The notes under the pieces: model-generated | What the model saw: the letters and a program-made list of their open reading frames with translations, nothing else | What the model was told of the DNA's origin: nothing | The model's database searches: none | Made by a program: the position numbers and the translations under genes | Shown here: one piece after another, positions 1 to 64,000 of the stretch | Numbering within the stretch: position 1 is the first letter of the stretch | How the letters are laid out: every line of letters begins with the position of its first letter | NCBI GenBank assembly: GCA_030637745.1 | Contig: DAOWFX010000043.1 | Location: 3,424-67,423, forward strand | Origin: Clostridia bacterium | GTDB taxonomy: Bacteria; Bacillota; Clostridia; Christensenellales; UMGS416 | Direction of reading: 5' to 3' | DNA: 64,000 nt

Positions 1-342
1 TGGAATAGTTATATCACTTTTGGTTGCAAGCCTTTCGGGAACATCGCCCAACCAATTTACAAATATCCAGCCTTCGTGTGGGCGTGCAGAGAGCTTTATC
101 CGCGTTCCGGCGGGATAGACTTTTTCAAATGGAGATACTTCTACAGAGCCATTGCCTTCGGTAATTAAATTGAGCGTAGCACCTTCTTCGACTGTCTCTG
201 CACCAAATGCTATTTGCTCCGGCTCAATGATAATTCCATCTAGATTTAGCTCTACTGGTTCGGGACGGTTAATAAGAAGTATTCCAATAGCTACTGCTCC
301 CATTAAGAACAACGCTGATGAAATTATTATTACTCGTTTCAT
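1..342 (-). CDS. 5' part of a membrane-anchored or secreted protein (3' end lies beyond the left window edge); possible InlB-B / Listeria-Bacteroides-type repeat
   Basis: Absent from the ORF track because it is open at the window edge. The reverse strand reads GAGGTG-N6-ATG (ATG at 342..340), then MKRVIIISSALFLMGAVAIGILLINRPEPVELNLDG...RIKLSARPHEGWIFVNWLGDVPERLATKSDITIP in frame to base 1. It has an N-terminal hydrophobic anchor. The P.EGW.FV.W.GD pattern resembles Flg_new/InlB B-repeat modules (from memory). The + strand ORF 152..367 is its antisense shadow. Confidence 0.55.
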   Translation of the reverse strand, partial: MKRVIIISSALFLMGAVAIGILLINRPEPVELNLDGIIIEPEQIAFGAETVEEGATLNLITEGNGSVEVSPFEKVYPAGTRIKLSARPHEGWIFVNWLGDVPERLATKSDITIP

Positions 343-423
343 GTTCTTCACCTCAAATACACTATAGTACAATTATATTCCTATAAAATATGACTGTCAA
401 ACCTATTCAATTATATACATATA

Positions 424-1614
424 TCATTTCTTGTATGTTTTCTTGCCTCGTTTTTCCATGTACCAGTTTGTAATAGGAAACAATAAGCGTATATACCATT
501 TGCTTGAAATAATATTCAATTGGTTTATAATATCAATGGATTGTGGGCAATGCTTTTCGCACTTTCCACACTGGATACATTCCCGTGCTTTATTGAGTGT
601 TTTCCCTGAAATTCCGATTTGCATAAGAGTTCCAAGAAAACCACCTGATGAGATATGGTTGTAGACTTCAAAGCAACGAGGAATATCAATTTCTTTTGGA
701 CAATCAATACAATATCCACAACCAGTACAAGGCACTTTGAAGCTCTTGACAAAGACATCAATGATTTCATCGATAACCACTTGCTCTTCTTCTTTGATTT
801 TTCCATCAATATCAGATGCAATTTCTAAATTATTTTCAATATGATCCTCATGACTCATCCCTGAGAGCACCACTGTAGCTTCTTTATGGTTCATTACCCA
901 AGATAAGAATAATTCAACTGGCGTCTTTTTTATCCCAGCTTTATCTATTAGATCAAGTACTTTCTGAGGAATATTGTTTGCTAACGCGCCACCGCGTAAG
1001 GGTTCCATAATAATGACAGGAATACCTTTCTTATTAGCATGAAGTAGACCATCTCTTCCTGCTTGATTGTTGATGTCTAAGATATTGTACTGTATCTGAC
1101 AAAAATCCCAGTCATAGTCGTCAACGATTTTGATGAAGTCGCTCTTTTCTCCGTGAAATGAAAACCCAACATTTTTTGCCTTGCCACTATCTTTGATAGA
1201 CTTTAGATATTCTTTTAGCCCCATATCACATAGGTTTTTATAATTTCCATAGCTTGTGAACATATGCATTAAGTAATAATCAATATAATCAGTATTTAAC
1301 TTTACTAGTTGCTTATTGATGTATTTATCAAAATCGTTCCTGTTTCTACATAACCAAATTGGAAGCTTTGTTGCCAGAAATATTTGATTTCTTAAACCGG
1401 TTTTCTTAAAAAAACGACCTAAGAAAGCTTCTGATTGTCCCGCATGATAGGGCCATGCAGTATCCAGGTAATTAACACCGCCATCGATTGCTTGCTTAAG
1501 CATTTGGGTAGAACGAACTTCATCGATTTTTCCATCTTTTTGAGGAAAACGCATACAGCCAAAGCCAAGGATAGAAAGTTGATCTTTGTTTCTTGTATTT
1601 TCTCTATAAATCAT
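424..1614 (-). CDS. aldo/keto reductase fused to a C-terminal 2x[4Fe-4S] ferredoxin-type domain
   Basis: 396 aa. N-terminal AKR signature (LGFGCMRF...GVNYLDTAWPYHAGQSE). Two CxxCxxCxxxCP clusters near the C-terminus (CTGCGYCIDCP, CIQCGKCEKHCP). A 4-nt overlap with the upstream aminotransferase gene suggests co-transcription. Confidence 0.85.
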   Translation of the reverse strand: MIYRENTRNKDQLSILGFGCMRFPQKDGKIDEVRSTQMLKQAIDGGVNYLDTAWPYHAGQSEAFLGRFFKKTGLRNQIFLATKLPIWLCRNRNDFDKYINKQLVKLNTDYIDYYLMHMFTSYGNYKNLCDMGLKEYLKSIKDSGKAKNVGFSFHGEKSDFIKIVDDYDWDFCQIQYNILDINNQAGRDGLLHANKKGIPVIIMEPLRGGALANNIPQKVLDLIDKAGIKKTPVELFLSWVMNHKEATVVLSGMSHEDHIENNLEIASDIDGKIKEEEQVVIDEIIDVFVKSFKVPCTGCGYCIDCPKEIDIPRCFEVYNHISSGGFLGTLMQIGISGKTLNKARECIQCGKCEKHCPQSIDIINQLNIISSKWYIRLLFPITNWYMEKRGKKTYKK

Positions 1615-2783
1615 ATTAGTTGATACTCTTTTCCTAATTCTATAAACGCGTCTTTGGATCGGTTGATCTTATTGAGTGAAACACAATAGCATATTCTAAA
1701 ATATCCACTTCTTCCAAAGCCACTGCCGGGAGCAAACAAGAGATTGTGTGTTGCTGCTTTTGCAACGAACTCTTTATCGTCTTTGATGGGACATTCTACG
1801 AAAAAGTAGAATGCACCTTGTGGTTTTTGTGTTTTAAAGCCTGCTTGAATAAGAATATCATATAGGGCATCACGACGCTTTTTATATCCTTTTATATCGA
1901 CTGTAGTATCCAGTGCGCCCAGAAGCGCTTTTTGATATATCGCAGGGGCATTGACAAAGCCTAATATTCGATTTGTGAGTATTAGAGCGTTAATGACATC
2001 TCTTACATCGGTAATATCGGGATTTACTGCAATATATCCTAGGCGTGCACCGGGTAGTGACAATGATTTAGAATATGAATTGATGATAATAGTATTATCA
2101 TATATATTTAGCAAGTTGGGTACTTCTACATCATATACGATTTCTTGATAAGGCTCATCAGATAGGATACAGATATCTGTTTGCAATGCGTTTTGACGTT
2201 CATATAGTGCATTTGCTAGTTCTTCAAGTGCTTCTTTTGAATAAACAATGCCAGTGGGATTATTGGGAGAATTGATAATGATGGCTTTTGTCTTCTCAGT
2301 AATTGCACCATAGATTTTCTCAATATCCAATGAGAAGTCATCTTCTGTTTCAACAACTACAGGAATACCACCATGATTGGTGATATAGAAGTTGTATTCA
2401 ACAAAATATGGAGCAAGGACAATCACTTCATCATCTGGGTCTAAAAGGGACTTTAAACAAACGTTTAATCCGCCTGCTGCACCAACTGTCATAATTAAAT
2501 TGTTGGCAGACAGAGTCTTTCCACGGGAAGATATTTTTTCTGCGATCATCTGACGTACGTCTAAGAAACCTGCGTTGGGCATATATCGGTGAACACCTTT
2601 TTGTCCTGCATATTGTATAATGCCATCAATTATACTCTGTGGTGGTGGCATATCGGGATTCCCTAATGAGAAATCGAATACGTTTTCCGGACCGAACATT
2701 TTAGACAATCGGTTGCCTTCTTCAAACATCTTGCGTATTACAGAAGAGTTCTTCAGCGATTCTTTGATCTTTGAGGATATCAT
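1611..2783 (-). CDS. PLP-dependent aminotransferase, class I/II (aspartate/aromatic aminotransferase-like)
   Basis: 390 aa. PLP-lysine motif NSYSKSLSLPGARLGY and SPNNPTG. AGGAG lies 6 nt upstream of the ATG at 2783. Confidence 0.85.
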   Translation of the reverse strand: MISSKIKESLKNSSVIRKMFEEGNRLSKMFGPENVFDFSLGNPDMPPPQSIIDGIIQYAGQKGVHRYMPNAGFLDVRQMIAEKISSRGKTLSANNLIMTVGAAGGLNVCLKSLLDPDDEVIVLAPYFVEYNFYITNHGGIPVVVETEDDFSLDIEKIYGAITEKTKAIIINSPNNPTGIVYSKEALEELANALYERQNALQTDICILSDEPYQEIVYDVEVPNLLNIYDNTIIINSYSKSLSLPGARLGYIAVNPDITDVRDVINALILTNRILGFVNAPAIYQKALLGALDTTVDIKGYKKRRDALYDILIQAGFKTQKPQGAFYFFVECPIKDDKEFVAKAATHNLLFAPGSGFGRSGYFRICYCVSLNKINRSKDAFIELGKEYQLI

Positions 2784-2886
2784 TTATATCTCCTAGAGTT
2801 TTGTTATATCTATTATACAATATTTTTTTGCATGTTACATCTACGAATGTATGTATAAATATTAGCTATTACAGGAAAACAGATAT

Positions 2887-4461
2887 TTATTGATTATTGT
2901 AAAAGTCCATTTGTGTTTGTGCGCCTGCTTCGAGGTACTCTTTTATGAAGCGGTCCCAGTACTTATCGGACAATGCTCTTTTGCCGGAAATAAAATTATC
3001 TATCCACGTATCCTTTACTGCATTAAATGCTGATAATTTATTTGTCGGTGTATATCCATTGTCCGCAAATGGATTGGTGTAGATATTTGAGTATTTTAAA
3101 AGCGAATAATACCAGTCTATTGCACTTTGGGGAAAGTCATTGAGTGTTACCACTTCAATTTGTGTAATGATGTTTCTGATTTCGTGATATTCTTGCATTC
3201 CCTCTGTTGTACCATCTTTGTTATACTTCCATCCTTCAGAGTCAAATACTTGATAATTTGGCACCTTTGTGTTGCTATCTAAAACATAGTGTTCTCCTTG
3301 TATCCCATAAGAGATGATATCCATTCCTTGTTCAGTAAAGAGGAATTCACACATATCCAAAATTCTGTTCGGTTCTTCAAAATACACAGAAATCATAGCA
3401 GCTGTTGATAAAGTATCTCCGGTTGTGCGACAAGGACCCAAATTTCCTGTCAATGATACAGGAAGGGGTACAAGGAAACCATAGGGATTTGTCTCTTTTA
3501 ACTTTGCATTTAGTGTAGGATAATTGCTGATATCTGTTGCTATCGCTCCTGCTTTTCCGGATGTTATTTTTTCCTGCGACACAGCGCCATCGTGCAACAG
3601 ATAGTCGTTGTCGAATGCTTTGGTTTGATACATTTCATTAAGCCAAGTAAGAGCATTACGCATGTCATCAAGTAAAAACCAATCTACATACTGACCATCT
3701 ATATCCTTAAAAATATAGCTGCCTGTAAATCCTGCAAAAATAGGATCAAGATATCTTTGGTTTCCGGTAGAAAACCCATCGGTTCCAAGCCCATCAAAAT
3801 CATTTTCTACAAAGGCTTCCATCAGTAAACGAAACTTATCCAATGTATCGACTGTGTTGATATTTATGCCGGCTTTTTCGGCCCAGTCACCGCGTACCAG
3901 ATATACTAAATCATCCGGTCCTTTTAGATTTGGCAAGCAGTAGAGTTCATCGTCATCTGTTTTGTATTTGTTGATCTCTTTTGCATTTAGTATGTATTGT
4001 GTTAGTTTTGGATAGACATCTTCTTTATCGTCCAAATATGTTCCAATATCAATTACTGCACCTGCTTGGAGAAGCTTTTCATATGATAATTGATCAGTAG
4101 ATAACACGTCCAGATTCATATAATCGGGAATAACACCATATGATATATGCATACTAAGTATTTCGCTATATGTTTTTGTAGGATCAGATGTTGTGTCTAT
4201 GAAATTAAATTTCACATTGTATTTTTCTTCAAGAAACTCAACTACGATATCCTTTGAAGATAGTGCTACGCGAGTGTTTACAGCTCCTCTTGGCATAAAG
4301 AGCAACTCAAGTGTTTCAGCGTATGGAACTTCTTGCACCGCTTGTGTGGGTTCTGGTGTGGGGGTAGATGCAGGTACTACTTCTTTGGGAGTGCATCCAA
4401 CAAATATTGTAATGACTAATAAAATGATGATTGATATCATTTTATGATGAGGTTTTATCAT
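2887..4461 (-). CDS. large extracellular solute-binding lipoprotein (ABC SBP family 1, LplA-like)
   Basis: 524 aa. Signal peptide with lipobox ITIFVGC, then a Pro/Thr-rich linker. The C-terminal YWDRFIKEYLEAGAQTQMDFYNN is typical of ~500-aa sugar-binding SBPs. AGGAG lies 5 nt upstream of the ATG. No permease or ATPase gene is adjacent. Confidence 0.7.
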   Translation of the reverse strand: MIKPHHKMISIIILLVITIFVGCTPKEVVPASTPTPEPTQAVQEVPYAETLELLFMPRGAVNTRVALSSKDIVVEFLEEKYNVKFNFIDTTSDPTKTYSEILSMHISYGVIPDYMNLDVLSTDQLSYEKLLQAGAVIDIGTYLDDKEDVYPKLTQYILNAKEINKYKTDDDELYCLPNLKGPDDLVYLVRGDWAEKAGININTVDTLDKFRLLMEAFVENDFDGLGTDGFSTGNQRYLDPIFAGFTGSYIFKDIDGQYVDWFLLDDMRNALTWLNEMYQTKAFDNDYLLHDGAVSQEKITSGKAGAIATDISNYPTLNAKLKETNPYGFLVPLPVSLTGNLGPCRTTGDTLSTAAMISVYFEEPNRILDMCEFLFTEQGMDIISYGIQGEHYVLDSNTKVPNYQVFDSEGWKYNKDGTTEGMQEYHEIRNIITQIEVVTLNDFPQSAIDWYYSLLKYSNIYTNPFADNGYTPTNKLSAFNAVKDTWIDNFISGKRALSDKYWDRFIKEYLEAGAQTQMDFYNNQ

Positions 4462-4536
4462 AACTTCTCCTATTATATCATCTGAATATATATATGAAGT
4501 TTAACAGAATATGTCAAGGAAATGCAAATAGTACAT

Positions 4537-4938
4537 TTATAGAACAGAACCTTCTTTTAAATCATCAACTAATACTCGCATACGAGAAGCAATAATGTCA
4601 CGCACACGCGCATAAAAACTTTCATCCCTACCTTCAGGATCTGCAAGGGACCAATCGATACAAGTAACACCTTGTATTTTACATGGATTGTCTACATCCA
4701 TTGATATAATTAGATCCGGTTTTTCAATATCATCAATGCTTTTTGTTTTTTGCATTGAGATATCAATACCAATATCTTTCATTGCTTTGATTGCTTCAGG
4801 ACGGATATTGTCATCCGGCTGATTACCTGCGCTGGAAGGAATCATAATGTCACTCCCCAATTTACGCGCCAAGCCTTCTGCCATCTGTGAACGACAACAG
4901 TTTCCATTGCTTAAAAATGCTACTTTTACTTTGTTCAT
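4537..4938 (-). CDS. ArsC / low-molecular-weight phosphotyrosine phosphatase family protein with a non-canonical P-loop
   Basis: Start moved to the internal ATG (MNKVKVAFL...), which is preceded by GGGTGG. P-loop-like FLSNGNCCRSQMAEG and a C-terminal DWSLADP, as in thioredoxin-coupled ArsC. The usual first Cys of CX5R is Ser here (see findings). Confidence 0.7.
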   Translation of the reverse strand: MNKVKVAFLSNGNCCRSQMAEGLARKLGSDIMIPSSAGNQPDDNIRPEAIKAMKDIGIDISMQKTKSIDDIEKPDLIISMDVDNPCKIQGVTCIDWSLADPEGRDESFYARVRDIIASRMRVLVDDLKEGSVL

Positions 4939-5039
4939 GAAACCACCCAATTTGATATTTATGTATATATAGTTATTATACTAATATATAGTTTTAATGT
5001 ATAATATACTAAACAAATTGATAAAAAGGAAGTACAATT

Positions 5040-5879
5040 TTGCGCATAGTCGATGTTAAACTGATTGAGGAAGCGATATATGAAATGTTTCTTACATGTT
5101 GTGTTCATCCCGATAGGGCTTTATCAGGTAGAATACAAGACGCATTAGCAGTTGAAAAATCGCCTATTGCACAATCTATTTTGAAACAAATTCAAAAGAA
5201 TATTGAGATTGCAGACCAAAACAATGTACCTCTATGCCAAGATACTGGAATGGCTGTGGTGTTTATTGATATTGGACAAGAAGTATCTTTAAAAGGAGAA
5301 TACATCAATGATGCAATTAACAATGCTGTACGTAGGGCATATCAAGATGGATATTTCAGAAAATCTGTGCTTTCTCCAATAACACGAATAAATACTGAAG
5401 ATAACACACCTGCTGTGATTCATACTAGAATCATTAAAGGGGACAAAATAATAATTCGTGTCGCACCAAAGGGCTTTGGTAGCGAGAATATGTCAAGAAT
5501 CAAGATGATAACTCCCGCACAAGGTATTGAAGGTATATATGAATTTGTCTTGGAGACAGTTAAAAATGCAGGTGGTAATCCATGTCCCCCAATAACACTG
5601 GGCATTGGTATTGGTGGCACATTTGAGCTATGTGCACTCAATGCAAAGCGTGCACTTTTGCGTTCGCTTGGAGAATCCTCTGAAGATGAGGATATTGCAG
5701 TTATTGAAAAGAAATTGCTTAATGATATTAACAAATTAGGCATTGGTCCTATGGGTATGGGGGGATCAACTACAGCACTTGCAGTACACATCATTAGTGC
5801 ACCTACACACCTTGCAGGACTCCCTTGTGCAATAAATGTGCAATGCCATAGCGTGCGTCATGAAAGCAGGACAATATAA
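5040..5879 (+). CDS. class I (Fe-S) fumarate hydratase / tartrate dehydratase family, alpha-type subunit
   Basis: 279 aa. CQDTGMAVVF motif. TTG start 7 nt after AAGGAAG. Its stop overlaps the next start (TAATG). Confidence 0.85.
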   Translation: MRIVDVKLIEEAIYEMFLTCCVHPDRALSGRIQDALAVEKSPIAQSILKQIQKNIEIADQNNVPLCQDTGMAVVFIDIGQEVSLKGEYINDAINNAVRRAYQDGYFRKSVLSPITRINTEDNTPAVIHTRIIKGDKIIIRVAPKGFGSENMSRIKMITPAQGIEGIYEFVLETVKNAGGNPCPPITLGIGIGGTFELCALNAKRALLRSLGESSEDEDIAVIEKKLLNDINKLGIGPMGMGGSTTALAVHIISAPTHLAGLPCAINVQCHSVRHESRTI

Positions 5880-6400
5880 TGAAGCATTTGACAGTACCAG
5901 TAAAAGATACTGACCTACAACCGTTGAAAATTGGTGAGGAGATATTATTATCAGGCACGATATACACAGCACGTGATGCTGCGCATAAAAAGCTTGTTGA
6001 GTTAATTAATAAGGGAAAAAAGCTGCCTTTTGATATTGACGGTGCAGCAATCTACTATAGTGGACCTTGTCCTGCTCCTCCAAACTTTCCTATTGGTCCA
6101 TGTGGTCCTACAACGAGTTACCGTATGGATTCATACACACCACAATTGCTTGATTTAGGACTAAAAATCATGATTGGAAAAGGCAAAAGAAATGACAATG
6201 TTGTAGAATCTATGAAAAAAAATGGAGCTCTGTACCTTGCTGCGACCGGAGGTGCTGCAGCACTTCTTATGGATTGTGTTAAAAGCAGCACGGTTATTTG
6301 TTTTCCTGAATTGGGTGCAGAAGCCATTAGAAAGCTTGAAGTCAAGAACTTCCCTGTAATCGTAGCGACAAAAGCAAATGGAGAAACAGTCTACAGATAA
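5879..6400 (+). CDS. class I (Fe-S) fumarate hydratase / tartrate dehydratase family, beta-type subunit
   Basis: 173 aa. GTIYTARDAAHKKL and GKGKR motifs typical of the C-terminal/beta domain. Translationally coupled to the alpha gene. Confidence 0.85.
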   Translation: MKHLTVPVKDTDLQPLKIGEEILLSGTIYTARDAAHKKLVELINKGKKLPFDIDGAAIYYSGPCPAPPNFPIGPCGPTTSYRMDSYTPQLLDLGLKIMIGKGKRNDNVVESMKKNGALYLAATGGAAALLMDCVKSSTVICFPELGAEAIRKLEVKNFPVIVATKANGETVYR

Positions 6401-6511
6401 TAATTAAATACATGTATAGTTATCCGTTTTGTAGGATACAAGTAATTGTGTAATATACATAAATTTTGATAAGAAATTCCATTTTGAAATCAAAGCATGA
6501 TACAGAGCATA

Positions 6512-7957
6512 TTAATTATAGTGTAAGTCTAGGAGCACATTTAATCCTGCAGCATTAACTTTTCGTACATACTCATTCCAATCAGAGGATAGGGATTTAC
6601 TTCCCACGATGAACTCTGTCCACCATTCATGAAGCACTGGATCTAATGCACCATTAACAACTTGAGATGCTAGCGCATTATTTCCTGTAGCTGGAAGTGA
6701 TGCAACCATCAAGTCCTCAGAGGCGCCAAATACTCTCATAGGAATCAACAATTCATATAACGAAGGCTCAAACTGTGTCCAATAATTATAGTATATCCCG
6801 GGAAGACCGTCTGGAGTGATGCCTTGTTGCTTCCATTGGTATGCATTGACATGGGTAAAAGGAGCAAGTGGCTTCAACATTCCGTTGGGCTGATCTGTGA
6901 CATGAAGTGCATTCACACCATTGTTGAGCAATCTTCTACCTTCATCTGAGAAACAGTAATTGATAAATTGAATGGCATATTCTTGATTGCCAGAAACATC
7001 AGTGAGTGCTGCATAACTAGTTGGTTGATTGTAGTATCCTGGTAGTGCTGCATCCTCTACGGGCGAGAACATAAACGGTTCCATTCCGGATTCGTATGCA
7101 TCCTCATAATATGATTGCGTGAAAATTCCTGCTGTAACTACCCCGCTTTCTATATCATATAGTAAGTTGGTAGGCGTGTAGACAAAGAAGGTCTCACTAA
7201 GCAGTTTTTTTGAATACAAAGAGTTTAGATACAGCAACATTGCTTTGAATTCTGTAGTTGTGGGTCCGTAAACATTATTGTTAGATTTTTTGATGACCCC
7301 TGTTGATGTGGCAAACATGGGGGCTGTCAATTCACATAATGTCATGGTTGACCCTGGAACTGCGAACTTTCCACCGGATGCAGTGATTGCATTATAGAAA
7401 CTGACTGCATCAAACTGTCGTCCTTCAACTTCCTTTTTAATAAATGGAATGGCACTGACCACACCTACATCTTGTCGTATGGGAAAGAGCTTAATCTCAC
7501 CTGCTGATGAAGAGAGTGCTGTAATCATACGAGAGGAGAATCCGTTGAGCCAATGGATATAGTTGGGTGCATATTGATTGATTAGGGGAGCAGCATCAAT
7601 TATGTATTCATCAGCTGCCTGTGCATATGCAGGAGGAAGCTCCATGATATCATAAACAATTCCGGACGATAGGTTTAGATTTAAGGTTTCGATATAGCGT
7701 GCAGGACGTATTGTTTTTATTGCTGCACTGATACCACTTTTCTTAAAAAGCGTATCCAAAACTGTCCAATTCTCCATTACAAAATCATCTGTTTTTAGAA
7801 GCATCGTTATCTCTGCAATAGGACTTTGCATTTCATTTGACTCTTCAGTAATTGGAATCAGTTCAGGTTTCACAGGTGGCTTCATGCATGAGACACATAA
7901 AGTGCATACCAACATAAGTACAATTATTATTTTGATCATTATTTTATATTTCGACAT
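6512..7957 (-). CDS. large extracellular solute-binding lipoprotein (LplA-like SBP)
   Basis: The ORF is open to 7993 (TTG). I prefer the ATG at 7957 (MSKYKIMIKIIIVLMLVCTLCVSC, lipobox-like). The C-terminus SDWNEYVRKVNAAGLNVLLDLHYN matches the SBP tail seen in 2887..4461. There is no SD; a TATAAT sits 6 nt upstream of this ATG. The start is uncertain. Confidence 0.6.
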   Translation of the reverse strand: MSKYKIMIKIIIVLMLVCTLCVSCMKPPVKPELIPITEESNEMQSPIAEITMLLKTDDFVMENWTVLDTLFKKSGISAAIKTIRPARYIETLNLNLSSGIVYDIMELPPAYAQAADEYIIDAAPLINQYAPNYIHWLNGFSSRMITALSSSAGEIKLFPIRQDVGVVSAIPFIKKEVEGRQFDAVSFYNAITASGGKFAVPGSTMTLCELTAPMFATSTGVIKKSNNNVYGPTTTEFKAMLLYLNSLYSKKLLSETFFVYTPTNLLYDIESGVVTAGIFTQSYYEDAYESGMEPFMFSPVEDAALPGYYNQPTSYAALTDVSGNQEYAIQFINYCFSDEGRRLLNNGVNALHVTDQPNGMLKPLAPFTHVNAYQWKQQGITPDGLPGIYYNYWTQFEPSLYELLIPMRVFGASEDLMVASLPATGNNALASQVVNGALDPVLHEWWTEFIVGSKSLSSDWNEYVRKVNAAGLNVLLDLHYN

Positions 7958-8170
7958 GAGATGATTATAAACGATGATACCATGTATTGGCAATATGATA
8001 TGTAGTCAACAATATAAAAATTATAATGATATCTAGAACAAATACATTGATAATAGACACAATAAGTGATAGAATTTAACATATATTGTTCATGAATTAC
8101 TAATTGATAAACAGTATTCGTAATCATATACATTGTAAGGGAAGAAGATTAAATAATAAAGGAGATTATT

Positions 8171-8428
8171 ATGGAAAACAATCAAGTTACTGTTCAACAA
8201 AACGAGAAACTCTCAATAGGTGGATGGATGTTAACCATTCTAGTATTGATGATTCCTTTAGTCAACATAATTATGCTATTTGTTTGGGGTTTTGGGGGCG
8301 AGAAAACGGGACGAAAGAACTTTTGTATAGCTACTTTAATTTGGGCTGCTATCGGAATTGTACTATATATTATTATTATCGTAATATTTGGAGCCGCACT
8401 CTTTTCGTTTGCAAACTTTTTTTATTAA
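8171..8428 (+). CDS. small membrane protein (2 predicted TM helices)
   Basis: 85 aa. AAAGGAG lies 6 nt upstream of the ATG. Two long hydrophobic stretches. Followed by a strong hairpin terminator. Preferred over the overlapping ORF 8104..8490. Confidence 0.5.
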   Translation: MENNQVTVQQNEKLSIGGWMLTILVLMIPLVNIIMLFVWGFGGEKTGRKNFCIATLIWAAIGIVLYIIIIVIFGAALFSFANFFY

Positions 8429-8453
8429 GAATTAAAAGAATAGATAGTAAAAT

Positions 8454-8484
8454 AAAAGACCGCAGATTGCGGTCTTTTATTTTA
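8454..8484. terminator. bidirectional intrinsic terminator between convergent genes
   Basis: AAAGACCGC-agatt-GCGGTCTTT (9-bp stem) flanked by A-run and T-run. It lies between the stop at 8428 (+) and the stop at 8498 (-). Confidence 0.75.
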
Positions 8485-8497
8485 CTATGACAAATGA

Positions 8498-9712
8498 TTA
8501 TCCATCAATTTTTCCGCGGTATATTTTAACTTTCATTTCTTCTTTCCACTCTGTCATTTTTGTTGAATACATCGCTTCTTTTGTGCTTGTTTTGATGTCT
8601 TCTGCAATTGCTTCTCGTACTTCTTCAAATGCAACTGGCCCTTCAACTACATCATCATAGTACAAGATGATATGATAGCCAAAGTCGGTAGCAACAGGTT
8701 CTGATATATCTCCTTTGCTTTCAAGTGCAAATAATCCTTCAACAAACTCAGGAGCAAATGTGGTGCTATCAATGGCCATAGAATAGTAATTATCAGCGCG
8801 CATTCTAGGGTCTTCTCCATATTCTACAATGAGCTCGTCAAAGTCTGAACCACCGGCTGCAAGCTCATATGCTTCTGTTGCTTTTTCTTCTATTTCAAGA
8901 AGTGCATCTTTGCGTGCATCATCTGCAAGGTCATCATCCTCATTTTGCCTATGTGCTACAATTTGGTTTTTAACATCTTCCGGGAAAGCAATTAAAATAT
9001 GACGTGCAGTACGTACTCCTGCAATATTATAATAGACAGGATCTCCAGAAGCTGCAACCATTTCATAGCTTTGTGAACCATCTGCAAACCCTGCTTTTTG
9101 TGCTTCAACACGACTATTGAATGCATTCAGTAGTTCGCCTTCTGCTGGCTCAGGAATATCAGTAATAAGATCATAAAGCTTTTGAGCTGCGATTTGATCG
9201 GTGCTCTTTTGACGATAGCCTTCCTCATCATACTCAATCGCTTCTATGAATTTATCAAATTCTACTTCAATTAATGCATCGAGCTCTTCTTGTGTTTTAT
9301 CTGTATTGGCATCATTATTGTTAACAGTCGTTGTTGCTAATGTTCTATAGTATGCTAATGTATCTGCAATGTCTGCTTCTATTTTCTCTGTATCTTCTGT
9401 AGAGAAATTATAGCAATCATATTCTAGTGCTTTAATCTTAATAATTTCTTGAGCAACTATTTCATCAATCGCATTATCCATAATAAGCTTTGCAATTTCC
9501 GGATCAGATAATTGTTCGGGCGTGACTTGATAGTTATACACTAGGCGCGTATAGACTTCAGCTAAGTCCCCCTTGGTGACTTTATTGCTTTCTACTTTAA
9601 TTACAACAGTTTGTTTATCTCTTTCTGGGTTGACTTCGACGAGATTACAACCTGCAAATATCATGATGCATGCAAGTAGTAGAGCGAATACGGATATTTT
9701 ATTAATTTTCAT
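8498..9712 (-). CDS. prsA: PrsA/SurA-like parvulin-type peptidyl-prolyl isomerase lipoprotein
   Basis: 404 aa. Lipobox IMIFAGC. PpiC/parvulin core (TARHILIAF ... DFGYHIILYYD). GAGGAAGG SD. Confidence 0.75.
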   Translation of the reverse strand: MKINKISVFALLLACIMIFAGCNLVEVNPERDKQTVVIKVESNKVTKGDLAEVYTRLVYNYQVTPEQLSDPEIAKLIMDNAIDEIVAQEIIKIKALEYDCYNFSTEDTEKIEADIADTLAYYRTLATTTVNNNDANTDKTQEELDALIEVEFDKFIEAIEYDEEGYRQKSTDQIAAQKLYDLITDIPEPAEGELLNAFNSRVEAQKAGFADGSQSYEMVAASGDPVYYNIAGVRTARHILIAFPEDVKNQIVAHRQNEDDDLADDARKDALLEIEEKATEAYELAAGGSDFDELIVEYGEDPRMRADNYYSMAIDSTTFAPEFVEGLFALESKGDISEPVATDFGYHIILYYDDVVEGPVAFEEVREAIAEDIKTSTKEAMYSTKMTEWKEEMKVKIYRGKIDG

Positions 9713-9937
9713 TATGTAAAACCTTCCTCAGTGTTTGTTTATTTAGACCATGGTATTATACAATACATATGCAATTTTGCCAACTTGAAAGAACAATAGC
9801 AAACGATTGCAAATATATCACCATACTTCGTTATAAAGCAAAGAAAACATGCATGTATTTTACAGAGTGCAAACCTTGTAATAATGTAAGACATCAGTTA
9901 TAATGTCTTGGATAAAAATAATTTTGTAATTAATTAA

Positions 9938-10972
<1,035 letters not shown>

Positions 10973-10987
10973 TAAAGTAAAATAATC

Positions 10988-11018
10988 AAACGGCTCTCTA
11001 AGGAGGGCCGTTTTTTTG
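10988..11018 (+). terminator. intrinsic terminator of gap
   Basis: ACGGCTCTC-taag-GAGGGCCGT (9 bp with one G-U) followed by TTTTTTT. Confidence 0.85.
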
Positions 11019-11100
11019 TTAAAGGAAATGCATATTTTCAACTATAGAAGTGAGATTTATTTTAAGCAAAATGTGATTTAGCAGGAATGAATGCTAATAA

Positions 11101-11129
11101 TTTACAATACAGACGTTATATAGTATAAT
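11101..11129 (+). promoter_or_regulatory. sigma-A-type promoter abutting the kinase start codon
   Basis: TTTACA (11101-11106), 17 nt, TATAAT (11124-11129). The ATG at 11136 follows after only 6 nt (GGCTAT), with no SD. Confidence 0.5.
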
Positions 11130-11135
11130 GGCTAT

Positions 11136-13055
11136 ATGATTACATTAAATGTGTTGAAAAAACGGACACTTTTAGTAATATTTTTGATCATATTAGGAAT
11201 CAGTTTCTATATCCTATCCAGATACAATTATAGTTTATTTCATTTGATAATAGAATATTCAACGGTTACAATCGGAATTTTGATATTCCCCATAGCCATG
11301 ATTACAAAAAAATATAAGCCAAATACAATCATAGAAAGAATCGGATACGGAATGTTGGCTGTTTCATTCATGATCCTTTTACATGCGATTACATATAAAG
11401 GCATGGACATCATAGAAGGCTATGATTCAAACCTTCCGACTCAGCTATGGATTGGCCTTAACTATATACAATCTATTAGCATTTTATTAGCAATTATTTT
11501 TCTTAAAACAAAAATTAAAAATTGGATATTTATTATTATTTATATGTTTTTGGCGATTAGTCTAACATATTTATGCTTTGCCGAGATTTTTCCTGATTGT
11601 TTTATTGAAGGGGAAGGATTAACTCCTTTCAAGATTGTCAGTGAATATATCATAATGAGTATATATATTGCTTCTTTTGTTTTGCTGTTTACAAAAAGCA
11701 AAAAAGAAATAAGAAGCAATTACAAAGCAATTCCAATTGCTCTTGTGTTGTTTATTGTTGCGGAGGTTATGTTTACACTATATTCGGATGTTTATGGAAT
11801 TCAAAACTTTTTAGGCCATTATATGCGTTTAATTGGTTTGCTTGTAATTTACCTGGATATTTATAAAGTTAATATAAAAAATCCCTTTAACACAATATTT
11901 GACGATTTAACAAAGTCTGTAAAGTCTTTGTCTGAAAGCGAAAAAAGACTTCTAGCTATGTATAATCAAGCAGCTGTAGGAATATGCAATATTTCATTAG
12001 AGGGTACGATATTAAATGCAAATAAGAAGTACTGTGAAATGCTTGGATATAGCTTAGAAGAACTAAAAGAACTTTCATTTATAGACATTACACATCCTGA
12101 AGATATTGAAATGAGCAATAATTATTGGTCAAAGATAACAAACGATGAAATTGAAAGCGTTAATTTTGAAAAAAGGTATATAAGAAAAGATGGAGAGATT
12201 GTTTATGTTATTCTTTCAATGACACTATTGAAAGATGAACATGATAAACCAATGTATTCTGTTACGACAATTCAAGACATCACTCAGCAAAAGAAACTCG
12301 CTGAGGATAACATGCAAATGGAGGCGCACTTAAGGGATCAACAGAAATTGGAATCGATTGGAACGTTGGCAGCCGGAGTCGCACATGAAATAAACAATCC
12401 TATAAGCGGCATCATGAATTATAGTCAATTGATTTTAGATTCATCAGACAGCCAAAACAATGAATATGCTCAAGAGATTATCTATGAGACTGAACGCGTT
12501 GCGACAATAGTGAAAAACCTACTACAGTTTTCAAGGCAGGAAAAGCAATCATACTCTTTGGCAAGAATAGAGGATATAATTAATCGAACACTGTCATTAA
12601 TCAACACCATTTTTAAGCATGATCAAATTGATTTAAGCGTTAATATTCAAAAAGATTTACCGGATATTAAATGTCGTAATCAACAGATTCAACAAGTATT
12701 GATGAACTTATTAACAAATGCAAAAGATGCTTTAAATGAAAAATATAAAGGGTATCATGAAAACAAGAAACTGAATCTGACGTGCAAAACTATAATAAAA
12801 CGCAAGAAAGATTGGTTAAGGATTACTGTTGAAGATTTTGGAGCCGGTATTCCAAAATCAGTTCAGAAAAGAATATTTGATCCCTTCTTCACAACGAAAG
12901 ATCAAGATAAAGGAACAGGATTAGGGTTATCTATTAGCTATGGTATAATAAAAGAGCATTATGGAGACATTAGTTTTGATACAAAGATTGGAGAGCATAC
13001 GAAGTTTTATCTGGACTTACCAATAGATAATGGATGGGAGCTTAAAAAAAACTAA
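11136..13055 (+). CDS. sensor histidine kinase (polytopic N-terminal sensor domain, PAS, HisKA, HATPase_c)
   Basis: 639 aa. About 7 N-terminal hydrophobic helices. PAS-like segment (MYNQAAVGICNISLEGTILNANKKYCEMLGY). H-box AAGVAHEINNP, N-box LMNLLTNAKDAL, G-boxes EDFGAGIP and GTGLGLSI. No response regulator anywhere in the window. Confidence 0.85.
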   Translation: MITLNVLKKRTLLVIFLIILGISFYILSRYNYSLFHLIIEYSTVTIGILIFPIAMITKKYKPNTIIERIGYGMLAVSFMILLHAITYKGMDIIEGYDSNLPTQLWIGLNYIQSISILLAIIFLKTKIKNWIFIIIYMFLAISLTYLCFAEIFPDCFIEGEGLTPFKIVSEYIIMSIYIASFVLLFTKSKKEIRSNYKAIPIALVLFIVAEVMFTLYSDVYGIQNFLGHYMRLIGLLVIYLDIYKVNIKNPFNTIFDDLTKSVKSLSESEKRLLAMYNQAAVGICNISLEGTILNANKKYCEMLGYSLEELKELSFIDITHPEDIEMSNNYWSKITNDEIESVNFEKRYIRKDGEIVYVILSMTLLKDEHDKPMYSVTTIQDITQQKKLAEDNMQMEAHLRDQQKLESIGTLAAGVAHEINNPISGIMNYSQLILDSSDSQNNEYAQEIIYETERVATIVKNLLQFSRQEKQSYSLARIEDIINRTLSLINTIFKHDQIDLSVNIQKDLPDIKCRNQQIQQVLMNLLTNAKDALNEKYKGYHENKKLNLTCKTIIKRKKDWLRITVEDFGAGIPKSVQKRIFDPFFTTKDQDKGTGLGLSISYGIIKEHYGDISFDTKIGEHTKFYLDLPIDNGWELKKN

Positions 13056-13232
13056 GACAGGACTTGATGGAACAATCGATATAATTACTATGATCAAACG
13101 AGCAAGTGCGAAGTAGCGAAATTGAAGAAGGTGCTGAATGGGCGTCTTCTTTTTATTATCATTGTTTGTACTGTAAAATATAGAAGAACAAATCAAAATT
13201 AATTGCGAAGTGGATTAACTGCTTTCACGAAA

Positions 13233-13260
13233 TTGACATATAATTGAAAAATGATATACT
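13233..13260 (+). promoter_or_regulatory. candidate sigma-A promoter
   Basis: TTGACA (13233-13238), 16 nt, TATACT (13255-13260), upstream of the AGAGGTG SD and the ATG at 13281. Confidence 0.45.
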
Positions 13261-13280
13261 ACCCAAGAGGTGCAATTCAT

Positions 13281-14351
13281 ATGGAAAAGAAGAAGAAAAA
13301 CAACGTTGTGAAACAGATCCCTATTTTTTTAGTATTTTTATTTGTCGGCGTTTTATTTGGAGTTTTTTTAGCAACGCAAGAACTAAAAATAGCACAACCT
13401 TTCTGGTGGGTAGTAGTTTCAATATTAATATCGTTTTTTTTGGTCATCAACATTCATGAATTCGGACACTTCATTGTTGGAAAGATATTAGGTTATTCAT
13501 TGCTTTCATTTAGAATAGGTATATTTAGCTTTGACAACATTAACGGCAAGATGAAACTGACCATAAAAAAGAATAAAGGCTATAGCGGTTTGTGCGCTAT
13601 GATTTCAAACGATGATTCAATGAATAAATTTGCATTCTATATTGCAGGCGGTATATTGATCAATTTTTTAACGGGCATACTATCTTTAGTCGTTGGCATA
13701 GCGATTAATCAGTCCCACAATTTCCTCTCAATACTTTTAATCTATTTGGGTTTCCTTTCGCTAGCTGTTTTTGTCATAAATGGTATTCCATTAACCAAAA
13801 ATAATGCTATTACTGATGGAACCTTCCTATACAATATTATTTTGAAAAAGCCATATGCCCACACGCTTTCAACGCTTATTAAAGCACAGACGATGATTGC
13901 TGCCGGAACAAGACCAAGAGAACTAAATATAGAGATTGACAAAGAAGCGGAGTTTGATTTGTTTTCTTATTTATACGCGTATTACAGTGCCCAAGATGCA
14001 GAAGAATTAGAAACTACGAAATACCTTATTGAACAAATTGAAAAAAACATAGATAAAGCCAATTCATTTAATCTTCCTGCGATCTGCTATGAGATTTGCT
14101 TTTGTGCTTGTATCTTTGGTGATAATGAAAAAGCTGTTGATTTCTATGATAGAGTATCAAAAACTTTGCAAAAAGATAATGACATAAACGGATTAAGAGT
14201 AAAAGCATATTATGCGTATTACATAAATAATGATAGTGAAAAAGCAAAAAATCTTTGCAATGAAGGCTTGAAGGTGAAGGATAAATACCCAATCATAGGT
14301 ATCGCTGTTTATGAAGAAAATCTAATCAATAAGCTTTTAGATATTATTTGA
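13281..14351 (+). CDS. membrane metalloprotease-like protein (M50/site-2-protease-like HExxH) with a C-terminal helical-repeat domain
   Basis: Start moved to MEKKKK (SD AGAGGTG 8 nt upstream). HEFGH inside a TM helix. A later NGIPLTKNNAITDG resembles the M50 NxxPxxxxDG ligand motif. The soluble C-terminal ~150 aa is TPR-like by composition. Confidence 0.55.
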   Translation: MEKKKKNNVVKQIPIFLVFLFVGVLFGVFLATQELKIAQPFWWVVVSILISFFLVINIHEFGHFIVGKILGYSLLSFRIGIFSFDNINGKMKLTIKKNKGYSGLCAMISNDDSMNKFAFYIAGGILINFLTGILSLVVGIAINQSHNFLSILLIYLGFLSLAVFVINGIPLTKNNAITDGTFLYNIILKKPYAHTLSTLIKAQTMIAAGTRPRELNIEIDKEAEFDLFSYLYAYYSAQDAEELETTKYLIEQIEKNIDKANSFNLPAICYEICFCACIFGDNEKAVDFYDRVSKTLQKDNDINGLRVKAYYAYYINNDSEKAKNLCNEGLKVKDKYPIIGIAVYEENLINKLLDII

Positions 14352-14429
14352 TACCCTTTAAGTGTTTAAGATGATGGTTCATTACAATAACGATATCAAT
14401 ACTTATCTAGCAAATTACATAATATATAG

Positions 14430-14460
14430 TTGACTCTCACCTAACGTAAGATGATATAGT
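14430..14460 (+). promoter_or_regulatory. MerR-type promoter (19-bp spacer with central dyad)
   Basis: TTGACT (14430-14435), 19 nt, TATAGT (14455-14460). The imperfect dyad CTAACGTAAG (14441-14450, ACGT core) is centred in the spacer. Directly upstream of the MerR-GGDEF gene. Confidence 0.6.
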
Positions 14461-14493
14461 ACTATTATACAGTACTGCTTAAGGAGATCACCG

Positions 14494-15390
14494 ATGATAC
14501 CCATTGGCGCGTTTGCAAAAGAAAACAATGTAACCATTAGAGCATTGCATCATTATGAACAGTTGGGATTGATCATCCCAAATAATACAGATGAATTTAC
14601 CGGTTATCGATACTATGATGAAAGTCAATCATCTGCAATCATGACAATCAATTATCTAAAGTCTTTAGGATTTTCTTTGTCTGAAGTCAAACAAATGATG
14701 AGTTCTGAGATGGATGCTAGTGTCTTAAAACAACATTTGTATGCAAAGAAACAACAGGCATTAATGGATGTGAATTCTACAAATATTCGATACAATCGGA
14801 TTGTTGAATTGCTCAATGTGCTTGATAAGCAAACGCAAAATATGAAGATTGATTTGAAGGAGATTATTAATATGGATAATAACGATATTAAAATAGAGAT
14901 GAACGAACATGAACTATTCAATTTTGAAGCAAGAATAATGTATGAGCGTGCAAATAAAAACAACTTGCCATTGTGCATTTTATGTGTAGATATTGATCAG
15001 TTCAAAAGAGTTAACGATAACTATGGATACGATATTGGAGATATTGTCATTGAGAGAATAAAAAATTCGATTGCAGACAACTTGACAGAAATCAACAAAA
15101 ATAATAACAAGCAGCACTCCATTATGGAGCGTGATGCAGGTGATGAGTTCAAAATGATAGTGGCAGACGCTATGGATGTTTGCAGGAAACTTGCTCGAAG
15201 CATAATAGATGATGTTAAAGAAATTGACTTCAATGATGTTGCAGATGAGTTACATATGACAGTAACAGTTGGTATCGCGTCCATTGATTCTTGTAGAGGG
15301 TCCAGTAGTCACTTGTTTCACTTAGCAGAAAGCGCACTATATGAAGCCAAGAGTGAAAAGCGAGGAAGTTATGAAGTTTATCAAGAATAA
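14494..15390 (+). CDS. MerR-family HTH regulator fused to a GGDEF (AGDEF variant) domain
   Basis: 298 aa. N-terminal MerR HTH (IGAFAKENNVTIRALHHYEQLGLIIP...TGYRYY), a coiled-coil linker, then a GGDEF fold (VDIDQFKRVNDNYGYDIGD ... RDAGDEFKMIV ... VTVGIAS ... ALYEAKSEKRGSY). AAGGAG SD. Confidence 0.8.
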   Translation: MIPIGAFAKENNVTIRALHHYEQLGLIIPNNTDEFTGYRYYDESQSSAIMTINYLKSLGFSLSEVKQMMSSEMDASVLKQHLYAKKQQALMDVNSTNIRYNRIVELLNVLDKQTQNMKIDLKEIINMDNNDIKIEMNEHELFNFEARIMYERANKNNLPLCILCVDIDQFKRVNDNYGYDIGDIVIERIKNSIADNLTEINKNNNKQHSIMERDAGDEFKMIVADAMDVCRKLARSIIDDVKEIDFNDVADELHMTVTVGIASIDSCRGSSSHLFHLAESALYEAKSEKRGSYEVYQE

Positions 15391-15401
15391 TTATGAGAAA
15401 A

Positions 15402-15430
15402 GAAAAAAGCTACTCTGTAAAAGAGTAGCT
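15402..15430 (-). terminator. intrinsic terminator of the alpha-oxoamine synthase gene
   Basis: AGCTACTCT-gtaaa-AGAGTAGCT (perfect 9-bp stem). The A-run on the + strand gives a T-run on the - strand. A second nested hairpin (CAGACTGT...ACAGTCT) follows at about 15431-15478. Confidence 0.7.
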
Positions 15431-15496
15431 CAGACTGTCGGTATAGTCGACACTTATCAGGTTTTTCAACAGTCTACAGACTATTATACTTTTCTT

Positions 15497-16684
15497 TTAA
15501 GCTTCCATTTTTACTTCGTCAAAAACTTTTTTGATTGCATTAAACGCATAGTCCATTTGCTCTTTGGTGTGCGTTGCAGTGTAGCTTGTGCGCAACAAGC
15601 ATTGTCCTTCAGGGACTGCAGGTTGAACGACAGGATTTACATAGACTCCTTCATCGAGTAATTTCTTTGTTATGATACAAGTTCTCAATGTATTATATGT
15701 GAATATCGGGATAATTGCTGTAGTACCATCGAGTATCGGGATGTTCGCATCCTTCAGTTTTGTGCGCATATATTGGCTGATATCTAATAATGCAGCTATG
15801 CGCCAAGGCTCACTTCTGATAATGCGTAGTGCTTCAAGTGCTGCTGCTGCATTGGAAGGTGGCAGAGATGCGCTGAAGATAAACGGACGAGATTTGTGCT
15901 TGATGTAGTGGACAATTTCTTCACTTGCTACAAGACACCCACCGAGTGATGCCATAGACTTTGAAAAAGTGGTCATGATGATATCCACTTCATCTTCTAG
16001 GTCAAAGTGAGATGCAGTGCCTCTACCGCCTTTTCCGACCATACCCATACCATGTGCATCATCAACCATGATACGCGCGCCGTACTTTTTGCCTAGGGCG
16101 ACAATTTCTGGTAGCTTTGCAATATCACCAGACATTGAAAACACACCATCTACGATAATTATCTTTCCACTATTTTCTGGTAATCTCTTTAGTACGCGCT
16201 CCAAGTCTTCCATATCATTGTGTTCATACTTCACACTCTTTTTAGCAAAACTTAAGCGACATGCATCGCGTATGCTGGCATGGTTTTCTGCATCATTGAT
16301 AATATAATCATGAAACCCTACAATGCAGGAAATGATTCCAAGGTTGGTTTGATAACCAGTGGAGAATGTTAGCGCAGCTTCTTTGTTGAAAAAGTCTGCA
16401 AGCTCTTCTTCTAATTGTACGTGCAAATCTAATGTACCATTTAGAAAACGAGACCCCGAACACCCTGTGCCGTATTTATCAAGTGCATCTTTAGCTGCTT
16501 GTATGGTACGTGGATCAGATGTTAATCCCATGTAATTATTTGATCCAATCATGATAACGCGTTTTCCATCCATAATGACTTCGGTGTCCTGTCCTGATTC
16601 CAATGCATGAAAATAAGGATAGAAACCCGCGGCGATTGCTTCTCGTGCTTCTGTGAAGTCCTCAAACTTCTTGAAAATATCCAT
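15497..16684 (-). CDS. PLP-dependent alpha-oxoamine synthase, serine-palmitoyltransferase-like
   Basis: 395 aa. SGSRFLNGT and PLP-lysine motif TFSKSMASLGG, DDAHGMG. The overall layout matches the KBL/BioF/SPT family, and the two motifs look closest to bacterial SPT as I recall it. AAGGAG SD. Confidence 0.8.
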   Translation of the reverse strand: MDIFKKFEDFTEAREAIAAGFYPYFHALESGQDTEVIMDGKRVIMIGSNNYMGLTSDPRTIQAAKDALDKYGTGCSGSRFLNGTLDLHVQLEEELADFFNKEAALTFSTGYQTNLGIISCIVGFHDYIINDAENHASIRDACRLSFAKKSVKYEHNDMEDLERVLKRLPENSGKIIIVDGVFSMSGDIAKLPEIVALGKKYGARIMVDDAHGMGMVGKGGRGTASHFDLEDEVDIIMTTFSKSMASLGGCLVASEEIVHYIKHKSRPFIFSASLPPSNAAAALEALRIIRSEPWRIAALLDISQYMRTKLKDANIPILDGTTAIIPIFTYNTLRTCIITKKLLDEGVYVNPVVQPAVPEGQCLLRTSYTATHTKEQMDYAFNAIKKVFDEVKMEA

Positions 16685-16851
16685 TATAAAAAAACTCCTT
16701 AAAAATAAAATAATATCATAGGTATAATATCATAAAATGATGTATATGACATCCAAAAAACATTAATAATACGTTAGAAATGAGTGTTTCATGTATAGTT
16801 TAGTGGTATAATTATTCAATATTCATCATTATTTATAAATGGAGCTAACTT

Positions 16852-17667
16852 ATGCGTGAGATTAAAAAGAAAGTAGCACTAATAACAGGTGCTTCATCGG
16901 GAATTGGAAAAGCGATCTATATACAACTCATAAAGCAAGATTGGATAGTCTACGGTACATCACGAAAAATAAAAGAGAAACAAACAGAAAAGATTGATGG
17001 TGGGTTGATGATATATCTTGATGTGAACAATCAACAATCAATAGATGATGTATTATCTATTGTTAAGGATAAGCAGGGCAGATTGGATGCATTAATTAAT
17101 AATGCAGGATATGGAATCGCAGGTTCTATTGAAGATACATCTCATGAGGAAGCGATGGCACAGTTTGATACCAACTTCTTTGGTGTGTTGTCTATGATAC
17201 AAGCATCACTTGAATTACTAAAGCGTAGCAAAGGTATCATTGTGAACATAAGCTCTGTTGCAGGAATATTATCTATTCCATTTCAAGGAATGTATTCAGC
17301 TAGCAAGGCTGCAATGGAGTTGATGAGTGAAGCAGTGAGAATGGAGCTTAAAGATGATGGTGTTCGTGTCAGTATTGTAGAGCCGGGAGACACAAAGACT
17401 GAATTTACAGCAAATCGTCAAATGATTGAAAATGCATATACCGCTGGTTACGAAAAGAAGTTAAGGGCATCTGTTGCAAGGATGGAAAAGGACGAGCAAA
17501 ATGGCACACCACCAGAAGCAGTTGCTAAGATGGTATGCAGATTGATTAAAAGGAAGAATCCGCCTATGAGAAGATCAGTAGGATTTTCGTATCAAGTATT
17601 ATTGTTCCTAAAGAGAATTTTGCCTAATCGTTTGGTACTGTGGGTAATTGGGAAAATGTATGCATAA
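16852..17667 (+). CDS. short-chain dehydrogenase/reductase (SDR)
   Basis: 271 aa. TGASSGIGKA, NNAG, catalytic YSASKAA. Divergent from the alpha-oxoamine synthase gene. Confidence 0.85.
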   Translation: MREIKKKVALITGASSGIGKAIYIQLIKQDWIVYGTSRKIKEKQTEKIDGGLMIYLDVNNQQSIDDVLSIVKDKQGRLDALINNAGYGIAGSIEDTSHEEAMAQFDTNFFGVLSMIQASLELLKRSKGIIVNISSVAGILSIPFQGMYSASKAAMELMSEAVRMELKDDGVRVSIVEPGDTKTEFTANRQMIENAYTAGYEKKLRASVARMEKDEQNGTPPEAVAKMVCRLIKRKNPPMRRSVGFSYQVLLFLKRILPNRLVLWVIGKMYA

Positions 17668-17673
17668 AACAGA

Positions 17674-18900
17674 TCACTGAGTGTGATTTTTTAAAATGTA
17701 ACTAATGAGTTGTTTTCGTGTGTTATCTTCAGGATGCTGAACCACATGTTTGAACAACTCTTTTTTAATTTCCCCTATTATGGGAGAAGAGGGAATATGG
17801 AGTGTCTGCATAATGTCTTCCCCTGATAGCCTTAGTGTATCTATAGAGATAAAACTGTCCTGTGTTTTCATATTCTTAAGATATGATTTGAGAGTTGACG
17901 ATTTCTTATCAAGAATGGTCAGAAATTCCACAAGAAGCAGACCTTTTTCATAACCAAAAGTGGATAGAAAGTCAAGAGAGTCACAATCATCAAAATGAGT
18001 ATGGTTTAATAAGAATAATGCATCTTTTTTTGCATCATTGTTCAAACACAGATAGTCTAGGGAAGCAGCTTTATCTGTTGTATCTAATATTAGTAATGCA
18101 ATCTTTACAGACATACTGGAGGCACTAGCTGCTTTTATTGCTATATCTTGCTTTGTGTTGGGTAGGAGGACATCGGAAACGCCACTTGAAAACAGCAAAT
18201 TGATTCCATGGACTATATTATCATGGCTGCTATTCGGATATTGCATATTGGCTGTGAGTAATTTGTGTATCTCTTGAACGATGCGTTCTTTTGACAGATT
18301 GCATAATTGTGAGCTAAGAGACTTGGCAGCAATAAGAGTCTCTTCGGAAGGAGCCAACATAGTTTGTGCACAAATTCTGCACATGCGCAATATGCGCAAG
18401 GCATCTTCACAAAACACATCTTGTACATTTCTTGTTGTGCGTAGCGTTTTATTTTCAATATCCGATACACCATCGAACATATCGATGAGTTTTTCATTTT
18501 GGAGATCATAGTATAGTGCATTGACAGTGAAGTCACGTCGCAAGCTATCTTGCTTTATTGTTGCATCAAGATGTACTTTAGTGGGAGTATGTGTGCCATC
18601 TTGTCGATAGGATTCACGGCGAAAAGAGGTGTATTCAAAAGTTTGATTGCCTACTCTTATAATTAATGTACCCAGAGGTAATGAAACATCCATGATTTCA
18701 ATGTCTGTATAACTTGAGAATATTCCCCTAACTTTTTGAGGGCTTGCAGAAGAACAGATATCAATATCATCACTTACATATCCCATAATATAGTCTCTTA
18801 CATATCCACCGACAATGTAAAGGAGAAGCCCATTTTGTAAAAAAATATCAGAAAGTATACGTAAGCTGCTTGGATATTGAATTTTATTATTATGTTGCAT
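17674..18900 (-). CDS. cca: CCA-adding tRNA nucleotidyltransferase / poly(A) polymerase family
   Basis: 408 aa. LYIVGGYVRD...DDIDI head-domain motif and RRDFTVNALYYD. No SD; TATAAT lies 6 nt upstream of the ATG. Confidence 0.75.
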   Translation of the reverse strand: MQHNNKIQYPSSLRILSDIFLQNGLLLYIVGGYVRDYIMGYVSDDIDICSSASPQKVRGIFSSYTDIEIMDVSLPLGTLIIRVGNQTFEYTSFRRESYRQDGTHTPTKVHLDATIKQDSLRRDFTVNALYYDLQNEKLIDMFDGVSDIENKTLRTTRNVQDVFCEDALRILRMCRICAQTMLAPSEETLIAAKSLSSQLCNLSKERIVQEIHKLLTANMQYPNSSHDNIVHGINLLFSSGVSDVLLPNTKQDIAIKAASASSMSVKIALLILDTTDKAASLDYLCLNNDAKKDALFLLNHTHFDDCDSLDFLSTFGYEKGLLLVEFLTILDKKSSTLKSYLKNMKTQDSFISIDTLRLSGEDIMQTLHIPSSPIIGEIKKELFKHVVQHPEDNTRKQLISYILKNHTQ

Positions 18901-19019
18901 TCTAATATTATATCGCCTTAACTAAATTACATGCAAACACAAACAACAGTTGACAAAACGATAACATTATATTAACATGCAAAAATAATGTACGTTAAAA
19001 TATATTTATAGGTGTTGTT

Positions 19020-20321
19020 ATGGATTTAAAAGTATTAAAGAATAAGAACTTGGTCTTGGTGATATTAGGACAATTTGTTTCTGGTTTCGGTACATTTATG
19101 CAGAACTTTGCATTATCAATATATGTACTTAAGAAAACAGGTTCTGCTACACTTTTTGCTTCGGTATTGGTGGTATCAATTATTCCAAGGATTTTACTAA
19201 TGCCTTTTGCCGGGGTACTTGCAGATCGATTCAGTCGAAAGAAAATGATCGTATTGATGGATTTAGCTAGTTCATTGACTGTTGTGATTATGATTATAGT
19301 TTTTTTGATTACTGGAGAGTTATCCATTGTTACAGTCTACATATTGGTAATAATGCTTTCCTTGATTAGTGTGTTTTTTATGCCATCAATGAGTGCAATT
19401 ATTCCTGACATTGTTAAGAAGGATAAATTGGTAGATGCAAATAGCGCAATGGAGTTATTTAGTTCCATTATTGGGCTCACATCACCATTGGTCGCGGGTT
19501 TACTTTTTGGTTTGTTTGGACTTCTCCCGATAATGATTATCAATGCGATAAGTTTCTTTGCATCTGCAATCAGCGAAATGTTTATCAGAATAAAACATGA
19601 AAGCATCCAAAAGAAAGAAAACAGAGAATCGTTTTTTGCTTCATTCAAGCAGGGAATAATATTTATAAAATCTCTACCTGAGTTTATTTTTATGGCGGGG
19701 ATTGCTGTTGTAGCAAACTTTGCCATTGCACCAATTTTTTCAGTTTCGTTGCCCATTGTATTCTTGCAGGACTTTGGACTGTCTGAACAAATCTATGGTG
19801 TGCTGTCTTCTCTAATGACTATAGGAATGTTTATGGCGCCAATATTTGCAGCGAAAATTATACGAAAATATCATTATTCAAAGTTGGTTTCATTTATTCT
19901 CACCATTGATGCTTTTCTGTGTATAGGGATTGCTATATTGTCTATTGTCGGTATCTTCCCAAGTATTATAATGAATATTGTACTCATGATGATAATCATC
20001 AATATTCTAATTGTGACTGTTGTTTGGGTGAATTTGAGCATAGCAACTGCACGACAGCTGTTGGTTCCAGGGGAAATGATGGGACGTGTGACCAGCGTTA
20101 TCGGAACATTTGCAATGATGGCAACACCTTTAGGTCAAGCATTGATGGGTAGCTTATTGGATGTAAGTGAGAGTTATATCATTATTGGTATATACGCAGT
20201 GATTCTCTTAATTGTAGGACTAATTTCTAAAGTAGGATTTAATGCACTTGCAACAAGGGGTAAGATGGACTTGACAGTTGGAGTGACTGTAAAAAAAGAA
20301 TTAGGTACAGACAATGGGTAA
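19020..20321 (+). CDS. MFS transporter (12-TM, EntS/MFS_3-like)
   Basis: 433 aa. ADRFSRKKM loop motif between TM2 and TM3. About 12 hydrophobic helices. Confidence 0.8.
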   Translation: MDLKVLKNKNLVLVILGQFVSGFGTFMQNFALSIYVLKKTGSATLFASVLVVSIIPRILLMPFAGVLADRFSRKKMIVLMDLASSLTVVIMIIVFLITGELSIVTVYILVIMLSLISVFFMPSMSAIIPDIVKKDKLVDANSAMELFSSIIGLTSPLVAGLLFGLFGLLPIMIINAISFFASAISEMFIRIKHESIQKKENRESFFASFKQGIIFIKSLPEFIFMAGIAVVANFAIAPIFSVSLPIVFLQDFGLSEQIYGVLSSLMTIGMFMAPIFAAKIIRKYHYSKLVSFILTIDAFLCIGIAILSIVGIFPSIIMNIVLMMIIINILIVTVVWVNLSIATARQLLVPGEMMGRVTSVIGTFAMMATPLGQALMGSLLDVSESYIIIGIYAVILLIVGLISKVGFNALATRGKMDLTVGVTVKKELGTDNG

Positions 20322-20868
20322 GGATGTACTAAAAACGTTAAAGGAAATTCGAGTACTAAATGATCCATATAGGCGTGAGATTTTGACGACATTCTCCATT
20401 ATAGATCGACCAGCTACAGCCAAAGAAGTTGCGAAAATGATGGGAGAAGCACCTTCAAAAGTGAATTATCATATCGGAGTGCTTCATCAATATGATTTTA
20501 TTGAATTGCATCATACTGAAAGCATCAATGGCATTATTGCAAAGTACTACAAACGAAACTATATAAAGTTTACGATAAATATGGACATTGAAAATACAGG
20601 CACAAAACAAATGCAAGCAATGCGTGATGTGATCCAATCTACTTTTGATACTGCCCGCGACCAGTATTTAGAAACAATGCATCGACATCTCAAAAATTGT
20701 CAAGATCAACCCGATGAGTTGCACGATTATTTGTCACAACAAAGCATCTATATGAATGAAAATGAGGTTGAAGAACTAACATCTCTCATTGATCGATTAT
20801 CAAAAGCAGATCGTAAGAATAGAAAGCGGTATACACTTTTTGCATCTTATATTATACAAGGCAAATAA
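20314..20868 (+). CDS. ArsR-like winged-helix transcriptional regulator
   Basis: 184 aa. N-terminal LNDPYRREILTTF...ATAKEVAKMMGEAPSKVNYHIGVLHQYDFIEL. 8-nt overlap with the MFS gene. Confidence 0.6.
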   Translation: MGKDVLKTLKEIRVLNDPYRREILTTFSIIDRPATAKEVAKMMGEAPSKVNYHIGVLHQYDFIELHHTESINGIIAKYYKRNYIKFTINMDIENTGTKQMQAMRDVIQSTFDTARDQYLETMHRHLKNCQDQPDELHDYLSQQSIYMNENEVEELTSLIDRLSKADRKNRKRYTLFASYIIQGK

Positions 20869-20984
20869 TATTCCAAATATCATATATTCGTTTAAGCAAA
20901 CTTTAATCCAATGTTTTCATTTTGTTAATTATTTATTTTACACCCTATGATATACTTATTTCTAAATTAGAAGTAGGAAAACTT

Positions 20985-21839
20985 ATGTTTGGATATCTCA
21001 TTCCATATAAAAATGAATTAAAAGTTCGTGAGCTAAACGATTGGCAGGCAGCTTATTGTGGAGTATGTCATGCGATAGCCAGAAACAATGGTCAAATGCC
21101 ACGTTTTGCACTACAAAATGATATGGCAGGGTTGGCATTAATGCTGATTGATTTATCCGGAGATACTTTTATATCCAGAAAAAGAGCATGTCCCACACAT
21201 TTGATCAACAGAAAGCAAAGCCTTGAAACAAACACTGCATTAACTTATTGTGGGGATGTTACTACCCTTCTTGCACATCACAAGCTTAATGATATGTGGC
21301 AAGATGAAAAAAAGCTCTATGCACCTATTGGAAACTTACTCATACTTCGAGGTTATCGCAAGGCCAAAAAACGTAATCCTCTGCTTTCAAAGAAACTTAA
21401 AGACATTTTAGATGAATTATATATCATTGAACAAGATAAAGAAGTATCCTTTGATATCCCAGCAGCACTAAGTGGCGATTTGCTTTGGGAAATTGCACAA
21501 TCATCAAAAGATATAAATGAAAAAGACAAATTGGCACTATCGGATATGATGAAGAACTTGGGCATATGGATATACTTAGCCGATGCAATGGAGGACATGG
21601 AAAGTGACATCAAGAAAGGATGTTTTAATCCACTCGTTCAAAATGGCACACCCTCAGAGAAGAGAATATCGCAAGCACAAGAGGTCATGACATTTGCACT
21701 TTCGCGCGCACAATTAGCATATAATCTTTTAAAGCTTGAAAAGAGTGCTCCGATTATGGATAATATAATAAGATATTCACTGCCCAGCAAGCAGAACCTG
21801 ATACATGAAAAGACAAGAGAAATTCACAAGATAACATAG
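20985..21839 (+). CDS. DUF5685-like protein of unknown function
   Basis: Start moved to MFGYLIPYKNELKVRELNDWQAAYCGVCHAI, which I recall as the characteristic DUF5685 N-terminus. Cys motifs YCGVCH and ACPTH. Soluble by composition. Confidence 0.6.
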   Translation: MFGYLIPYKNELKVRELNDWQAAYCGVCHAIARNNGQMPRFALQNDMAGLALMLIDLSGDTFISRKRACPTHLINRKQSLETNTALTYCGDVTTLLAHHKLNDMWQDEKKLYAPIGNLLILRGYRKAKKRNPLLSKKLKDILDELYIIEQDKEVSFDIPAALSGDLLWEIAQSSKDINEKDKLALSDMMKNLGIWIYLADAMEDMESDIKKGCFNPLVQNGTPSEKRISQAQEVMTFALSRAQLAYNLLKLEKSAPIMDNIIRYSLPSKQNLIHEKTREIHKIT

Positions 21840-21897
21840 AGCACACAAACTATGATATCGAAAACGAATATATTATTCGTTATAACGAGGAGAATGC

Positions 21898-22500
21898 ATG
21901 AACCCGTATACAGTATTAGAAATTGATGATAATGCAACACAAGAACAAATCAAACAAGCCTATAGAAAGCTTGTGAAGAAATATCATCCAGATAAATATA
22001 TTGATAACCCTCTAAGTAAGCTTGCAGATGAAAAAATGAGAGAAATCAATGCTGCATACGACATGCTTACCGGAGAAGGTGCTAGTGGGAATTATGCTAA
22101 TCAGGGAACATCCTATAGATCAAGTGGATCAAATACAGGATCTACCGATTTTCAAAAGATTCGTCAAATGATTAATGCCGGACAATATGATCAAGTTATG
22201 ACGATACTGGATAATCTATCAAACCGTCCTGCAGAATGGTATTACCTAAAGGGTGCTTGCATGATGGGAAAAGGCTGGTATGCGCAGGCTCAGAACTTTT
22301 ATAACATGGCCTATCAAATGGAGCCGAATAACCCGGAATATCAAAAAGCTTCTCAATCCATGTACAACTCAAATCGAAACTTTAACAATCAAGCAAACGT
22401 AGGTGGATCGGATTGTTCGATGTGTAACATATGTTCATGCATGCTCTGCAGTGATTGTTGTTGTGAGTCGCTCGGTGGCGACTGCATTCCCTGTTGCTAG
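21898..22500 (+). CDS. J-domain protein with a TPR-like middle region and a C-terminal cysteine string
   Basis: 200 aa. J domain NPYTVLEIDDNATQEQIKQAYRKLVKKYHPDKY (HPD present). Low-complexity G/S/N linker. TPR-like AEWYYLKGACMMGKGWYAQAQNFYNMAYQMEPNNPEYQKA. Tail DCSMCNICSCMLCSDCCCESLGGDCIPCC. GAGGAG SD. Confidence 0.85.
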   Translation: MNPYTVLEIDDNATQEQIKQAYRKLVKKYHPDKYIDNPLSKLADEKMREINAAYDMLTGEGASGNYANQGTSYRSSGSNTGSTDFQKIRQMINAGQYDQVMTILDNLSNRPAEWYYLKGACMMGKGWYAQAQNFYNMAYQMEPNNPEYQKASQSMYNSNRNFNNQANVGGSDCSMCNICSCMLCSDCCCESLGGDCIPCC

Positions 22501-23022
22501 ATGAAAACGCGTGATATAACACTTGCGAGTATGCTCATTGCACTTCAAGTTCTAACACTTTTAATCATCTACGTAATTCCTACGATAAAACTTGCTTTAC
22601 TTTTTGCTGTATCGCTATACTCAGGCATTTTATTACGAATCGGTATTAAGAAGAACACAATCATCATTTCATACATTGCATCTTGTGCATTGATTATATT
22701 CTTGATTCGCATTGTTGACGTTTCAATACTTTTTATCATTTTCTTTGGGATCTATGGACTCGTACATGAGTCAACTAAGCACTATAGCATATTAAAAAAA
22801 CAACTTGTTAGATGGGGATGTTTTTTTATATCAGCTGCCTTATTATACTTTGCAGTGACTTATATAATATCTATAGAGATAGTCTATGCATTGTGGATCT
22901 ATGCATTGATTTGCATTGCCACATTTGTTGCAATGCAGATACTCTATGAAATCTGTGTCAGAGAGTTAATAAGAATAACAAGAATCAAGTATATTGACGA
23001 GAAGATCGTATTTAAAAGATAG
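22501..23022 (+). CDS. polytopic membrane protein (about 5 TM), function unknown
   Basis: 173 aa. The ATG directly abuts the TAG of the J-domain gene (22498-22500). Hydrophobic throughout. Confidence 0.6.
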   Translation: MKTRDITLASMLIALQVLTLLIIYVIPTIKLALLFAVSLYSGILLRIGIKKNTIIISYIASCALIIFLIRIVDVSILFIIFFGIYGLVHESTKHYSILKKQLVRWGCFFISAALLYFAVTYIISIEIVYALWIYALICIATFVAMQILYEICVRELIRITRIKYIDEKIVFKR

Positions 23023-23104
23023 TTTTAATAAACATATAACTTGTATATGCAGACATTAGGATGTATGATTATTACATGGAATTATTTTATTTTAGGAGGA
23101 AATT

Positions 23105-23575
23105 ATGAACGGATATTATGGTGGACTTTTAGCAATCGGACTTTTCGGTGGATTTCTTGTATTCTTACTTGGAGCTGCTGCATATGTACTCACTGCAATC
23201 GGACTGTACAAAATGGCACAAAACCAGAACCTCGAAAACCCTTGGTTGGCGTGGATTCCCATCGCACAGTTTTATGTGGTAGGTGCATTGATTAAGGAAA
23301 TTAAACTCGGATCAACAACCATCCCACGCATGGAGCTTGTGCTTCCCTTGGGCGCACTTGCAGTAGCTGTTTTGAGCTGGATACCATTTATTGGCACATT
23401 GGTTGCTTTGGCATACTATGCATTGATGGTCTACTCACTGTATCTATTGTTCAAGCTCTATGTACCAAATGAAGCAGTATTGTATACCATACTTAGCGCA
23501 TTGGGACTATTTGCAATCTTCATTTTTATTATCAGAGATAAAGATCAAGTAGTAGTAGAAGCACCCCAGGAATAG
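23105..23575 (+). CDS. membrane protein, paralog A of a tandem pair
   Basis: 156 aa. GGAGG SD. Shares NPWLAWIPIAQFYVVGA and YVPNEAVLYTILSALGLFAIFIFIIRDK with the next gene. Confidence 0.65.
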   Translation: MNGYYGGLLAIGLFGGFLVFLLGAAAYVLTAIGLYKMAQNQNLENPWLAWIPIAQFYVVGALIKEIKLGSTTIPRMELVLPLGALAVAVLSWIPFIGTLVALAYYALMVYSLYLLFKLYVPNEAVLYTILSALGLFAIFIFIIRDKDQVVVEAPQE

Positions 23576-23588
23576 CAAAGCAAATAAA

Positions 23589-23625
23589 GTGCCCTAGGAG
23601 AATATCCTTTTAGGGCATTTTTAAT
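23589..23625 (+). terminator. intrinsic terminator
   Basis: GTGCCCTA...TAGGGCAT hairpin followed by TTTTTA. Confidence 0.7.
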
Positions 23626-23653
23626 TACCTTAATGAATATTTTGGAGGTTTCA

Positions 23654-24208
23654 ATGGATAACACTTTTTTAGTTGGATTTGTAGCGGTGATGATAGTTGT
23701 ATTGTTTTTTGTTTTCGCCATTTCTTTAGTAATTTATATCCTACACTCTATTGGGCTTTACCGCCTTGCAAAAAATAAAGGCATGGATAATGCTTGGCTT
23801 GCATGGATTCCTATTGGAAACTATTATATTTTGGGAGCAGTTTCAAAACAATCTGCATATATGAAGAACAAGGTTCCAAAAGTTGAAGTTATATTACCTA
23901 TCGTGGGAGCAGTATATGTGGCGCTGTCTTTTGTTCCTGCAATCTTAAATACAATAAATTCTTTTTCAGGCTATTCATATAATAATTTATTGGGTATGGG
24001 AATATCAACATTACTAATAACTTTTCTTGGCTTATGCTTTACTGCGTTTATAACGTTTGTATATTATCATATATACAAAACATATGAGCCGAACAATGCA
24101 GTACTGTATACAATACTCAGTGTGTTTAGTCTTTCATTTATATTCATATTTGTGATACGCAACAAACAACCTGTATTGCCTATTGAAGGCGAATTAATTC
24201 AACAATAA
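23654..24208 (+). CDS. membrane protein, paralog B of a tandem pair
   Basis: Start moved to MDNTF (GGAGG 6 nt upstream). Shares NAWLAWIPIGNYYILGA and YEPNNAVLYTILSVFSLSFIFIFVIRNK with paralog A. Confidence 0.65.
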   Translation: MDNTFLVGFVAVMIVVLFFVFAISLVIYILHSIGLYRLAKNKGMDNAWLAWIPIGNYYILGAVSKQSAYMKNKVPKVEVILPIVGAVYVALSFVPAILNTINSFSGYSYNNLLGMGISTLLITFLGLCFTAFITFVYYHIYKTYEPNNAVLYTILSVFSLSFIFIFVIRNKQPVLPIEGELIQQ

Positions 24209-24212
24209 GTAA

Positions 24213-24230
24213 AGCCCCCATACAGGGGCT
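24213..24230. terminator. hairpin between convergent genes (weak U-tracts)
   Basis: AGCCCC-catacA-GGGGCT lying between the stops at 24208 (+) and 24236 (-). Confidence 0.45.
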
Positions 24231-24235
24231 TATGT

Positions 24236-25933
24236 CTATATCTTTTCTCTTTCGTACAGTTTCTTAAATAGGATATCTTTATTGAGCAACTGTTTCATTG
24301 TTCCGGTATCTCGAAGATGACCATTATCAAGCAATAATATCTGATCAAACATATATGTAGTATGTACTTTATGTGTAACTGCAATCACAGTAGAGTCTGA
24401 GAGTGTATTAAGCACATTTTTCAAAATTATACTCTCGTTGATATTGTCTATTGCACTGGTTGCCTCATCAACTATTACGATTTTTGGTTGAGAGATTATA
24501 ATTCTTGCAAGTGCCAGACGTTGCTTTTCGCCTCCTGAAAGCATACTTCCTTTTTCACCTATTGGCTCATCCAATTTGCTCTTCTTTGATTTTATTTGAT
24601 CATATAGATTTACGTCTTTTAAAGCAGACCAAAGAACTTGATCATCTACTTTTTTATCAAAGACAAGGTTCTCTCTGATTGTACCGTCGAATATAGCAGG
24701 ATCTTGTGATAGATATGCGATATGCTTGTAATACGTGTTTAGGTTCATTTTGGTCAAGTCCTGATGATCGATGAATATTTTTCCGCTATTTGCTTTTAAT
24801 AAACCGGATATCAATCCCAGAATTGTGGTTTTCCCCACGCCACTTTGTCCGACAATAGCGTACGCTTTCCCATTTTCAAACATAAATGACATATTATCTA
24901 GTACAACATTTTGTCCATATTGAAAGGATAGATTCTCTAAAGATATATTTCCTTCTTTGATGGTAGCTACCTCTCCGGTTCCTATCATCTCATCATCAGG
25001 TTGATCTATCGGGTTTTCATATCTTTTAAAAGCAATTTTATTCAAGGTGTAATCAATATATACAACATTAAAGATTGCAATCGGTGTGTATACCCTGTCT
25101 ATAAGCGTTACTAAGGCGACAATAATACCGATACTTGAAGTGCCTGCGATGATCTGGTTTATTCCTATAAAAATTGCAATTATTTTTATTATTGCAACAA
25201 TAAATGCAAATGAAGTGAAGAACATTTCATGTGTCATTAATATTTTGGTTTTGGACTTCACAATCCTGATAGAGGTATCTTCACATTCTTTGATTTCTGT
25301 TTTATATTTTCTGTTGATTCTAAAAACTACCATTTCCATAAAGGCGCGTACTAACTTAGATGTGAATTTTTCTTCATTCATGAGAGTAGAATTCTTCACC
25401 AAGTAAAGCTTTTTGAGAAGAATTTTAGTTATCAGAAAAACAAACCCATAGCTTATTGCAATAGCGACCATGATTTTAAAGTCATATATTCCTATTAAAA
25501 CCATAGAAACTAACACACCGGGGATTATATTCCTAAAAACATTCAAATAGAAACTGAATAATATTTTTCTACCTGCATCAACACCATTTTCGACGAGTTG
25601 TATGATTTCACCGGTTCCGTACTGCTTGTATTGCAGAAAATCTATCTTGGATATCTTTTTTAGCGCGTTTAGCTTTAGTTGATAATAAAAACTATTGTTC
25701 AAGATGCTACTTGGATAGTTCTCAATATAGCCTAGTATATATTCTAGTATTTGCAAAAGACCAAACATACATAGATATCTCATGGCGTTTGATATATCCC
25801 CTGTCTTTCCAAGAGAATCAATGAGTTGTTGAAAACAAACGACCACCAAAGCTGATATGATAGTTTGTACTAGACCGTTTACTAGATATAAAGTCACCAT
25901 CTTTTTATATTTTGTTATACATTCTTTTAACAT
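24236..25933 (-). CDS. ABC exporter, fused permease and ATPase (half-transporter)
   Basis: 565 aa. Six-helix TMD followed by an NBD with Walker A GQSGVGKTT, signature LSGGEKQRLALAR and Walker B IVIVDEATSA. AGGAGG SD. Confidence 0.9.
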   Translation of the reverse strand: MLKECITKYKKMVTLYLVNGLVQTIISALVVVCFQQLIDSLGKTGDISNAMRYLCMFGLLQILEYILGYIENYPSSILNNSFYYQLKLNALKKISKIDFLQYKQYGTGEIIQLVENGVDAGRKILFSFYLNVFRNIIPGVLVSMVLIGIYDFKIMVAIAISYGFVFLITKILLKKLYLVKNSTLMNEEKFTSKLVRAFMEMVVFRINRKYKTEIKECEDTSIRIVKSKTKILMTHEMFFTSFAFIVAIIKIIAIFIGINQIIAGTSSIGIIVALVTLIDRVYTPIAIFNVVYIDYTLNKIAFKRYENPIDQPDDEMIGTGEVATIKEGNISLENLSFQYGQNVVLDNMSFMFENGKAYAIVGQSGVGKTTILGLISGLLKANSGKIFIDHQDLTKMNLNTYYKHIAYLSQDPAIFDGTIRENLVFDKKVDDQVLWSALKDVNLYDQIKSKKSKLDEPIGEKGSMLSGGEKQRLALARIIISQPKIVIVDEATSAIDNINESIILKNVLNTLSDSTVIAVTHKVHTTYMFDQILLLDNGHLRDTGTMKQLLNKDILFKKLYEREKI

Positions 25934-25956
25934 ATTTCCTCCTATTATACGTAATT

Positions 25957-25985
25957 AAAAACACTGCCAAACTAATACGGCAGTG
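25957..25985 (-). terminator. intrinsic terminator inside the 5' leader of the ABC exporter gene
   Basis: On the - strand: CACTGCC-gtattagttt-GGCAGTG followed by TTTTT. It ends about 20 nt before the AGGAGG SD of the exporter. Confidence 0.7.
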
Positions 25986-26193
25986 CTTTGTACACAAATA
26001 AGAGCTAAAATTAGCCCGTCAATTACTTATACAAACCAAATGGTTTGATGGCAATATGACTTTCTTCCCGTTTATAGTTTGCCTTAATTTTGAAAGATAA
26101 ACGGGAAATTACGTCGACGCATCATCCTAAGAAACAACATTATGGAACTCCTTACATAATATACATTTTAGTACAATCTTCATCTTATATCAA
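25957..26193 (-). promoter_or_regulatory. leader region: promoter, SD plus 18-codon leader ORF, hairpins and terminator (candidate translational attenuator)
   Basis: On the - strand: TTGATA (26193-26188), 17 nt, TAAAAT (26170-26165). AAGGAG (26153-26148), 7 nt, then ATG at 26140 encoding MLFLRMMRRRNFPFIFQN with stop at 26086-26084. The hairpin CCCGTTTAT...ATAAACGGG (26105-26067) has its 5' arm inside the last leader codons. The terminator at 25985-25957 follows. Confidence 0.55.
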
Positions 26194-26332
26194 CACTTTC
26201 TTGATAAAGTTTTATTAGCTAGTGATACATTTGATACCAATAAATTGATAGATAACAAAGGATGTACAGTACTCGTTAATATGGAAATATGTTTCAGTAG
26301 ACAGGTATTTTGCATCATGATAAAATGCATAT

Positions 26333-26896
26333 ATGATCAAAGTAAACTTCTCAGACTCGTTTTTGCTCGTACTTGCAATAGTCTCCACTATTGCATTATT
26401 TGTAGCCGTAAGAAAGTCGAATATCAAAAAACCGATTGTTATAACTGTTAGTATTACATATTTGATAATAATGCTGTTACTTACTTTACAGCCATTATTT
26501 ATATCCTCATACCGCATTTCATGGGATGAAATAAGACTATATGGCTTGCCAGCGAACTTAAAACCTTTTTCGCTGATAGCACAACAATGGCAGAACGTTC
26601 TTGCTGGGCAACAGGGTGCGTTCCGGCAGTTTTTTGGAAACATTATCATGTTCATCCCTGTTGGAATTTTGATGCCATTGCTATTTAAGAAAACGCAACG
26701 CTTTTGGCGAGCCCTTCTTGGAGCGTTTTTGTTTACTTTTACGATAGAAGCGTTACAGCTCATATTGTGCATAGCAGGAATGTGTTTAAGAGAGTTTGAT
26801 GTGGATGATTTGATACTCAACACTTTGGGTGCTATGTTGGGTCATGGAATCTATAAGATACTTTTTCATCATAGAAAAGCCAAAGTTGCTTTATGA
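26333..26896 (+). CDS. VanZ-family membrane protein
   Basis: 187 aa. GNIIMFIPVGILMP and DVDDLILNTLGAMLGHGIY are typical VanZ motifs. No SD; TAAAAT lies 6 nt upstream of the ATG. Confidence 0.75.
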   Translation: MIKVNFSDSFLLVLAIVSTIALFVAVRKSNIKKPIVITVSITYLIIMLLLTLQPLFISSYRISWDEIRLYGLPANLKPFSLIAQQWQNVLAGQQGAFRQFFGNIIMFIPVGILMPLLFKKTQRFWRALLGAFLFTFTIEALQLILCIAGMCLREFDVDDLILNTLGAMLGHGIYKILFHHRKAKVAL

Positions 26897-28093
26897 TAGG
26901 TGTTTTTTAATAAAATCTGTAATTTTCCTTGCTTGTTGAATATTCGACTTGTGCTCCAATACAAAGGTACGTGCATTTTCGCCCATTAGATTTCGATCAT
27001 TTTCATTCAATCCCATAATATGAATCAGAGAATTCTTAAAGCCTTCTTTTGTCTCGTCCTCTGCAATATATACATACTCAAGATATTCTTTTGGCATACC
27101 CGGAAGATTGCATGTTAATATGGGTGTACCGGACGCCATGTACTCCAAGTTTTTGCTTGGAAAAGAGTATTTTGTGAATTCCTCATTTGAAGGTCTGGGG
27201 TTTACTAATAAAGTTGCGCGCAATTCATGCTCTATGATTTCTTTGTTGGGCACTACACCGAAGAACTTCACTGTATCATTATTCAATTGGTCAAAGCAAT
27301 CATTCATTTCACCGCTACCATATACCCATAATTCACAATTTTTTAATTCTGCTGACAAGAAACCTTCTACCAAATCGAGCACGCCGTATTTTTCAAATAA
27401 TGCACCAGCGTACAAAATAATATTTGGCTCATATTTACTTTGTACGTCGCCTGCAATATCATTCATATCATTATCAACCATGCCTTCAATTACGATAGAG
27501 GGCTTGTTGTATGGATTGATAATATCATTCATCGCACTCGTAAGCAGCATATATAGGTCGTACTGTATCATTTTTTCATAAGTTGATTTAGAGTAGATGC
27601 GATATAGGCGCTCTTTGATACCGGTTGTATTTTGATTGAAGTTTATAAGCTGTGGGATGTCTGTGACGACTGCCATGCATTGAATATCATATTTTTCAGA
27701 AAGCTTTAATGCAATCGATGATAGGGTTGGAGACAGTGCATAACATATAATAATTCTGTCTTTGCCTTTTGTGCTTTTAACCCATTCTTTGATTTTCTTT
27801 TTTGCATTACGTTTTACACAAAGCTGCTTGATAATTGGAAAGTTTATAAATCCAACATAGTTATATTCAACATTGTCCTCTTCATCATGTGCATTGGGAA
27901 AAGCTTTTTGACTGCATGTTGCACGTGAAACAGGAACGACGGAGACAGCAGTTACATGACAGTAAGCACTCAACCCACGCAACAGCATATTGTTAAACTT
28001 TTGCACTTGCTGTCCAGGCTTTATACTACATATTTCATAAATCTCTGTAAAATACTTTTGTGAGGTTGTATTGGATATATAGAGTATCTCCAT
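26891..28093 (-). CDS. glycosyltransferase (GT-B, family 4-like)
   Basis: 400 aa. C-terminal EEFTKYSFPSKNLEYMASGTPIL (E-x7-E-type motif). AAGGAGGG SD. Start overlaps the Wzx stop (TAATG). Confidence 0.8.
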   Translation of the reverse strand: MEILYISNTTSQKYFTEIYEICSIKPGQQVQKFNNMLLRGLSAYCHVTAVSVVPVSRATCSQKAFPNAHDEEDNVEYNYVGFINFPIIKQLCVKRNAKKKIKEWVKSTKGKDRIIICYALSPTLSSIALKLSEKYDIQCMAVVTDIPQLINFNQNTTGIKERLYRIYSKSTYEKMIQYDLYMLLTSAMNDIINPYNKPSIVIEGMVDNDMNDIAGDVQSKYEPNIILYAGALFEKYGVLDLVEGFLSAELKNCELWVYGSGEMNDCFDQLNNDTVKFFGVVPNKEIIEHELRATLLVNPRPSNEEFTKYSFPSKNLEYMASGTPILTCNLPGMPKEYLEYVYIAEDETKEGFKNSLIHIMGLNENDRNLMGENARTFVLEHKSNIQQARKITDFIKKHLS

Positions 28094-29667
28094 TATGCAG
28101 TATCCCTCCTTGTAATCTTATGCACCATCTTCTTGATCATGCCTTTTTCATAGGAGTTCATTCCCATAAACCACATCAAAACAAAATAGATAATGGCATA
28201 CAGTAGACAACATAGAATTAGGTTCCACCAGCTATTTTGGACCATAAGATATCTTGCGATTAAGTATCCAAATCCTGATGAAATTATGATGGGACCCAAT
28301 AGTTTAAAGACACAATCTTTAAAGAATCTCTTTATCTTCAAACCAATGACCCTTGAATAGTAAATGTTGATAATAAAGCCATTTCCGATGGTGAGTGCTA
28401 TCGCTGTTGCAATGCTTGCACCGATGATGCCAAATTGCTTCACTAAGAATATGGTGAGACCGATGTTTAAAACTGCAATTATGAAGTATATCGTTGAACG
28501 AAATTTATGCTTGTTTTTAGCGACCAGTATAGATATTCCGGTATTCTGAATAAGAGGAAGAGTTAATGGTATCATAATTATTACACCAATATAATACATA
28601 TTAAGCAAGTTTGCAGTCATGTAAGCATCTCTGCCGCCGATCCAGTTTTGTAGTAAATTTTGCCCGAAGAGAATGTATCCAGACAATATTACACCTAAAA
28701 CTAGTAGTTGAATTCTACCTACTTTTATCATCAAATCAGTCAACTCGTCACCCGTTGCTTTGCCTACTACCATTTTTGTTATACGAGGTAGGAAGACTTC
28801 TGACAAAGAGGTTGAAAAACGCATAAAGATTATAACAAGGCGCATAACTAAACCAACAACATATGCAGCTGCAAATCCTATCATACCAGCTATAATCACT
28901 TGATCTACTTTCCAGAAAATTTGATCATATACCATAGTGAGAAAAATCGGCAAAGAAAAGATCATTAATTCTTTTACTAACTTCGAATCATAATGTTCTA
29001 AAGTTATTTTTTGTTTTTGTACAAGCAGGACATATAGCATATTAATAAGTAGCATACAAATGTTTAAGATGGTATCAATAATCGCTATAGTAATTACACC
29101 ATATTGCAGACTGATGAATATGAGAATAAAGATAAATCGTAATACAACTCTAAGAATATTGAGCATTCGGGGGATAGTGAACTTTTCATATCCGTTCATT
29201 ACAGCACCGAAGGAGCGTAATGGAAGCGATAATGCGATATTTGCAACCAATATTATAAGCATTGTTTTAGCTGTCTCAATATTTTCAGGAGTTATGTTTT
29301 GTGTTTCTTGGAGTTTTCCTTGAATTTGCGCAATTACAGATAAATTTGACCAAATGATATACCCAAAAATAAATACAATTATCGCAAGCACACTGTACAA
29401 TATTAGACTATGTGCAATTAAGTTTTGAATCTTGTCTTCTCTTTTTTCTGCCCTATATTTTGATATGTATCGTGTGATTGTGGAGTTTACACCAAAGTCC
29501 AACACCATCATATATCCTGCGATTGCACCAATGGTTTCGTAGATACCCATTTCTGATGAACCTAATCTTAGCAGGAATGGTGCTAGAATTAACCCTAAAG
29601 CATTTGCTACTAAAGTGAGCACATATGAAAGGCTTACACCCATTTTTAATTGACTCTTACTACTCAA
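28093..29667 (-). CDS. Wzx-like oligosaccharide flippase (MOP superfamily)
   Basis: 524 aa. About 14 TM helices. Typical polysaccharide-biosynthesis-protein composition. 4-nt overlap with the upstream GT gene. Confidence 0.75.
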   Translation of the reverse strand: MSSKSQLKMGVSLSYVLTLVANALGLILAPFLLRLGSSEMGIYETIGAIAGYMMVLDFGVNSTITRYISKYRAEKREDKIQNLIAHSLILYSVLAIIVFIFGYIIWSNLSVIAQIQGKLQETQNITPENIETAKTMLIILVANIALSLPLRSFGAVMNGYEKFTIPRMLNILRVVLRFIFILIFISLQYGVITIAIIDTILNICMLLINMLYVLLVQKQKITLEHYDSKLVKELMIFSLPIFLTMVYDQIFWKVDQVIIAGMIGFAAAYVVGLVMRLVIIFMRFSTSLSEVFLPRITKMVVGKATGDELTDLMIKVGRIQLLVLGVILSGYILFGQNLLQNWIGGRDAYMTANLLNMYYIGVIIMIPLTLPLIQNTGISILVAKNKHKFRSTIYFIIAVLNIGLTIFLVKQFGIIGASIATAIALTIGNGFIINIYYSRVIGLKIKRFFKDCVFKLLGPIIISSGFGYLIARYLMVQNSWWNLILCCLLYAIIYFVLMWFMGMNSYEKGMIKKMVHKITRRDTA

Positions 29668-30866
29668 TTATTCTCCTCGACGTCTTTGATTAATGATATA
29701 ATTTCTTGCTCCAAGGCGGATAGATCGTGATTTTCCTTGCACATTTTGTGTCCATTATCCGACAAGAGATAGTATAGTTGATTGTCATGCAACTTTTCTA
29801 TGCATGCAGCCAGCGCTTTAGCGTCACCCTGTTTGAAGGTGAGTACGTTAAAATAGTTTTTGGCAAATTCTTTGGTGTTTTCAAAGTCAGATATAACAGC
29901 AGGTCTTAAAGCAGCTCCTGCTTCATAGACAGGTCGTGCTTGATGCGGCTGTGTCGATGGAAAGATCACCACATTACATGCTGCATAAAAGGGTAACATA
30001 TCCTCTTGTGCTGGGAAAAACCGTACACGATCTTTAATGCCTTCAAGCAGGCGAAGGGTGTTTTTCTCGTAGTCAATACCGAATATTTTCTTGATAATCG
30101 TTCTAGTACTACTAACGTTTTTTTCATTTGGTATGTATTGTAGAAATATTAGATGATACTCATCATCAAGATGGTGCATCATTTCAAGCGCTGTATGGGA
30201 TCCTTTAACTTTCCACATGCCACCTGCAAAAAGGATATATTTCTTATCAAAATCAAGACCGAGAGCACACTTGGTGCTGGCATGGTCTTGGATGTCTTCA
30301 AACTTTGCGATATCTACTTTGTCGGTGATTACACATGAATTATCATGGGCGCCTGCAATGACCCTGTCATACTCGCTAAGGTATACGCTTTTTGTCATTT
30401 GGGAAAGCCAACCTTTGACCATCTTCGATCTCATGTCGCGACCATTTTTCGGAAAGGTTTCTCGATCAAAGCATATAGTCTTAATCGATGAATCGATACA
30501 ATCAACCATCCAGCTGATTGTCATACTATTTAGAATAACAATGTCTGGGCTTTCTTTATCAATAATATATTTAATTTCATCATGTGAATTTTTTATATAT
30601 TTCCATGCGCTTTGGTATCGTGGATCGAGTATATTGTAGAATTGTCCACTAAAGTGAGGATATACCCAACGTTTATTAAATATTCCTTCTGTTGATATTT
30701 CTAGTTTTTCTATCTCACCAACCATATGTTGCGGCTCATTTGGGCAAATGACCTTTATCGTATATCCTGTACTTTTTAGTGTTTTCAATATGTGCAACAT
30801 AGAAACACCACCGCCGCCAATTGCGCCGGAGTGGTGAAAGACTAAGATTTTTTTATTACTTTTCAT
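29664..30866 (-). CDS. glycosyltransferase (GT-B, family 4-like)
   Basis: 400 aa. N-terminal ILVFHHSGAIGGGGVSMLHILKTL and C-terminal FPSTQPHQARPVYEAGAALRPAVISD (GT1/GT4-like). Confidence 0.7.
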   Translation of the reverse strand: MKSNKKILVFHHSGAIGGGGVSMLHILKTLKSTGYTIKVICPNEPQHMVGEIEKLEISTEGIFNKRWVYPHFSGQFYNILDPRYQSAWKYIKNSHDEIKYIIDKESPDIVILNSMTISWMVDCIDSSIKTICFDRETFPKNGRDMRSKMVKGWLSQMTKSVYLSEYDRVIAGAHDNSCVITDKVDIAKFEDIQDHASTKCALGLDFDKKYILFAGGMWKVKGSHTALEMMHHLDDEYHLIFLQYIPNEKNVSSTRTIIKKIFGIDYEKNTLRLLEGIKDRVRFFPAQEDMLPFYAACNVVIFPSTQPHQARPVYEAGAALRPAVISDFENTKEFAKNYFNVLTFKQGDAKALAACIEKLHDNQLYYLLSDNGHKMCKENHDLSALEQEIISLIKDVEENN

Positions 30867-30872
30867 GAATGA

Positions 30873-32009
30873 TTAATATTTTAGCATATTAATTGCAAAC
30901 TGAACAATCCGAGATCGTTCGCTCATATATTTTTTTGTAAGTTGCTTAAAATCTTTGTTTTTATAATCTCTAAAGAAAGCCTTTCGCTTTTTGTTGGCAG
31001 TTGCAGGACGAACAAGAGACTGTTGCAGTGTATCTTCCAATGCACAAGCTTGCTTTTGGATACGTTTACAAGCATCCAGTGTTTCCTGACCTTTTGCTGT
31101 GTTGGCATACACAAGTGAGACGCCTCGTACATCGTCTAACTCAGGCAATACTTTTTCAATGCCCCAAAAGTCGCCGATTGTGATGTCGCCTACTCTTTTT
31201 GAATCACAAAAAGGACATTTATGACAACTGGGCCGCATATAGAGTTTATCTAAAAAGCCTCTCATGTAAGGACTCTTATCGCTGGTGACACTTTGGGTCG
31301 TATCATCATCAAAAGTGATGGTCTGACTGTATGTTTTCCATCCCGTGGATTTATCGCGGAAATTAATATTTTTTATACGCTTATTGCTTTTTTCTTCAAC
31401 ACTTTGAACAAACTTTTCAAAGACTCCAGGAGAAGGTACACCCAGGCAAGTAATATCCACCAAAGTAAGCTGGTCGCACTTGAGTGCTGCGCGAATCCCT
31501 GCAATCTGGCACCCAGTGCCGGAGATCATGATTTCAAGTCCTGCGTTGATGTCTTTTGTAACCTGTTTGTAGATTTTAGAAAAATCACTTTGCAAGTATT
31601 TTGAGCTTTGAATTTTGACAAGATCTTCTAATTGGTCGATTCGGATATGTGACAGATGCATCTGCTTATCATATGCTGCGCCATAGACCACACCACCGCT
31701 TTCTATGAAGTCTTGTGCAAGGGTTGTAAATACACCTGCTGTTGCGCTTTTTATCCGTGTGCTATCATCAACACTCCACGCTGCATAGCATGTGAGTGGT
31801 GTTATTTTATGTTCATCAGGATGTGTAAATGGGCATATCTTAACACAATGGTCGCAGTCGATACACATGCTTAAGTCCACTTTTGGATACATAAATCCTT
31901 CATCGTCGATGATATGATCGATACAGCTAGTTGGGCATTCCTGTGCACAAGCCATGCATCCGGAGCACGTTTCTTTTTGTTTATATGAATGATGTTGTAT
32001 CATGTGCAC
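30873..32009 (-). CDS. FrhB/FdhB-like (coenzyme F420 hydrogenase beta-subunit family) protein with an N-terminal 2x[4Fe-4S] domain
   Basis: 378 aa. CSGCMACAQECP and CIDCDHCVKICP clusters, followed by an FrhB_FdhB-like body. This family commonly rides in polysaccharide clusters. Confidence 0.75.
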   Translation of the reverse strand: MHMIQHHSYKQKETCSGCMACAQECPTSCIDHIIDDEGFMYPKVDLSMCIDCDHCVKICPFTHPDEHKITPLTCYAAWSVDDSTRIKSATAGVFTTLAQDFIESGGVVYGAAYDKQMHLSHIRIDQLEDLVKIQSSKYLQSDFSKIYKQVTKDINAGLEIMISGTGCQIAGIRAALKCDQLTLVDITCLGVPSPGVFEKFVQSVEEKSNKRIKNINFRDKSTGWKTYSQTITFDDDTTQSVTSDKSPYMRGFLDKLYMRPSCHKCPFCDSKRVGDITIGDFWGIEKVLPELDDVRGVSLVYANTAKGQETLDACKRIQKQACALEDTLQQSLVRPATANKKRKAFFRDYKNKDFKQLTKKYMSERSRIVQFAINMLKY

Positions 32010-32073
32010 CTTCCTTTAAGAAACTATTATACACGCAAAACACAAAAAACAGATGTTATTCTACTTAATTGAT

Positions 32074-32547
32074 TTATTTCTCATTGCCAATATATTTAAT
32101 CATAAGTAAAAATGGATTGTTCTTATCCCATATTCCTGAATTCTCATATACTTCAGAAAAACCAAGTTTAAAATAGAAGCTTCTTGTTTTTGCGTAATTT
32201 GTATCCGCGCTTTTAGAACTTACTGTATAGACAGTAACATATTTAAAATGATGGTCTTTCAGATGTTTTTCTACTTCTGCATAAATTTTTGTACCCATAC
32301 CTTGATGAAGAAACTCTTTTTTAAGACCCAAAACATATAAGTTAGCCACATCTGTATTAATTTCATCAATTGCAAAAAAACCTAAGTATTCATCTTTCTT
32401 TTTTGCTGCAAAAAAAGTCTTGTTGTTTAGTCCATTAACATATTCTTTAGTAGACGATTCTACACCAAACCATTCTGGAAGACTTCGGAGTATATTGTCT
32501 GCAATTTTCTTTTTCAATTCATTTTGTGTGATTATGAGTATTTTCAT
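32074..32547 (-). CDS. GNAT-family N-acetyltransferase
   Basis: 157 aa. Acetyl-CoA motif LHQGMGTKIYAEVEKHL. AAGGAA SD. Confidence 0.8.
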   Translation of the reverse strand: MKILIITQNELKKKIADNILRSLPEWFGVESSTKEYVNGLNNKTFFAAKKKDEYLGFFAIDEINTDVANLYVLGLKKEFLHQGMGTKIYAEVEKHLKDHHFKYVTVYTVSSKSADTNYAKTRSFYFKLGFSEVYENSGIWDKNNPFLLMIKYIGNEK

Positions 32548-32612
32548 GCTAATTCCTTGTATAAAAAAGAGTCAACAATTTTTGTCAACTCTCTTATTTT
32601 TAATCTATATTC

Positions 32613-33131
32613 CTATTGCTCTTTGCCCATCTTCATTCTCACACCAAAGATGATGACTACAATTCCGAGTACAGCAGCCACTACACCGAGGATAATTGTG
32701 ATTGATGTAATAATAACTTCTGAGATAATAAAGAACAATATTCCTGCTGCGATGGCGCCAAGACCAAATAATGCATTATTAATCCACATATCGCGCCTTG
32801 CCAAGATTCTAAGGAATCGAAATACACCTGTAATGATGGCGAATGTTCCTGTGATTTGAACCAACAGTGCAGTTTTGTCGGGGTTAAATAATAATATTGC
32901 AGCAAGTACGACATCAACAACAAACTCAATAACAAATATCCACCATAGATTATAAGAGTTTTTGAGCATAAAAGAATCGGTTAGTGCAATAATCCCGAAG
33001 ACCAATATCATTAATACGAAAATCCAAGTTAAAGTTATAGAAGCCGATACGGGGTTAACCAAGCAGAAAAGACCAAATATTAATATCAGCAAACCTTTTG
33101 CAATTTCTAGTATCCAATTAAACTTTTTCAT
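32613..33131 (-). CDS. HdeD/DUF308-family membrane protein
   Basis: Start moved to MKKFNWILEIAKGLLILIFGLFCLVNP (AAAGGAAAA SD). Repeated TM-pair architecture typical of DUF308. Confidence 0.7.
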   Translation of the reverse strand: MKKFNWILEIAKGLLILIFGLFCLVNPVSASITLTWIFVLMILVFGIIALTDSFMLKNSYNLWWIFVIEFVVDVVLAAILLFNPDKTALLVQITGTFAIITGVFRFLRILARRDMWINNALFGLGAIAAGILFFIISEVIITSITIILGVVAAVLGIVVIIFGVRMKMGKEQ

Positions 33132-33327
33132 GTTTTTTCCTTTCAAATATGTTCTCATTTGTTATAATGTATTATATCATAAAAATTGGATAGTATTTAA
33201 TATTTATTCATATTTTTATCTAATCTTAATAAAACAGAGATTCGCAAGTAATTATAGTGAATCATAAGCGTAAAAAAGATTACCAGTAGGTGAGTATCTA
33301 CAAATCACTTTTCATGAGAGGTGTAGT

Positions 33328-34191
33328 ATGGAGAAGACTTTTTTTGTTGATATAGAAAATCTTAGTCCCACCCAATTTTTTATGAGCAAAGAAAAACTCG
33401 AAGAAGCCCATGTTTTTTTTGAAAATCATACTTTGGAAGACTATCCACCGCTTCCAGTTGTGAAGTTTGGATTAAAAACACTACTGACTGGCAGTCATCA
33501 TTATGCATACTACCTTGTACAAAAAGGAAAGCATATTGCAGAAGTATATGATGCTATAGACGAATGTGATTTTCTGTTGAATATAAAAAACTATAGTGAA
33601 TGCCAAAAAAGAAATATCAAAAACATCATTGATCTAGAAAGCAGGATTCTGGACCATGATGCGTATCAGGTTAAGTGGGTAGAGTATCTACAAGAGAATC
33701 GCGAAAAAGTGATAGCGAATACACTAAAAAGCTTGAAGAAGCAACAAATTACAGACAATTATCAAAAAATAGCAATTATAAAGGATATTCTAAATCCCAT
33801 GCCATCGTATTTTATCAATGAATCGATATTTGATGAGCACATTCAACAAACTGCAGATCAATATTTTCTAAGCTTTAAACTATTTAATCAATATGTTGCT
33901 TTTGTTTCGTGTAAGATGAGATACGATGATACAGTTGAAGTACATCTTTCGGGTATATATAAACCCTTGTATAATACTGATATATTCAAGAAGATATTGA
34001 ATGTTGTGAAAAGGTATGCAAAAAGCCTTGGAAGGCAGTATATTGTTGTGAGACTTCCTGCTGTAACCACAGCCAATAGTGACGCATCTTGTCTTCATAC
34101 ACTATATAAAACACATGGGTTTGCTCATATTGCAAACTTGCAATCTTCTTGGGATGAAAGAAGAATGTGCATGCTGCTAATTGCACATTAA
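33328..34191 (+). CDS. hypothetical protein (possible ParB/Srx-like N-terminal domain, possible GNAT-like C-terminal domain)
   Basis: 287 aa. GAGAGGTG SD. N-terminal IENLSPTQFFMSKEKL...PPLPVVKFG...TGSHHYAYYLVQKG resembles ParB-like 'L.PTQ ... DGHHR' modules. The C-terminal 90 aa have a GNAT-like beta/alpha rhythm. Both calls are tentative. Confidence 0.45.
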   Translation: MEKTFFVDIENLSPTQFFMSKEKLEEAHVFFENHTLEDYPPLPVVKFGLKTLLTGSHHYAYYLVQKGKHIAEVYDAIDECDFLLNIKNYSECQKRNIKNIIDLESRILDHDAYQVKWVEYLQENREKVIANTLKSLKKQQITDNYQKIAIIKDILNPMPSYFINESIFDEHIQQTADQYFLSFKLFNQYVAFVSCKMRYDDTVEVHLSGIYKPLYNTDIFKKILNVVKRYAKSLGRQYIVVRLPAVTTANSDASCLHTLYKTHGFAHIANLQSSWDERRMCMLLIAH

Positions 34192-34241
34192 TATGTTCAA
34201 TTGAGCATATTAATCACAACTTTTAGCGGGACTTGTTTCAC

Positions 34242-34270
34242 TTGAAAAAAGTGCTGTTTTAGTGTATAAT
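34242..34270 (+). promoter_or_regulatory. candidate sigma-A promoter of gyrBA
   Basis: TTGAAA (34242-34247), 17 nt, TATAAT (34265-34270). Implies a leader of about 180 nt that contains the hairpin at 34366-34390. Confidence 0.5.
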
Positions 34271-34459
34271 TATCACAGAAATAGTATTGATAAAACAGAC
34301 TACAAATACATTCGAAATTATGCACAATTTTAGTTAGTTAGAAAAGAAAAAACATCTGATATGATCGCCGTAGTTGACTTATCTACGGCGTTAAGTATGC
34401 GATGGACAGTATAGGTTTAAAAGCAAATAGTAGATTCATCCTTGAAAGGAATGGTATAA

Positions 34460-36370
<1,911 letters not shown>

Positions 36371-36382
36371 GAGAATTAATAT

Positions 36383-38863
36383 ATGGAATTCAATTTTGAC
36401 AATCAAACAATAAAGCCCATCAGCATCGAAGATGAAATGAAGAAATCGTTCATCTCCTATGCAATGGCAACCATTGTATCTAGAGCATTACCTGATGTTC
36501 GCGATGGATTAAAGCCTGTTCATAGAAGAATACTCTATTCAATGCATGAACTGGGTATTACACCTGACAAACCACACAAGAAGTCTGTTCGTATCGTTGG
36601 TGATGTATTGGGTAAATTCCACCCACACGGTGATACTGCAGTGTATGATGCTATGGTACGTATGGCACAAGACTTTTCAACACGCGCATTATTAGTCGAT
36701 GGACACGGTAACTTTGGGTCTGTTGATGGCGATGGTGCAGCTGCTATGAGATATACAGAAGCAAGGATGTCAAAGATTGCACTTGAAATGCTAAGGGATA
36801 TTGACAAAGATACTGTAAACTTTGTACCCAACTTCGATGAAAGCCAGATGCAACCTTCTGTACTTCCTGCACGATACCCAAACTTACTGGTCAATGGATC
36901 AAGTGGTATTGCAGTAGGTATGGCAACTAATATTCCTCCGCACAACTTAGGTGAAGTCGTGAATGCAACGATTGCCATGATTGATGATCCTGATATTTCT
37001 GTGATTGACTTGATGCAGCACATCAAAGGCCCAGACTTTCCAACTGGTGCTCTTATTATGGGCTCAGGAGGTATCATAGAAGCCTATGAAACAGGCAGAG
37101 GCAAAGTCATTATGCGTGGAGAATCCGAAATTGAGGAAATGGCAAATGGCAAATCGCGAATTATCATTACATCTCTTCCATACCAAGTCAATAAATCACG
37201 CTTGATTGAAAAGATGGCAGACCTTGTCAATCAGCGTCGCATCGAAGGAATTACAGACCTTCGCGATGAATCCGATAGAACAGGTATGCGCATTGTGGTT
37301 GAATTAAAACGAGATGCAAATTCTAATATCATACTCAATCAACTATATAAGCATACACAACTTCAAGACACATTTGGAATCAATATGCTTGCTTTAGTTG
37401 ATGATGAACCCAAGGTGCTTGGTTTAAAACAAGTATTGGGATACTATATCACACATCAACGTGAAGTCGTCACAAGACGCACAAAGTTTGAATTTGACAG
37501 AGCTCAAAAACGTGCACATATCGTAGAAGGTTTATTGAAGGCGTTGGATTATATCGACGAAGTCATCAAACTGATTCGTGCAAGTAAAAATGATGCTGAA
37601 GCAAAATCAGGCTTGATGGAAAAGTTTGAACTTTCTGAAGTACAAGCACAAGCCATCTTAGATATGCGATTAAGAAGACTTACAGGACTTGAAAAAACGC
37701 GTCTGTTAGATGAATATACAAAGCTCAAAGAGACCATGGCATATCTCAGTTCAATCCTTGAAGATGATGAGAAATTAATGCAGGTAATCAAAGATGAACT
37801 TACCGGTGTATCAGAAAAATATGCCGATGATCGCAGAACAGAAATGAGGGTGGACTACAGCGATATAGATATGGAGGATTTGATTCAAGAAGAAGAAATG
37901 GTTGTCACCATTACACACTTTGGTTATATCAAACGCTTAACATCTGCAACATATCGCCAACAGAACAGAGGTGGAGTAGGCATCAAGGGCTTATCTGCAA
38001 GAGATGAAGACTTTGTAGAGAAAATCTTGGTCACATCGACACATGATTGGTTGTATTTCTTTACAGATATGGGACGTGTGCATCGATTAAAGTGTTGGCA
38101 AATACCAGAAGCCAGCAGAACAGCACGTGGAACTGCGATAGTAAACTTATTGCAACTAGATGGTGGAGAGAAGATCACAACAGTCATTCCCTTTGAAAAA
38201 GACGTGGACATTGAGGGCAAGTTCCTCGTCCTTGCAACTCGAAAAGGCGTGATTAAGAAAACTCCATTGGAAGAATACCAAAACTTACGCAATGTTGGTC
38301 TTCGTGCTATTAACCTAGTAGATGATGATAAACTGATTTCTGCTGTGCTTACTGATGGTTCGTATGATATTTATATGGGAACACGAAACGGTATGGCGAT
38401 TCGTTTCAGCGAAAATGACGTACGTCCAATGCACAGAGTAGTAACAGGTGTTCGTGGTATCAAACTCCGTGAAGGAGATGTCGCTGTAGATATGGGACTG
38501 GTAGATGAACGCATTAAACTATTGGCAATATCAGAACAAGGCTATGGTAAACGAACGGATTTTGTAGAGTATCGCCAACAAAACAGAGGTGGCTTTGGTG
38601 TCATTACTATGAATATCAACCAAAAAACCGGGAAATTGGTAGACCTCAAGCCTTGTACAGACGAAGAAGATGTAATGCTAATATCATCTGATGGTACCAT
38701 CATCCGAATGAGCATTGATTCGATTTCTAAGATGGGAAGATCCACACAGGGAGTCAAGGTTATGAAGCTCCGTGAGAATGATACAGTTGTAGCTGCAGAA
38801 GTGGTTAGTCCAGATGATGTAGAGGCAATTGAAACAGATGAAATAATAACAGAAACAGAATAA
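36383..38863 (+). CDS. gyrA: DNA gyrase subunit A
   Basis: 826 aa. Active-site [10 protein letters not shown]. The GyrA-box-like [11 protein letters not shown] at the start of the C-terminal beta-pinwheel argues for gyrase rather than topoisomerase IV. Confidence 0.95.
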
Positions 38864-38873
38864 ATAAACATGA

Positions 38874-38903
38874 AAGCTACCTGAAATATAGGTAGTTTTT
38901 TTG
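38874..38903 (+). terminator. intrinsic terminator of gyrA
   Basis: GCTACC-tgaaatata-GGTAG followed by TTTTTTT. Confidence 0.75.
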
Positions 38904-39329
38904 ATGCTACAATATGAATAATACTACTATTTTAATAAGGATGTTTTTATATGATAGCTTATTAATTTGTGAGAACCGACAGATTAAATTGAATCAATAT
39001 GTCAAGAATAAAGATTTTTTGTAGATTAAACGATATAAATAATGGGTATTGTTATAAATATATGATAGGTGGAATTTGTGCTAGATTAAAAAATATGCAA
39101 ATCTATTTTGACGATATCAGCGGTTAATTCATGCTATTACATTTGATATCTAACAAATAATAGAATAAATTTAATGTTATTCTAAAGAAACAGATAATGT
39201 ACAAGAAATATTCAAATGACTTAATTGATTACAAGTTTGGACATATTCTTGATGTTTTGCGAATTACCAAACTATCAAACAATAGAGTTTAAAGTGATTC
39301 TATGTAAAAAATAAAGTGGAAGTGAAAGA

Positions 39330-42062
39330 TTGAATACATTAACAAAAACAAAGGAAGACAGTACAAAATTCTTACGCATGTTGTTTGATTCCATAGACAG
39401 TGCAATCATTGTTTATGATGTAATCAATCAAGGATTAACAGGTGATGATTATCTTATCAAAGATATGAATGAAACATCTATGTTAATTGAACAACACAAA
39501 TTGGAGGAAGTCAAAGGGAAATCAATTAAAAGCCTTCGTAATAATGTTGAAGAATTTGGCATCATAGAGGTATTTAAAAAGGTTTGGGACACAGGAGAGC
39601 CGGCACACTTTCCTGCAAAAGCATATAAAGAGGGCAATATAGAAGTGTGGTTTGAAAATCGCATATTCAAGCTCCCTACAGGAGAGATTGTTGCACTATA
39701 TGATGATATTACACAACATATACACAAGGAAAATAAGTTAAATAGAAAGCTTATGATGGAAAGTATCATAAAGGATATTGCTATGTTGGGGCTTGAAAAA
39801 ATATCCTTAAACGAGTTTAAAGACAGAGGAATTGAAATACTCGGAACAAGGCTTGAAGCATCTCGAGTATATGTTTTTGAAAATGATTCCAAAATAAACA
39901 CCACCAGCATGACAAATGAATGGATAAAAAAGAGCAAACATTCAAGCTTGTATAAATTCCAAAACGTGAATAATAAACAACACAATTGGATAATCAATCA
40001 AATGAAAAATAATCAGATTATTTCTTATAACAAGATATCTGATATTCCCGACAAATACACACAAAGAATACTACAAAGATTTGAAATAAATGCCTTTACA
40101 TTACTTCCGATATTTATTTCCGGAGAATACTATGGTTTTCTAGGATATGATAAGTGTTTATTTGAGTTTGATCATGAAAATGTGGAAACAGATATTTTGA
40201 TGACGATATCCAATATCTTTTCAGAAGTTATTACACGAAAAATTGTTGAAAGATCATTAACAGAAAGAGACTTTATGATGCGGTCACAATTTGGCTATAG
40301 TGAAATTGGCATTATCATAAAAGACAAACACGAAAACACATTTCACGTCAATAAAAAAGCAACAGAAATCATGCGGTGCACTGAAGAAGAATATGTAAAA
40401 ATAGATTTCTATAAAGCAACACATCCTGATGATTTAGAAGAAAGCGTCGTATATTATGATGCATTAAAATCAGGAGAGATAGATAATTATCAGCACCAAA
40501 AAAGGATGATTACAGAAGACGGCAGTATTATTTATGTTATTCACACAGGATCTTGTTATAAAAACGAGAAAGGTGAAGTGAGTCTTATATTTTTAACCAT
40601 GCAAGACATTACTGACCAGAAGAAGATGGAAAGAGAGCTTTTTGAAGAAAAAGAATATCTCAGGATTACATTGCAATCTATCGGTGATGGGGTTATCGCA
40701 ATTGATAATAATACAAACATCACAATGATTAATACCATAGCAGAAGAAATGACAGGTTACAGATACGATGAAGCTATAGGAAAGAAACTTAATGAAGTGT
40801 TGGAAATCTATGATAGTGTCTCCAGAGAGAATATTATTAAACCATTAGATAGAGCAATAGAGTCTGAGGAAATCGGTGAATTAACAGGTGAAGTAATCCT
40901 TAAAAGACGAGATGCAACAGAAAGAATTATTTCTGATATTATTACACCAATAAAGAATGTTGACGGAGATATCGCAGGATATGTACTAGTATTTAGAGAT
41001 ATTACAGAAGAGAAGAGACGAAATGAAAAAATGATTCATATCAGTCAGCATGATGGATTAACAGGATTATATAACAGAAGATTTTTTGAAGAAGCATTAA
41101 CACTTTTTGATCAACAAAACAGATATCCTATTTCATTAATTATGGGTGATTTGAATGGACTCAAGATTACTAATGATGTATTTGGTCATGAAGTAGGGGA
41201 TGAATTGTTGATAAAAACTGCTTCAGTTTTAAGAAAACATGCAAGACCTCAAGATATACTTGCGCGTTGGGGAGGCGATGAATATGTTATGCTTATGCCG
41301 GATACTGATCTTGAAACTGTGCGAAAAATCAATCGTGCAATATACAAAACATGTGGTAAGTATGAGAATACTACAAGTAGCGAAGTTACTCCATTAAGCA
41401 TTTCCTTAGGATACGCAACACATGAGGATGATAGCAAAAACATTATGCAGCTTATTAAAGAATCAGAAGATTTCATGTACAAAGGAAAACTACTAGAAAG
41501 CAGAAGTACGCATAGCAATATTATTTCTTCAATCAAGAAAACATTGTTTGAAAAAAGCCATGAGACAGAGGCGCATTCAGAGCGACTAAAAACTATATGC
41601 AATATGATGGGGAAAGCCATTGATCTTAGCGAACAACAACTCAATGATTTAGAACTTTTTGCGATGTTGCATGATATTGGTAAGATTACTATTGAAGACA
41701 ACATTCTGACAAAAGAAGGAGAATTGACTCCTGAGGAGTGGCAAGTGATTGAAAGACATCCAGCTACAGGTTATCGTATTGTCCAATCTGCTCCGGAACT
41801 TTCGCACATTGCAGATTACATTCTCGCACATCATGAAAGATGGGATGGTAAAGGATATCCACATAGAATAAAAGGCGAGGCTATTCCCGTACTTGCAAGA
41901 ATACTTTCAATTATTGATTCATATGATGCAATGATATCTGATAGACCCTACAGAAAAGCAATGAAAAAAGAAATAGCAATCGAAGAAATAAAAAACTGTG
42001 CAGGAAAGCAATATGATCCACGCTTAGTTCATATCTTTTTGGAGATTGCAGATTCAATTTAA
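39330..42062 (+). CDS. multidomain c-di-GMP signalling protein: PAS/GAF sensory modules, GGDEF (GGDEY variant) and HD-GYP
   Basis: 910 aa. TTG start. Several PAS/GAF-like blocks. GGDEF domain (HDGLTGLYNRRFF ... RPQDILARWGGDEYVMLMP). HD-GYP domain (LHDIGKI ... HHERWDGKGYP ... IDSYDAMISDRPYRKA). Confidence 0.9.
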   Translation: MNTLTKTKEDSTKFLRMLFDSIDSAIIVYDVINQGLTGDDYLIKDMNETSMLIEQHKLEEVKGKSIKSLRNNVEEFGIIEVFKKVWDTGEPAHFPAKAYKEGNIEVWFENRIFKLPTGEIVALYDDITQHIHKENKLNRKLMMESIIKDIAMLGLEKISLNEFKDRGIEILGTRLEASRVYVFENDSKINTTSMTNEWIKKSKHSSLYKFQNVNNKQHNWIINQMKNNQIISYNKISDIPDKYTQRILQRFEINAFTLLPIFISGEYYGFLGYDKCLFEFDHENVETDILMTISNIFSEVITRKIVERSLTERDFMMRSQFGYSEIGIIIKDKHENTFHVNKKATEIMRCTEEEYVKIDFYKATHPDDLEESVVYYDALKSGEIDNYQHQKRMITEDGSIIYVIHTGSCYKNEKGEVSLIFLTMQDITDQKKMERELFEEKEYLRITLQSIGDGVIAIDNNTNITMINTIAEEMTGYRYDEAIGKKLNEVLEIYDSVSRENIIKPLDRAIESEEIGELTGEVILKRRDATERIISDIITPIKNVDGDIAGYVLVFRDITEEKRRNEKMIHISQHDGLTGLYNRRFFEEALTLFDQQNRYPISLIMGDLNGLKITNDVFGHEVGDELLIKTASVLRKHARPQDILARWGGDEYVMLMPDTDLETVRKINRAIYKTCGKYENTTSSEVTPLSISLGYATHEDDSKNIMQLIKESEDFMYKGKLLESRSTHSNIISSIKKTLFEKSHETEAHSERLKTICNMMGKAIDLSEQQLNDLELFAMLHDIGKITIEDNILTKEGELTPEEWQVIERHPATGYRIVQSAPELSHIADYILAHHERWDGKGYPHRIKGEAIPVLARILSIIDSYDAMISDRPYRKAMKKEIAIEEIKNCAGKQYDPRLVHIFLEIADSI

Positions 42063-42162
42063 AACAAATTCCAAAATTAATTCAATATTTTAAAAGTCTT
42101 GTTTAATTGACTGTACATTATTAATATTGTACAATTATACAAGTATATTTTAGGAGAAGGAT

Positions 42163-44055
42163 ATGAGTTTCATTTTATTGTTTTTAATGATTTTATCTAT
42201 CTCTGTTTTTATTAGTATTATATTTGAAAAACACATTGCAATTACTATCGCTACGTCAGTTTTATTAATAATTATTCTCTTATATATTTTTTCTTTATTA
42301 AATATTTTGTTAGTGGGCTTCTATTTTGTAATTCTGATAGCAGTCTTGGCTTTGATATATGATATCTATTATTTTATACGAAAAGATAGAAGCAAACTAA
42401 AATGTTTATACAGCCCGGCTGTCGTAATTTATTTTATATTTTTCTTGATCAGCTTCATAGGTTCAAAAGGTTTAGTATTAACGCAGTGGGATGAATTTAG
42501 TCACTGGGGTTTGATTGTAAAAAACATGTATTTCTTTGACACGATTGGAAACCATGAGTTTTCAACTGTGCAGTTTGTAGCTTATCCTCCGGCTGTTGCA
42601 TTATTTGAATATTTTTATCTTAAATTATCTCCAATTTTAATTGAAGGAAAGATCTTCCTATCTAAAAACATCCTATACTTTTCACTACTGATTATTTTAT
42701 TTAAAGATATTAAGTGGAAACAGGTAGTGCAAATATTGATTCGTTTCATAGTTATAATTTCATTACCGTTAATGTTTTATTCTGACTTCTATCATTCGCT
42801 ATTAATTGATGGCCTGCTAGGTGCTGTGTTTGCATATATTATTGTATATTATTACACCAACAAGCTAGATACATATAAATTAGTTAATATATCTTTGGGT
42901 GTATTTGTTTTAACCATCATGAAAGACTCGGGATTTGGGTTGAGTATCATTGCGCTGATTATTATCATGATTGATTTATTGTTTGTTGGAAGGGACAAAA
43001 CAAATCTATATATAAAGAGTGAGAATAATCTAAAGAAGAAATTTAATAAAATAGCATTACTTGTAACACCATTTCTATGCATGCTCTTAGGTCGTATTAG
43101 TTGGAAAATCTTTAGTAATATAAATGTAGCATCGGATGCAATCAATAAACATACTAGCATTCGTGAAATTATTGACACTTTTACAGGTAATCATTCAGAG
43201 TATCAAGTACGTGTTGTAAATAATTTCTTTAAGTTTATAACAAACGAAACATTTATATCACATTCTGTTCGGCTTACATATGTCGGTATTTTCATAGTAC
43301 TTTGCATTCTCGGTATTTTTCTGATTACCAACAGTAAAAGCAAGGCAAAGAAAAGAACCACTATTGCTGTTATTCTTGTAATAACAGGACTGATTGTCTA
43401 TACAGGTTATTTATTGTTGTTATATCTATTTGTTTTTTCTTCTCAAGAGGCAGTTGTCCTTGCTGCGTGCCAAAGGTATTTATCCACATACCTATTGGCG
43501 GCGATATTAATCTTGATATCCTTAATTGTAATAAATACAAAGAAAAAAATAGCTGCATTATTAGTGCTAAGCTTGATATTGCTAATTGATTTGTCACCAA
43601 TAACTGATTTAACATTATTGTCTCGTATAAAGACTGGACAGAGCGTGGATGCAGTTGCAAAGTATAATACATTAGAAGAAATTGATAAAAATATTGACTA
43701 TAAAAAGGACAAGATCTATTTTCTTGATATAAATGCATCGCATATTGGGTATGAATATTGGTTGGCAAGGTACAAGCTTACCCCAACTAAAATTAATCCG
43801 AAATATACGTGGAGAATTGGGCAAGATTACTATGATAACGATCAATATACACTGAACATAAATGTTGATGAGTGGGAGAAGACATTAATTGATGAAAAAT
43901 ATACCTATGTATATTTATTATATACTTCTGAACGATTCAAAGTGAACTTTGGTAAAGCATTTGAAAATGGTAGTGATGACGTTAAAAATGATTCTTTTTA
44001 TGAAGTTAATGTTATTGATCAAAAAATTGTCTTAAAAAGAATTGAATTATCATAA
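42163..44055 (+). CDS. large polytopic membrane protein with a C-terminal extracytoplasmic domain (GT-C-like candidate)
   Basis: 630 aa. GGAGAAGG SD. About 14 hydrophobic helices. Acidic loop motif TQWDEFSHWG after the early helices. Soluble C-terminal ~150 aa. Sits directly upstream of the LCP gene. Confidence 0.55.
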   Translation: MSFILLFLMILSISVFISIIFEKHIAITIATSVLLIIILLYIFSLLNILLVGFYFVILIAVLALIYDIYYFIRKDRSKLKCLYSPAVVIYFIFFLISFIGSKGLVLTQWDEFSHWGLIVKNMYFFDTIGNHEFSTVQFVAYPPAVALFEYFYLKLSPILIEGKIFLSKNILYFSLLIILFKDIKWKQVVQILIRFIVIISLPLMFYSDFYHSLLIDGLLGAVFAYIIVYYYTNKLDTYKLVNISLGVFVLTIMKDSGFGLSIIALIIIMIDLLFVGRDKTNLYIKSENNLKKKFNKIALLVTPFLCMLLGRISWKIFSNINVASDAINKHTSIREIIDTFTGNHSEYQVRVVNNFFKFITNETFISHSVRLTYVGIFIVLCILGIFLITNSKSKAKKRTTIAVILVITGLIVYTGYLLLLYLFVFSSQEAVVLAACQRYLSTYLLAAILILISLIVINTKKKIAALLVLSLILLIDLSPITDLTLLSRIKTGQSVDAVAKYNTLEEIDKNIDYKKDKIYFLDINASHIGYEYWLARYKLTPTKINPKYTWRIGQDYYDNDQYTLNINVDEWEKTLIDEKYTYVYLLYTSERFKVNFGKAFENGSDDVKNDSFYEVNVIDQKIVLKRIELS

Positions 44056-44211
44056 GAAAGCATTATTAATTTACTTTTCAATAAATAATTGTTTACATCT
44101 TATATGCCTTGATATATTTTGTTCTTATGTTATAATGTGAAAGTTACAAAATAATTAATATATCCTTTACACATCCTTAAAAGATTTGTAATAGGATTTG
44201 GAGGTTATCCG

Positions 44212-45438
44212 ATGAAAATTGGAACAACAAAGAAGATACTAATGATACTCATGGCAATTGTTATGGTTATACTAGCTACTGCCTGTAATAAAGCACCAGT
44301 AGATCCCACACAACCTACACTAGCGCCGGAAAATAGTATAGCAACAGTTGACCCTGCAACAGGAGAAACACCGGAACCAACAGCTACACCGGATCCATTG
44401 GAAGCGTTGAAGTTTTGGAATGTAGATCCAGATAAAAGAGTATATAATATATTGCTTTTAGGTCTTGATGAATTGGAAGGTACTGCATGGGCACGAAATG
44501 ATACTACGATGATCCTTCAAATCAATTTGGACAACAATGAACTGAAATTAGTATCGTTTATGCGTGATATGTATGTAGACATCCCCTCACAAGGGCCTTA
44601 TCGTTTAAATAATGCACATTATCGTGGCGGACCGGAACTTGCGATACAAACCATGAAATCAGTGTTTGATGTGGACATTGACTATTACGCAACTGTTGAT
44701 TTTATTGCTTTTGAACGAATTATGAAAATTATTGGTCCAGTTGTTATACGTATTATGGATTATGAAATGGAGCACATCAACAAACTCGAAAGTGCAGTCT
44801 CCATCGATAACGATCCAATGTCTGGAAGTATACAGAATCCGGGGCTCAATGAAATTAATGAATATCAGGCTTTGTCTTATGCACGCGATCGGCATTCTTC
44901 AGGGGACGACAATGAACGTGCTGGTGATTATGGTAGAAACGAGAGACAAAGAGAAATTGTAAAAGCAGCTTGGACAAAAGTAAAGTCGAATCAACTCGTG
45001 GCGATTCCCGCAGCAGTATTTGCAGCCTCTGTATATGCTGAAACTAATATATCTCCCAAATTACTCATAACACTCCTTCAAACGATGATGGAAAACAACG
45101 CAGAAATGATTGATATGGCAATTCCTGTTGAAGGTAAATTTTGGGCAGCATGGATTGAAGAGGATACCAAAACAAAGTACTCTAGCGATGAATTGTTTGA
45201 CAAATACGAAAGCGAGAAAGAAAAATTTGAAGAGGATCAAGCAGACGATTCTGCAAGTTCGGGATCTGGAGATCCATCTCCCACACCTGCACCTGCACCC
45301 ACACCTGCAGCCACACAAGAAGACAAGCAGGAGTTTCCAAGTTATGAAACATGGAGATTAAGAAAGGGTTATGCAAGTGTTATTGATTGGTCACAGAAAA
45401 ACATTAATGCATTACACGAATTCTTAGGAAGCAACTAA
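44212..45438 (+). CDS. LCP (LytR-CpsA-Psr) family protein
   Basis: 408 aa. Signal/lipobox-like LATACNK. LCP core NILLLGLDELEGTAWARNDTTMILQINLDNNELKLVSFMRDMYVDIP. Pro/Thr/Ala-rich C-terminal segment. Confidence 0.85.
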   Translation: MKIGTTKKILMILMAIVMVILATACNKAPVDPTQPTLAPENSIATVDPATGETPEPTATPDPLEALKFWNVDPDKRVYNILLLGLDELEGTAWARNDTTMILQINLDNNELKLVSFMRDMYVDIPSQGPYRLNNAHYRGGPELAIQTMKSVFDVDIDYYATVDFIAFERIMKIIGPVVIRIMDYEMEHINKLESAVSIDNDPMSGSIQNPGLNEINEYQALSYARDRHSSGDDNERAGDYGRNERQREIVKAAWTKVKSNQLVAIPAAVFAASVYAETNISPKLLITLLQTMMENNAEMIDMAIPVEGKFWAAWIEEDTKTKYSSDELFDKYESEKEKFEEDQADDSASSGSGDPSPTPAPAPTPAATQEDKQEFPSYETWRLRKGYASVIDWSQKNINALHEFLGSN

Positions 45439-46400
45439 TGAATATGGATGGAGCAGAGATAAAAAAGCTATCACAGCTTACAAAGGGAGAAACAGCGATA
45501 GTATTTTGCCTTGTGCGGAGTATGAATATCAAAACTTCTACCAATAATAAATCATATGGTGACTATACACTCTGCGATGCATCCGGTGAAATGAACGCAA
45601 AGCTTTGGGATGTTAGCGATGAAGATGCATGTCCTAAAGTAGGCGATGTCATTAAGGTCAAAGGATTGGTTACAGAGTGGCAAAACAATCTACAACTAAG
45701 GATGGACAAGTTTCGCCCAGTTTCAGATGAAGATGAAGTAGATTTATCTCAGATGATTCCATCTGCACCCTATCCTCCGGAGGAAATGCTTGCAACCATT
45801 AAAGAATATCTTGCTAAGATAAAAGATGATAGCATACGAAAGCTGACAGTTGAAGTGCTTAGAGAATACGCAGAATATCTTCCCTTGCATCCCGCTGCGC
45901 TTCACAATCATCATGCGATACGATCTGGGCTTTTATATCACACTACCACGATGCTCAAAGCAGCAGATGCTTTGCATACAGTATATCCTGATCTAGATTA
46001 TGATTTGGTGTATGCTGGAGTAATCATGCATGACATCTGTAAAACGGTGGAAATCAATGCAGAAAATGCAGGTATTGCAACTGAGTACTCTCGCGATGGA
46101 TTGCTATTGGGTCATATTGTACAAGGAATCATTGCAATTGAAAAAGCAGGTGAAAAAGTTGGATGTGATCAAGAAAAGATTGCTATGATACAGCATATGC
46201 TTCTGTCGCATCATTATGAGCCTGAATTTGGATCTCCAAGAAGACCAATGTTTCCAGAAGCAGAGTTAGTACACTATCTAGATATGATTGACACACGCAT
46301 GTATGATATGGACAAAGCATTAGGCGATGTGGAAGAAGGAAAGTTTTCTCCTTCGATATGGACACTTCATAAAAGACGACTGTACAAAAAGACGTTTTGA
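45438..46400 (+). CDS. yhaM: 3'-5' exoribonuclease YhaM family (OB fold plus HD domain)
   Basis: 320 aa. N-terminal OB-fold region and HD domain (IMHDICK ... LSHHYEPEFGSP). Start overlaps the LCP stop (TAATG). Confidence 0.8.
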   Translation: MNMDGAEIKKLSQLTKGETAIVFCLVRSMNIKTSTNNKSYGDYTLCDASGEMNAKLWDVSDEDACPKVGDVIKVKGLVTEWQNNLQLRMDKFRPVSDEDEVDLSQMIPSAPYPPEEMLATIKEYLAKIKDDSIRKLTVEVLREYAEYLPLHPAALHNHHAIRSGLLYHTTTMLKAADALHTVYPDLDYDLVYAGVIMHDICKTVEINAENAGIATEYSRDGLLLGHIVQGIIAIEKAGEKVGCDQEKIAMIQHMLLSHHYEPEFGSPRRPMFPEAELVHYLDMIDTRMYDMDKALGDVEEGKFSPSIWTLHKRRLYKKTF

Positions 46401-46420
46401 ACAAAATCAATAATCAATTA

Positions 46421-46447
46421 AGAACAGCGGATACCGTTGTTCTTTTA
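46421..46447 (+). terminator. intrinsic terminator of yhaM
   Basis: AGAACAGCGG-ata-CCGTTGTTCT followed by TTTT. Confidence 0.8.
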
Positions 46448-46495
46448 AATTAGAGGCAATTTACTAAACTACTGTATATATAGTATAATGAGATT

Positions 46496-47338
46496 ATGAA
46501 AAGAAATGAAAACAAAAAAAAGAAAAGCTCAAAACTATCAAGGATACTTGGGATTTTTGCAATATTATTGATTGTAGCTGCAATGTCATTGCTTGGATGG
46601 AGGTTATGGCAACTTGGTTTACAGACTACAACAGAAAAGGATGTAAGAAGTTTATATAATCCTGATGCAACCAACACACCCACTCCAGATGCAACTGCAA
46701 CAGCTTATTTGAGACCGGGAGAGCCCACACCAGCACCCACTGCGACACCACAACCATTTGTTATTCCAAAGTTTCAGCAACTCGTTGAAACCAACCCCGA
46801 CACAGTAGGCTGGCTTCGTATTCCCAATACTAATATTGACCATGTAGTAATGCAAGGAGATGACAATTATTATTACCTTGATCATACCTTCTTTGAAGAT
46901 AAGGCAACTGCAGGATCTATGACATTGGACTTTAGGGTTGATATAGCAGACCTTAGTGGCAATGTGCTTTTATATGGTCATCATATGCAGGTAGGCAGTA
47001 TGCTTAATTCACTTGAAAAATATAGAAATGAAAAGTTTTATATCAATAATCCAATCCTATATTTCGACACCATATACGAGGAAGCGCAATGGGAAGTTTT
47101 TTCTGCATACGTTCAAAGCAATCGCTTTAACTTCTTCAAGACTGACTTTGAAACCAGAGATTATTATTTTAAGTATATTAAAGCATTGCAAAGAGAAAGC
47201 ATCTACGAAACAGGTATTGAACTTTCACCTGATGACATCATCCTTACACTATCAACCTGTGTTTACGATTTTGAAGATGCACGGATGGTGGTACATGCAC
47301 GGCGCAAGAACCTAATACCTGATGAAAACTACGACTGA
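46496..47338 (+). CDS. srtB: class B sortase
   Basis: 280 aa. N-terminal TM anchor. Pro/Thr-rich linker. DTVGWLRIPNTNIDHVVMQGDDNYYYLDH, LYGHHM, catalytic TLSTCVY and a late Arg. No SD; TATAAT lies 6 nt upstream of the ATG. Confidence 0.85.
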   Translation: MKRNENKKKKSSKLSRILGIFAILLIVAAMSLLGWRLWQLGLQTTTEKDVRSLYNPDATNTPTPDATATAYLRPGEPTPAPTATPQPFVIPKFQQLVETNPDTVGWLRIPNTNIDHVVMQGDDNYYYLDHTFFEDKATAGSMTLDFRVDIADLSGNVLLYGHHMQVGSMLNSLEKYRNEKFYINNPILYFDTIYEEAQWEVFSAYVQSNRFNFFKTDFETRDYYFKYIKALQRESIYETGIELSPDDIILTLSTCVYDFEDARMVVHARRKNLIPDENYD

Positions 47339-47830
47339 TCAGAGCACTCAAAATATTACTATTTCACCGTGAGATTATACACAAATATAGTCACATATGT
47401 ATTGATATGTTCCTAAATTTATTTAATAATCTCACAATGTCTAGTAGTTATTTTGAGCACTCTGATGGCTTTCATGAAATATCATATAGTAGATTTATTT
47501 GCATGGTTCTTGTATGATCATGCTTAATGAATAAGTATATTAACCTCGCACCACCTATAAATATTTTGAGCACTCTGATGGTTTTTGTGAAATATCATAC
47601 AGTATCATTATGTACACAGTTCTTGTAGTAATACACCCAATGAAATTAACTAATAACCTCACAATGTCTAGTAGTTATTTTGAGCACTTTGATGGCTTCT
47701 GAAAAATATCATACAATAGCTTTATTTACATAGTTCTTGTATTAACATGCTTAACGAATCTATTTATTAATCTCACACCGCATATTAACGATTTAAAGCA
47801 ATTTGATGATAATCAATGTATAATCGTTGT
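47336..47830. repeat. degenerate tandem array of ~114-bp noncoding units, preceded by an inverted copy of the conserved core
   Basis: TTTTGAGCACT(C/T)TGATGG recurs at 47451, 47564 and 47678 (periods 113 and 114 nt), with a decayed copy at 47792. Each is preceded by (A/T)TAA(T/C)CTCAC.... Conserved blocks GAAATATCATA and GTTCTTGTA lie inside each unit. An inverted copy of the core occupies 47338-47379, starting at the srtB stop codon. Confidence 0.8.
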
Positions 47831-47976
47831 TTGAATCACACTGACTACAGATTTAAGATTCATAGTTTAAGTTTTTACTCCTTCATACTTCTCAACTTCA
47901 ATAATATCTTGATATAGTACTTCACAAATATGTTCAAATCATGTTACAATAACATATCCCAATAATAGGAGAAACC

Positions 47977-49233
47977 ATGGCAATGGAAACCATCATCATT
48001 TTAGTATTACTTGTGATTAATGTTGCATTAATCATTTTTCTGATACTAAAAAAAGGTACTTCCGGCGATGATGTTAAAAAAGAAAACAATCTATTACGTC
48101 GCATGATATCTGAGGAATTTCAACAAAGCAGGCAAGAGATATCAAAAGTCAATCGTGAAGATAGACAAGAACAATACAAGAATTTTGAGAGTCTTTCAAA
48201 AAGCATATTTGAACGTTGGACAGAACGCAACCTCATCGACTCAAAACGGGATGAAGCGGGAGCGCAACGCATATCCAATGTTGCAAAGGATAATGAAATT
48301 CGCATGACACGTCTTGAAGAGCAAGTTTCAAAGAGATTGGATGAAATGCGCAAGACTGTAGATGAGCAGCTTAACGAAACATTGCAGAAGCGTGTTTCAG
48401 CATCATTTGAGCAGGTTACAAAGCAATTAACACAGCTATATTCCTCGCTATCAAAAGTGGACACCGATATGGCATCTTTGCAAAAGGTATTCTCTGGTGT
48501 TAAAACACGAGGTGTTTGGGGCGAAATAATGTTGATTGCCTTACTTGAGCAGATTCTGACACCACAACAGTTTGTAAAGAATGCAAAAATCAATCCCAAT
48601 AAGCAAAACTATGTAGAAGTGGCTGTTCGTATGCCGGGTAATGATGGAGAAAACGATGTATTGTTACCAATTGATTCAAAGTTTCCGGTTGAAGATTATC
48701 AGCGTTTAATTGACGCAAGAGAAAACGGAGACAAGGTTGCAGAGCTTGAAGCAGATCGTGCTTTGACTGCACGCATTAAGTCACAAGCAAAAGACATCAG
48801 AGATAAATATATTGATCCACCATACTCGACTGATTTTGCAATTATGTATCTTCCTGCAGAAGGACTTTTTGCAGAAGCATTACGTGTACCAGGGCTTACT
48901 GAAACACTGCAAGTACAGTACAAGGTCACTGTATGTGGTCCCACAACGCTTGCAGCGTTATTGAATAGTTTGAAGATGGGATTTACAACACTAGCCATAC
49001 AGAAAAAATCCGGAGAAGTGTGGCGACTATTGGCAGCTGTCAAAAAAACCATCAATATTCACCAAAGCAATCTACAAAAAGCATATCGAAATATGCAGAC
49101 ATCAGTAAATGCACTTGACGATGCTCAAAAAAATATAGGAACCATTAACAATCGTCTACGTTCAGTTGAGGAGATTCCAACCGCTGAGGTAGACGAATTG
49201 ATACCTGGAATAAAGGATGAAAGCGGTACTTAA
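47977..49233 (+). CDS. rmuC: DNA recombination protein RmuC
   Basis: 418 aa. N-terminal TM helix, long coiled coil, RmuC nuclease-like C-terminal domain (YVEVAVRMPG...LLPIDSKFPVEDY). AGGAG SD. Confidence 0.9.
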   Translation: MAMETIIILVLLVINVALIIFLILKKGTSGDDVKKENNLLRRMISEEFQQSRQEISKVNREDRQEQYKNFESLSKSIFERWTERNLIDSKRDEAGAQRISNVAKDNEIRMTRLEEQVSKRLDEMRKTVDEQLNETLQKRVSASFEQVTKQLTQLYSSLSKVDTDMASLQKVFSGVKTRGVWGEIMLIALLEQILTPQQFVKNAKINPNKQNYVEVAVRMPGNDGENDVLLPIDSKFPVEDYQRLIDARENGDKVAELEADRALTARIKSQAKDIRDKYIDPPYSTDFAIMYLPAEGLFAEALRVPGLTETLQVQYKVTVCGPTTLAALLNSLKMGFTTLAIQKKSGEVWRLLAAVKKTINIHQSNLQKAYRNMQTSVNALDDAQKNIGTINNRLRSVEEIPTAEVDELIPGIKDESGT

Positions 49234-52200
49234 TGAATAATGCACTGTTTGCCCCATTAGCAAACTCGGGGCAATTTCAGCGGATTATGGACTTCATACG
49301 AGGGGGGCAGTCGCCCTGCTCGGCATTTGGTGTGTCTGGATCTTATAAGCACTATCTATACTCCACGATTGTACAATCGGTAAAAAACCCTATTCTAATC
49401 ATTACTCCCAATCATATAATAGCAACCCAAACCGCGTCAGACATTGAAGGGATGACAGGAATTGCATGTCATGTGTTCTCCCAACGCTCTGTTGAGATAC
49501 ATCATGTACAAGCTGCAAGCAAAGAAGTGGAGCACAGACGTTCTGCATTGTTGGGCGACATGATACTAAAAAAAGCAAAAGTGATCATCGCTCCGATTGA
49601 CTCATTGATCACACCTCTTTGCCCTGTTAAAGACTTCAAAAAAGCATTCATTAATATCAAGATAGGCGATGAAATCAGTCCATTGGATTTGAGCAAAAAG
49701 CTTACATGGTCTTTATACCACAGAGAAAGTCGTGTAGAACAAGTAGGCCAATTTGCAGTACGTGGGGATATCGTGGACATATTCCCTGTTGGATCAGAAC
49801 ATCCAATACGGATTGAGTTCTTTGGGGATGATATCGAATCCATAAGAAATTTCGATGAGACAACACAACGTTCATTAACCAAAATCCAAGAGATTATAAT
49901 TTATCCTGCGATGGAAATGCCTTTGGATATTACTGCAATGGAGCGTGGTGCCAACATTATCAAAAGTTCTTCTAAGAATGCAGAAAAACGTGCAAAAAGC
50001 ATAGAAGAGTCATCGGAAGAAACGCACAAATCAGATATTGTAGCACATAATGCAAGAAATATAGATAAGCTGGTGCAAAACGGATACTTTGAAGGCATGG
50101 AAAACCACATGCGTTTGTTTTATCCCAATGCATGTACAATCGATCAATATCTAGATGATCCCATTCTTATATTTGATGAAATTACAGAAATAAAAAACAG
50201 AAGTGATGCCCTCAACAAAGAATACCATGCAGTCAATAGCAGCTTGTTCAAAACAGGACACGCACTTCAGGAACTTGAAGACTTACTCTATACCTTTGAA
50301 CAGTTGATGGACGAATTCAGTCAATCATTTATATTTACAACCACAGCATTTACTACAGACAAACTTTTAGATTATTCGCGTACGCTTACCTTTAGTGGAT
50401 CCGATGCAATGGTTTACAGAGGGCAGTTTGATTTGCTTTCCAACGATATTAAAACATGGCGTAGAGAAAAGTATAAGGTAGCTATCTTAGTCGGTACACA
50501 AGATAGGATTGATCGTGTAAAAGAAACGTTGGAGCAATATTATATTACAACAACACCACTAAAAAAGGATCGTGCAATTTCAAGTGGTGAGGTAGCTTTG
50601 GTGCCGCTATATTGTGCAAAGGGTTTTATTAGTGCTGTTGATAAATTCGTAGTATTGACAGAGAACGAACTATTTGGAAGAACTAAAAGACCTAAGAAGA
50701 AACTGCATAGAAAAAAAGCGGGAGAAGCGATATTAAACGATATCAAAAAGGGAGATTATGTGGTTCATGAATCCCATGGTATCGGAAAGTATGATGGCAT
50801 TACAAGGCTTGAAACATTAGGAACCAAGAGAGATTATCTAAAGCTTTTATACCTCGGCGGAGATGTGCTTTATATACCAACTGAGCAAATGGACAGGGTT
50901 CAAAAGTATATCGGTGCAGACCAAGGCAAAGCAAAGCTTACACGACTTGGAGGCAAGGCGTGGGAAAATGCGAGGAAGAAGGCAAAGGGTGCTGTTGCCG
51001 ATATGACAGAAGATTTGATTGCACTATATGCACAAAGAAATGCTATCAAGGGCTTTCAATTTTCCATAGATGGAGAGTGGCAAAGACAGTTTGAAGAAGC
51101 TTTTGAGTACCAAGAAACACCGGACCAGATAACAAGTATCGCAGAAATCAAAGAAGACATGCAAAGCCATGAGGTGATGGATCGTCTCTTATGTGGCGAT
51201 GTAGGATATGGCAAGACAGAGGTTGCGCTCCGTGCAGCATTCAAGGCCATTGCAGACAAAAAACAGGTTGCAATACTATGCCCCACGACTATATTGTGCC
51301 ATCAACACTATATGACAATTTGTGAAAGGTTTAAAGATTTTCCTATTGAAAAAAGGGAACTTTCACGATTTGTAACTACCGCGCATCAAAACGATACTAT
51401 AGATAAATTAAAAGTAGGCAAAGTGGATATCGTAGTTGGTACACACAGGCTACTTTCAAAGGATATCAATTTCAAAGATTTAGGCCTTCTAGTGATTGAT
51501 GAAGAGCAACGCTTTGGTGTTTCACACAAAGAGAAAATCAAAAAGCTACGTGTTGGAGTGGATGTACTAACAATGACTGCAACACCCATACCACGCACAC
51601 TGCATATGTCTCTATCCGGAATTCGAGATATCTCGATGATTGAAACACCGCCTGAGGAACGCTTTCCGGTACAAACTTTTGTAACAGAATATGACGAAGA
51701 GATGGTTAAGGGCGCATTGGAGCGCGAAATATCTCGTGGTGGGCAAGTATTCTTTGTGTACAATCGTGTACAGTCAATTGACATGATGAAGCGAAAGATT
51801 AATGAATTATTACCCAACATCAAAATCGCTATTGCGCATGGACAGATGCCTAGCAATCAGCTTGAGAATGTGATGCTAGATTTCCTTGAAAAGAAGTATG
51901 ATGTGTTGCTTTCAACAACCATTATTGAAAATGGATTGGACATCCCAAATGTTAATACTCTTATCGTGTATGACACCGATAAGTTTGGGCTTTCTCAGCT
52001 ATATCAATTACGAGGTAGAGTAGGTCGAAGCAACAGACTTTCCTATGCATACTTAACATGGCGTCCTAGTAATATGTTGACTGAGACCGCACGAAAACGA
52101 TTGGAAGCAATAGCTCAGTTTACCGAGTTTGGGAGCGGCTTGAAGATTGCGATGCGCGACCTTGAAATACGAGGTGCAGGTTCTCTGTTGGGTGCAAAGC

Positions 52201-52739
52201 AACATGGTCATATGGCTGCTATTGGATACGGATTGTATTGCAAATTGATTGAAGATGCAGTAGGAAAGATCAAAGGCGAAGAGCCACAAGAAGCCGTCAA
52301 CGAAGTGACGCTAAATGTTCAGATGGATGCATTTATTCCTGATGAATATATAATAGATATTCAAGATAGACTGGATATGTATAGAGCGATATCATACATA
52401 ACATCACTTAAAGATAAAAGCGATATTATATCAGATATGACAGATAGGTTTGGTGAAGTACCGCAAAGTGTTACAAATTTGATGGATGTTGCATTCCTAA
52501 AATACAAAAGCTCGAAAGTACAAATCAAAATGATCAGTCAAAGAGCGGATAAATTTGTACTTCGCTTTGAAGATGAAATAAATTATGACATGTTGCAATT
52601 GGTTCAATATATCAACAAGAACCATGCACGCTTTTCAGGACAAGATAATCCACAGATATTCCTTCCGATATCAGATCAAGGAATTGCGCATTTAATAGAC
52701 TTTGTACTAGGACTTGTAAAGCTTAGATTGACTCATTAA
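49233..52739 (+). CDS. mfd: transcription-repair coupling factor
   Basis: 1168 aa. UvrB-homology N-terminus, CarD/TRCF RNAP-interacting domain (GDYVVHESHGIGKY), SF2 helicase motifs (GDVGYGKTEVALRAAF, DEEQRFG), TRCF C-terminal domain. Start overlaps the rmuC stop. Confidence 0.95.
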   Translation: MNNALFAPLANSGQFQRIMDFIRGGQSPCSAFGVSGSYKHYLYSTIVQSVKNPILIITPNHIIATQTASDIEGMTGIACHVFSQRSVEIHHVQAASKEVEHRRSALLGDMILKKAKVIIAPIDSLITPLCPVKDFKKAFINIKIGDEISPLDLSKKLTWSLYHRESRVEQVGQFAVRGDIVDIFPVGSEHPIRIEFFGDDIESIRNFDETTQRSLTKIQEIIIYPAMEMPLDITAMERGANIIKSSSKNAEKRAKSIEESSEETHKSDIVAHNARNIDKLVQNGYFEGMENHMRLFYPNACTIDQYLDDPILIFDEITEIKNRSDALNKEYHAVNSSLFKTGHALQELEDLLYTFEQLMDEFSQSFIFTTTAFTTDKLLDYSRTLTFSGSDAMVYRGQFDLLSNDIKTWRREKYKVAILVGTQDRIDRVKETLEQYYITTTPLKKDRAISSGEVALVPLYCAKGFISAVDKFVVLTENELFGRTKRPKKKLHRKKAGEAILNDIKKGDYVVHESHGIGKYDGITRLETLGTKRDYLKLLYLGGDVLYIPTEQMDRVQKYIGADQGKAKLTRLGGKAWENARKKAKGAVADMTEDLIALYAQRNAIKGFQFSIDGEWQRQFEEAFEYQETPDQITSIAEIKEDMQSHEVMDRLLCGDVGYGKTEVALRAAFKAIADKKQVAILCPTTILCHQHYMTICERFKDFPIEKRELSRFVTTAHQNDTIDKLKVGKVDIVVGTHRLLSKDINFKDLGLLVIDEEQRFGVSHKEKIKKLRVGVDVLTMTATPIPRTLHMSLSGIRDISMIETPPEERFPVQTFVTEYDEEMVKGALEREISRGGQVFFVYNRVQSIDMMKRKINELLPNIKIAIAHGQMPSNQLENVMLDFLEKKYDVLLSTTIIENGLDIPNVNTLIVYDTDKFGLSQLYQLRGRVGRSNRLSYAYLTWRPSNMLTETARKRLEAIAQFTEFGSGLKIAMRDLEIRGAGSLLGAKQHGHMAAIGYGLYCKLIEDAVGKIKGEEPQEAVNEVTLNVQMDAFIPDEYIIDIQDRLDMYRAISYITSLKDKSDIISDMTDRFGEVPQSVTNLMDVAFLKYKSSKVQIKMISQRADKFVLRFEDEINYDMLQLVQYINKNHARFSGQDNPQIFLPISDQGIAHLIDFVLGLVKLRLTH

Positions 52740-52752
52740 CTCTCAACAATTT

Positions 52753-53067
52753 TTAGTGAGGAAATAATACTTCAGCTAATCCGAAAATAGTAACCGCAAA
52801 ACCCACAACCATTGAAAGAAATACCATCATAGATCTTGCTTTTTCTTTAATTATTGCGATAATTGCTGTAATTAAAGCAAGAAATGCTGATGTCCAAGCC
52901 AATAGAATGGGTATGAATAGCGAAGGATTGCTGAAGAAAGTATCTCCACCTCGCACATCGAAAATACCGATAATAAGGTAGAATACAATTAGAAAGAATA
53001 CAAAGGAAAGTAATAAAATTGATGAAAGCTTACTAAATTTTGTTTTTGGTAGGAAATAAATTTTCAA
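52753..53067 (-). CDS. small membrane protein (3 TM)
   Basis: The ORF is open to 53121. I prefer the TTG at 53067, which is 8 nt after AAGGAG. Hydrophobic throughout. The start is uncertain. Confidence 0.45.
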   Translation of the reverse strand: MKIYFLPKTKFSKLSSILLLSFVFFLIVFYLIIGIFDVRGGDTFFSNPSLFIPILLAWTSAFLALITAIIAIIKEKARSMMVFLSMVVGFAVTIFGLAEVLFPH

Positions 53068-53280
53068 ATAATCATCTCCTTGTTGCAAATTGAGTATATA
53101 CCCAATAAAACTCATAGTCAATTTTATAGTATTGCTTGTATTTCTATAATATGATTTAAGATTTCAAATTTCTTGAATAAAGGTGTATAATATTCATTAT
53201 CATATTAAATAAACCGACTTTTTCATAAGACGATTTAGTTACTCAACTCAATTTATATATACAATTAAGGAGAATATTTT

Positions 53281-53988
53281 ATGAAGAAGATGGTTATTTT
53301 ACTATTGATTATTATGTTAATCTTTACTGCATGTGGAAAACCCGCAACAAAAGATACGTCCTCTCCAAAGCAAGAAACAAAAGTAGAGGCAAAACAAGAA
53401 GAAAAGATCACATCTACAAAAGCACCGACTGAAGCTCCCACAGAAGCACCAACCCCTGAACCCATACCACTTCCAACAACTGTTGCAGTCGTTGTATGCA
53501 GAGATGGTTATGCACCCAGTGAGTTTCATCCTGTCATGGATGCGCTTGCAGCTGCAGGATATGATATTGTCCTTGTGAGCGATGAAATGGGTGATGCTGA
53601 TGGATTTAGTGAAAAGATTGCGGTAGAAAAAACATTTGAAGATTTCGAAGGTACAGATTTGCTCGGTATCGTTTTAATCGGTGGTAGTGATTCGCTTTGG
53701 GAAAACACTGAATTGCATCGCTTGCTTAATGAAGTACATGAGCTTGATAGGGTGACGGCAGGAATATGCTTAAACTCTGTTACACTTGCTAAAGCAGGAA
53801 TAATAAAAGAAGGACAAGAAGCTTGTTGGGCAAATCATGATACCATGACAGATCCCGTAATGGCAGACCTAGGTGTTGAGGATTCTGGACAACTCGTGAC
53901 TGTAGACGGCAATGTGATTACCGGAAACGGACCGCCTGCATCTGATGAGTTTGCAGCAGAGATTGTCACTGCATTGGATGCGCTATAA
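53281..53988 (+). CDS. DJ-1/PfpI-family protein with lipoprotein signal peptide
   Basis: 235 aa. AAGGAG SD. Lipobox LIFTACGK. KAPTEAPTEAPTPEPIP linker. DJ-1/PfpI core with nucleophile-elbow Cys (VTAGICLNSVTLAKAG). Confidence 0.8.
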   Translation: MKKMVILLLIIMLIFTACGKPATKDTSSPKQETKVEAKQEEKITSTKAPTEAPTEAPTPEPIPLPTTVAVVVCRDGYAPSEFHPVMDALAAAGYDIVLVSDEMGDADGFSEKIAVEKTFEDFEGTDLLGIVLIGGSDSLWENTELHRLLNEVHELDRVTAGICLNSVTLAKAGIIKEGQEACWANHDTMTDPVMADLGVEDSGQLVTVDGNVITGNGPPASDEFAAEIVTALDAL

Positions 53989-54045
53989 CGAGTTCTATCT
54001 ATTGTAGAAAAATTGTCGAAAGGTAGTCTCTTTTGATTGAAATAA

Positions 54046-54256
54046 TTGACAATTATTTGCATGACAATTATAATTGTTACGTGGTAAATCTCATAATAGG
54101 AGATGAATGATATGACATATATGCAGGTGAAAAGGATCTAAAGCATATTAAGCTTAAGCAAAGATAAACGTGTACTTATAGTATATGCTTAGCTTGGCTT
54201 GCGTCACAAACCACATGACTGCATATTTACAGACGTGTTGCGTCTGTTTTCTTTAT
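54046..54256 (+). promoter_or_regulatory. leader region: consensus promoter, SD plus 9-codon leader ORF, alternative hairpins and terminator (candidate translational attenuator)
   Basis: TTGACA (54046-54051), 17 nt, TATAAT (54069-54074). AGGAG (54098-54102), 9 nt, then ATG at 54112 encoding MTYMQVKRI with stop at 54139-54141. Mutually complementary segments: ATATGCAG (54119-54126), AAGCATAT (54141-54148), ATATGCTT (54183-54190), CTGCATAT (54219-54226). The terminator at 54229-54256 follows. Confidence 0.6.
54229..54256 (+). terminator. intrinsic terminator inside the methyltransferase leader
   Basis: ACAGACG-tgttg-CGTCTGT followed by TTTCTTT. It ends about 35 nt before the AAGGAG SD of the gene at 54305. 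Confidence 0.7.
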
Positions 54257-54304
54257 ATCCTTTTTCTATTCTAAATTTTTAAGAAAACTAAGGAGAATAA
54301 ATAT

Positions 54305-55078
54305 ATGACATTAAAAGAATTGTATAATGATTGGTATCCCGAATATTATGACAGTATAGAAACACAAACATATGACTATGAACTTATGCTCGAACTTCTG
54401 GGCACACCGAAAAAGGTGCTTGAAATCTGTTGTGGAACAGGACGCGTACTTTTGCCTCTTGCAAAAGCGGGGCACGAAACGCACGGTATAGATACAAGTT
54501 GCCACATGCTTTCGCGCTTAATGAAAAAAGCCGAAGGAGTAAGCAATATCCACATTCAGTTAGACAATGTGCTGACCGCAGACTGGGGAACGGGATTTGA
54601 TGTTGTACTTCTCGCAGGAAACATCATAATTAACATCGAAGGAAGCGAAGACTACAAGGCAGACCAGCAATTGCTCATAACAAAAGCATATGATGCGCTT
54701 AAACCTGGTGGCTATCTACTAATGGACAACGATGGTAGATATAAACCCGAGACACAGTTTAAAACGTTCGATATTCCTACAATAAGAAAGATCCCGACAG
54801 ATTCAAAAGGCATCACTGCAAAGAGAATTTTCCTATGGTCTAAGTATGATATCAAAAATCAAATTTGTACTGGAAAGAACTTATTTGAATTGACCACAAA
54901 AGAGGGAAAAATATTTGTCAAAGAAAAAGAATATCTAAAGCACATTCCATATATTCACCAAATGAAACAATGGGTGGAAAATGCAGGCTTTGTGATTGAG
55001 CATGAGTGGGGTGATCATTATAGAAACCTTATCACAAAAGATACAAATAGAGCAATATATTGGGCAAGAAAACCATAA
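54305..55078 (+). CDS. class I SAM-dependent methyltransferase
   Basis: 257 aa. Motif I VLEICCGTGRVLLPLA, followed by the acidic HGIDTS. AAGGAG SD. Confidence 0.85.
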   Translation: MTLKELYNDWYPEYYDSIETQTYDYELMLELLGTPKKVLEICCGTGRVLLPLAKAGHETHGIDTSCHMLSRLMKKAEGVSNIHIQLDNVLTADWGTGFDVVLLAGNIIINIEGSEDYKADQQLLITKAYDALKPGGYLLMDNDGRYKPETQFKTFDIPTIRKIPTDSKGITAKRIFLWSKYDIKNQICTGKNLFELTTKEGKIFVKEKEYLKHIPYIHQMKQWVENAGFVIEHEWGDHYRNLITKDTNRAIYWARKP

Positions 55079-55090
55079 CAAAAAAACAAA

Positions 55091-55126
55091 GTAGCACAAT
55101 AATTGAACTTGTTGTGCTGCTTTTAT
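55091..55126 (+). terminator. intrinsic terminator
   Basis: GTAGCACAA-taattgaac-TTGTGCTGC (9 bp with one G-U) followed by TTTT. Confidence 0.75.
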
Positions 55127-55232
55127 CACCTATATATTGTTATTTCAATGGATATTTGTATTATTATAACAATCATAGCATGCTATAATTTGGATAAATT
55201 GATATTTAATAAAAGCAAGAGGGAGCTGTGCA

Positions 55233-56861
55233 ATGAAGAAAACTGTATTATTAGGATTATTATGTTTCATCATTTTGATGACTCAAGTAGGGTGTGCCAA
55301 AGCACCAACCTATGAACACTCTGATGAAATCATGAACGTCCAAGAAGAAGCAACTGCAAGTATCGCACCAGATGCTACAGCACAGCCGGACAGTCCTGTT
55401 GCAACAAAGGAAATAAGGCCACCATCCAAAACTGTTGATGTATATTTTACAGGAGTATCTCATGATGGAAAGCCGTGGAACTGGATGGCTATCGATGAGA
55501 TGCTCGTGGCGCTGAACGAAAAACTATTAGAGGATCTCAACATCAATGTTAACTTCAATTGGCTTTCAACTGAAGAGTATTCTGATGAGATATCGATGCT
55601 TATTGCATCCGATGATGCGCCGGATATGATACAGGTAGATGAAGGTAGTGCGGATGTAAGGCTATGGTCTAGCGAGGGTTACATTGCAAACATCTATGAA
55701 CTTGCACATAGCCATATGCCCAAAACCATGGCAACTATAGGCAATTTCCCAGACTTTATTAGCACACAAGCAGCAGATGAAGCGTTGTATGTATTACCCG
55801 GGATTCAATACAACGCTGTGCGGTATACTGTCAGTGTTACAAAAGAAATAAGTGATGAATATCAAAAAGAAATTAATACATTAGAAGACTATGAAAACTT
55901 CTTAGAATGGGTAAAGCAAACAAAACCAGAAATGACACCAGGAGTTATTGAAACGAATGCAGTGATTGATATAGCTATTAAAGGTGCAGGATACAAAGAT
56001 GATGTATCAACCTTTTATACACACATAGAAAACAATAAACTTGTCAGTAAGCCCATAGAGGAAATCCCTGAGTTTCACAAAGCATATGAGATGCTACAAA
56101 GATGGGAAGAAGAACAATATTTTAGTATATTCTCTGGATTTACTTGGTGGATGGCAATGCGAGAAGGAAGATTGGCCTCAGCTCTTTTTCCATATGAATT
56201 CGTGCGAGAAAGTGCAATTTATGCACGAGATAGTTATAGATTCATCAATCATGTATTATACGAGGATACAGAGATGATACGAAGCAAAAACACCACAGGC
56301 TTTGCATTTTGTGAAAATGGTGATGCAATGATTGAAGCGATGCAATTTCTAGAATGGACACATGAATCTCAGGATAATTATGATTTGATTCAATATGGAG
56401 TGATAGACAAACAGTATAATCTTATTGATAACATGCTAAATTTTCCACCTGAGATATATACACATAATACTTTTGATTGGGAAGGCAGTATGTGCTTTAA
56501 AGATATTACACTAGATCGCCAAATCATCAACGAAGCCGTGGATGATTATTATGCATTTATACAATCGGTATCCATAGATAACACGATAACCAGACAGCAA
56601 TATTATGATAATGCAGGTATTGATATCATTGTAGTCGATAAAAAGCTACGAAGCGATACCACATTCTTAGATGATATCAATAGTAAAATCGAATTGAATC
56701 TCGAGGGTCGAGAAAAAGAGTATTCAGGATTGGTAGCAGTGTGGGAATTAAATGATTTTTCGTTGACAACAGATGAAGTGATTAAGAAGTTATCCGATGC
56801 AGGGGGTACGAAACTGGCAGCACTACTCAATGAGAAAAATGAAATGATCTACTATGATTAA
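55233..56861 (+). CDS. LplA-like solute-binding lipoprotein, tandem paralog 1
   Basis: 542 aa. GAGGGAG SD. Lipobox MTQVGC. Same architecture as 2887..4461 and 6512..7957. Roughly four-fifths identical (by eye) to the next gene. Confidence 0.7.
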   Translation: MKKTVLLGLLCFIILMTQVGCAKAPTYEHSDEIMNVQEEATASIAPDATAQPDSPVATKEIRPPSKTVDVYFTGVSHDGKPWNWMAIDEMLVALNEKLLEDLNINVNFNWLSTEEYSDEISMLIASDDAPDMIQVDEGSADVRLWSSEGYIANIYELAHSHMPKTMATIGNFPDFISTQAADEALYVLPGIQYNAVRYTVSVTKEISDEYQKEINTLEDYENFLEWVKQTKPEMTPGVIETNAVIDIAIKGAGYKDDVSTFYTHIENNKLVSKPIEEIPEFHKAYEMLQRWEEEQYFSIFSGFTWWMAMREGRLASALFPYEFVRESAIYARDSYRFINHVLYEDTEMIRSKNTTGFAFCENGDAMIEAMQFLEWTHESQDNYDLIQYGVIDKQYNLIDNMLNFPPEIYTHNTFDWEGSMCFKDITLDRQIINEAVDDYYAFIQSVSIDNTITRQQYYDNAGIDIIVVDKKLRSDTTFLDDINSKIELNLEGREKEYSGLVAVWELNDFSLTTDEVIKKLSDAGGTKLAALLNEKNEMIYYD

Positions 56862-56976
56862 CAATAATATAAAGACTGCTTTTGACGGGTAGAGCATTCC
56901 ATTATTATGTGATTTTATACAATGTCTTAAGGATAGGTAAAGATTAAATCAACTTATTTTTAAAAAGGTGGACATG

Positions 56977-58611
56977 ATGAAAAGAAGACTATTGATTTTA
57001 ATAATCTGCATAGTCACACTCTTGGCTATAGGATGCACAAAAGCGCCAACCTATGAACACTCTGATGAAATCATGAACATTGAAGTAGAAGCAACAGACA
57101 ACATTGCACCGGACACTACAGTACAACAGGATAGTCCTGTTGCTACAAAGGAAATAAGGCCACCTTCAAAGACAGTAGATGTATTCTTTGTAAGTTCCTC
57201 TCATGATGGAAAGCCAGGGCATTGGATGGGTATCGATGAGATGCTTGAGGCGCTCAATGAGAAACTATTAGAGGATCTTAACATCAATGTAAACTTTAAT
57301 TGGTTTTCAACTGAAGAGTATTCAGATGAGATATCATTGCTATTTGCATCCGATGATGCACCAGATATGATACAGGTAGACGAAGGTAGTGCGGATGTAA
57401 GGATATGGTCTAGTGAGGGTCACATTGCAAATATTTATGAATTTGCACATAGTTATATGCCCAAAACCATGGCAACCATCGGAAATTTCCCAGACTATAT
57501 TAGCACACAAGCAGCAGATGAAGCGTTGTATGTATTATCCGGGATTCAATACAACCCTGTGCGGTATATTGTTAGCGTAACAAAAGAAATTAGTGATGAA
57601 TATCAAAAAGATATCAATACGCTAGATGACTATGATGATTTTTTGGAGTGGGTAGCAAAGACAAATCCAGATTTAACACCGGGAATTATTGATTTGAATA
57701 CAGTGATTGATGCATCCATAAAGGGTGCAGGATACAAAGATGATGTATCCACTTTTTATAAGCGCATAGAAAACAATCATCTTATAAGCAAGCCCATTGA
57801 GGAGATCCCTGAGTTTCACAAAGCATATGAAATGCTTCAAAGATGGGATGAAGAAGAACATTATTTTAGTATATTTGATGAAGTTGGATATGCTTGGTAT
57901 AATGCAATGCGAGAAGGGAGATTGGCTTCAACTATAGCTCCATATGAATACATGCGAGCTTCTGCAGTTTTTGCTCGTGATAATTATAGATTTGTCAATC
58001 ATGTGTTATATAAGGATACAGGGATGATACGAAGTAAAAACACAACAGGCTTTGCTTTCTGTGAAAATGGTGATGCAATGATTGAAGCCATGCAATTTCT
58101 TGAATGGACACATGAATCTCAGGATAATTATGACCTGATTCAATATGGAGTACAAGACAGACATTATGCACTCATTGATAATATGTTAAATTATTCAATT
58201 GAGATTTATTTACATAATATTTATGATTGGGAAGGCAGCATGTGTTTTAAAGACATTACACTAGATCGCCAAATCATCAATGATGCAGTGGATGACTACT
58301 ATGCATATATTCAATCGGTATCCATAGATAATACCATAACAAGAGAACAATATTATGAAAATGCAGGTATTGATATCAATGCTGTCAATAAGAAACTTCA
58401 AGAGGACACCTCGTTTTTAGATGATATCAACAATAATATAAATATGAAACTAGAGGTACGGGGAAAAGAATATTCAGGACTCGTAACAATGTGGGAACTC
58501 GATGATTTTTCGTTGACAGTAGATGAAGTCGCACAAAAGCTTTCAGAGGCGAGTGGCGAAGAGCTTGAAACCTTAATCAATGAGCGCAATGAAATGATGT
58601 ACTACGAATAA
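56977..58611 (+). CDS. LplA-like solute-binding lipoprotein, tandem paralog 2
   Basis: Start set at MKRRLL (ATG 5 nt after AAGGTGG). Lipobox LLAIGC. Long identical runs with paralog 1 (KAPTYEHSDEIMN, DSPVATKEIRPPSKTVDV, FCENGDAMIEAMQFLEWTHESQDNYDLIQYG). Confidence 0.7.
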   Translation: MKRRLLILIICIVTLLAIGCTKAPTYEHSDEIMNIEVEATDNIAPDTTVQQDSPVATKEIRPPSKTVDVFFVSSSHDGKPGHWMGIDEMLEALNEKLLEDLNINVNFNWFSTEEYSDEISLLFASDDAPDMIQVDEGSADVRIWSSEGHIANIYEFAHSYMPKTMATIGNFPDYISTQAADEALYVLSGIQYNPVRYIVSVTKEISDEYQKDINTLDDYDDFLEWVAKTNPDLTPGIIDLNTVIDASIKGAGYKDDVSTFYKRIENNHLISKPIEEIPEFHKAYEMLQRWDEEEHYFSIFDEVGYAWYNAMREGRLASTIAPYEYMRASAVFARDNYRFVNHVLYKDTGMIRSKNTTGFAFCENGDAMIEAMQFLEWTHESQDNYDLIQYGVQDRHYALIDNMLNYSIEIYLHNIYDWEGSMCFKDITLDRQIINDAVDDYYAYIQSVSIDNTITREQYYENAGIDINAVNKKLQEDTSFLDDINNNINMKLEVRGKEYSGLVTMWELDDFSLTVDEVAQKLSEASGEELETLINERNEMMYYE

Positions 58612-58642
58612 CCCATAAAAAAATATTGAATGACGAACTACG

Positions 58643-58671
58643 AAGCACTTATTTTCGACAAGTGCTTTTTC
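58643..58671 (+). terminator. intrinsic terminator
   Basis: AAGCACTT-attttcgac-AAGTGCTT followed by TTT. Confidence 0.7.
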
Positions 58672-58686
58672 TATATCAAACATAAC

Positions 58687-58730
58687 TTGACCACGGTCAA
58701 TAAATGTGCTATGATATTGACCGTAGTCAA
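58687..58730 (+). promoter_or_regulatory. promoter with two palindromic operators (probable TetR sites)
   Basis: TTGACC (58687-58692), 17 nt, TATGAT (58710-58715). The perfect palindrome TTGACCACGGTCAA (58687-58700) covers the -35. A second copy, TTGACCGTAGTCAA (58717-58730), lies just after the -10. Confidence 0.65.
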
Positions 58731-58746
58731 GAAAGAGGAGGATAAG

Positions 58747-59241
58747 ATGAATATTTTCAAAGCGATACTATCAAATGGGTTTGTCTTAATGATGCCGATT
58801 TTTATTTGGAATATCATCTTCACTTCAAAGCTTCCTTCGCCATTTGAGGCAAGAAACTTTGATGTTGGTATTCCTCAATATATATTGCTCGGAGAGAACC
58901 TATTTAGAGCTGTTGTATTTATACTGCCAATCTTGTTTACAATTGACATGAGCACAAGGGTAGGCAAAATCGGGCTATTATTCTATTTGGCTGGATGCCT
59001 TATTTACTTTGCATCATGGCTGCTTATCATTTATATGCAGGATTCATCTTGGAGCACTGGTATATTCGGATTTACTGCACCTGCCTATACTCCGATTATT
59101 TGGCTTGTCGGTATAAGTTTAATGACAGGATCATACAATATCAAAATCCCTTACACAAGATGGCACTATCTAGTACCGTGTATTGTTTTTATCGGAGTCC
59201 ATACCATCCATAGCATTATGGCATACACCAAAATTATCTGA
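58747..59241 (+). CDS. membrane protein (about 5 TM), function unknown
   Basis: Start moved to MNIFKAILSN (GAGGAGG SD). The track's 58630 start would run through a terminator and a promoter. Confidence 0.6.
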   Translation: MNIFKAILSNGFVLMMPIFIWNIIFTSKLPSPFEARNFDVGIPQYILLGENLFRAVVFILPILFTIDMSTRVGKIGLLFYLAGCLIYFASWLLIIYMQDSSWSTGIFGFTAPAYTPIIWLVGISLMTGSYNIKIPYTRWHYLVPCIVFIGVHTIHSIMAYTKII

Positions 59242-59272
59242 TTGTAGTTGAAGAAGTATAAAGGAGTACTAA

Positions 59273-59878
59273 ATGGTTAAAAAAAGTGAAGAAGTAAAAG
59301 AACTATTTATCAAGGTAGCAGATGAGCTCTTTACAGATTATGGATATGAAAAAGTGAACGTTGCGCAAATATGCAGTAAAGCAGGTAAAGCAAAGGGTTT
59401 ATTCTTCTACTACTTTGAGAAAAAAGAGAACATCGTAAAAATTATCTTAGAAAGACAAATCAAGCAAATGAGTAAAGGTCTTCGTCAAATGCTGACAACG
59501 CTTCCGGGTACAGGAGTGGATAAAATGAACTTCCTAATGAATGCGTTGATCTTCAGAGATAGTACAGGACCAAAGGCATTGTATTATTTCAAAGATACCA
59601 TGCTACCCGAGTGGATCGATAGCTATTCGCATCGATTAAAGGACAAGTACGTTTATCCAATCATACTCAAAATAGTTCAAGATGGAAGTGATGAAGGAGT
59701 GTTTAGAAATGCTACACAAGCTCAAACTGAGATTATCTACCTAGGTATAAGTCAGTATATGCACAAGCATTATCTTGCAATGGCAGATAATCAATATTAT
59801 ACAAATGCTGTGAATGCGATATCCAGCGTATTAGCAAATGCCTTAGGGTGCAAAGAGGGACAAATAAAAATCAAGTGA
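59273..59878 (+). CDS. TetR/AcrR-family transcriptional regulator
   Basis: 201 aa. N-terminal HTH FTDYGYEKVNVAQICSKAGKAKGLFFYYF. AAAGGAG SD. Confidence 0.85.
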   Translation: MVKKSEEVKELFIKVADELFTDYGYEKVNVAQICSKAGKAKGLFFYYFEKKENIVKIILERQIKQMSKGLRQMLTTLPGTGVDKMNFLMNALIFRDSTGPKALYYFKDTMLPEWIDSYSHRLKDKYVYPIILKIVQDGSDEGVFRNATQAQTEIIYLGISQYMHKHYLAMADNQYYTNAVNAISSVLANALGCKEGQIKIK

Positions 59879-59914
59879 AAATAGGAGTATTGAAATGAAA
59901 AGAAAGGATAGAAA

Positions 59915-60469
59915 ATGAATATTACAATTATCAATGGAATTCAAGATACAAAACATAATAAGTATCAAAAAACGTTGGAGGAAACAGTCACAGCACTCAA
60001 CAAAGACCATCAGGTGGATATGTTTACAATCGACGATATGAATGTAGCATATTGCTGTGGTTGCTTTTCCTGTTGGGTGAAAACACCGGGTATCTGCATA
60101 TACAAGGATGATGGTGTAGATATCGTGAGAAGTATCGCTAAGACAGATTACTTGCTTATAGTATCTCCGGTAGTTGCAGGATTTATCTCATCCAGTACAA
60201 AAAAAGCGATGGATCGATTTTTACCGACATTACTTCCATACATCAAAATATATGATGGCGAAAGTCACCATGTACCACGTTATGACAAAAGAAGCAATTT
60301 AGGACTCGTCTTATTGGATGAAGGTGATTTGGATGATGAAGCTGTGAAGATTAACTTTGATATAATTGATCGATTAGCAAAGAACTTTCATGCACCAAAA
60401 GTATTCAAAGCATGTGCACTATTGGAGAATATCAAGGAGGTAATTACAAATGAAATATGTAGTTGTTAA
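59915..60469 (+). CDS. flavodoxin-like fold NAD(P)H-dependent FMN reductase / iron-sulfur flavoprotein-like protein
   Basis: 184 aa. Cys cluster YCCGCFSCWVKTPGICIYKDD and SPVVAGFISS, typical of this family. Confidence 0.65.
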   Translation: MNITIINGIQDTKHNKYQKTLEETVTALNKDHQVDMFTIDDMNVAYCCGCFSCWVKTPGICIYKDDGVDIVRSIAKTDYLLIVSPVVAGFISSSTKKAMDRFLPTLLPYIKIYDGESHHVPRYDKRSNLGLVLLDEGDLDDEAVKINFDIIDRLAKNFHAPKVFKACALLENIKEVITNEICSC

Positions 60470-61079
60470 TGGCTCCCCTCGCGGAAAAAAGAGCAATTCA
60501 GATAGAATCATCAGTTGGATGACACAAAACAGTCAAGAGGTTCAAAAAGTGTATGTTGCAGACATCAAAAAACACGATGAAGCAATGAAAGTGATATTAG
60601 ATGCAGATCGATATCTTATGGTTTTCCCACTATATACCGATGCCATGCCGGGGATGACAAAAGCCTTTATGGAGAAGATGCAGCAGATTAATTTAGAGGA
60701 GAAATCGATTGTATTTGTAGTACACTCAGGCTTTTCTGAACCCATACATTCAAGAACGGTGGAAAGATATTGTGCATACTTTACAAAAGCAAACAAGATG
60801 AAATATCTCGGATGTGTCGTTATGGGTGGCAGCGAGGCTATGCAAGTAGCTCCCAATGGATATTTCGGCAAGAAAAAGGATTACTTTGAGGCACTGGGTC
60901 AAAACATCATGAAAGGTGAACTGCTGGACCAAGCATTGCTTCAAAAGATTGCAGGCGCAGAGCGGTTCAGTAAGTTCAAAATCCTTATATTAAGATTTCT
61001 ACCAACGGACATGTACTGGAATTCTCGACTGAAGAAAAACGGTGCATATGAAAAAAGATTAGATAAACCATATTCTTAA
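60450..61079 (+). CDS. flavodoxin-like fold NAD(P)H-dependent oxidoreductase
   Basis: 209 aa. MKYVVVNGSPRGKKSNS N-terminus and FPLYTDAMPG. 20-nt overlap with the previous gene. Confidence 0.65.
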   Translation: MKYVVVNGSPRGKKSNSDRIISWMTQNSQEVQKVYVADIKKHDEAMKVILDADRYLMVFPLYTDAMPGMTKAFMEKMQQINLEEKSIVFVVHSGFSEPIHSRTVERYCAYFTKANKMKYLGCVVMGGSEAMQVAPNGYFGKKKDYFEALGQNIMKGELLDQALLQKIAGAERFSKFKILILRFLPTDMYWNSRLKKNGAYEKRLDKPYS

Positions 61080-61159
61080 TTATTAGATAATAAGAAATAT
61101 ACAAAGAGGGATCAAAGTGATTTTTAAAATCAATAAAAATCTAATGAAATAAGCTAGAA

Positions 61160-61702
61160 TTATTGTAATAAATTAGTCCAATCTCTCTTTCTTAATCTAT
61201 ATTCTAATCTGTCATGCATCTTTGTGTCGGTATATTCTCTTTCTTTAGTCATGCCGACTTTTTGCATGATTCTTTCTGATGCGGTATTGGTTTTTGCGCA
61301 ACCTGCTTCTATTTCTGTGATATTTGTTTTGTTAAAAATAAAGTCAATGACTGCATTGGCAGCTTCTGTGGTAGTGCCATCCCCCCAAAATTCAGGTAAG
61401 ATGAAATATCCGAGCCTTGCCCATAATAATGACTTATTATTGCTTAAAACTTTGAAACCTATTTCTCCAATATATTCTTTGGTTTCTTTCATGATAATGG
61501 CAAAATAATATTTTTCTCTATCTGCAAGTGTCGATTGGCTAATGTTTTCCAGGAGATGATTTTTGGTTTGCTGTAAAGAATTAGTCTTTAGATCGTGCAA
61601 ATAATGCATCGCATCATTACCAGACATAAGTTTATGCATGAACTTAAGATCATCTAATATATGATCTCTAATTACTAATCTTTTTGTTTCAATTCTTGTC
61701 AT
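61160..61702 (-). CDS. GNAT-family N-acetyltransferase (RimJ/RimL-like)
   Basis: 180 aa. ETKRLVIRDHILDDL N-terminus and FWGDGTTTEAANAVIDFIF acetyl-CoA region. Confidence 0.85.
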   Translation of the reverse strand: MTRIETKRLVIRDHILDDLKFMHKLMSGNDAMHYLHDLKTNSLQQTKNHLLENISQSTLADREKYYFAIIMKETKEYIGEIGFKVLSNNKSLLWARLGYFILPEFWGDGTTTEAANAVIDFIFNKTNITEIEAGCAKTNTASERIMQKVGMTKEREYTDTKMHDRLEYRLRKRDWTNLLQ

Positions 61703-63110
61703 ATTTAGCTTTAAATATATCCTTAAACTTCACACACTCTCCACAAGGGAGCGAACCCGCTATCAGCAACATCAATACCACAGGAAAGTTCCTCGCAACA
61801 AATACCGGATTCACAAATCCATATCCCATGAACAATGCCCAAGGAATGAGTCGCATAACTTTATTAGCTGTATAGGGCGACATTCTCATGTTACGTCTAA
61901 AGAAAAAGATGAAAAACAATATGAGTGGCATGCAACCAACAAATCCATACATCGCCCAATAATCAAGCCAACTGGAGTGATTCCCGATGCCATTAACCAC
62001 GGTCTTTGTTTTAAAATATGGGCCGACACCAAAGAGTGGATACTTCTTGATGGTATCTATAGATACCTTATAAAACTCCCAGCGCGATTCTTCATCATAT
62101 ATGACAACAGTTTCCTCTTCCTCTCCGCCTTCACCGGTGGATGTAGGTCGCGGTGCAATGTCGTATTCTGTTACTACAAGTATTAGGTCTCGAAGCTTTG
62201 CTTTATACATTTCATTGGTTAGATGTGGTAGCATCCAAGAAAACAGTGCAACAATAAGGACAACAGACAGCAATAATACAGCAAGTAGTACTTTTCTTCT
62301 TTTTTTGTTCTTATAAAAGATTAATGCATATACTAGCATTATAAATAACGACACCATAACGATAATTATGATTCCTGAATATGCAGAATAAAAACATCCC
62401 GCAATACATAAAAGATACAGAATGGTTGCAAACACACGATGTTTCATCTTAGTAATAAGGTATGCAAATACAGGAATGGATATCGCAAGGCCTGTAAAGA
62501 ATGTATAAGACCCCAATCCTTTATATTCTAGGGGAGCATATTTTGCAATGTCCTCAAAATAGAATGCATTAAATTGGCGTGCTATGAACGGATCGTTTTG
62601 TAGCATGAAGATTGATAATAAACTATGCACAGCATATACAAACAAAGCAACATAGACTAAGGTCAACAATACATTGCGCTCATCATAGATACTATACATA
62701 TAGTCAATCATATACACCGTCATAAACATAATGGTATAAACGATTGCCCAGTATCCGTTTTCACCGCGTCCTGCAAGGTAGATGATGGAGATTACCACAA
62801 GCCATACTACCATGCTGACTATTTCTGGGATGCGAGATTTATCAATGAGGAACTTTTTGCCTCTTTTTCTTTGTCGTACAACACATGATATAAACCATGC
62901 CATATAGACAGCAAAGACAACGGGATATCCATATAGTGTACGCGTAAACGCAGATACAGTTGGAGATGTTAATGAGATAATAAATAGAATTGCAAAAATA
63001 ATATCCAACTTTAGAAAACACTTAAAGCTCAAAAACACTTTCCATGAATTTTTTAGATAACCCAAGATTGACTGCGGTATTTTCAGTATATTTTGTTTTA
63101 TTTTCTCCAA
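61689..63110 (-). CDS. O-antigen ligase / Wzy-like polymerase family membrane protein
   Basis: 473 aa. TTG start 7 nt after AAGGAG. About 10-12 TM helices with a Wzy_C-like loop (GVGPYFKTKTVVNGIGNHSSWLDYWAMYGFVG). Confidence 0.7.
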   Translation of the reverse strand: MEKIKQNILKIPQSILGYLKNSWKVFLSFKCFLKLDIIFAILFIISLTSPTVSAFTRTLYGYPVVFAVYMAWFISCVVRQRKRGKKFLIDKSRIPEIVSMVVWLVVISIIYLAGRGENGYWAIVYTIMFMTVYMIDYMYSIYDERNVLLTLVYVALFVYAVHSLLSIFMLQNDPFIARQFNAFYFEDIAKYAPLEYKGLGSYTFFTGLAISIPVFAYLITKMKHRVFATILYLLCIAGCFYSAYSGIIIIVMVSLFIMLVYALIFYKNKKRRKVLLAVLLLSVVLIVALFSWMLPHLTNEMYKAKLRDLILVVTEYDIAPRPTSTGEGGEEEETVVIYDEESRWEFYKVSIDTIKKYPLFGVGPYFKTKTVVNGIGNHSSWLDYWAMYGFVGCMPLILFFIFFFRRNMRMSPYTANKVMRLIPWALFMGYGFVNPVFVARNFPVVLMLLIAGSLPCGECVKFKDIFKAKYDKN

Positions 63111-63122
63111 ATTAAATGCTCC

Positions 63123-63833
63123 TTATGTAATCGTTCCCTTAATCATATCGATAATGAAGTTGCTATGAAAGTAAAAGCGCCCCAGCTGACTATCTTCTAA
63201 GAATACGATGATTTCATTAAACTGCAAGAAAGCAAGTATGACTGGTATAATCGAAAATATTAAAAACATCATCAAGAATCCTTGCACGAATCCCAGTAGT
63301 GTACCTGCAACACTATCAAATAGCTTTAGTACAGGAAGCTTGAAGACATAGTCATAAAGTCCAATCAAGATATTAAATGCTATATAAAATATTAGAAATA
63401 TAATGATAAAGCTTATGATATTGAGTGTCATATTGGCAATTGTCATTGATAAATAGTCACCCAAGGTCACCACTCCATCTTGTGCAAATGCAGTAGCACC
63501 AACATTCTCTGCAAGCAGTGTTCCCAGTGGATGCGCAAGGTTTGATTTTGCAATGATATCATTGAGTGCTTCTGGGGCTAGGGAGGTTGCTACTGACCGC
63601 ACATTTTCTACAGCACCCAACATTTCTGAACTATCGGAGTAGTTGATTAATATGGGAATAATTTGTCCAGATGCTTTGAATGTTTGCGCAAGCTGCGGAT
63701 GTAGCCACCATGCACCCAATAGTGAGATAAAGAAAGTAACTGTATTAAGTATAGCCTTAAAGAAGCCTTTGTGATAGCCAACTATTGCAAATAGCATAAA
63801 GAGTGCGAATATTCCTAAGTCAATTAATATCAT
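63123..63833 (-). CDS. cvpA: CvpA-family membrane protein
   Basis: 236 aa. N-terminus MILIDLGIFALFMLFAIVGYHKGFFKAIL is typical of CvpA. Confidence 0.85.
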   Translation of the reverse strand: MILIDLGIFALFMLFAIVGYHKGFFKAILNTVTFFISLLGAWWLHPQLAQTFKASGQIIPILINYSDSSEMLGAVENVRSVATSLAPEALNDIIAKSNLAHPLGTLLAENVGATAFAQDGVVTLGDYLSMTIANMTLNIISFIIIFLIFYIAFNILIGLYDYVFKLPVLKLFDSVAGTLLGFVQGFLMMFLIFSIIPVILAFLQFNEIIVFLEDSQLGRFYFHSNFIIDMIKGTIT

Positions 63834-63847
63834 AAGTCACCCATTCT

Positions 63848-64000
63848 TTAGTGTAGTGCCACTGTGTAGTATTTTTCCCCTGACCGTACAACAACAGCTT
63901 TTCCGGAAGAAACACCGATTACTTCATCAATGGCAAAGGTAAGTTTTGAAAAGCCACGTTTTTTTCCATTAAAGCTCATATTGTATATACCTTGAGGGGA
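63848..64000 (-). CDS. 3' end of an unidentified CDS (or a 43-aa ORF starting at 63979)
   Basis: The reverse strand is open from the window edge: SPQGIYNMSFNGKKRGFSKLTFAIDEVIGVSSGKAVVVRSGEKYYTVALH, with stop at 63850-63848, 14 nt before the cvpA start. No family recognised. Confidence 0.35.
   Translation of the reverse strand, partial: SPQGIYNMSFNGKKRGFSKLTFAIDEVIGVSSGKAVVVRSGEKYYTVALH

Follow-up and report, generated by a model that had tools for sequence, protein, structure and literature searches.

A gene in the analysed window, a stretch of 64,000 nucleotides from a Clostridia bacterium, joins a MerR DNA-binding domain to a GGDEF domain and is preceded by a promoter of the kind that MerR proteins remodel. 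We consider it fairly probable, judging from sequence comparisons, that the gene is a self-regulating c-di-GMP module complete in itself, encoding an active cyclase produced in a long (L) and a short (S) form. Control of c-di-GMP synthesis is normally exerted on the cyclases through sensor domains and product inhibition, and the transcription factors of the c-di-GMP network normally just read the signal. If our reading is true, the gene places a cyclase on a MerR DNA-distortion switch that controls itself, which would make it the synthesising counterpart of the phosphodiesterase PdeL and an example of a MerR regulator with GGDEF for its effector module. The module is compact, with a promoter of 31 bp and one gene of 0.9 kb, and might serve as a part in synthetic biology. 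Its features are collected in Table 1.

Table 1. Coordinates (positions in the window), strand and basis of the features of the MerR-GGDEF locus.
Feature	Position	Strand	Basis
-35 hexamer TTGACT; last bases double as the operator's outer left arm	14430..14435	+	direct reading
19-nt spacer CTCACCTAACGTAAGATGA carrying the MerR-type operator	14436..14454	+	direct reading, family alignment
-10 hexamer TATAGT	14455..14460	+	direct reading
Shine-Dalgarno AAGGAG and, 7 nt on, the L start codon ATG	14481..14496	+	direct reading; duplex energy -8.2 kcal/mol
Full-length (L) ORF, 298 aa: MerR HTH, coiled coil, linker, GGDEF	14494..15390	+	Pfam, TIGRFAM, AlphaFold model
MerR winged helix-turn-helix, residues 4-71	14503..14706	+	Pfam MerR_1, MerR
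Helix alpha5 (long; residues 75-112), expected to dimerise as an antiparallel coiled coil	14716..14829	+	AlphaFold model
Candidate internal start: AAG GAG (K122 E123) as Shine-Dalgarno, 9 nt, ATG (M127)	14857..14874	+	nucleotide-level conservation
Predicted short (S) product, GGDEF only, 172 aa	14872..15390	+	inferred from internal Shine-Dalgarno and start
GGDEF domain, residues 139-291	14908..15366	+	Pfam, TIGR00254, Foldseek
Hairpin between convergent genes	15407..15431	.	clear terminator of the minus-strand aminotransferase gene

Domain architecture and the candidate internal start

Both halves of the protein are recognised past the Pfam cut-offs. The N-terminal region matches MerR_1 (PF13411, E 2e-13) and MerR (PF00376, E 2e-8), and the C-terminal region matches GGDEF (PF00990, E 4e-20, 72.5 bits against a cut-off of 23.8) as well as TIGR00254 (78.8 bits). 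The AlphaFold model of the whole protein has a mean pLDDT of 85, and its C-terminal domain superposes on the GGDEF structures 4zvf and 6eib (Foldseek, TM 0.79-0.88, rmsd around 2 Å). The earlier note had read the gene as a fusion of a canonical MerR HTH with GGDEF; the profile and solved-structure matches uphold this, and the predicted C-terminal structure is indeed a GGDEF fold. By sequence match to the PDB, the best solved relatives of the N-terminal domain are the Lmo0526-type protein 3qao, EcmrR, Mta, TipA and BmrR, and the nearest relatives that lack a GGDEF domain are MerR proteins with a GyrI-like domain, of the BmrR type. Helix alpha5 has 38 residues in the model; it is free of Cys and hence offers no site for metal or redox sensing. 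The reading as a metal- or redox-sensing MerR protein was rejected, since the sequence has no Cys/His cluster within or beyond this helix. The window protein has no Pfam match to the TipAS domain (PF07739), so its likeness to the TipA class is one of design only and not of membership.

The linker between the coiled coil and the GGDEF domain contains a candidate second translation start. In 18 of the 19 family genes analysed, a Shine-Dalgarno sequence (SD) stands 7-10 nt ahead of this start codon, which is ATG except for two genes with GTG. In the window gene the energy of the SD is -9.5 kcal/mol, past the 1% quantile of the genome's internal in-frame starts; even -8 kcal/mol is reached by just 1.9% of the internal ATG and GTG codons, and a comparable internal SD and start is absent from the 13 remaining GGDEF genes of the genome. 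This is the strongest internal combination of SD and start in 14 of the 19 genes, with a strength equal to that of the main SD, and mRNA folding at the internal start is below the gene median in all 19. Met127 is precisely where the sequences of two database entries, P0026 (172 aa) and P0145 (159 aa), start.

These patterns could also be explained by the protein rather than by the message. The gene would then encode a single autoregulated cyclase with no short form, and the Lys/Glu and Met residues of the linker would be features of the protein, e.g., a contact with the DNA-binding domain of the partner subunit. Among the 47 closest protein sequences E123 is invariant and M127 is more than 90% conserved, so that the conservation of Met127 and of K/E122-123 could have protein reasons. 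The AT-rich linker is unstructured by nature and would be weakly folded regardless of an internal start, and SD-like sequences do arise by chance, at the 1.9% of internal starts given above. Against this, the amino acids encoded at the SD vary (KE, EE, KG, RG, EGG, ER) and the purine-rich nucleotide motif persists: elsewhere in the family Gly takes the place of E, and Arg or Glu that of K, with the purine run retained. The Arg of the ER variants uses the rare codon AGG, and where residue 127 is Val its codon is GTG in both cases. Codon choice points the same way, since AAG and GAG are used near-exclusively against a background of 36%: the K122 codon is AAG in 10/10 genes and the Glu codon at the SD is GAG in 15/17, and the spacing to the start is always 7-10 nt. 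The maintenance of the SD at the nucleotide level despite changes in the amino acids, together with the GTG start in two genes, indicates a second, GGDEF-only product. We thus regard the single-product explanation as a serious contender that is nevertheless rather doubtful, and suggest that the same mRNA probably yields a short product from Met127. If both products are made, they represent a new way of controlling the pairing of GGDEF domains.

Probable catalytic competence of the GGDEF domain

The catalytic residues are all in place. The motif R213-D214-A215-G216-D217-E218-F219 lies at 15130-15150 (AGDEF at 15136-15150) and the DID site D166-I167-D168 at 14989-14997, and the window protein retains N174, D183, R213, K286 and R290. 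The position of the inhibitory I-site reads KQHS here versus RKSD in DgcR, and no member in the family alignment has R..D there. The alignments thus agree with the earlier description of an AGDEF motif and a DID site in a domain lacking the RxxD I-site. Across the family, the equivalents of PleD D327, N335, D344, E370, E371 and K442 are invariant (47/47 members), with D166, N174, D183, D217 and K286 of the window protein among them; in PleD numbering, the ligands of metal, guanine and phosphate are D327, N335, D344, E370, K442 and R446. The equivalent of PleD G369 is conserved in 46/47 members and the position of R290 is Arg or Lys in 42/47. Ala as the first residue of the motif is a minority state: among the 47 members this residue is Gly in 40, Ala in 4 and Ser in 1.

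The domain is also divergent. It ranks second in divergence among the 14 GGDEF domains of the genome, at 73.7 bits, and it lacks the N-terminal turn DxLTGLxNR, the Pfam match beginning at model position 12; the turn region reads MNEHELFNFE in the window protein versus TGHExF in its relatives. The genome does encode a c-di-GMP network, which counts in favour of the proposed module: besides these 14 GGDEF domains it comprises 2 EAL domains, 1 PilZ domain and one protein of the GGDEF-HD-GYP type. The position of the domain within the protein also matters for its function: the antiparallel dimer of MerR proteins places its two C-terminal domains at opposite ends, and a catalytic pair of GGDEF domains inside one dimer is thus not obviously possible.

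These traits would fit a pure transcription factor in which the GGDEF domain synthesises nothing and acts as a sensor of GTP or c-di-GMP, like BrlR or the receptors with degenerate GGDEF domains. The domain occupies the position of the effector domain in MerR proteins, its motif is AGDEF, it is divergent and without the DxLT turn, and the geometry of the dimer disfavours GGDEF pairing. However, the RxxD motif, which is the usual c-di-GMP-binding site in GGDEF receptors, is absent family-wide, and the invariance of the metal, guanine, phosphate and catalytic positions, in a family whose motif is mostly GGDEF, is unexpected for a receptor that has lost catalysis. Neither does the AGDEF motif preclude activity, since the AGDEF enzyme VCA0965 synthesises c-di-GMP (PMC3974145). 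We thus consider a pure sensor unlikely: the catalytic residues conserved throughout the family and the GGDEF motif of most members make it probable that the protein works as a cyclase and is not a dead sensor. The earlier note had left the choice between making c-di-GMP and sensing GTP or c-di-GMP; the invariant residues make synthesis more likely than sensing alone.

Promoter, operator and probable autoregulation

The promoter is conserved along with the gene. The reading TTGACT, 19 nt, TATAGT, already proposed in the earlier note, recurs in its essentials at all the homologous loci with usable upstream DNA (19/19): each has a promoter with a 19-nt spacer and an operator dyad, 20-90 nt before the start, including in a clade just ~25% identical to the window protein. 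These loci are related by descent, so the counts overstate their independence. One locus, L084 in genome G015, was left out, as it has 86 nt upstream to the end of the contig and no promoter is visible there. The TTGAC of the -35 is invariant across 12 aligned homologous promoters and a TAnnnT -10 is kept at every locus with usable upstream DNA, and no rival promoter with a spacer of 16-18 nt scores above 9/12 in the intergenic region. Transcription is expected to begin near 14467. The pattern TTGAC[AT]-N19-TAnnnT has 123 matches in the genome of 2.67 Mb, and a single match is not significant by itself; what is significant is that it lies 33 nt ahead of a MerR gene and recurs at the 19 loci. 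[quoted passage not shown]

The operator within the spacer is symmetric. The family-invariant spacer positions are C14436, T14437, C14440, C14441, G14446, A14449 and G14450, i.e., C7, T8, C11, C12, G17, A20 and G21 of the 31-mer, and they are symmetric about position 14 of the 31-mer (A14443, nucleotide 8 of the spacer). The dyad CTAACGTAAG (14441-14450), which the earlier note had centred in the spacer, is an 8/10 palindrome. Its assignment to the spacer holds, but the exact-middle centre does not: the symmetry centre of the family, at 14443, lies 2.5 bp upstream of the centre of this dyad and is that of Pbmr. It also agrees with the centre of the kink induced by BmrR, reported at -24 (PMC7722741). 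The window 31-mer is identical to Pbmr TTGACTCTCCCCTAGGAGGAGGTCTTACAGT at 21/31 positions (Pbmr from PMC7722741, Suppl. Table 2), the promoter of locus L083 and Pbmr have their first 15 nt in common, and the promoters of the family are closely similar to Pbmr and Pmta.

The operator is present in a single copy in each of the genomes G000, G001 and G002, the last a complete genome of 3.6 Mb, and is absent from G003, a congener without the gene. When the genome was searched with a position weight matrix (PWM) of the spacer only, one match was found, at 28.3 bits, and the next reached 15.5 bits, which is the level of shuffled sequences; because the matrix detects only look-alikes of the autoregulatory site, in an assembly of 87% completeness, the protein may have additional, weaker targets. 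Since the operator is apparently unique in the genome, the gene itself is probably the main target, and we conclude that in all likelihood the protein acts chiefly as its own regulator. Together with the promoter at 19/19 loci, the single operator per genome supports the autoregulation that the earlier note had deemed likely. Two other sites were set aside as probable targets of other MerR paralogues rather than of this protein: C109:8400, a weaker match of the whole-promoter matrix with a 19-nt spacer, before a paralogous MerR gene, and C155:41658, a weaker 19-nt-spacer match before a BtrH_N/DUF4872 protein.

The promoter could also be served by another MerR paralogue, of the BmrR/Mta type, with the DNA-binding domain of the fusion acting elsewhere or as a dimerisation scaffold. 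The operator is Pbmr/Pmta-like, and at least one paralogous MerR gene has a similar promoter (TTGACTCTCACACGATGTTAGGCATTATACT, at C109:8400). Yet the promoter accompanies the gene at all 19 loci in very different genomes, the operator co-varies with the protein by clade (CCTTAnnTAAGG types versus TGACAnnnTGTCA types), and the congener without the gene is without the operator too. We hence regard service by a paralogue as very improbable.

Possible mechanism, known relatives and distribution

A mechanism consistent with autoregulation by an active cyclase can be outlined as follows. The MerR domain would dimerise through its long helix, bind the dyad in the spacer of its own promoter and gate RNA polymerase, the DNA being left mis-phased or under-twisted, as with BmrR, Mta and TipA. 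The GGDEF domain, in the position of a MerR effector domain, would be a catalytically competent cyclase without the I-site of product inhibition, and the MerR switch would most likely respond to its nucleotide or pairing state. The level of the cyclase would then be set by transcriptional feedback instead of by an I-site. The internal SD and the ATG of Met127 would provide a free GGDEF domain, as TipAS beside TipAL, and this S form could form pairs with the two GGDEF domains kept apart in an antiparallel MerR dimer. A more elaborate and less probable version is a self-contained two-product pulse or memory device, in which the GGDEF domains of the DNA-bound L dimer are apart and inactive, the docking of S completes the catalytic pairs and, in the role of a ligand, flips the MerR switch on the gene's own promoter, and transcriptional feedback replaces the I-site. 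If this were true, the family would do for cyclases what the digital switch of PdeL does for phosphodiesterases.

By analogy, the systems closest in logic to the MerR-GGDEF gene are TipA, PdeL and the DgcM-MlrA pair. Two start codons of the tipA gene give rise to TipAL and TipAS, in an autoregulated system of minimal size (PMC7762955). The TipA class (Streptomyces lividans TipAL/TipAS; SkgA, Mta) has a MerR HTH of the same branch with a coiled coil, an autoregulated promoter with a 19-bp spacer, a single-gene layout with sensor and effector united in the C-terminal domain, and a short C-terminal-only product from a second start, which for our gene is a prediction. The difference lies in the output: the C-terminal domain of TipA is TipAS (PF07739), for antibiotic sequestration, whereas here it is GGDEF, and a second messenger would be the output. 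AlbA/AlbAS is a second precedent for two products. PdeL (YahA), the E. coli LuxR-HTH-EAL "trigger" phosphodiesterase, feeds back on its own transcription and sets c-di-GMP regimes (10.1101/2021.10.01.462762; PMC5052742). It likewise joins an enzyme of c-di-GMP turnover to a DNA-binding domain; unlike the window protein, with its probable synthesising domain and MerR DNA-distortion switch, PdeL degrades c-di-GMP and has an HTH of the LuxR type and an ordinary promoter. As far as literature searches show, PdeL has no counterpart described among the cyclases. In E. coli, the GGDEF domain of DgcM (YdaM) contacts the C-terminal ligand domain of the MerR-like regulator MlrA and activates it, largely independently of c-di-GMP synthesis (PMC3715855). 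The fusion looks like a covalent form of this pairing, in which, by contrast, the proteins are separate, PdeR adds a layer of control, csgD is the target and DgcM carries PAS domains as well as an I-site.

Three further systems resemble the gene in part. BmrR and Mta of B. subtilis have the TTGACT-19-TAnnnT promoter with the operator in the spacer and its symmetry centre at about -24, whereas the window protein lacks both a GyrI-like domain for drug binding and a target gene for an efflux pump, its sole detectable operator being its own. BrlR of P. aeruginosa is a c-di-GMP-responsive MerR activator whose own promoter has a 19-bp spacer; unlike the fusion, it binds c-di-GMP with its DNA-binding and coiled-coil part, has a GyrI-like domain and neither contains GGDEF nor synthesises c-di-GMP. 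The Vibrio cholerae protein VCA0965 has the same AGDEF active-site motif and a measurable cyclase activity (PMC3974145), but its N-terminal part is unrelated and without a DNA-binding domain.

The family is rare and restricted to Bacillota, with ~77 clusters among 5.8 billion proteins, and is present in 2 of the 217 sampled genera of the class of the window organism. A scan of contigs keyed on the MerR HTH contained, among the matches listed, L001 as one relative of full length; the 79 remaining loci were ordinary MerR genes and were set aside. A chance fusion, an assembly artefact or a decaying gene is practically refuted, for although the genome is a draft of 156 contigs, which is all that favours such an explanation, there are ~100 distinct full-length homologues of equal length and without internal stops, from independent assemblies that include complete genomes. 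Databases name the homologues merely "diguanylate cyclase", and a full-text search of the literature for MerR-GGDEF, HTH-GGDEF or DNA-binding diguanylate cyclases found no paper, in line with the earlier note, whose author knew of no characterised MerR-GGDEF fusion. The family is uncharacterised.

The gene is monocistronic. The hairpin between the convergent genes probably also terminates its transcript, and no Rfam family reaches threshold within the 64-kb window. Neighbours are unrelated across lineages, and no conserved neighbourhood or operon partner was found across them save, within the genus, the convergent aminotransferase and an SDR gene. At one distant locus, a Crp-like gene lies directly downstream of the MerR-GGDEF homologue.

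Domain architecture and distribution

The earlier note had described a MerR DNA-binding domain fused to a GGDEF fold, and this is borne out by domain models and structure prediction. Pfam assigns residues 4-71 to MerR_1 (E 2e-13) and residues 139-291 to GGDEF (E 4e-20), and the NCBIfam model TIGR00254 scores over its cut-off. The AlphaFold model (47 homologues as input, mean pLDDT 85) consists of a winged HTH, a 38-residue helix (75-112), an ill-defined linker (pLDDT 56-70, residues 100-140) and a confident C-terminal alpha/beta domain. The latter superposes on the solved GGDEF domains of DosC (4zvf) and V. cholerae (6eib) with TM scores of 0.79-0.88 and an rmsd of ~2 A, and so has the GGDEF fold whose absence would have undone the fusion reading. 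The motifs are as previously read, i.e., an AGDEF signature (RDAGDEF), a DID metal site (D166-I-D168) and no RxxD I-site, the aligned residues being KQHS vs RKSD in DgcR. Cysteines are absent from the coiled coil and from everything C-terminal to it, which rules out a metal or redox MerR and leaves the GGDEF domain as the only candidate effector module.

The combination is rare. In a set of 5.8 billion proteins clustered at 90% identity, ~77 clusters combine MerR and GGDEF. Among 1.84 billion representatives, ~60 of the best 150 matches are full-length members, and GGDEF-containing clusters number ~306,000 at E <= 1e-10. The family was found in 2 of 217 sampled genera of the organism's class and in 4 of 61 genomes of its own family. 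Its members are named only 'diguanylate cyclase [Bacillota/Clostridia bacterium]' in databases, and a full-text literature search found nothing on the architecture, in line with the earlier statement that no characterised fusion was known. The gene would unite two known kinds of module, an autoregulated one of MerR/TipA type and a GGDEF cyclase, and is uncharacterised; what we say of its function we infer from sequence and comparison.

Features of the MerR-GGDEF gene and of other genes in the window
Feature	Position	Strand	Remark
MASE3-PAS-HisKA-HATPase kinase	11136-13055	+	Upstream, same strand as MerR-GGDEF
Weak Peptidase_M50 match with helical tail	13251-14351	+	Upstream, same strand as MerR-GGDEF
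-35 TTGACT	14430-35	+	Sequence read
-10 TATAGT	14455-60	+	Sequence read; 19-nt spacer between hexamers
MerR-GGDEF ORF	14494..15390	+	298 residues
Candidate internal SD and start (AAGGAG, 9 nt, ATG)	14857-14874	+	Window sequence
Alpha-oxoamine-synthase-type aminotransferase	15497-16684	-	Convergent with MerR-GGDEF gene
SDR	16852-17667	+	Follows MerR-GGDEF gene, beyond aminotransferase
PAS-PAS-GGDEF-HD_5 (HD-GYP-type), 893 aa	39378-42056	+	Second c-di-GMP enzyme in window

Promoter, operator and probable regulatory target

The -10 hexamer lies 33 nt 5' of an ATG with an AAGGAG Shine-Dalgarno (SD) sequence, and the intergenic region holds no acceptable rival promoter with a 16-18-nt spacer. Since TTGAC[AT]-N19-TAnnnT has 123 matches in the source genome, a lone match is not significant, and we therefore compared homologous loci. 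The comparison took in the window itself, loci from two congeners and from five members of a second genus, metagenome contigs, one Bacilli MAG, and a ~25%-identical clade represented by four members. Wherever the upstream DNA was long enough (19 loci), TTGAC[TCA], 19 nt and TAnnnT stand 5' of the gene, which upholds the earlier claim of a 19-nt-spacer promoter with an operator in the spacer. In the first 12 sites, numbered from the start of the -35 hexamer, C7, T8, C11, C12, G17, A20 and G21 are invariant and symmetric about position 14 (spacer nucleotide 8), in agreement with the kink centre of BmrR at -24 (PMC7722741). The dyad noted before is present as an 8/10 palindrome (CTAACGTAAG), perfect in the close relative G002 (CTTACGTAAG), but is an inner element: the family symmetry centre lies 2.5 bp upstream of its centre. 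These promoters resemble Pbmr (TTGACTCTCCCCTAGGAGGAGGTCTTACAGT) and Pmta (TTGACCCTAACGTTGCGTGATTGTTTACGAT) of B. subtilis (PMC7722741, Supplementary Table 2), and the best whole-protein relatives after the family's own members are MerR regulators with GyrI-like domains, of the BmrR type.

Spacers of 18 and 20 nt give 71 and 92 matches in the source genome; the small excess at 19 nt might reflect several MerR-type promoters, or chance. The short leader that separates the -10 hexamer from the SD (14458-14476) holds AGTACT...CAGTACTGCTTAAGGAG, an element kept as (A/C)AGTACTTATT in the leaders of four homologous loci (L082, L085-L087).

The clade-specific promoter pattern matches once in the source genome and once in the congener G002; in a second congener with the gene (G001) it occurs once 5' of the gene, besides one poor 3-mismatch match, and it was not found in a congener lacking the gene (G003). 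A weight matrix of the 19-nt spacer gives 28.3 bits for the gene's own site and 15.8 for its reverse strand, and no other site in the source genome exceeds the shuffled-control maximum of ~15 bits. The gene is monocistronic, with different genes beside it in different lineages. Autoregulation, previously thought likely, gains from this single occurrence, and the simplest interpretation is that the protein would act mainly on the promoter of its own gene, like regulators of the TipA class.

Searching with the whole promoter gave two weaker matches, best assigned to other MerR paralogues. One (C109:8400-8430, + strand, at a contig end) is a 19-nt-spacer promoter (TTGACTCTCACACGATGTTAGGCATTATACT) before a paralogous MerR gene (MFKIGDFSKLIRVSVRMLRYYDEVGLF...); its first 11 nt are those of the MerR-GGDEF promoter, and cross-talk is possible. 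The other (C155:41658-41688, + strand; TTGACTCTCCCTCTACTGGAGGTACTACAAT), also with a 19-nt spacer and 5' of a 364-aa BtrH_N/DUF4872 (C39-like) protein, is probably controlled by one of the MerR paralogues.

Neither the Peptidase_M50-like gene nor the MASE3 kinase is kept beside the gene in other lineages. The aminotransferase and SDR follow it in this genus only (in the window and at loci L083 and L087); the arrangement is within-genus synteny, and a functional link is unsupported.

Candidate internal start and predicted short product

Outside the catalytic residues the family conserves a single motif, K/E122-E/G/R123-x3-M127, which lies in the linker. In 18 of 19 genes the aligned Met127 codon is ATG (GTG in L089 and L099) and is preceded at 7-10 nt by an SD variant (AAGGAG, GAGGAG, AAGGGA, AAGGGG, AGGGGA, GAAGGAGG or GAAAGGAG), a purine run that stays constant while the encoded residues vary (KE, EE, KG, RG, EGG, ER). 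Codon choice follows the same pattern: all 10 genes with Lys122 encode it by AAG, and 15 of 17 use GAG for Glu at 122/123, against only 36% for either codon across these genes. The duplex energies (-7.3 to -14.0 kcal/mol) compare with those of the annotated starts (-7.1 to -13.8), and in 14 of 19 genes this SD is the strongest of all internal in-frame starts. Energies of -8 kcal/mol or better are uncommon in the source genome (1.9% of internal in-frame ATG/GTG codons), and its other 13 GGDEF genes have no SD and start 5' of the GGDEF domain (best -2.9). The mRNA around the candidate start is less folded than the gene median in all 19 genes, and two database proteins, P0026 (172 aa) and P0145 (159 aa), start exactly at the Met127 residue. 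On these sequence grounds we lean modestly towards a GGDEF-only short form being made. The predicted layout is that of tipA, a 'minimal autoregulated' system that is translated from two start codons into TipAL and into TipAS, the C-terminal domain by itself (PMC7762955); AlbA/AlbAS share this layout.

Catalysis, sensing and the putative switch

The equivalents of PleD D327, N335, D344, E370, E371 and K442 are invariant across 47 close homologues, and all but one of these keep that of G369. At the first motif position 40 have G, 4 have A and 1 has S, and none carries an RxxD I-site; among 103 proteins of a wider set, most read GGDE[FCYLIM]. VCA0965 is active with AGDEF (PMC3974145). Active-site conservation speaks for catalysis, or at the least for binding of Mg-GTP, although only one of the genome's 14 GGDEF domains is more divergent and the DxLTGLxNR turn is missing. 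The rest of the genome's c-di-GMP network comprises 2 EAL proteins, 1 PilZ protein and one PAS-GGDEF-HD_5 protein.

Because of family membership and promoter anatomy, we propose that dimers of the full-length product would sit on the operator and govern promoter activity by distorting the DNA. In an antiparallel MerR dimer the two C-terminal domains lie at opposite ends, which would make the free short form an attractive partner for completing catalytic GGDEF pairs. In BmrR and TipA the ligand domain contacts the partner's DNA-binding domain (PMC7722741, PMC7762955); here the GGDEF domain stands at the equivalent place, so its state (occupancy by GTP or product, or pairing with another GGDEF) would be relayed to the DNA. 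[quoted passage not shown] Judged by sequence, the feedback may have either sign: positive and bistable, as for PdeL, or negative, as an I-site substitute.

One member, L103:3001-3906, has a degenerate HGDEF motif and is also the only one without the internal SD and start; this copy may be decaying or may have been re-purposed. In a distant member (L102), the MerR-GGDEF gene (3001-3951) is followed after 2 nt by a Crp/Fnr-type regulator (3954-4628; cNMP_binding and HTH_Crp_2), which could read c-di-GMP as a partner of the Clp/Bcam1349 kind.

Follow-up and report, generated by a model that had tools for sequence, protein, structure and literature searches.

The window, which is the whole 64,000-nucleotide stretch of Clostridia DNA analysed here, carries on its minus strand the gene of an ABC exporter of the homodimer type, in which TMD and NBD are fused and whose best solved relatives are ABCB1-type transporters. 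The protein lies below every NCBIfam family cut-off, and its family, which counts at least 2,114 database proteins at E <= 1e-80, is widespread in Clostridia and generically named throughout. A terminator of its own lies directly 3' of the gene, indicating that the exporter constitutes a single-gene unit, and the gene divergent from it encodes VanZ (Pfam 2.8e-25). The exporter is preceded by a leader, the elements of which are listed below together with the gene itself and its terminator, using the coordinates of the window.

26193-26188 and 26170-26165, minus strand: promoter-like pair, -35 TTGATA and -10 TAAAAT with a 17-nt spacer (10/12 consensus match)
26153-26148, minus strand: Shine-Dalgarno sequence (SD) AAGGAG of the uORF, 7 nt 5' of the ATG at 26140
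26140-26084, minus strand: leader uORF of 18 codons plus stop, MLFLRMMRRRNFPFIFQN (read from the sequence)
26102..26119, minus strand: codon box CGU-CGA-CGU-AAU-UUC-CCG (alignment with orthologue leaders, codon usage, background control)
26065..26107, minus strand: hairpin 1, proposed anti-antiterminator (RNA folds)
26081-26068, minus strand: segment 2, CAAACUAUAAACGG, comprising the loop and 3' arm of hairpin 1; predicted 5' strand of the antiterminator (MFE of truncated transcripts)
26032..26047, minus strand: hairpin 2, CAAACC (26047-26042), AUUU, GGUUUG (26037-26032) (sequence, fold)
25996..26017, minus strand: hairpin 3, GGGCUAAUUUUAGCUC (26017-26002), then TTATTT (26001-25996) (sequence scan, fold)
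25957..25989, minus strand: intrinsic terminator, core CACUGCC (25985-25979) and GGCAGUG (25968-25962), U5 at 25961-25957 (fold)
25980-25968, minus strand: CCGUAUUAGUUUG, predicted 3' strand of the antiterminator, comprising the end of the terminator 5' arm, the loop and the first G of the 3' arm (MFE of truncated transcripts)
25931..25943, minus strand: exporter SD AGGAGG (25943-25938), N4 and ATG (25933) (sequence)
25933-24236, minus strand: exporter, 565 aa, ABC_membrane + ABC_tran (TMD + NBD; Pfam PF00664 and PF00005)
24231-24212, minus strand: terminator ending the exporter unit, 8-bp stem with 5 GC pairs (consensus terminator scan)

Each leader element named in the earlier note on this DNA was found on the minus strand, and the 9-bp hairpin that it had placed on the final leader codons is real and extends to 11 bp, UUCCCGUUUAU (26107-26097) pairing with AUAAACGGGAA (26075-26065), with the 5' arm within uORF codons 12-15 and the uORF stop codon in the loop. 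Hairpin 3 with its TTATTT and the antiterminator pairing are additions to that list of elements. The main terminator, which lies 95 nt beyond the uORF stop codon, has an extended 12-bp stem and an 8-10-nt loop (-17.1 kcal/mol); it is absent from the consensus terminator scan, its 10-nt loop exceeding the limit of the scan. Promoter-like sites occur in the AT-rich region at chance density (22 found against 23.2 expected in a consensus scan), and the promoter was therefore called by its position only. The 241-nt leader folds with -65 kcal/mol, compared with -46.9 +/- 4.5 in dinucleotide shuffles (z = -4.02, 0/200 as good), and the 80 nt from the CGA onward, taken for hairpin 1, fold with z = -3.39. 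Rfam covariance models gave no match to the leader in the window at E <= 10.

Orthologous loci and the leader codon box

Species-representative genome contigs yielded one exporter relative (L001), metagenome contigs only a 25%-identity NBD match that was left out of the analysis, and viral contigs no exporter relative. Whole-genome searches located the exporter in 12/401 sampled genomes of the window's order, and a TMD-only profile located it in 10/286 genomes of the order with no locus beyond those already known. In a sample of the class it was present in 2/399 genomes, the window's own included, with which the TMD-only profile agrees; 3-5 candidates were scored per genome in the class-wide searches. 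The second match of the class sample (L022/L024) ends at a contig end, and its upstream region lies outside the comparison. The final comparison set consisted of 13 orthologous loci with upstream DNA, L001 included, encoding exporters 36-43% identical to the window protein and having an upstream GC content of 31-61%. An outlier homologue, 38% identical and encoded on a plasmid of Melissococcus plutonius, is without such a leader. The exporter tree is star-like, with 6/11 inner branches open, does not follow host families and places the leaderless loci, with weak support, among the leader-bearing ones, a topology that fits an ancestral leader with occasional loss and some horizontal movement. 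Flanking genes differ at each orthologous locus (e.g. Rce1-like, NUDIX, GNAT, MatE, Fur, LacI, GH2, alanine symporter and rhomboid), and VanZ is absent from the 33 flanking ORFs of 11 orthologous loci (~1.5 kb flank; 0/11 loci). As no neighbour family is common to the orthologous loci, leader and exporter were taken to form a self-contained unit. The divergent vanZ had earlier been put forward as a sign of a drug-responsive locus; since the linkage is not conserved, it adds nothing to that argument.

Conservation of the uORF, the lack of which the earlier note had named as grounds for refuting its proposal, was assessed by searching the 350 nt upstream of each exporter for an SD-preceded ORF of 5-30 codons with an in-frame CGA-NNT-A. 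Such an ORF was found in 9/13 orthologous loci. Over the 4,550 nt searched in this way there are ten such uORFs, and over the other 113,476 nt of these loci, both strands included, there are 0, counts that are to be read with the codon box having been defined after inspection of the data and with the leaders being homologous and hence not independent draws. L021 carries two complete leader units in tandem. A variant uORF, MRLKLGKYSVQLI, with CUC-GGU-AAA in place of the box, aligned at the same place in L001. L018 has the box with the SD absent, and its box may lie upstream of the transcription start. No leader was found upstream of the exporter in L007 and L016, an apparent ORF in L016 falling inside a promoter spacer. 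The uORF is thus conserved as a class, and the leader family seems not to have been described so far, no description of the leader or of the codon box having been found in the full-text literature outside subscription journals and supplements.

When anchored on the CGA, the leaders align as [AAA/AAG/CAA/CAG/ACA/AUG/CGU]-CGA-NNU-[AAC/AAU/AUC]-NNC-[UCR/CCG/CUK], which as a peptide reads roughly K/Q-R-x-N/I-x-S/P/L, with a basic residue ahead of the box Arg in most leaders. The orthologue uORFs are 10-23 codons long and their C-terminal halves are without common sequence; from 2 to 8 codons precede the box, which is nonetheless in frame with the start codon. The box Arg is encoded by CGA in all 8 leader-bearing lineages having Arg there, although the adjacent exporter genes use CGA for 0-11% of their Arg residues. 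The codon after CGA is U-ending in 11/12 aligned leaders, although T-ending codons make up 3-15% in the exporter genes of the high-GC loci, and the codon after Asn/Ile is C-ending in 12/12. The constraint on the box therefore acts on codons, beyond the amino acids alone; as the leaders are homologous, the conservation of CGA represents retention, through a divergence that erased all else, as opposed to independent origin.

Conservation of this kind, at the level of nucleotides, would also be displayed by an RNA-only element, in which an ACGA-NNU-AAC box and the helix bind a small molecule, a protein or an sRNA controlling the terminator and the uORF is incidental. The codon preferences given above favour such an element, as do the presence of the box without an SD in L018 and the retention of GGUAA in L001 while both amino acids change. 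However, SD and start codon are found at the right distance and the frame of the box is kept in the nine loci despite the variable number of codons ahead of it, the conserved stretch measures just 9-15 nt, too little for an aptamer, and the box is mostly unpaired in MFE folds. Further arguments against an RNA-only element are the lack of Rfam matches, which extends from the window to 10 orthologous loci (E <= 0.1), and the lack of enrichment of the 11-mer box, for which a genome-wide search of 5 relatives returned 175 matches compared with 207 for a reversed-pattern control. Nine of these ~175 matches, those repeating known leader 11-mers, were inspected and none was leader-like. Control by RNA only is therefore regarded as unlikely.

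Several candidate features of the box were examined and rejected. A second leader in the window's own genome was represented by a sole match (contig C41), which coincides in part with the start of a 744-aa ORF, has its "terminator" inside coding sequence and was put down to chance. Pairing of the box with a downstream partner was seen by eye in the window (ACGUAAUU with AAUUACGU, 25956-25949) and in L003 (UAACCG with CGGUUA) and was discarded as a general feature, no such match being present in L005/L006. A -1/+1 frameshift at AAA-CGA onto an out-of-frame UAA was likewise discarded, with L019/L020 being without the UAA and L003/L006 without a slippery codon.

Genome G000 contains tRNA-Arg with the anticodons ACG, CCG, CCU and UCU, and no tRNA-Arg UCG was present among the 26 tRNAs recovered (genome 87% complete). 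Under the decoding rules, CGA is read in the absence of tRNA-Arg UCG by an inosine-bearing tRNA via I-A wobble, indicating that this is how CGA is read in G000. CGA is described as translated slowly in a Salmonella his-leader assay, where it was the slowest codon of its tRNA (PMC4046918). This last observation could also be accommodated by an amino-acid supply attenuator, whose uORF would sense charged tRNA-Arg (perhaps tRNA-Asn) and whose pump would answer Arg limitation or an inhibitor of arginyl-tRNA synthetase. The invariant codon is one for Arg, the leaders are Arg-rich, and in the window three Arg codons stand in a row, CGU-CGA-CGU, for which a single tRNA serves. Yet the boxes of the orthologues hold a single CGA and no run, L001 has CUC instead of an Arg codon, and the regulated gene is an ABCB-type exporter without biosynthetic neighbours, so that sensing of Arg supply is judged distinctly improbable.

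Leader folds and ribosome position

The effect of a translating ribosome on the window leader was modelled by masking a 28-nt footprint. In the presence of the full terminator and U-tract, the equilibrium probability of the terminator was 0.99-1.00 with the footprint at any codon. Since the terminator is dominant at equilibrium whatever the position of the ribosome, a thermodynamic switch is excluded and any switch would have to be kinetic. For transcripts ending at the terminator loop, placing the P-site at codons 8-16 abolished hairpin 1 and gave an MFE in which CAAACUAUAAACGG pairs with CCGUAUUAGUUUG, with hairpins 2 and 3 at the apex of this segment-2/terminator conformer. When the core terminator stem was present as well, the antiterminator conformer was still the MFE for P-sites 11-15. 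The comparison of folds with and without a ribosome proposed in the earlier note thus had a divided outcome, as the antiterminator appears on truncated transcripts while the terminator at equilibrium is unaffected by ribosome position. The duplex of segment 2 with the terminator has an energy of -15.5 kcal/mol, which was reached by 58/2000 dinucleotide shuffles of segment 2 and by 44/9140 genomic 20-mers, giving the predicted antiterminator a modest significance (~3% of shuffles); without the first G of the terminator 3' arm the energy is -9.2 kcal/mol, reached by 481/2000 shuffles. Segment 2 is hidden once a ribosome has reached the stop codon, and hairpin 1 re-forms in a leader free of ribosomes, termination being allowed in both states.

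Dominance of the terminator in all equilibrium folds would equally be expected if no conditional control took place, the short ORF encoding a functional micropeptide or the terminator acting as a mere insulator from upstream transcription. Against this, the uORFs vary from 10 to 23 codons in length and have C-terminal halves without common sequence, peptides of that size could not emerge from the ribosome tunnel already folded, an unconditional terminator between the promoter and the sole gene would silence the gene, and the doubling of the complete unit in L021 fits a regulatory device. A micropeptide or insulator is accordingly held to be highly improbable.

Each of the 10 leaders that were folded has a helix in its MFE, and the distance from the C of CGA to the first base of the helix 5' strand is 7-16 nt (mostly 7-14). 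For the 80-nt stretch beginning at the box, z-scores lie between -2.4 and -5.7 in 7/10 leaders; L020 and both units of L021 fold no better than shuffles (z = -0.95, +0.47 and -1.03). The sequences of the post-box helices are unrelated between loci, which amounts to structural conservation accompanied by complete sequence turnover. In these models the base of the helix is predicted to sit at the mRNA entrance of a ribosome having CGA in its A- or P-site.

U-tract terminators are also found in L005, L006, L020 and L021. In L005, L006 and L020, the uORF itself supplies the 5' strand of the terminator's basal helix, at a distance of 4-6 nt 3' of the box, and footprint masking gave a pairing probability for this helix of ~0.98 with the P-site one codon before CGA, of 0.46-0.74 with CGA in the P-site, and of 0 at the codon after CGA, remaining 0 for about ten codons. 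The loss of pairing at CGA in these three loci indicates that the box marks the entry to an anti-termination window. No hairpin directly followed by a U-tract was found in L001, L003/L004, L017 and L019, where the output step may be translational; in L003 a strong hairpin lies over the exporter SD, and moving the ribosome leaves it unaltered in MFE folds.

Proposed attenuation mechanism and related systems

Taking the comparative sequence data and the folding models together, the leader is probably a ribosome-dependent transcription attenuator of the single-gene ABC exporter. Ribosome-mediated attenuation had been put forward in the earlier note; it is favoured here by the conserved uORF, the helix that follows it and the predicted antiterminator, while the equilibrium terminator probability of ~1 and the modest significance of the antiterminator count against it, as do the loci with no leader (L007, L016), the three leaders that fold no better than shuffles and the lineages in which no hairpin runs into a U-tract. 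What the analysis establishes are the elements in the sequence, how they are conserved and which pairings are predicted; from these we infer translation of the uORF, a stall, the kinetics of the switch and an inducer, which may act together as follows. Transcription would start ~18 nt ahead of the uORF ATG. In the uninduced state, hairpin 1, with its 5' arm made of uORF codons 12-15, would form and hold segment 2 captive, the terminator would fold and RNA polymerase would halt ~200 nt in; a ribosome reaching the stop codon would also cover segment 2, and the terminator would still fold. Upon induction, a ribosome lingering on CGU-CGA-CGU-AAU (codons 8-11), or up to around codon 16, would mask the 5' arm of hairpin 1, allowing the freed segment 2 to pair with CCGUAUUAGUUUG before the 3' arm of the terminator is made and the polymerase to read through into the exporter gene. 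Hairpin 3 and TTATTT, which by likeness to vmlR are a candidate NusG-type pause hairpin and motif, may pause the polymerase and synchronise it with the ribosome. The box would serve as the sensor, presenting a rare wobble-read CGA and a U-ending codon one ribosome footprint 5' of the helix.

Peptides of 10-23 residues are too short to exit the ribosome tunnel, and the signal must therefore act at the ribosome. The inducer most likely slows decoding or peptide-bond formation, as would, for example, a ribosome-targeting antibiotic that is then exported by the pump. Conservation at the level of codons points to decoding speed at CGA-NNU. A more specific reading, which is offered tentatively and is possible though on balance doubtful, is that the box is a codon-level slow-decoding box (CGA, read by tRNA-Arg(ICG) through I-A wobble alone, and then a U-ending codon) and not a nascent-peptide arrest motif, so that what the leader gauges is the decoding capacity of the A site (the supply of charged or of inosine-modified tRNA-Arg, or the action of A-site inhibitors, e.g. 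tetracyclines) and not an exit-tunnel drug. If true, this efflux attenuator would embody a sensing principle of its own, inherited with its pump as a mobile single-gene cassette across Clostridia families. As the conserved part is a specific codon triplet and not a peptide, codon speed is separable from peptide chemistry by synonymous swaps. Pump and sensor appear to be passed on together, as one self-contained unit, among several families within a Clostridia order, and the leader provides a functional lead for an uncharacterised, widespread exporter family. With leader-peptide attenuators, many Gram-positive bacteria confine the expression of resistance genes to times when the ribosome is under attack; very few membrane ABC exporters are known to have one, bmrCD being the textbook case.

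By analogy, the mechanism proposed here would fall into the known class of ribosome-mediated attenuators (bmrB-bmrCD, vmlR, tlrB, msrD and the trp/his leaders), within which this leader family appears to be distinguished by one unusual feature, the conserved CGA-NNU-AAY box. The trpL/hisL attenuators follow a 1:2 / 2:3 / 3:4 hairpin logic. They resemble the window leader in having segment 1 in the uORF and a stop codon placed so that the terminating ribosome covers segment 2, and differ from it in that the orthologues have no series of cognate codons and that an ABC exporter gene, not a biosynthetic operon, lies downstream.

In bmrB-bmrCD of Bacillus subtilis, a translated leader ORF, alternative stem-loops and an intrinsic terminator are described as controlling an ABCB-type multidrug exporter, leader translation being needed for induction and rare codons, five of which were tested collectively, tuning read-through (PMC4191407). 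For this system and for vmlR the attenuation logic is reported as experimentally established (PMC4191407, PMC9226507). A leader ORF, alternative stem-loops and a terminator likewise precede the ABC exporter of the window, and in orthologues L005, L006 and L020 leader ORF and terminator overlap, as they do in the account of bmrB. According to the same account, BmrB comprises 53 codons, has its terminator within the ORF and lies ahead of a heterodimer pair under AbrB control (PMC4191407), whereas the uORF has 18 codons in the window (10-23 in the orthologues), its terminator lies 95 nt past the uORF stop and the exporter is a single homodimer-type gene; moreover, one specific codon box is conserved in the family of the window, as against the collectively tested rare codons of bmrB. 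The resemblance to BmrB noted earlier consequently extends to the mechanism and not to the family, which the description of BmrB sets apart by ORF length, terminator position and the single gene.

The vmlR leader of Bacillus subtilis has a uORF of 3 codons, at which a stall frees an antiterminator, and a NusG pause motif TTNTTT; it is described as sensing initiation-stage inhibitors and as controlling an ABC-F ribosome-protection factor (PMC9226507). Its elements follow the same order as in the window, with an SD-uORF in or near the anti-antiterminator, a middle hairpin with TTATTT, the terminator and the SD of the gene. Unlike the initiation-stage uORF of vmlR, as it is described, the window family has its box at codons 3-11, an elongation-stage position, and the gene controlled is a membrane exporter in place of an ABC-F factor, with pausing being putative here.

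The ErmDL/MsrA leaders belong with the macrolide-sensing Arg-x-Arg leaders. Descriptions of macrolide-sensing leaders include the RYR motif of tlrB (PMC9226507) and Arg-Leu-Arg leaders (PMC8632094). The window uORF is similar in having R8-R9-R10 just 5' of the helix, and R/K-x-R/K is found in 4/10 leaders (RRR in the window, RKR in L017, RTK in L020 and MRLK in L001) and is absent from L003/L004, L005, L006, L019 and L021. In contrast to the macrolide-sensing leaders, it is CGA-NNU-AAY, and not the basic pair, that the window family conserves.

Predicted pairing in the leader, and its duplication

The window leader, taken at full length, shows long-range complementarity, with pairings in its predicted minimum-free-energy fold:

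26109-26116 and 25949-25956, minus strand: conserved codon box of the uORF, ACGUAAUU, paired with AAUUACGU
26129-26136 and 25934-25941, minus strand: uORF codons 2-4, UGUUUCUU, paired in the predicted fold with the exporter SD region, AGGAAAUA

The partner of the box, AAUUACGU, sits immediately 3' of the U-tract. These pairings could provide an extra translational layer of control; equivalent long-range complementarity was absent on inspection of the orthologous loci L005 and L006. The leader is doubled, as read from sequence, in another orthologous locus:

L021 3273-3532, minus strand: two complete leader units in tandem, single exporter downstream

Each unit comprises an SD, a 10-codon uORF, a helix and a U-tract hairpin, an arrangement that by analogy recalls tandem riboswitches; the two uORFs encode MFKRCNYHTA and MLKRCNSLAA.

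Start of the VanZ-like gene

26298-26335, plus strand: start region of the VanZ-like gene (-35, extended -10 and ATG)

The extended -10, TGATAAAAT, is paired with a -35 of TAGACA and ends at 26326, just 6 nt upstream of the ATG at 26333. No SD was visible ahead of this ATG within the region, and from its sequence the gene appears to be leaderless or almost so.

Homologous loci and neighbouring genes

L033 1790-2476: AT-rich 690-nt region ahead of the exporter homologue on plasmid pMP1 of the honey-bee pathogen Melissococcus plutonius
L019 751-1200, plus strand: cytidine/adenosine-deaminase-fold gene (150 aa), convergent to exporter
23105-23575 and 23633-24208, plus strand (window): neighbouring paralogous small membrane proteins, convergent to exporter

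The pMP1 homologue shares 38% identity, and its 690-nt upstream region contains no uORF-box leader of the window type. The deaminase-fold neighbour, noted in one orthologous locus (L019), is of interest because the leader box contains CGA and the gene may encode a tRNA adenosine deaminase that makes inosine-34; its position beside the exporter is probably coincidental. Neither small membrane protein matched Pfam or NCBIfam; common to both is the stretch (D/E)N(P/A)WLAWIPI...Y..GA.

Follow-up and report, generated by a model that had tools for sequence, protein, structure and literature searches.

A tandem array between srtB and rmuC in an uncultured Clostridia bacterium as a possible expansion of a long-hairpin element

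The window analyzed here, a 64,000-nucleotide stretch of DNA, carries a class B sortase gene, srtB (46496–47338, plus strand, 280 aa), whose product matches the Pfam Sortase family and the NCBIfam model TIGR03064 sortase_srtB (171.6 bits against a cutoff of 153.75). Further along the same strand lies rmuC (47977–49233, 418 aa; Pfam RmuC, 7.7e-64), with mfd (49233–52739, TRCF/UvrB_inter domains) directly 3′ of it. The two genes srtB and rmuC are separated by a gap of 638 nt, which, as originally predicted, holds no credible open reading frame: all of those present are 36 aa or shorter, each is specific to one unit of the tandem array described below and none is common to the units. A predicted rmuC promoter (TTCACA-18-TACAAT with an upstream TG, scoring 10/12 in a promoter scan) sits outside the array at 47921–47950 on the plus strand, and the same motif is found 5′ of rmuC in the relatives L126, L127, L137, L138 and L143. 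Promoter-like sites are not enriched in the gap, with 11 observed against 6.7 ± 2.5 in shuffled sequences. At the gathering score, no Rfam family matches the array or the hairpin in a search of the whole window, and at E ≤ 10 the region 46800–48300 yields chance matches to eukaryotic miRNA-precursor models alone, which we attribute to the shape of a long hairpin.

GyrB is 77–80% identical to its counterparts in Eubacteriales and Christensenellales metagenome-assembled genomes (MAGs), which places the organism among the uncultured Clostridia, and the nearest available SrtB and RmuC homologues are 72–78% identical. Closer relatives are indicated by GyrB sequences of 89–91% identity (P0167–P0172). 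The contigs that carry an identical array (L001–L005, including an ENA scaffold, an NCBI MAG and a Logan contig) all derive from one sample (SAMN18200495/SRR13892605), RS_7 from the Site-F cold seep in the South China Sea (PMC9357000). The only contig with 97% RmuC identity begins 43 nt before rmuC, and a metagenome scan with an SrtB alignment returned three distant sortases alone, at 26–28% identity.

Tandem Repeats Finder reported a single array at 47416–47777, with a period of 113/114 nt, 3.0–3.2 copies, 70–72% matches and scores of 347–396, and a repeat search gave three copies at spacings of 113 and 114 nt. The 20-mer TATTTTGAGCACTYTGATGG occurs exactly three times on the plus strand, at 47449, 47562 and 47676 (0.01 expected in shuffles), while an HMM of the unit recovered a decayed fourth copy at 47758–47808 (nhmmer E 6e-4), in its arm part only. 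The array can accordingly be divided into four plus-strand units. Unit 1 (47427–47540) consists of the rmuC-proximal arm of the hairpin described below, with its core at 47449–47468, and a spacer; unit 2 (47541–47653) has its core at 47562–47581, and unit 3 (47654–47767) at 47676–47695; in unit 4 (47768–47808) the arm part alone is recognizable, with a decayed core at 47789–47808. Global identity is 83% between units 1 and 3, 74% between units 2 and 3, 69% between units 1 and 2, and 43–54% for unit 4, which is nearest to unit 2. As unit 1 is closer to unit 3 than to unit 2, this A-B-A-B pattern points to the duplication of a 227-bp two-unit block as the final event in the growth of the array.

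The original prediction of four head-to-tail units, the last of them decayed, describes this layout well. Its estimate by eye of roughly 70–80 percent identity compares with 69–83% measured among the first three units, and its periods were right, although its unit starts lay 2 nt too far to the right. The conserved islands that it described are present, the second of them being AAATATCATAYART, with variable spacers, short but constant in length, between them; column permutation gives their clustering only weak significance (longest run 13, p ~0.08; run-length sum of squares, p ~0.017). Its statements that the array contains no terminator-like sites (none were found) and no reading frame conserved between units also hold, as does its view that the array is not CRISPR-like: in place of repeats of 24–48 nt with unique spacers, it has a period of 113/114 nt and “spacers” that are mutually homologous at 69–83%.

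An inverted copy of the core was predicted to start on the srtB stop codon, and it does so. The stop codon, TGA, occupies 47336–47338, and its final base is the first base of a long, nearly continuous hairpin of 129 nt, H1 (47338–47466), delineated by folding and covariation. The srtB-proximal arm of H1 spans 47338–47392, and its outer and middle parts are the inverted leading copy of the core (47338–47379 on the plus strand, from inverted-repeat detection and alignment); the apex stem-loop, ACATAT/GTATTG/ATATGT, lies at 47393–47410 and the rmuC-proximal arm at 47411–47466. We describe the apex by the pattern GTCACGTATGT-N2-5-GATACGCTCC. The inverted copy and the first core do form the long imperfect hairpin that had been proposed, but what had been taken for a 47-nt loop is mostly paired, and the true terminal loop is 6 nt. 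As plus-strand RNA, H1 folds at about −43.5 kcal/mol, with z −7.6 relative to shuffles, and as minus-strand RNA at −58.7 kcal/mol. The inverted core (47338–47357) pairs with each of the three cores at 83–90% complementarity, the motif AGCACT is present in the same orientation in both arms, and both arms contain a TANAAT-like box. With a G+C content of 30%, GGCUUUCAUG directly 3′ of it and no U-tract after it on either strand, H1 lacks the short G+C-rich stem and U-tract of an intrinsic terminator, and a search of 47200–48100 found 0 terminator-like sites.

Several other origins for parts of this region were considered and rejected. A weak match suggested that the inverted copy reaches into the srtB coding region (nhmmer E 0.023, shared GGTTCTTG), but the extension aligns no better than shuffles (z 0.8–1.7). 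For the inter-core spacer, alignment lent no support to an origin as a decayed other arm and apex of the hairpin (z −0.5 to 0.6) or as a copy of the rmuC promoter region (z ≤ 1.8). A small ORF or type I toxin was set aside as well: the 24-aa ORF of L131, L138 and L142 has non-synonymous differences and is absent in L143 and the window, and no minus-strand ORF is common to the relatives.

One possibility raised originally was that the array comprises tandem multicopy sRNA genes on the model of LhrC1-5 or Qrr. Each unit of ~114 nt would then be its own transcription unit and the 20-nt core a common seed, which on the plus strand would be complementary to the stop-codon region of the srtB mRNA. 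The length of the units and their tandem layout do resemble those of sibling sRNA loci, the conserved core of 18–20 nt is 83–90% complementary to 47338–47357, and weak promoter-like hexamers occur in the islands. However, when folded singly, in two phases and on both strands, the units are no better than shuffles (z 0.2–1.5), and unit 2 forms no hairpin by itself; the units thus lack the stable fold and the terminator that each LhrC or Qrr copy has of its own. The covariance model for LhrC gave no match at E ≤ 10 in 46800–48300 and none at the gathering score in the whole window, and the Rfam model for Qrr gave no match. Moreover, unit 4 is decayed, promoters are not enriched, and relatives carry one or two units, with the whole hairpin rather than a unit-sized gene as the conserved entity. 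Since units 2 and 3 are unfolded and without terminators, a conserved ORF or an Rfam match, we regard separate sRNA genes as very unlikely, and the same low expectation applies to the proposed seed.

Comparison with relatives places the hairpin in a wider context. The gap between srtB and rmuC measures 18 nt in L144, 182 nt in L137, 197 nt in L127, 215 nt in L143 and 471 nt in L138, and exceeds 1.1 kb in both L131, where a DUF2441 gene has been inserted, and L142, where small ORFs have been inserted. This gap is an insertion hot spot, and other repeat families occupy it in relatives. BLAST of the window gap against those of the relatives found no similarity, but the unit HMM gave weak core matches at an equal offset 3′ of srtB in L131 (two matches, 111 nt apart) and in L138, and on reading the sequences we found that a homologous hairpin follows the srtB stop codon immediately in L127, L143, L131, L138 and L142. 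The six hairpins, from the window and five relatives, have a mean column identity of 73%; because L131, L138 and L142 are mutually close, they represent only four independent lineages. The element is absent in L137, which has a canonical plus-strand terminator at or downstream of its position instead, and in L144, where there is too little room for it. Beyond the srtB locus no further copy was found in the ~144 kb searched with the covariance model R1, which comprised the 64-kb window, with filters off, and ~80 kb from relatives.

The number of units differs between these genomes. L127 and L143 have one, L138 one and a remnant (its second unit is reduced to its start), L131 and L142 two, and the window three and the decayed fourth, whereas the spacing is steady at 112 nt in the relatives (112–114 nt in L142 and L138). 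The second unit of L142 is itself a hairpin (−36.0 kcal/mol, z −3.7, minus strand). In L131, by comparison, a copy from unit 1 has replaced the inner arm of the second unit, and this unit has lost its fold. Between the second units of these two genomes, conservation is 98–100% at the apex and across the 26 outer nt of the arm, and the 27 nt in between have been replaced. L131 also contains a 66-nt repeat, 97% identical, at 112-nt spacing and a second repeat family at 227-nt spacing. Core-to-core distance is 93 nt in L131 and 93–94 nt in the window, although the inter-core stretches of the two have no detectable similarity (z about 0). Given the period of ~112 nt common to relatives and the second hairpin of L142, the array in the window is best understood as an expanded and partly decayed tandem-hairpin locus.

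The original prediction had called for an RNA covariation model built from the units; we derived a consensus structure from the alignment of the six hairpins. This structure (RNAalifold, pair counts) has 37 pairs on the plus strand or 41 on the minus strand, and compensatory changes are found at 14–15 of them, altered on both sides. Around 90% of cells are paired, as opposed to 32–49% when the pairing is slid, and none of 500 shuffles reached the observed values. For the 37-pair structure, in which 14 pairs are altered on both sides, the figures are 90.3% and, with slid partners, 35–45%. The hairpin has also changed slowly. At 4-fold degenerate sites, taken from srtB and rmuC, identity is 62% between L131 and L142, 65% between L142 and L138, and 83% between L131 and L138, and the corresponding values for the hairpin are 88%, 90% and 95%, so that in these close relatives the hairpin has diverged about three times more slowly. 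When the window is compared with its relatives, the 4-fold sites are saturated, at 28–44%, and the hairpin is still 47–61% identical. Compensatory changes in an inverted repeat can arise unselected, through template switching inside the palindrome. As such a process keeps complementarity but would not slow divergence between species, we take the hairpin, from these alignments, to be an orthologous element under purifying selection in the relatives.

This slow divergence bears directly on whether the locus could be a neutral relic, in which an old MITE-like or palindromic insertion 3′ of srtB was duplicated by slippage and its complementarity kept by template switching. The hairpin has the look of such an insertion, being a small imperfect palindrome with long terminal inverted repeats (47338–47392 and 47411–47466) and no ORF; it is missing in L137 and L144, the gap attracts insertions and other repeat families in relatives, unit 4 has decayed, units 2 and 3 are unstructured and the clustering of the islands is weak. 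Yet a relic would not be expected to evolve about three times more slowly than 4-fold sites, to stay alignable where neutral sites are saturated, or to occupy the same position in four lineages. There is no target-site duplication, the flanks (...ACGACTG and GGCTTTC...) sharing no common direct repeat, and R1 matches the srtB locus alone in the 64 kb of this genome and ~80 kb of relatives that were searched. Likewise, collections of phages, plasmids and viral contigs returned nothing but one 34-nt chance match. Across genome contigs, the degenerate core pattern TATTTTGAGYRCTYTGAT gave 120 single chance matches in unrelated phyla, none of them doubled, the pattern being too degenerate. Weighing these points together, we consider a neutral relic unlikely. 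A decayed, amplified element was nevertheless the closest of the options put forward originally, although the hairpin is no recent insertion: it is orthologous to, and selectively kept in, those of relatives, which also share its tandem layout at ~112 nt.

A different view of the same sequences would place their function at the level of DNA. The TATTTTGAGCACTYTGATGG 20-mer repeated at ~113 bp and the AAATATCATAYART island might bind a protein or RNA polymerase acting on srtB or rmuC-mfd, and on this view the hairpin would consist of two of these sites facing in opposite directions. This would account for the way in which, in two lineages, the outer 20–26-mer of the arm is better kept than any other part of the paralogous units, including those that have lost their hairpin potential, for the retention of a 112–114-nt period where the inter-core sequence is unalignable, for the shared orientation of AGCACT in both arms and for islands separated by short variable spacers of fixed length. 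Promoter-like arrangements can be seen by eye in each unit (YTGATG-17-TAYART on the plus strand and TTCAYR-17-CAAAAT on the minus strand), and the scan scored unit 3 (plus) and unit 2 (minus) at 9/12. Against this, the 11 promoter-like sites are no enrichment over 6.7 ± 2.5, and the sequences of L131, L142 and L143, when read, do not preserve the promoter-like geometry. By eye, the core and apex could be matched to no known operator motif; those for Fur, cre, LexA/Cheo, CodY, parS, the DnaA box, CiaR-like repeats and attC R′/R″ gave no convincing match. Furthermore, 14–15 compensatory pairs along the whole length of 60-nt arms are unexpected for a pair of binding sites. A binding or promoter array therefore seems to us a doubtful explanation, and we are equally doubtful that the hairpin is a pair of inverted sites.

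If the hairpin acts as RNA, the question of strand arises. Minus-strand RNA is the more stable in all six hairpins and in the second hairpin of L142, by 5–15 kcal/mol: −58.7 versus −43.3 kcal/mol in the window, −56.8 versus −46.4 in L131, −58.0 versus −45.2 in L142, −53.6 versus −40.6 in L138, −37.3 versus −32.0 in L143 and −26.0 versus −17.1 in L127. The consensus energies are −31.8 (minus) and −17.0 (plus), and one common set of pairs includes 22 G·U cells when read on the minus strand versus 6 on the plus strand, with three wobble positions common across lineages. In these folding models the asymmetry favours a functional minus-strand RNA, but it is statistically not strong, since the positions are partly inherited and the lineages number four. 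No convincing promoter for a minus-strand RNA was found. On the plus strand, with no terminator between the stop codon and the hairpin, the hairpin must be transcribed as srtB 3′ UTR, and in L142 the canonical plus-strand terminator lies downstream of both hairpins, which consequently fall within the srtB 3′ UTR. Since the minus strand pairs better and its G·U positions are conserved, a cis-antisense RNA running convergently over the 3′ end of srtB is equally possible.

The explanation that we tentatively prefer, while holding it short of probable, is that an older long-hairpin element at the srtB 3′ end, maintained by selection, has undergone a local, lineage-specific expansion that gave rise to the array. 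With the same reserve, and guided by the folding models, we suggest that the hairpin would be a conserved RNA-level module at that position, either a 3′-UTR hairpin or a convergent cis-antisense RNA, and the array units its paralogous by-products. The ancestral locus may have carried long hairpins in tandem, repeating about every 112 nt, and some lineages would since have kept a single unit. The locus in the lineage of the window would have grown to four units through unequal recombination or slippage between units, the later units losing their own hairpin potential; duplication of the two-unit block would have been the last step, leaving units 2–4 unfolded as they are now. It is plausible that the element acts as RNA within the srtB 3′ UTR, where the hairpin could shield the end of the transcript or direct its processing, for instance by RNase III, and set read-through into rmuC-mfd; alternatively, a convergent cis-antisense RNA would overlap the 3′ end of srtB. 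The extra units would be paralogous remnants, serving at most as alternative pairing partners for the single srtB-proximal arm. Two observations count against this reading: the outer 20–26 nt of the arm are almost perfectly retained even in units unable to fold into a hairpin, and AGCACT is oriented alike in both arms. They point to a sequence-specific reader rather than to structure alone.

A more elaborate version of this idea would make the array a tandem long-hairpin RNA of an undescribed class, convergent to srtB, whose 20-nt arm end and apex (of the GUCACGUAUGU type) are read by a specific factor and whose copy number, from 1 to 4, tunes srtB and/or rmuC-mfd. We think it quite unlikely that the model applies in this full form.

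As an object of further study, the conserved hairpin is more promising than the array itself. If it is functional, it would add a structured, conserved non-coding element for a lineage known through metagenomes alone and belonging to a group with no curated RNA families, and the locus would trace the passage from a single regulatory hairpin to a tandem array, with one, two or four units in sister lineages at a constant period. If it is not, the locus is an ordinary decaying intergenic duplication. It also carries a practical warning: what sequence alone suggests to be an “sRNA gene cluster” may turn out to be one half of a palindrome in duplicated form.

Overall, we appear to be dealing with a structured, non-coding and hitherto undescribed element that underwent local duplication, and comparison with known systems helps to define it. 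Like Listeria LhrC1-4 and Vibrio Qrr1-5, it has units of ~110 nt set head to tail in one intergenic region, but the Rfam match, in-unit stem-loops, terminators and conserved C-rich loop motif are lacking here, and the copies are 69–83% identical with one decayed. Pneumococcal BOX elements are built as boxA-(boxB)n-boxC with a variable number of tandem subunits, boxB being 45 nt, and Neisseria Correia hairpins in mRNAs are RNase III substrates with promoter-like boxes in their inverted repeats; both families comprise tens to hundreds of dispersed copies. The present element shares with them the character of a modular, hairpin-forming intergenic element, and the TANAAT-like box in both of its arms recalls the promoter-like boxes of Correia, whereas its subunit is 112–114 nt and its locus is single and conserved. 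GadY, a cis-antisense RNA opposite a 3′ UTR, has neither a long hairpin nor a tandem repeat; the likeness lies in an intergenic element over the 3′ end of the upstream gene for which, in the folding models, the opposite strand reads better. A GadY-like RNA here could, by analogy, form a perfect duplex with the srtB 3′ UTR and guide processing specific for double-stranded RNA. The ERIC or IRU elements of Enterobacteria and Vibrio are imperfect palindromes of about 127 bp, dispersed in multiple copies in transcribed intergenic regions, and are thought to alter the stability of flanking mRNAs in an orientation-dependent manner. The 129-nt hairpin at the srtB stop codon, with no terminator before it, has the same general form: an imperfect palindrome of ~130 nt, without an ORF, giving a long RNA hairpin just 3′ of a reading frame in a transcribed region. 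It differs from ERIC in having been found at one locus in the 144 kb searched, in being orthologous across species and tandemly duplicated, in its phylum and, apparently, in its unrelated sequence. Judged by analogy of shape and position, the element is thus most like hairpin elements of the ERIC, Correia or BOX type or an antisense RNA of the GadY type, while apparently being a member of none of these.

In relatives, the gap between srtB and rmuC is an insertion hot spot, as seen at 3841-4983 in L131, 3841-4311 in L138 and 3341-4270 in L142 (all three being loci of relatives compared with the window). The extra genes there are one for a DUF2441 protein and ORFs 53 aa and 203 aa long. Two families of G+C-rich hairpin repeats also occur there in several copies, for example AAAGAGGCTTTGGCAGAGCCAAAACTCTTT and GGGGAGCTGGC...GCTGAGGGGTT, and neither family is related to the hairpin that follows srtB. 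Apart from that hairpin, the rmuC promoter (window 47921-47950; TTCACA/TTCAAA, a spacer of 17-18 nt, then TG-n-TACAAT) is the one stretch of the gap kept across relatives; it lies outside the array of ~114-bp tandem units, and its motif also stands directly upstream of rmuC in L126, L127, L137, L138 and L143. Between this promoter and the decayed fourth unit of the array is a direct repeat, TTTAAG-N8-TTTAAG (47852-47871), which looks like a response-regulator-type site, though with unusual spacing.

Upstream of the gap, the class B sortase (46496-47338) carries a ~90-residue N-terminal extension with a Pro/Thr-rich linker, and this extension is kept in the consensus from relatives. No obvious substrate gene adjoins the sortase gene, and the genes upstream of it vary by species, with a YhaM-like exoribonuclease in the window and DUF5685 or DUF2992 elsewhere.

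More widely, next after gyrB-gyrA (34460-38863) comes a PAS-GGDEF protein of 910 aa (39330-42062), which also has an HD-type c-di-GMP phosphodiesterase domain. The region may lie close to the origin of replication, since in one relative the rmuC locus is located 9.5-18.7 kb into a 3.07-Mb contig; dnaA was not seen among the ORFs scanned. Two adjacent paralogous ORFs of ~545 aa (55233-56861 and 56968-58611) had no NCBIfam family match and showed only weak similarity to solute-binding proteins.

Genetic work describes RmuC as a factor that limits inversion between short inverted repeats, and the placement of rmuC (47977-49233) next to the 129-nt inverted repeat is curious. However, rmuC is present without the hairpin in L126 and L128, and in L131 and L142 inserted genes separate the hairpin from rmuC.

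Follow-up and report, generated by a model that had tools for sequence, protein, structure and literature searches.

The window analysed here (the whole 64,000-nt stretch of DNA from a Clostridia bacterium) carries on its forward strand a compact leader in front of a gene for a class I SAM methyltransferase. Table 1 lists the features of both. The promoter is of the sigma-70 type and matches the consensus at 12 of 12 positions, the only site to do so within the 3.5 kb scanned (52500-56000). From the spacing, transcription is predicted to start at about G54081, approximately 7 nt past the TATAAT box. A Shine-Dalgarno sequence (SD; AGGAG, 54098-54102) is separated by 9 nt from the ATG of a short open reading frame (ORF). 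Further downstream lies an intrinsic terminator (8-bp stem ACAGACGU/GCGUCUGU, loop GUU, tail UUUCUUU; -9.5 kcal/mol), which is the sole terminator-like site in the 3.5 kb scanned and is located 57 nt ahead of the methyltransferase gene. No promoter is evident in these 57 nt, so expression of the methyltransferase needs read-through.

A preliminary description of this region had listed the perfect TTGACA-17-TATAAT promoter, the AGGAG with its 9-nt gap and ORF (MTYMQVKRI-stop), the terminator and the gene's own AAGGAG and ATG. All of these are present as described, except that the ATG of the ORF is at 54112 where the text had implied approximately 54113. The same description had considered a 10-nt direct repeat, TGACAATTAT, as an additional operator. 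The repeat does occur at both positions (54047 and 54062), but it is missing from all related promoters and the operator reading was therefore rejected.

Table 1. Features of the leader and of the gene behind it, in positions of the window
Feature	Position	Strand	Description
Sigma-70-type promoter	54046-54074	+	TTGACA 54046-54051, 17-nt spacer, TATAAT 54069-54074
P1, 5' strand	54081-54085	+	GUGGU, pairs with ACCAC 54210-54214; predicted RNA 5' end
P2 hairpin	54088-54104	+	AUCUC-7 nt-GAGAU; 3' arm includes the SD (AGGAG) of the ORF
Upstream ORF	54112-54141	+	ATG ACA TAT ATG CAG GTG AAA AGG ATC TAA (MTYMQVKRI)
P3, 5' strand	54113-54116	+	UGAC (start codon plus 1), pairs with GUCA 54203-54206 in conserved block UGCGUCA
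P4	54119-54148	+	AUAUGC (54119-54124, codons 3-4) with GCAUAU (54143-54148, just past the stop)
Internal SD-like sequence	54125-54130	+	AGGUGA, inside the ORF; its GUG codon is 4 codons ahead of the stop
P5	54150-54199	+	Single long hairpin; contains segment 3 (54183-54188)
Conserved block	54200-54219	+	UGCGUCACAAACCACAUGAC; includes the 3' strands of P3 and of P1 (54210-54214) and the linker CACAUGAC (54212-54219)
Candidate antiterminator hairpin	54213-54238	+	ACAUG (54213-17) with CGUGU (54234-38), CUG (54219-21) with CAG (54230-32)
Segment 4	54219-54226	+	CUGCAUAU; 8 perfect pairs with AUAUGCAG in the ORF (54119-54126)
Intrinsic terminator	54229-54254	+	ACAGACGT-GTT-GCGTCTGT (54229-54247), then TTTCTTT
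SD and class I SAM methyltransferase gene	54290-55078	+	AAGGAG 54290-54295; gene 54305-55078 (257 aa)

Conservation and distribution of the leader

Eleven further copies of the leader were found in uncultured relatives, where the methyltransferases are 60-74% identical. All eleven have the promoter and ten have a separate terminator. The resulting 12 homologous leaders are recovered with nhmmer E-values of 1e-18 to 1e-35 and covariance model scores of 78-140 bits, and their -35 and -10 boxes are positionally constant. Without exception (12/12 loci) the leader is directly upstream of the methyltransferase operon and on the same strand, adjoining either the orthologous methyltransferase itself or an 88-aa ORF that precedes it. 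This ORF encodes a very basic, Lys-rich protein without known domain and follows the leader in six of the 12 loci; the window and five other loci do not have the gene and their leader is still intact. The whole unit is kept in all 11 further loci whereas the flanking intergenic DNA is unalignable, which is the decisive evidence that the arrangement is more than chance.

Matches among reference genomes are confined to that of the window, and the element is therefore rare and restricted to a lineage. Using nhmmer, one copy is found in the window's own genome. A search with the leader pattern among 23 genomes of the family returned this genome only, as did the covariance model across 399 genomes of the class. 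Metagenomes yielded zero additional copies in a protein-based scan and just three chance matches, in unrelated coding DNA, in a DNA pattern scan. No plasmid-borne homologues were found, and a full-text literature search retrieved no description of the leader. The comparison to Rfam (4227 families) gave no match across the whole window at the gathering score, only noise at E up to 10 in the region 53950-54350, and no match at the leaders of 20 related loci. This agrees with the preliminary description, in which no known riboswitch class had been recognised. As a compact, well-conserved RNA that is missing from Rfam, the leader could be added there as a cis-regulatory family.

The short open reading frame

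Conservation of the ORF suggests that the leader is translated. SD, AUG and stop are preserved in 12 of 12 leaders and the ORF spans 8-10 codons in 11 of them, with length differences in steps of 3 nt. The exception (L087) has a frameshifted ORF on an error-prone contig that is riddled with frameshifts. Peptides in the relatives include MTYMQVKRN, MTHMQVKRD, MTYMQVNRI, MKFMQVERI, MTYIKVSEI and MTYTKVSEI, and further MTYIKVGEN, MKLTKVSK, MKYMQKVIRT and MKHMQKVNRS; several codons have changed synonymously (ACA/ACG, TAT/TAC, GTG/GTA, AGG/AGA and ATC/ATT). The AUG is retained in L107 and L099 despite the loss of helix P3. Another ATG in the same frame, at 54103, abuts the SD; its frame is not conserved in the relatives.

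The SD-like sequence inside the ORF forms a duplex of -8.4 kcal/mol with the 3' tail of 16S rRNA. A comparable site is present in nine of the 11 ORFs of the present leader type (type A), whereas among the ends of 1786 long ORFs in this genome the share is 9.5%, and its distance to the stop codon is constant in types A, B and C (the latter two are introduced below). None of the drug-dependent arrest motifs IFVI, IAVV, RLR and R/K-X-R/K occurs consistently in the 11 type-A peptides.

Structure of the leader RNA

Compared to shuffled sequences, the leader folds modestly more stably (z = -2.1). The shared fold consists of a helix that closes the 5' end (P1), a hairpin over the SD (P2), helices involving the start codon (P3) and codons 3-4 (P4), a variable hairpin (P5) and a linker that is complementary to the top of the terminator. 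P1 reads GUGGC/GCCAC in the relatives; in the window and in L085 both sides are changed (GUGGU/ACCAC), and L099 and L107 have G-U variants. Because P2 is nearly invariant across the 12 leaders, it is without covariation. P3 is extended in L100 and L085 by the synonymous change from ACA to ACG. P4 is found, full or weakened, in 10 of 12 leaders and is missing from L100 and L003. The region equivalent to P5 forms one hairpin in every leader (z -0.4 to -4.9) with arms of differing sequence, and the block UGCGUCACAAACCACAUGAC behind it is nearly invariant in the alignments. In the covariation test, 82.8% of the cells were paired, compared to 24-58% with slid partners, and only one pair was changed on both sides. 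The column-wise covariation score, obtained on a model-fitted alignment, equals that of the shuffles; it is not significant because the sequences are too similar (P1-P4 hardly vary) and P5 is unalignable.

In the preliminary description the leader had been drawn as four mutually complementary segments that pair in alternative ways. These segments exist: ATATGC at 54119-54124 and 54183-54188 (segments 1 and 3), and GCATAT at 54143-54148 and 54221-54226 (segments 2 and 4, for which 54141 and 54219 had been given). The scheme is nonetheless incomplete, as the conserved fold is a multi-helix junction that had no place in it. Pairing 1:2 corresponds to P4 and is widely retained. Segment 3 sits in a hairpin with window-specific sequence. 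Pairing 1:4 (AUAUGCAG:CUGCAUAU; -10.7 kcal/mol, shuffle fraction 0.014) is strong only in the window, L085 and L083; with nine of the 12 leaders lacking it, this pairing was rejected as a general feature.

Terminator and candidate antiterminator

Terminators are found at the same place in 10 of the 11 relatives, with compensated changes in the stem (GGCG/CGCC, GACG/CGUC and CAGAC/GUCUG). In L107 the hairpin plus U-run takes in the SD of the next gene, by which terminator and ribosome-binding site are fused.

Judging from complementarity, the linker hairpin may act as an antiterminator. It would sequester six of the eight nucleotides of the terminator's 5' arm, and in the window it reaches -6.2 kcal/mol, with 1.6% of shuffled linkers folding as well. 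The topology is the same in 10 of 12 leaders, where differing terminator tops stay complementary to the invariant linker. Candidate antiterminators amount to -4 to -8 kcal/mol against -9.5 to -13.4 kcal/mol for the terminators, and each only marginally beats shuffled linkers. Another possible antiterminator, GCGUC:GRCGY, is present as well; it is not clearly better than the linker hairpin and was set aside.

The preliminary description had expected a ribosome on the short ORF to change the fold. Our calculations do not bear this out: whether a ribosome footprint is placed on the ORF's start, its middle or its stop, the terminator stays in the minimum-energy structure of all 12 leaders. In transcripts that end short of the 3' arm of the terminator, the extent to which its 5' arm is paired is independent of the footprint, so that thermodynamics alone shows no switch. 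Since the footprint folds keep the terminator, the switch itself is one that we infer. A weak hairpin at the gene's SD (UCCUU:AAGGA, -6.3 kcal/mol) is not better than shuffles (z = +0.89), and sequestration of the SD by a hairpin is not supported.

The methyltransferase and the leaders of distant orthologues

Pfam, NCBIfam and fold neighbours agree with the earlier view of the gene product as a generic class I methyltransferase and no obvious Erm. In Pfam it matches only the generic families Methyltransf_31/25/23/12/11, and the window protein has no match to PF00398 (Erm). The 21 NCBIfam matches at E up to 0.01 include no Erm family, the best being daptide_MTase with 57 bits at a cut-off of 175. 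For the structure model (pLDDT 91) the nearest folds are CcbJ, 3d2l, 1wzn, CypM/YunM, TylM1 and glycine/sarcosine N-methyltransferases; CcbJ, 3d2l, 1wzn, CypM, TylM1 and GNMT are found as PDB sequence neighbours and as fold neighbours. No RlmA structure is among the top 50 fold matches. The N-terminal zinc ribbon (Cys4) is absent, with no Cys ahead of the CC in the SAM motif (residues 42-43) and no such domain in Pfam. Identity as an rRNA methylase is thus not supported by Pfam, NCBIfam, PDB sequence or fold neighbours. Among the fold relatives of the family, the methylated substrates are amines of antibiotics, amino sugars and peptides rather than rRNA. The enzyme itself is similar to N-methyltransferases that act on amines of small molecules or peptides (CcbJ, TylM1, CypM), and it probably modifies a small molecule or peptide rather than rRNA.

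More distant orthologues (35-45% identity) carry other short ORFs led by an SD. Type B, seen at 24 loci at least, has 16-21 codons in an open frame with a varying N-terminus, and its peptide ends in (R/K)R(V/A)T-I-L-stop; one carrier of this type is Paenibacillus lycopersici 12200R-189 (locus L022). Type C and L069 encode MRTRMMVVHL, MTFMMVIIT and similar peptides, each followed by a terminator. The internal SD-like geometry of types B and C is like that of type A. Given these two other short-ORF types on distant orthologues, the enzyme family appears to be located habitually behind translated leaders. Its position behind three translated-leader designs argues for an expression that depends on the condition of the ribosome.

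Regulation of the methyltransferase

On balance we lean towards reading the leader as a ribosome-mediated transcription attenuator of the methyltransferase mRNA, closest to that of Bacillus subtilis tlrB. The first ~140 nt of the RNA would fold into a junction that is closed by its own 5' end (P1) and in which three elements of the ORF would be paired, its ribosome-binding site in P2, its start codon in P3 and its codons 3-4 in P4. By default the terminator would form, releasing an RNA of ~170 nt and leaving the gene off. If a ribosome stayed on the ORF, the ORF would release the region before the terminator (in the window CUGCAUAU plus P1 and P3). Such a stall would most likely occur at the end of the ORF, where the spacing of AGGUGA would keep a ribosome in place once the stop codon is in its A site. 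The freed region could then form an antiterminator by pairing to the terminator's top and 5' arm, allowing RNA polymerase to read into the gene. The expected trigger would be translation stress, caused by a ribosome-targeting compound, or a metabolite sensed via the nascent peptide. What we infer here comprises translation of the ORF and stalling on it, which segment acts as antiterminator, which way the switch works, and the nature of inducer and substrate. As the enzyme looks like a small-molecule methylase, its link to translation stress is not obvious. Also counting against the attenuator, the peptide is without known arrest motif.

The most serious competitor, though a fairly unlikely one, is a ligand-binding riboswitch, in which the P1-P5 junction would be the aptamer for a metabolite or xenobiotic, such as a compound related to SAM or the substrate of the enzyme, and what looks like an ORF would consist of structural nucleotides or add a second level of control. 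P1 abuts the linker hairpin without spacer and stacks directly on it; ligand binding would therefore decide between antiterminator and terminator. The SD and AUG of the ORF are paired and not exposed, which is unusual for a sensor ORF and so counts against the attenuator, whereas it would suit an aptamer. An aptamer would also suit the compact multi-helix junction, closed by P1 and with P5 variable and peripheral, the lack of switching in the ribosome-mask folds, and the conservation, amid unalignable intergenic DNA, of almost all positions between +1 and ~+75 and between +120 and the terminator. However, AUG and in-frame stop survive the loss of their helices and indels come in threes. What the differing leaders of the orthologues share is a translated short ORF, not an aptamer. 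Moreover, the element is confined to one gene family, with a single copy in its genome, and Rfam has no match at the gathering score or at E up to 10. ErmC is known to bind its own mRNA, and by analogy the methyltransferase or the 88-aa Lys-rich protein might bind the leader and set termination or mRNA stability, the ORF being incidental. The strict tie between leader and methyltransferase operon and the very basic protein that follows in half of the loci (6/12) would fit such autoregulation, and a 5'-terminal P1 would also shield the RNA end. We nevertheless regard it as quite improbable: the leader is intact where the 88-aa gene is lacking (the window and five loci), proteins related to the enzyme in fold methylate small molecules or peptides and are not RNA binders, and both the conserved SD-AUG-stop and the short-ORF leaders of distant orthologues would be left unexplained.

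Two other readings are less probable still. In an attenuator of the trp-leader type, responding to methionine or another amino acid, ribosomes would pause at Met codon 4 when Met-tRNA is scarce, which would tie a SAM-using enzyme to methionine status. Codon 4 is indeed AUG in seven of the 11 type-A ORFs, and type-C ORFs have M or MM ahead of V. Yet instead of a run of Met codons the leader ORF offers one regulatory codon at the most, codon 4 specifies Ile or Thr in L097, L098, L100 and L003, and type-B ORFs are without internal Met; inducing a consumer of SAM under methionine shortage would also make little physiological sense. This reading is very improbable. We give equally little credence to an independent small gene, i.e. 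a ~170-nt small RNA or a 9-aa micropeptide with a function of its own next to a separately expressed methyltransferase. Promoter, SD-led ORF and terminator do make up a self-complete unit, but the 57 nt before the methyltransferase hold no promoter-like site, in all 12 loci the unit lies immediately ahead of the methyltransferase operon in the same orientation, and in L107 its terminator is fused to the ribosome-binding site of the next gene.

Comparison with known systems

The leaders of ermC, ermB and ermD control Erm 23S rRNA methylases by translational attenuation. An erm-like attenuator had been proposed for the window in the preliminary description, and its core stands: promoter, ORF and terminator form one conserved leader that is best explained by a translated-leader mechanism. 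The likeness to erm, however, is loose. Both have a short leader ORF, a stalled ribosome that re-pairs (here putatively) the downstream segments and a SAM methyltransferase as regulated gene. On the other hand, the window enzyme is not an Erm, IFVI and RLR motifs are lacking, and the logic differs in detail, with control that would run via the terminator instead of masking of the ribosome-binding site, given that the hairpin at the gene's SD is no better than shuffles.

More similar is the tlrB (yxjB) leader of Bacillus subtilis, where tylosin-dependent ribosome stalling acts through transcription and translation attenuation; this leader encodes a 9-aa peptide (MIIQFIRYR), contains a terminator as well as RNA structure by which translation of the leader is hindered too, and controls a methyltransferase (PMC6851288). 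The window leader shares a nine-codon, SD-led peptide (MTYMQVKRI), an intrinsic terminator between leader ORF and SAM methyltransferase gene, and RNA structure predicted to hinder translation of the ORF. If stalled near the stop, the whole nascent peptide would occupy the exit tunnel, as for tlrB. Nonetheless there is no sequence similarity and the R/K-X-R/K motif is not conserved in window-type leaders. Whereas tlrB is the 23S rRNA G748 methylase RlmA(II), the window enzyme is without Cys4 and resembles small-molecule amine methylases. Furthermore, a ribosome stalled on the tlrB leader is itself what blocks the terminator and SD hairpin. The ORF in the window ends ~90 nt ahead of the terminator, so unlike tlrB an intermediate antiterminator would be needed, and the SD of its gene is not convincingly sequestered.

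Ribosome-mediated transcription attenuation of antibiotic-response genes is also described for msrDL-msrD / mef(E)-mel, bmrB-bmrCD and vmlR (PMC10314930, PMC4191407). These systems likewise have a short ORF plus a Rho-independent terminator in the 5' leader. The 6-aa peptide MsrDL arrests the ribosome once the stop codon has reached the A site, which is also where the internal SD-like spacing of the window would favour a stall. They differ in that their genes encode ABC-F or ABC transporters and in lacking sequence or structural homology to the window leader; in msrD, moreover, the stalled ribosome itself obstructs the terminator. With terminator-type riboswitches the leader has in common a multi-helix domain closed by P1, followed by a terminator, and a high nucleotide conservation, but it differs by its conserved SD-AUG-ORF-stop, its single gene family and the missing Rfam match.

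Short-ORF attenuators are classic sensors that switch on antibiotic-response genes, and each new one tends to flag an unrecognised resistance or stress function. If inducer and substrate were found, they could reveal a new inducible drug- or metabolite-modifying activity together with a new stalling peptide. A broader reading, speculative and in our view unlikely, is that types A, B and C are versions of one sensor that reports an insult to termination or peptidyl transfer, or a tunnel-bound metabolite, with an amine N-methyltransferase as the response. In such a sensor the very short nascent peptide and the internal SD-like sequence may jointly arrest the ribosome when its A site contains the stop codon. 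Were this true, it would represent a new class of arrest peptides and a new kind of protection by methylation of drugs or metabolites, in which the induced enzyme inactivates or counteracts the responsible compound. Types B and C occur elsewhere in Clostridia and in Paenibacillus, and the methyltransferase family itself occurs widely in Clostridia from guts and digesters and extends to cultured Paenibacillus.

The leader and its relatives

Re-reading the window from 53700 to 55400 confirmed all elements reported in the preliminary description: the promoter, the Shine-Dalgarno (SD) sequence, the nine-codon open reading frame (ORF), the terminator, and the SD and ATG of the methyltransferase gene. 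The four ATATGC and GCATAT segments and a 10-nt direct repeat are also present, at 1 to 2 nt from the positions first given. The direct repeat (TGACAATTAT) indeed overlaps the promoter, but it is missing from all related promoters and is therefore probably not the operator that had been proposed. The predicted fold of the window leader is modestly more stable than those of shuffled versions (z = -2.1).

Uncultured Christensenellales-like genomes encode orthologues of the methyltransferase at 60-74% identity; numerous further ones, at 30-48% identity, occur in other Clostridia, Paenibacillus and others. The same leader was recovered in 11 further loci, all contexts of close orthologues (type A, 12 leaders including the window), with strong similarity (nhmmer E 1e-18 to 1e-35; covariance model 78-140 bits); the promoter spacers and the DNA 3' of the terminator cannot be aligned among these loci. 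It lies directly 5' of the methyltransferase in L083, L084, L097, L098 and L100, and 5' of an approximately 88-aa Lys-rich ORF followed by the methyltransferase in L087, L003, L109, L107, L099 and L085. This ORF (MYDKFKTYEKNH...KRLKNFIKHGH(I/V)D) has no Pfam match and is absent from the window. The window leader is single copy in its own genome (nhmmer), and was found neither among 399 sampled genomes of the class nor by a metagenome pattern scan. The original observation stands: the leader is a real, conserved and undescribed cis-regulatory element.

Features of the window leader and of related loci (L-numbers: loci around methyltransferase orthologues)
Feature	Locus	Position	Details
Promoter	window	54046-51; 54069-74	TTGACA, 17-nt spacer, TATAAT; sole 12/12 consensus match in 3.5 kb
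Direct repeat	window	54047; 54062	
SD of leader ORF	window	54098-102	AGGAG, then 9 nt, ATG 54112
Leader ORF	window	54112-54141	MTYMQVKRI-TAA
Segments 1 and 3	window	54119; 54183	ATATGC
Segments 2 and 4	window	54143; 54221	GCATAT
Terminator	window	54229-54254	ACAGACGT-GTT-GCGTCTGT-TTTCTTT; sole terminator-like site in 3.5 kb
Methyltransferase gene	window	ATG 54305	AAGGAG-9 nt-ATG; 257 aa, class I SAM methyltransferase
Lys-rich ORF, ~88 aa	L003	2722-2988	between leader and methyltransferase; half of related loci
216-aa ORF	L083; L098; L100	2107-2757; 2109-2759; 690-1340	between DJ-1 gene and leader
277-aa SAM methyltransferase	L085	1293-2126	between 88-aa ORF and orthologue
Type B leader	L030	2880-3000	also L009, L040, L056; type B loci lie within L005-L056
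Type C-like leader	L069	2100-2300	
T-box leader	L023	4609-4878	Rfam RF00230, 124.6 bits

Fold shared by the type A leaders

The type A leaders have a -35/-10 promoter in common, and GUGG(C/U) begins 6-7 nt past the -10 box, so that helix P1 (GUGGC/GCCAC) would be built from the extreme 5' end of the RNA. Both strands of P1 are changed in the window and L085 (GUGGU/ACCAC), and L099 and L107 carry G-U variants. In P2 (AUCUC/GAGAU) the 3' arm is formed by the SD of the ORF, which is extended (GGAGAUGAU) and resembles a complement of the entire 16S 3' end. P3 pairs UGAC of the start codon with GUCA inside a conserved CGCGUCA, and P4 pairs codons 3-4 (AUAUGC) with GCAUAU immediately past the stop. 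Each of the 12 leaders has P5 as one hairpin, very different in sequence per lineage (z -0.4 to -4.9); a conserved linker, CACAUGA(C/U), and a terminator stem with compensated changes between lineages complete the element. Column by column, 82.8% of cells are paired against 24-58% for slid partners. No significant covariation was found in this test because P1-P4 hardly vary and P5 is unalignable; support for the fold thus comes from conservation, P5 and the terminator rather than from P1-P4 statistics.

The short ORF

SD, AUG and stop are kept in 12/12 type A leaders, with an ORF of 8-10 codons. The peptides read MTYMQVKRI, MTYMQVKRN, MTHMQVKRD, MTYMQVNRI and MKFMQVERI; MTYIKVSEI, MTYTKVSEI, MTYIKVGEN and MKLTKVSK; MKYMQKVIRT and MKHMQKVNRS. 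The L087 ORF is frameshifted, on a contig with many broken genes. Several changes are synonymous and length differences are +3 nt (L107, L099) or -3 nt (L003). The AUG is retained in L107 and L099 even though P3 is absent there, and L003 builds P3 from other nucleotides. These patterns favour translation of the ORF, for which the short-ORF leaders before distant orthologues provide the strongest argument.

Type B leaders precede at least 24 of approximately 52 distant orthologues, including one from a cultured carrier, Paenibacillus lycopersici (L022), and have no Rfam match. SD and AUG are followed by 16-21 codons, and the N-terminus varies freely while the frame nevertheless stays open. The C-terminus, (R/K/G/W)R(V/A)T-I-(L/F)-stop, is encoded within a hairpin, GGAGGG-N14-CCCUCC, that lies about 10 nt 5' of the GGAGG of the gene. 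CCCUCC could pair alternatively with GGAGGG or the gene's SD, and the start codon of the gene is often TTG. An inverted repeat (TTATACCGC-N3-5-GCGTTATAAT) over the -10 box of the type B promoters of L012, L023, L026, L030 and L040 may serve as an operator or form a 5' hairpin. L023 also carries a T-box leader 3' of the methyltransferase, unrelated to the present finding.

In type C (L007, L008, L019; about 200 nt 5' of the gene) and the similar L069, the SD is held by a 5' hairpin or long-range helix, and a 9-10-codon ORF (MRTRMMVVHL, MRKRSMVILS, MSNRAMVINS, MTFMMVIIT) is followed by a terminator. The leader types resemble one another in the SD-spacer-AUG region and in the N-terminal M-(T/K)-(Y/H/F). 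All types also contain an SD-like run (AGGUGA or GGAGGGUGA), with a GUG or GCG codon four codons before the stop. If SD and P site are spaced as is standard, a ribosome held by this arrangement would have the last sense codon in its P site and the stop in its A site. Sites of this kind, pairing with the 16S tail at -7.4 kcal/mol or better, occur in 9/11 type A ORFs; the corresponding figure for 1786 long-ORF ends of the same genome is 9.5%. The tally is not an independent count, since the type A sequences are related.

Terminator and candidate antiterminator

The switch step is the weak point of the attenuator model. Placing a 28-nt footprint over the ORF start, middle or stop does not remove the terminator from the minimum-energy fold of any leader, and in transcripts ending before the terminator 3' arm the footprint leaves 5'-arm pairing unaffected. 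The terminator top can pair with the invariant linker, and this complementarity outlasts changes in the top (CAUGAC:GUUAUG in 8 leaders, ACAUG:CGUGU in the window, CAUG:CAUG in 2, CCACAUG:CAUAUGG in 1). An inner UGC(A):(U)GCA helix adds to it, giving a candidate antiterminator hairpin in 10/12 leaders (-4 to -8 kcal/mol), which encloses most of the terminator 5' arm and is of marginal significance against shuffled linkers (fraction 0.016 in the window, 0.03-0.31 elsewhere). As a further candidate, the P3 3' strand could contribute GCGUC, paired to GRCGY of the terminator arm.

The ORF of the window also contains AUAUGCAG, which forms 8 perfect pairs with CUGCAUAU just 5' of the terminator (-10.7 kcal/mol, shuffle fraction 0.014) and would keep CUGCAUAU out of the antiterminator as long as the ORF is free of ribosomes. 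This is the proposed pairing of segments 1 and 4; its switch logic extends only to the window, L085 and L083 of the 12 leaders. Segment 3 sits in the non-conserved P5. Masking of the gene's own SD is not convincing, and the direction of the switch is one we infer.

Comparison with known systems

We lean, by somewhat more than an even chance, towards a ribosome-mediated transcription attenuator. Its closest analogue is the tlrB (yxjB) leader of B. subtilis, where a 9-aa peptide (MIIQFIRYR) and a terminator control a methyltransferase and the leader structure also inhibits translation of the peptide (PMC6851288). In MsrDL, a 6-aa peptide is enough to stall the ribosome, the A site being occupied by the stop codon, and to relieve a terminator (PMC10314930). 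The window leader differs in several respects: its sequence is unrelated, a P1-closed junction surrounds the ORF, the ORF lacks a known arrest motif and ends approximately 90 nt before the terminator, and the enzyme is of a different family. The comparison with erm first suggested is loose, and the leader fails the membership tests of the Erm system on enzyme family and arrest motif.

The conserved fold might instead belong to a ligand riboswitch, which we consider unlikely; Rfam gave no match in the whole window at the gathering score and, for 53950-54350 with E relaxed to 10, only snoRNA-type noise, in line with the earlier remark that no known class is recognisable. Autoregulation through a protein site on the same RNA is improbable. 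Very little weight falls on a methionine sensor, and equally little on the leader being an independent small gene.

The enzyme and its neighbourhood

The attenuator would act on an enzyme with only generic class I matches in Pfam and NCBIfam; the best NCBIfam scores, for daptide-type and corrinoid-associated methylases, are far under the cut-offs. Its structure model is confident (pLDDT 91). The nearest folds are CcbJ (a lincosamide N-methylase), 3d2l and 1wzn, the peptide N-terminal methylases CypM and YunM, the amino-sugar N-methylases TylM1, KedS8 and CalS10, NmbA, and glycine/sarcosine N-methyltransferases. There is no rRNA methylase among these structural neighbours, which agrees with the initial view of a generic enzyme and no obvious Erm, and an RlmA-like zinc-ribbon is absent.

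No plasmid homologues were found. Neighbours in relatives encode DJ-1/PfpI, glyoxalase, TetR, AraC-GyrI-like, FMN reductase and MATE proteins, which as gene content suggests a xenobiotic-response flavour. In L069 a nitroreductase-like ORF lies between leader and methyltransferase and is predicted to be co-transcribed. Three loci carry a 216-aa ORF, absent from the window, that weakly matches aminoglycoside 2''-adenylyltransferase below the threshold (E 0.004). L085 has a second, unrelated SAM methyltransferase in the same leader-controlled operon.
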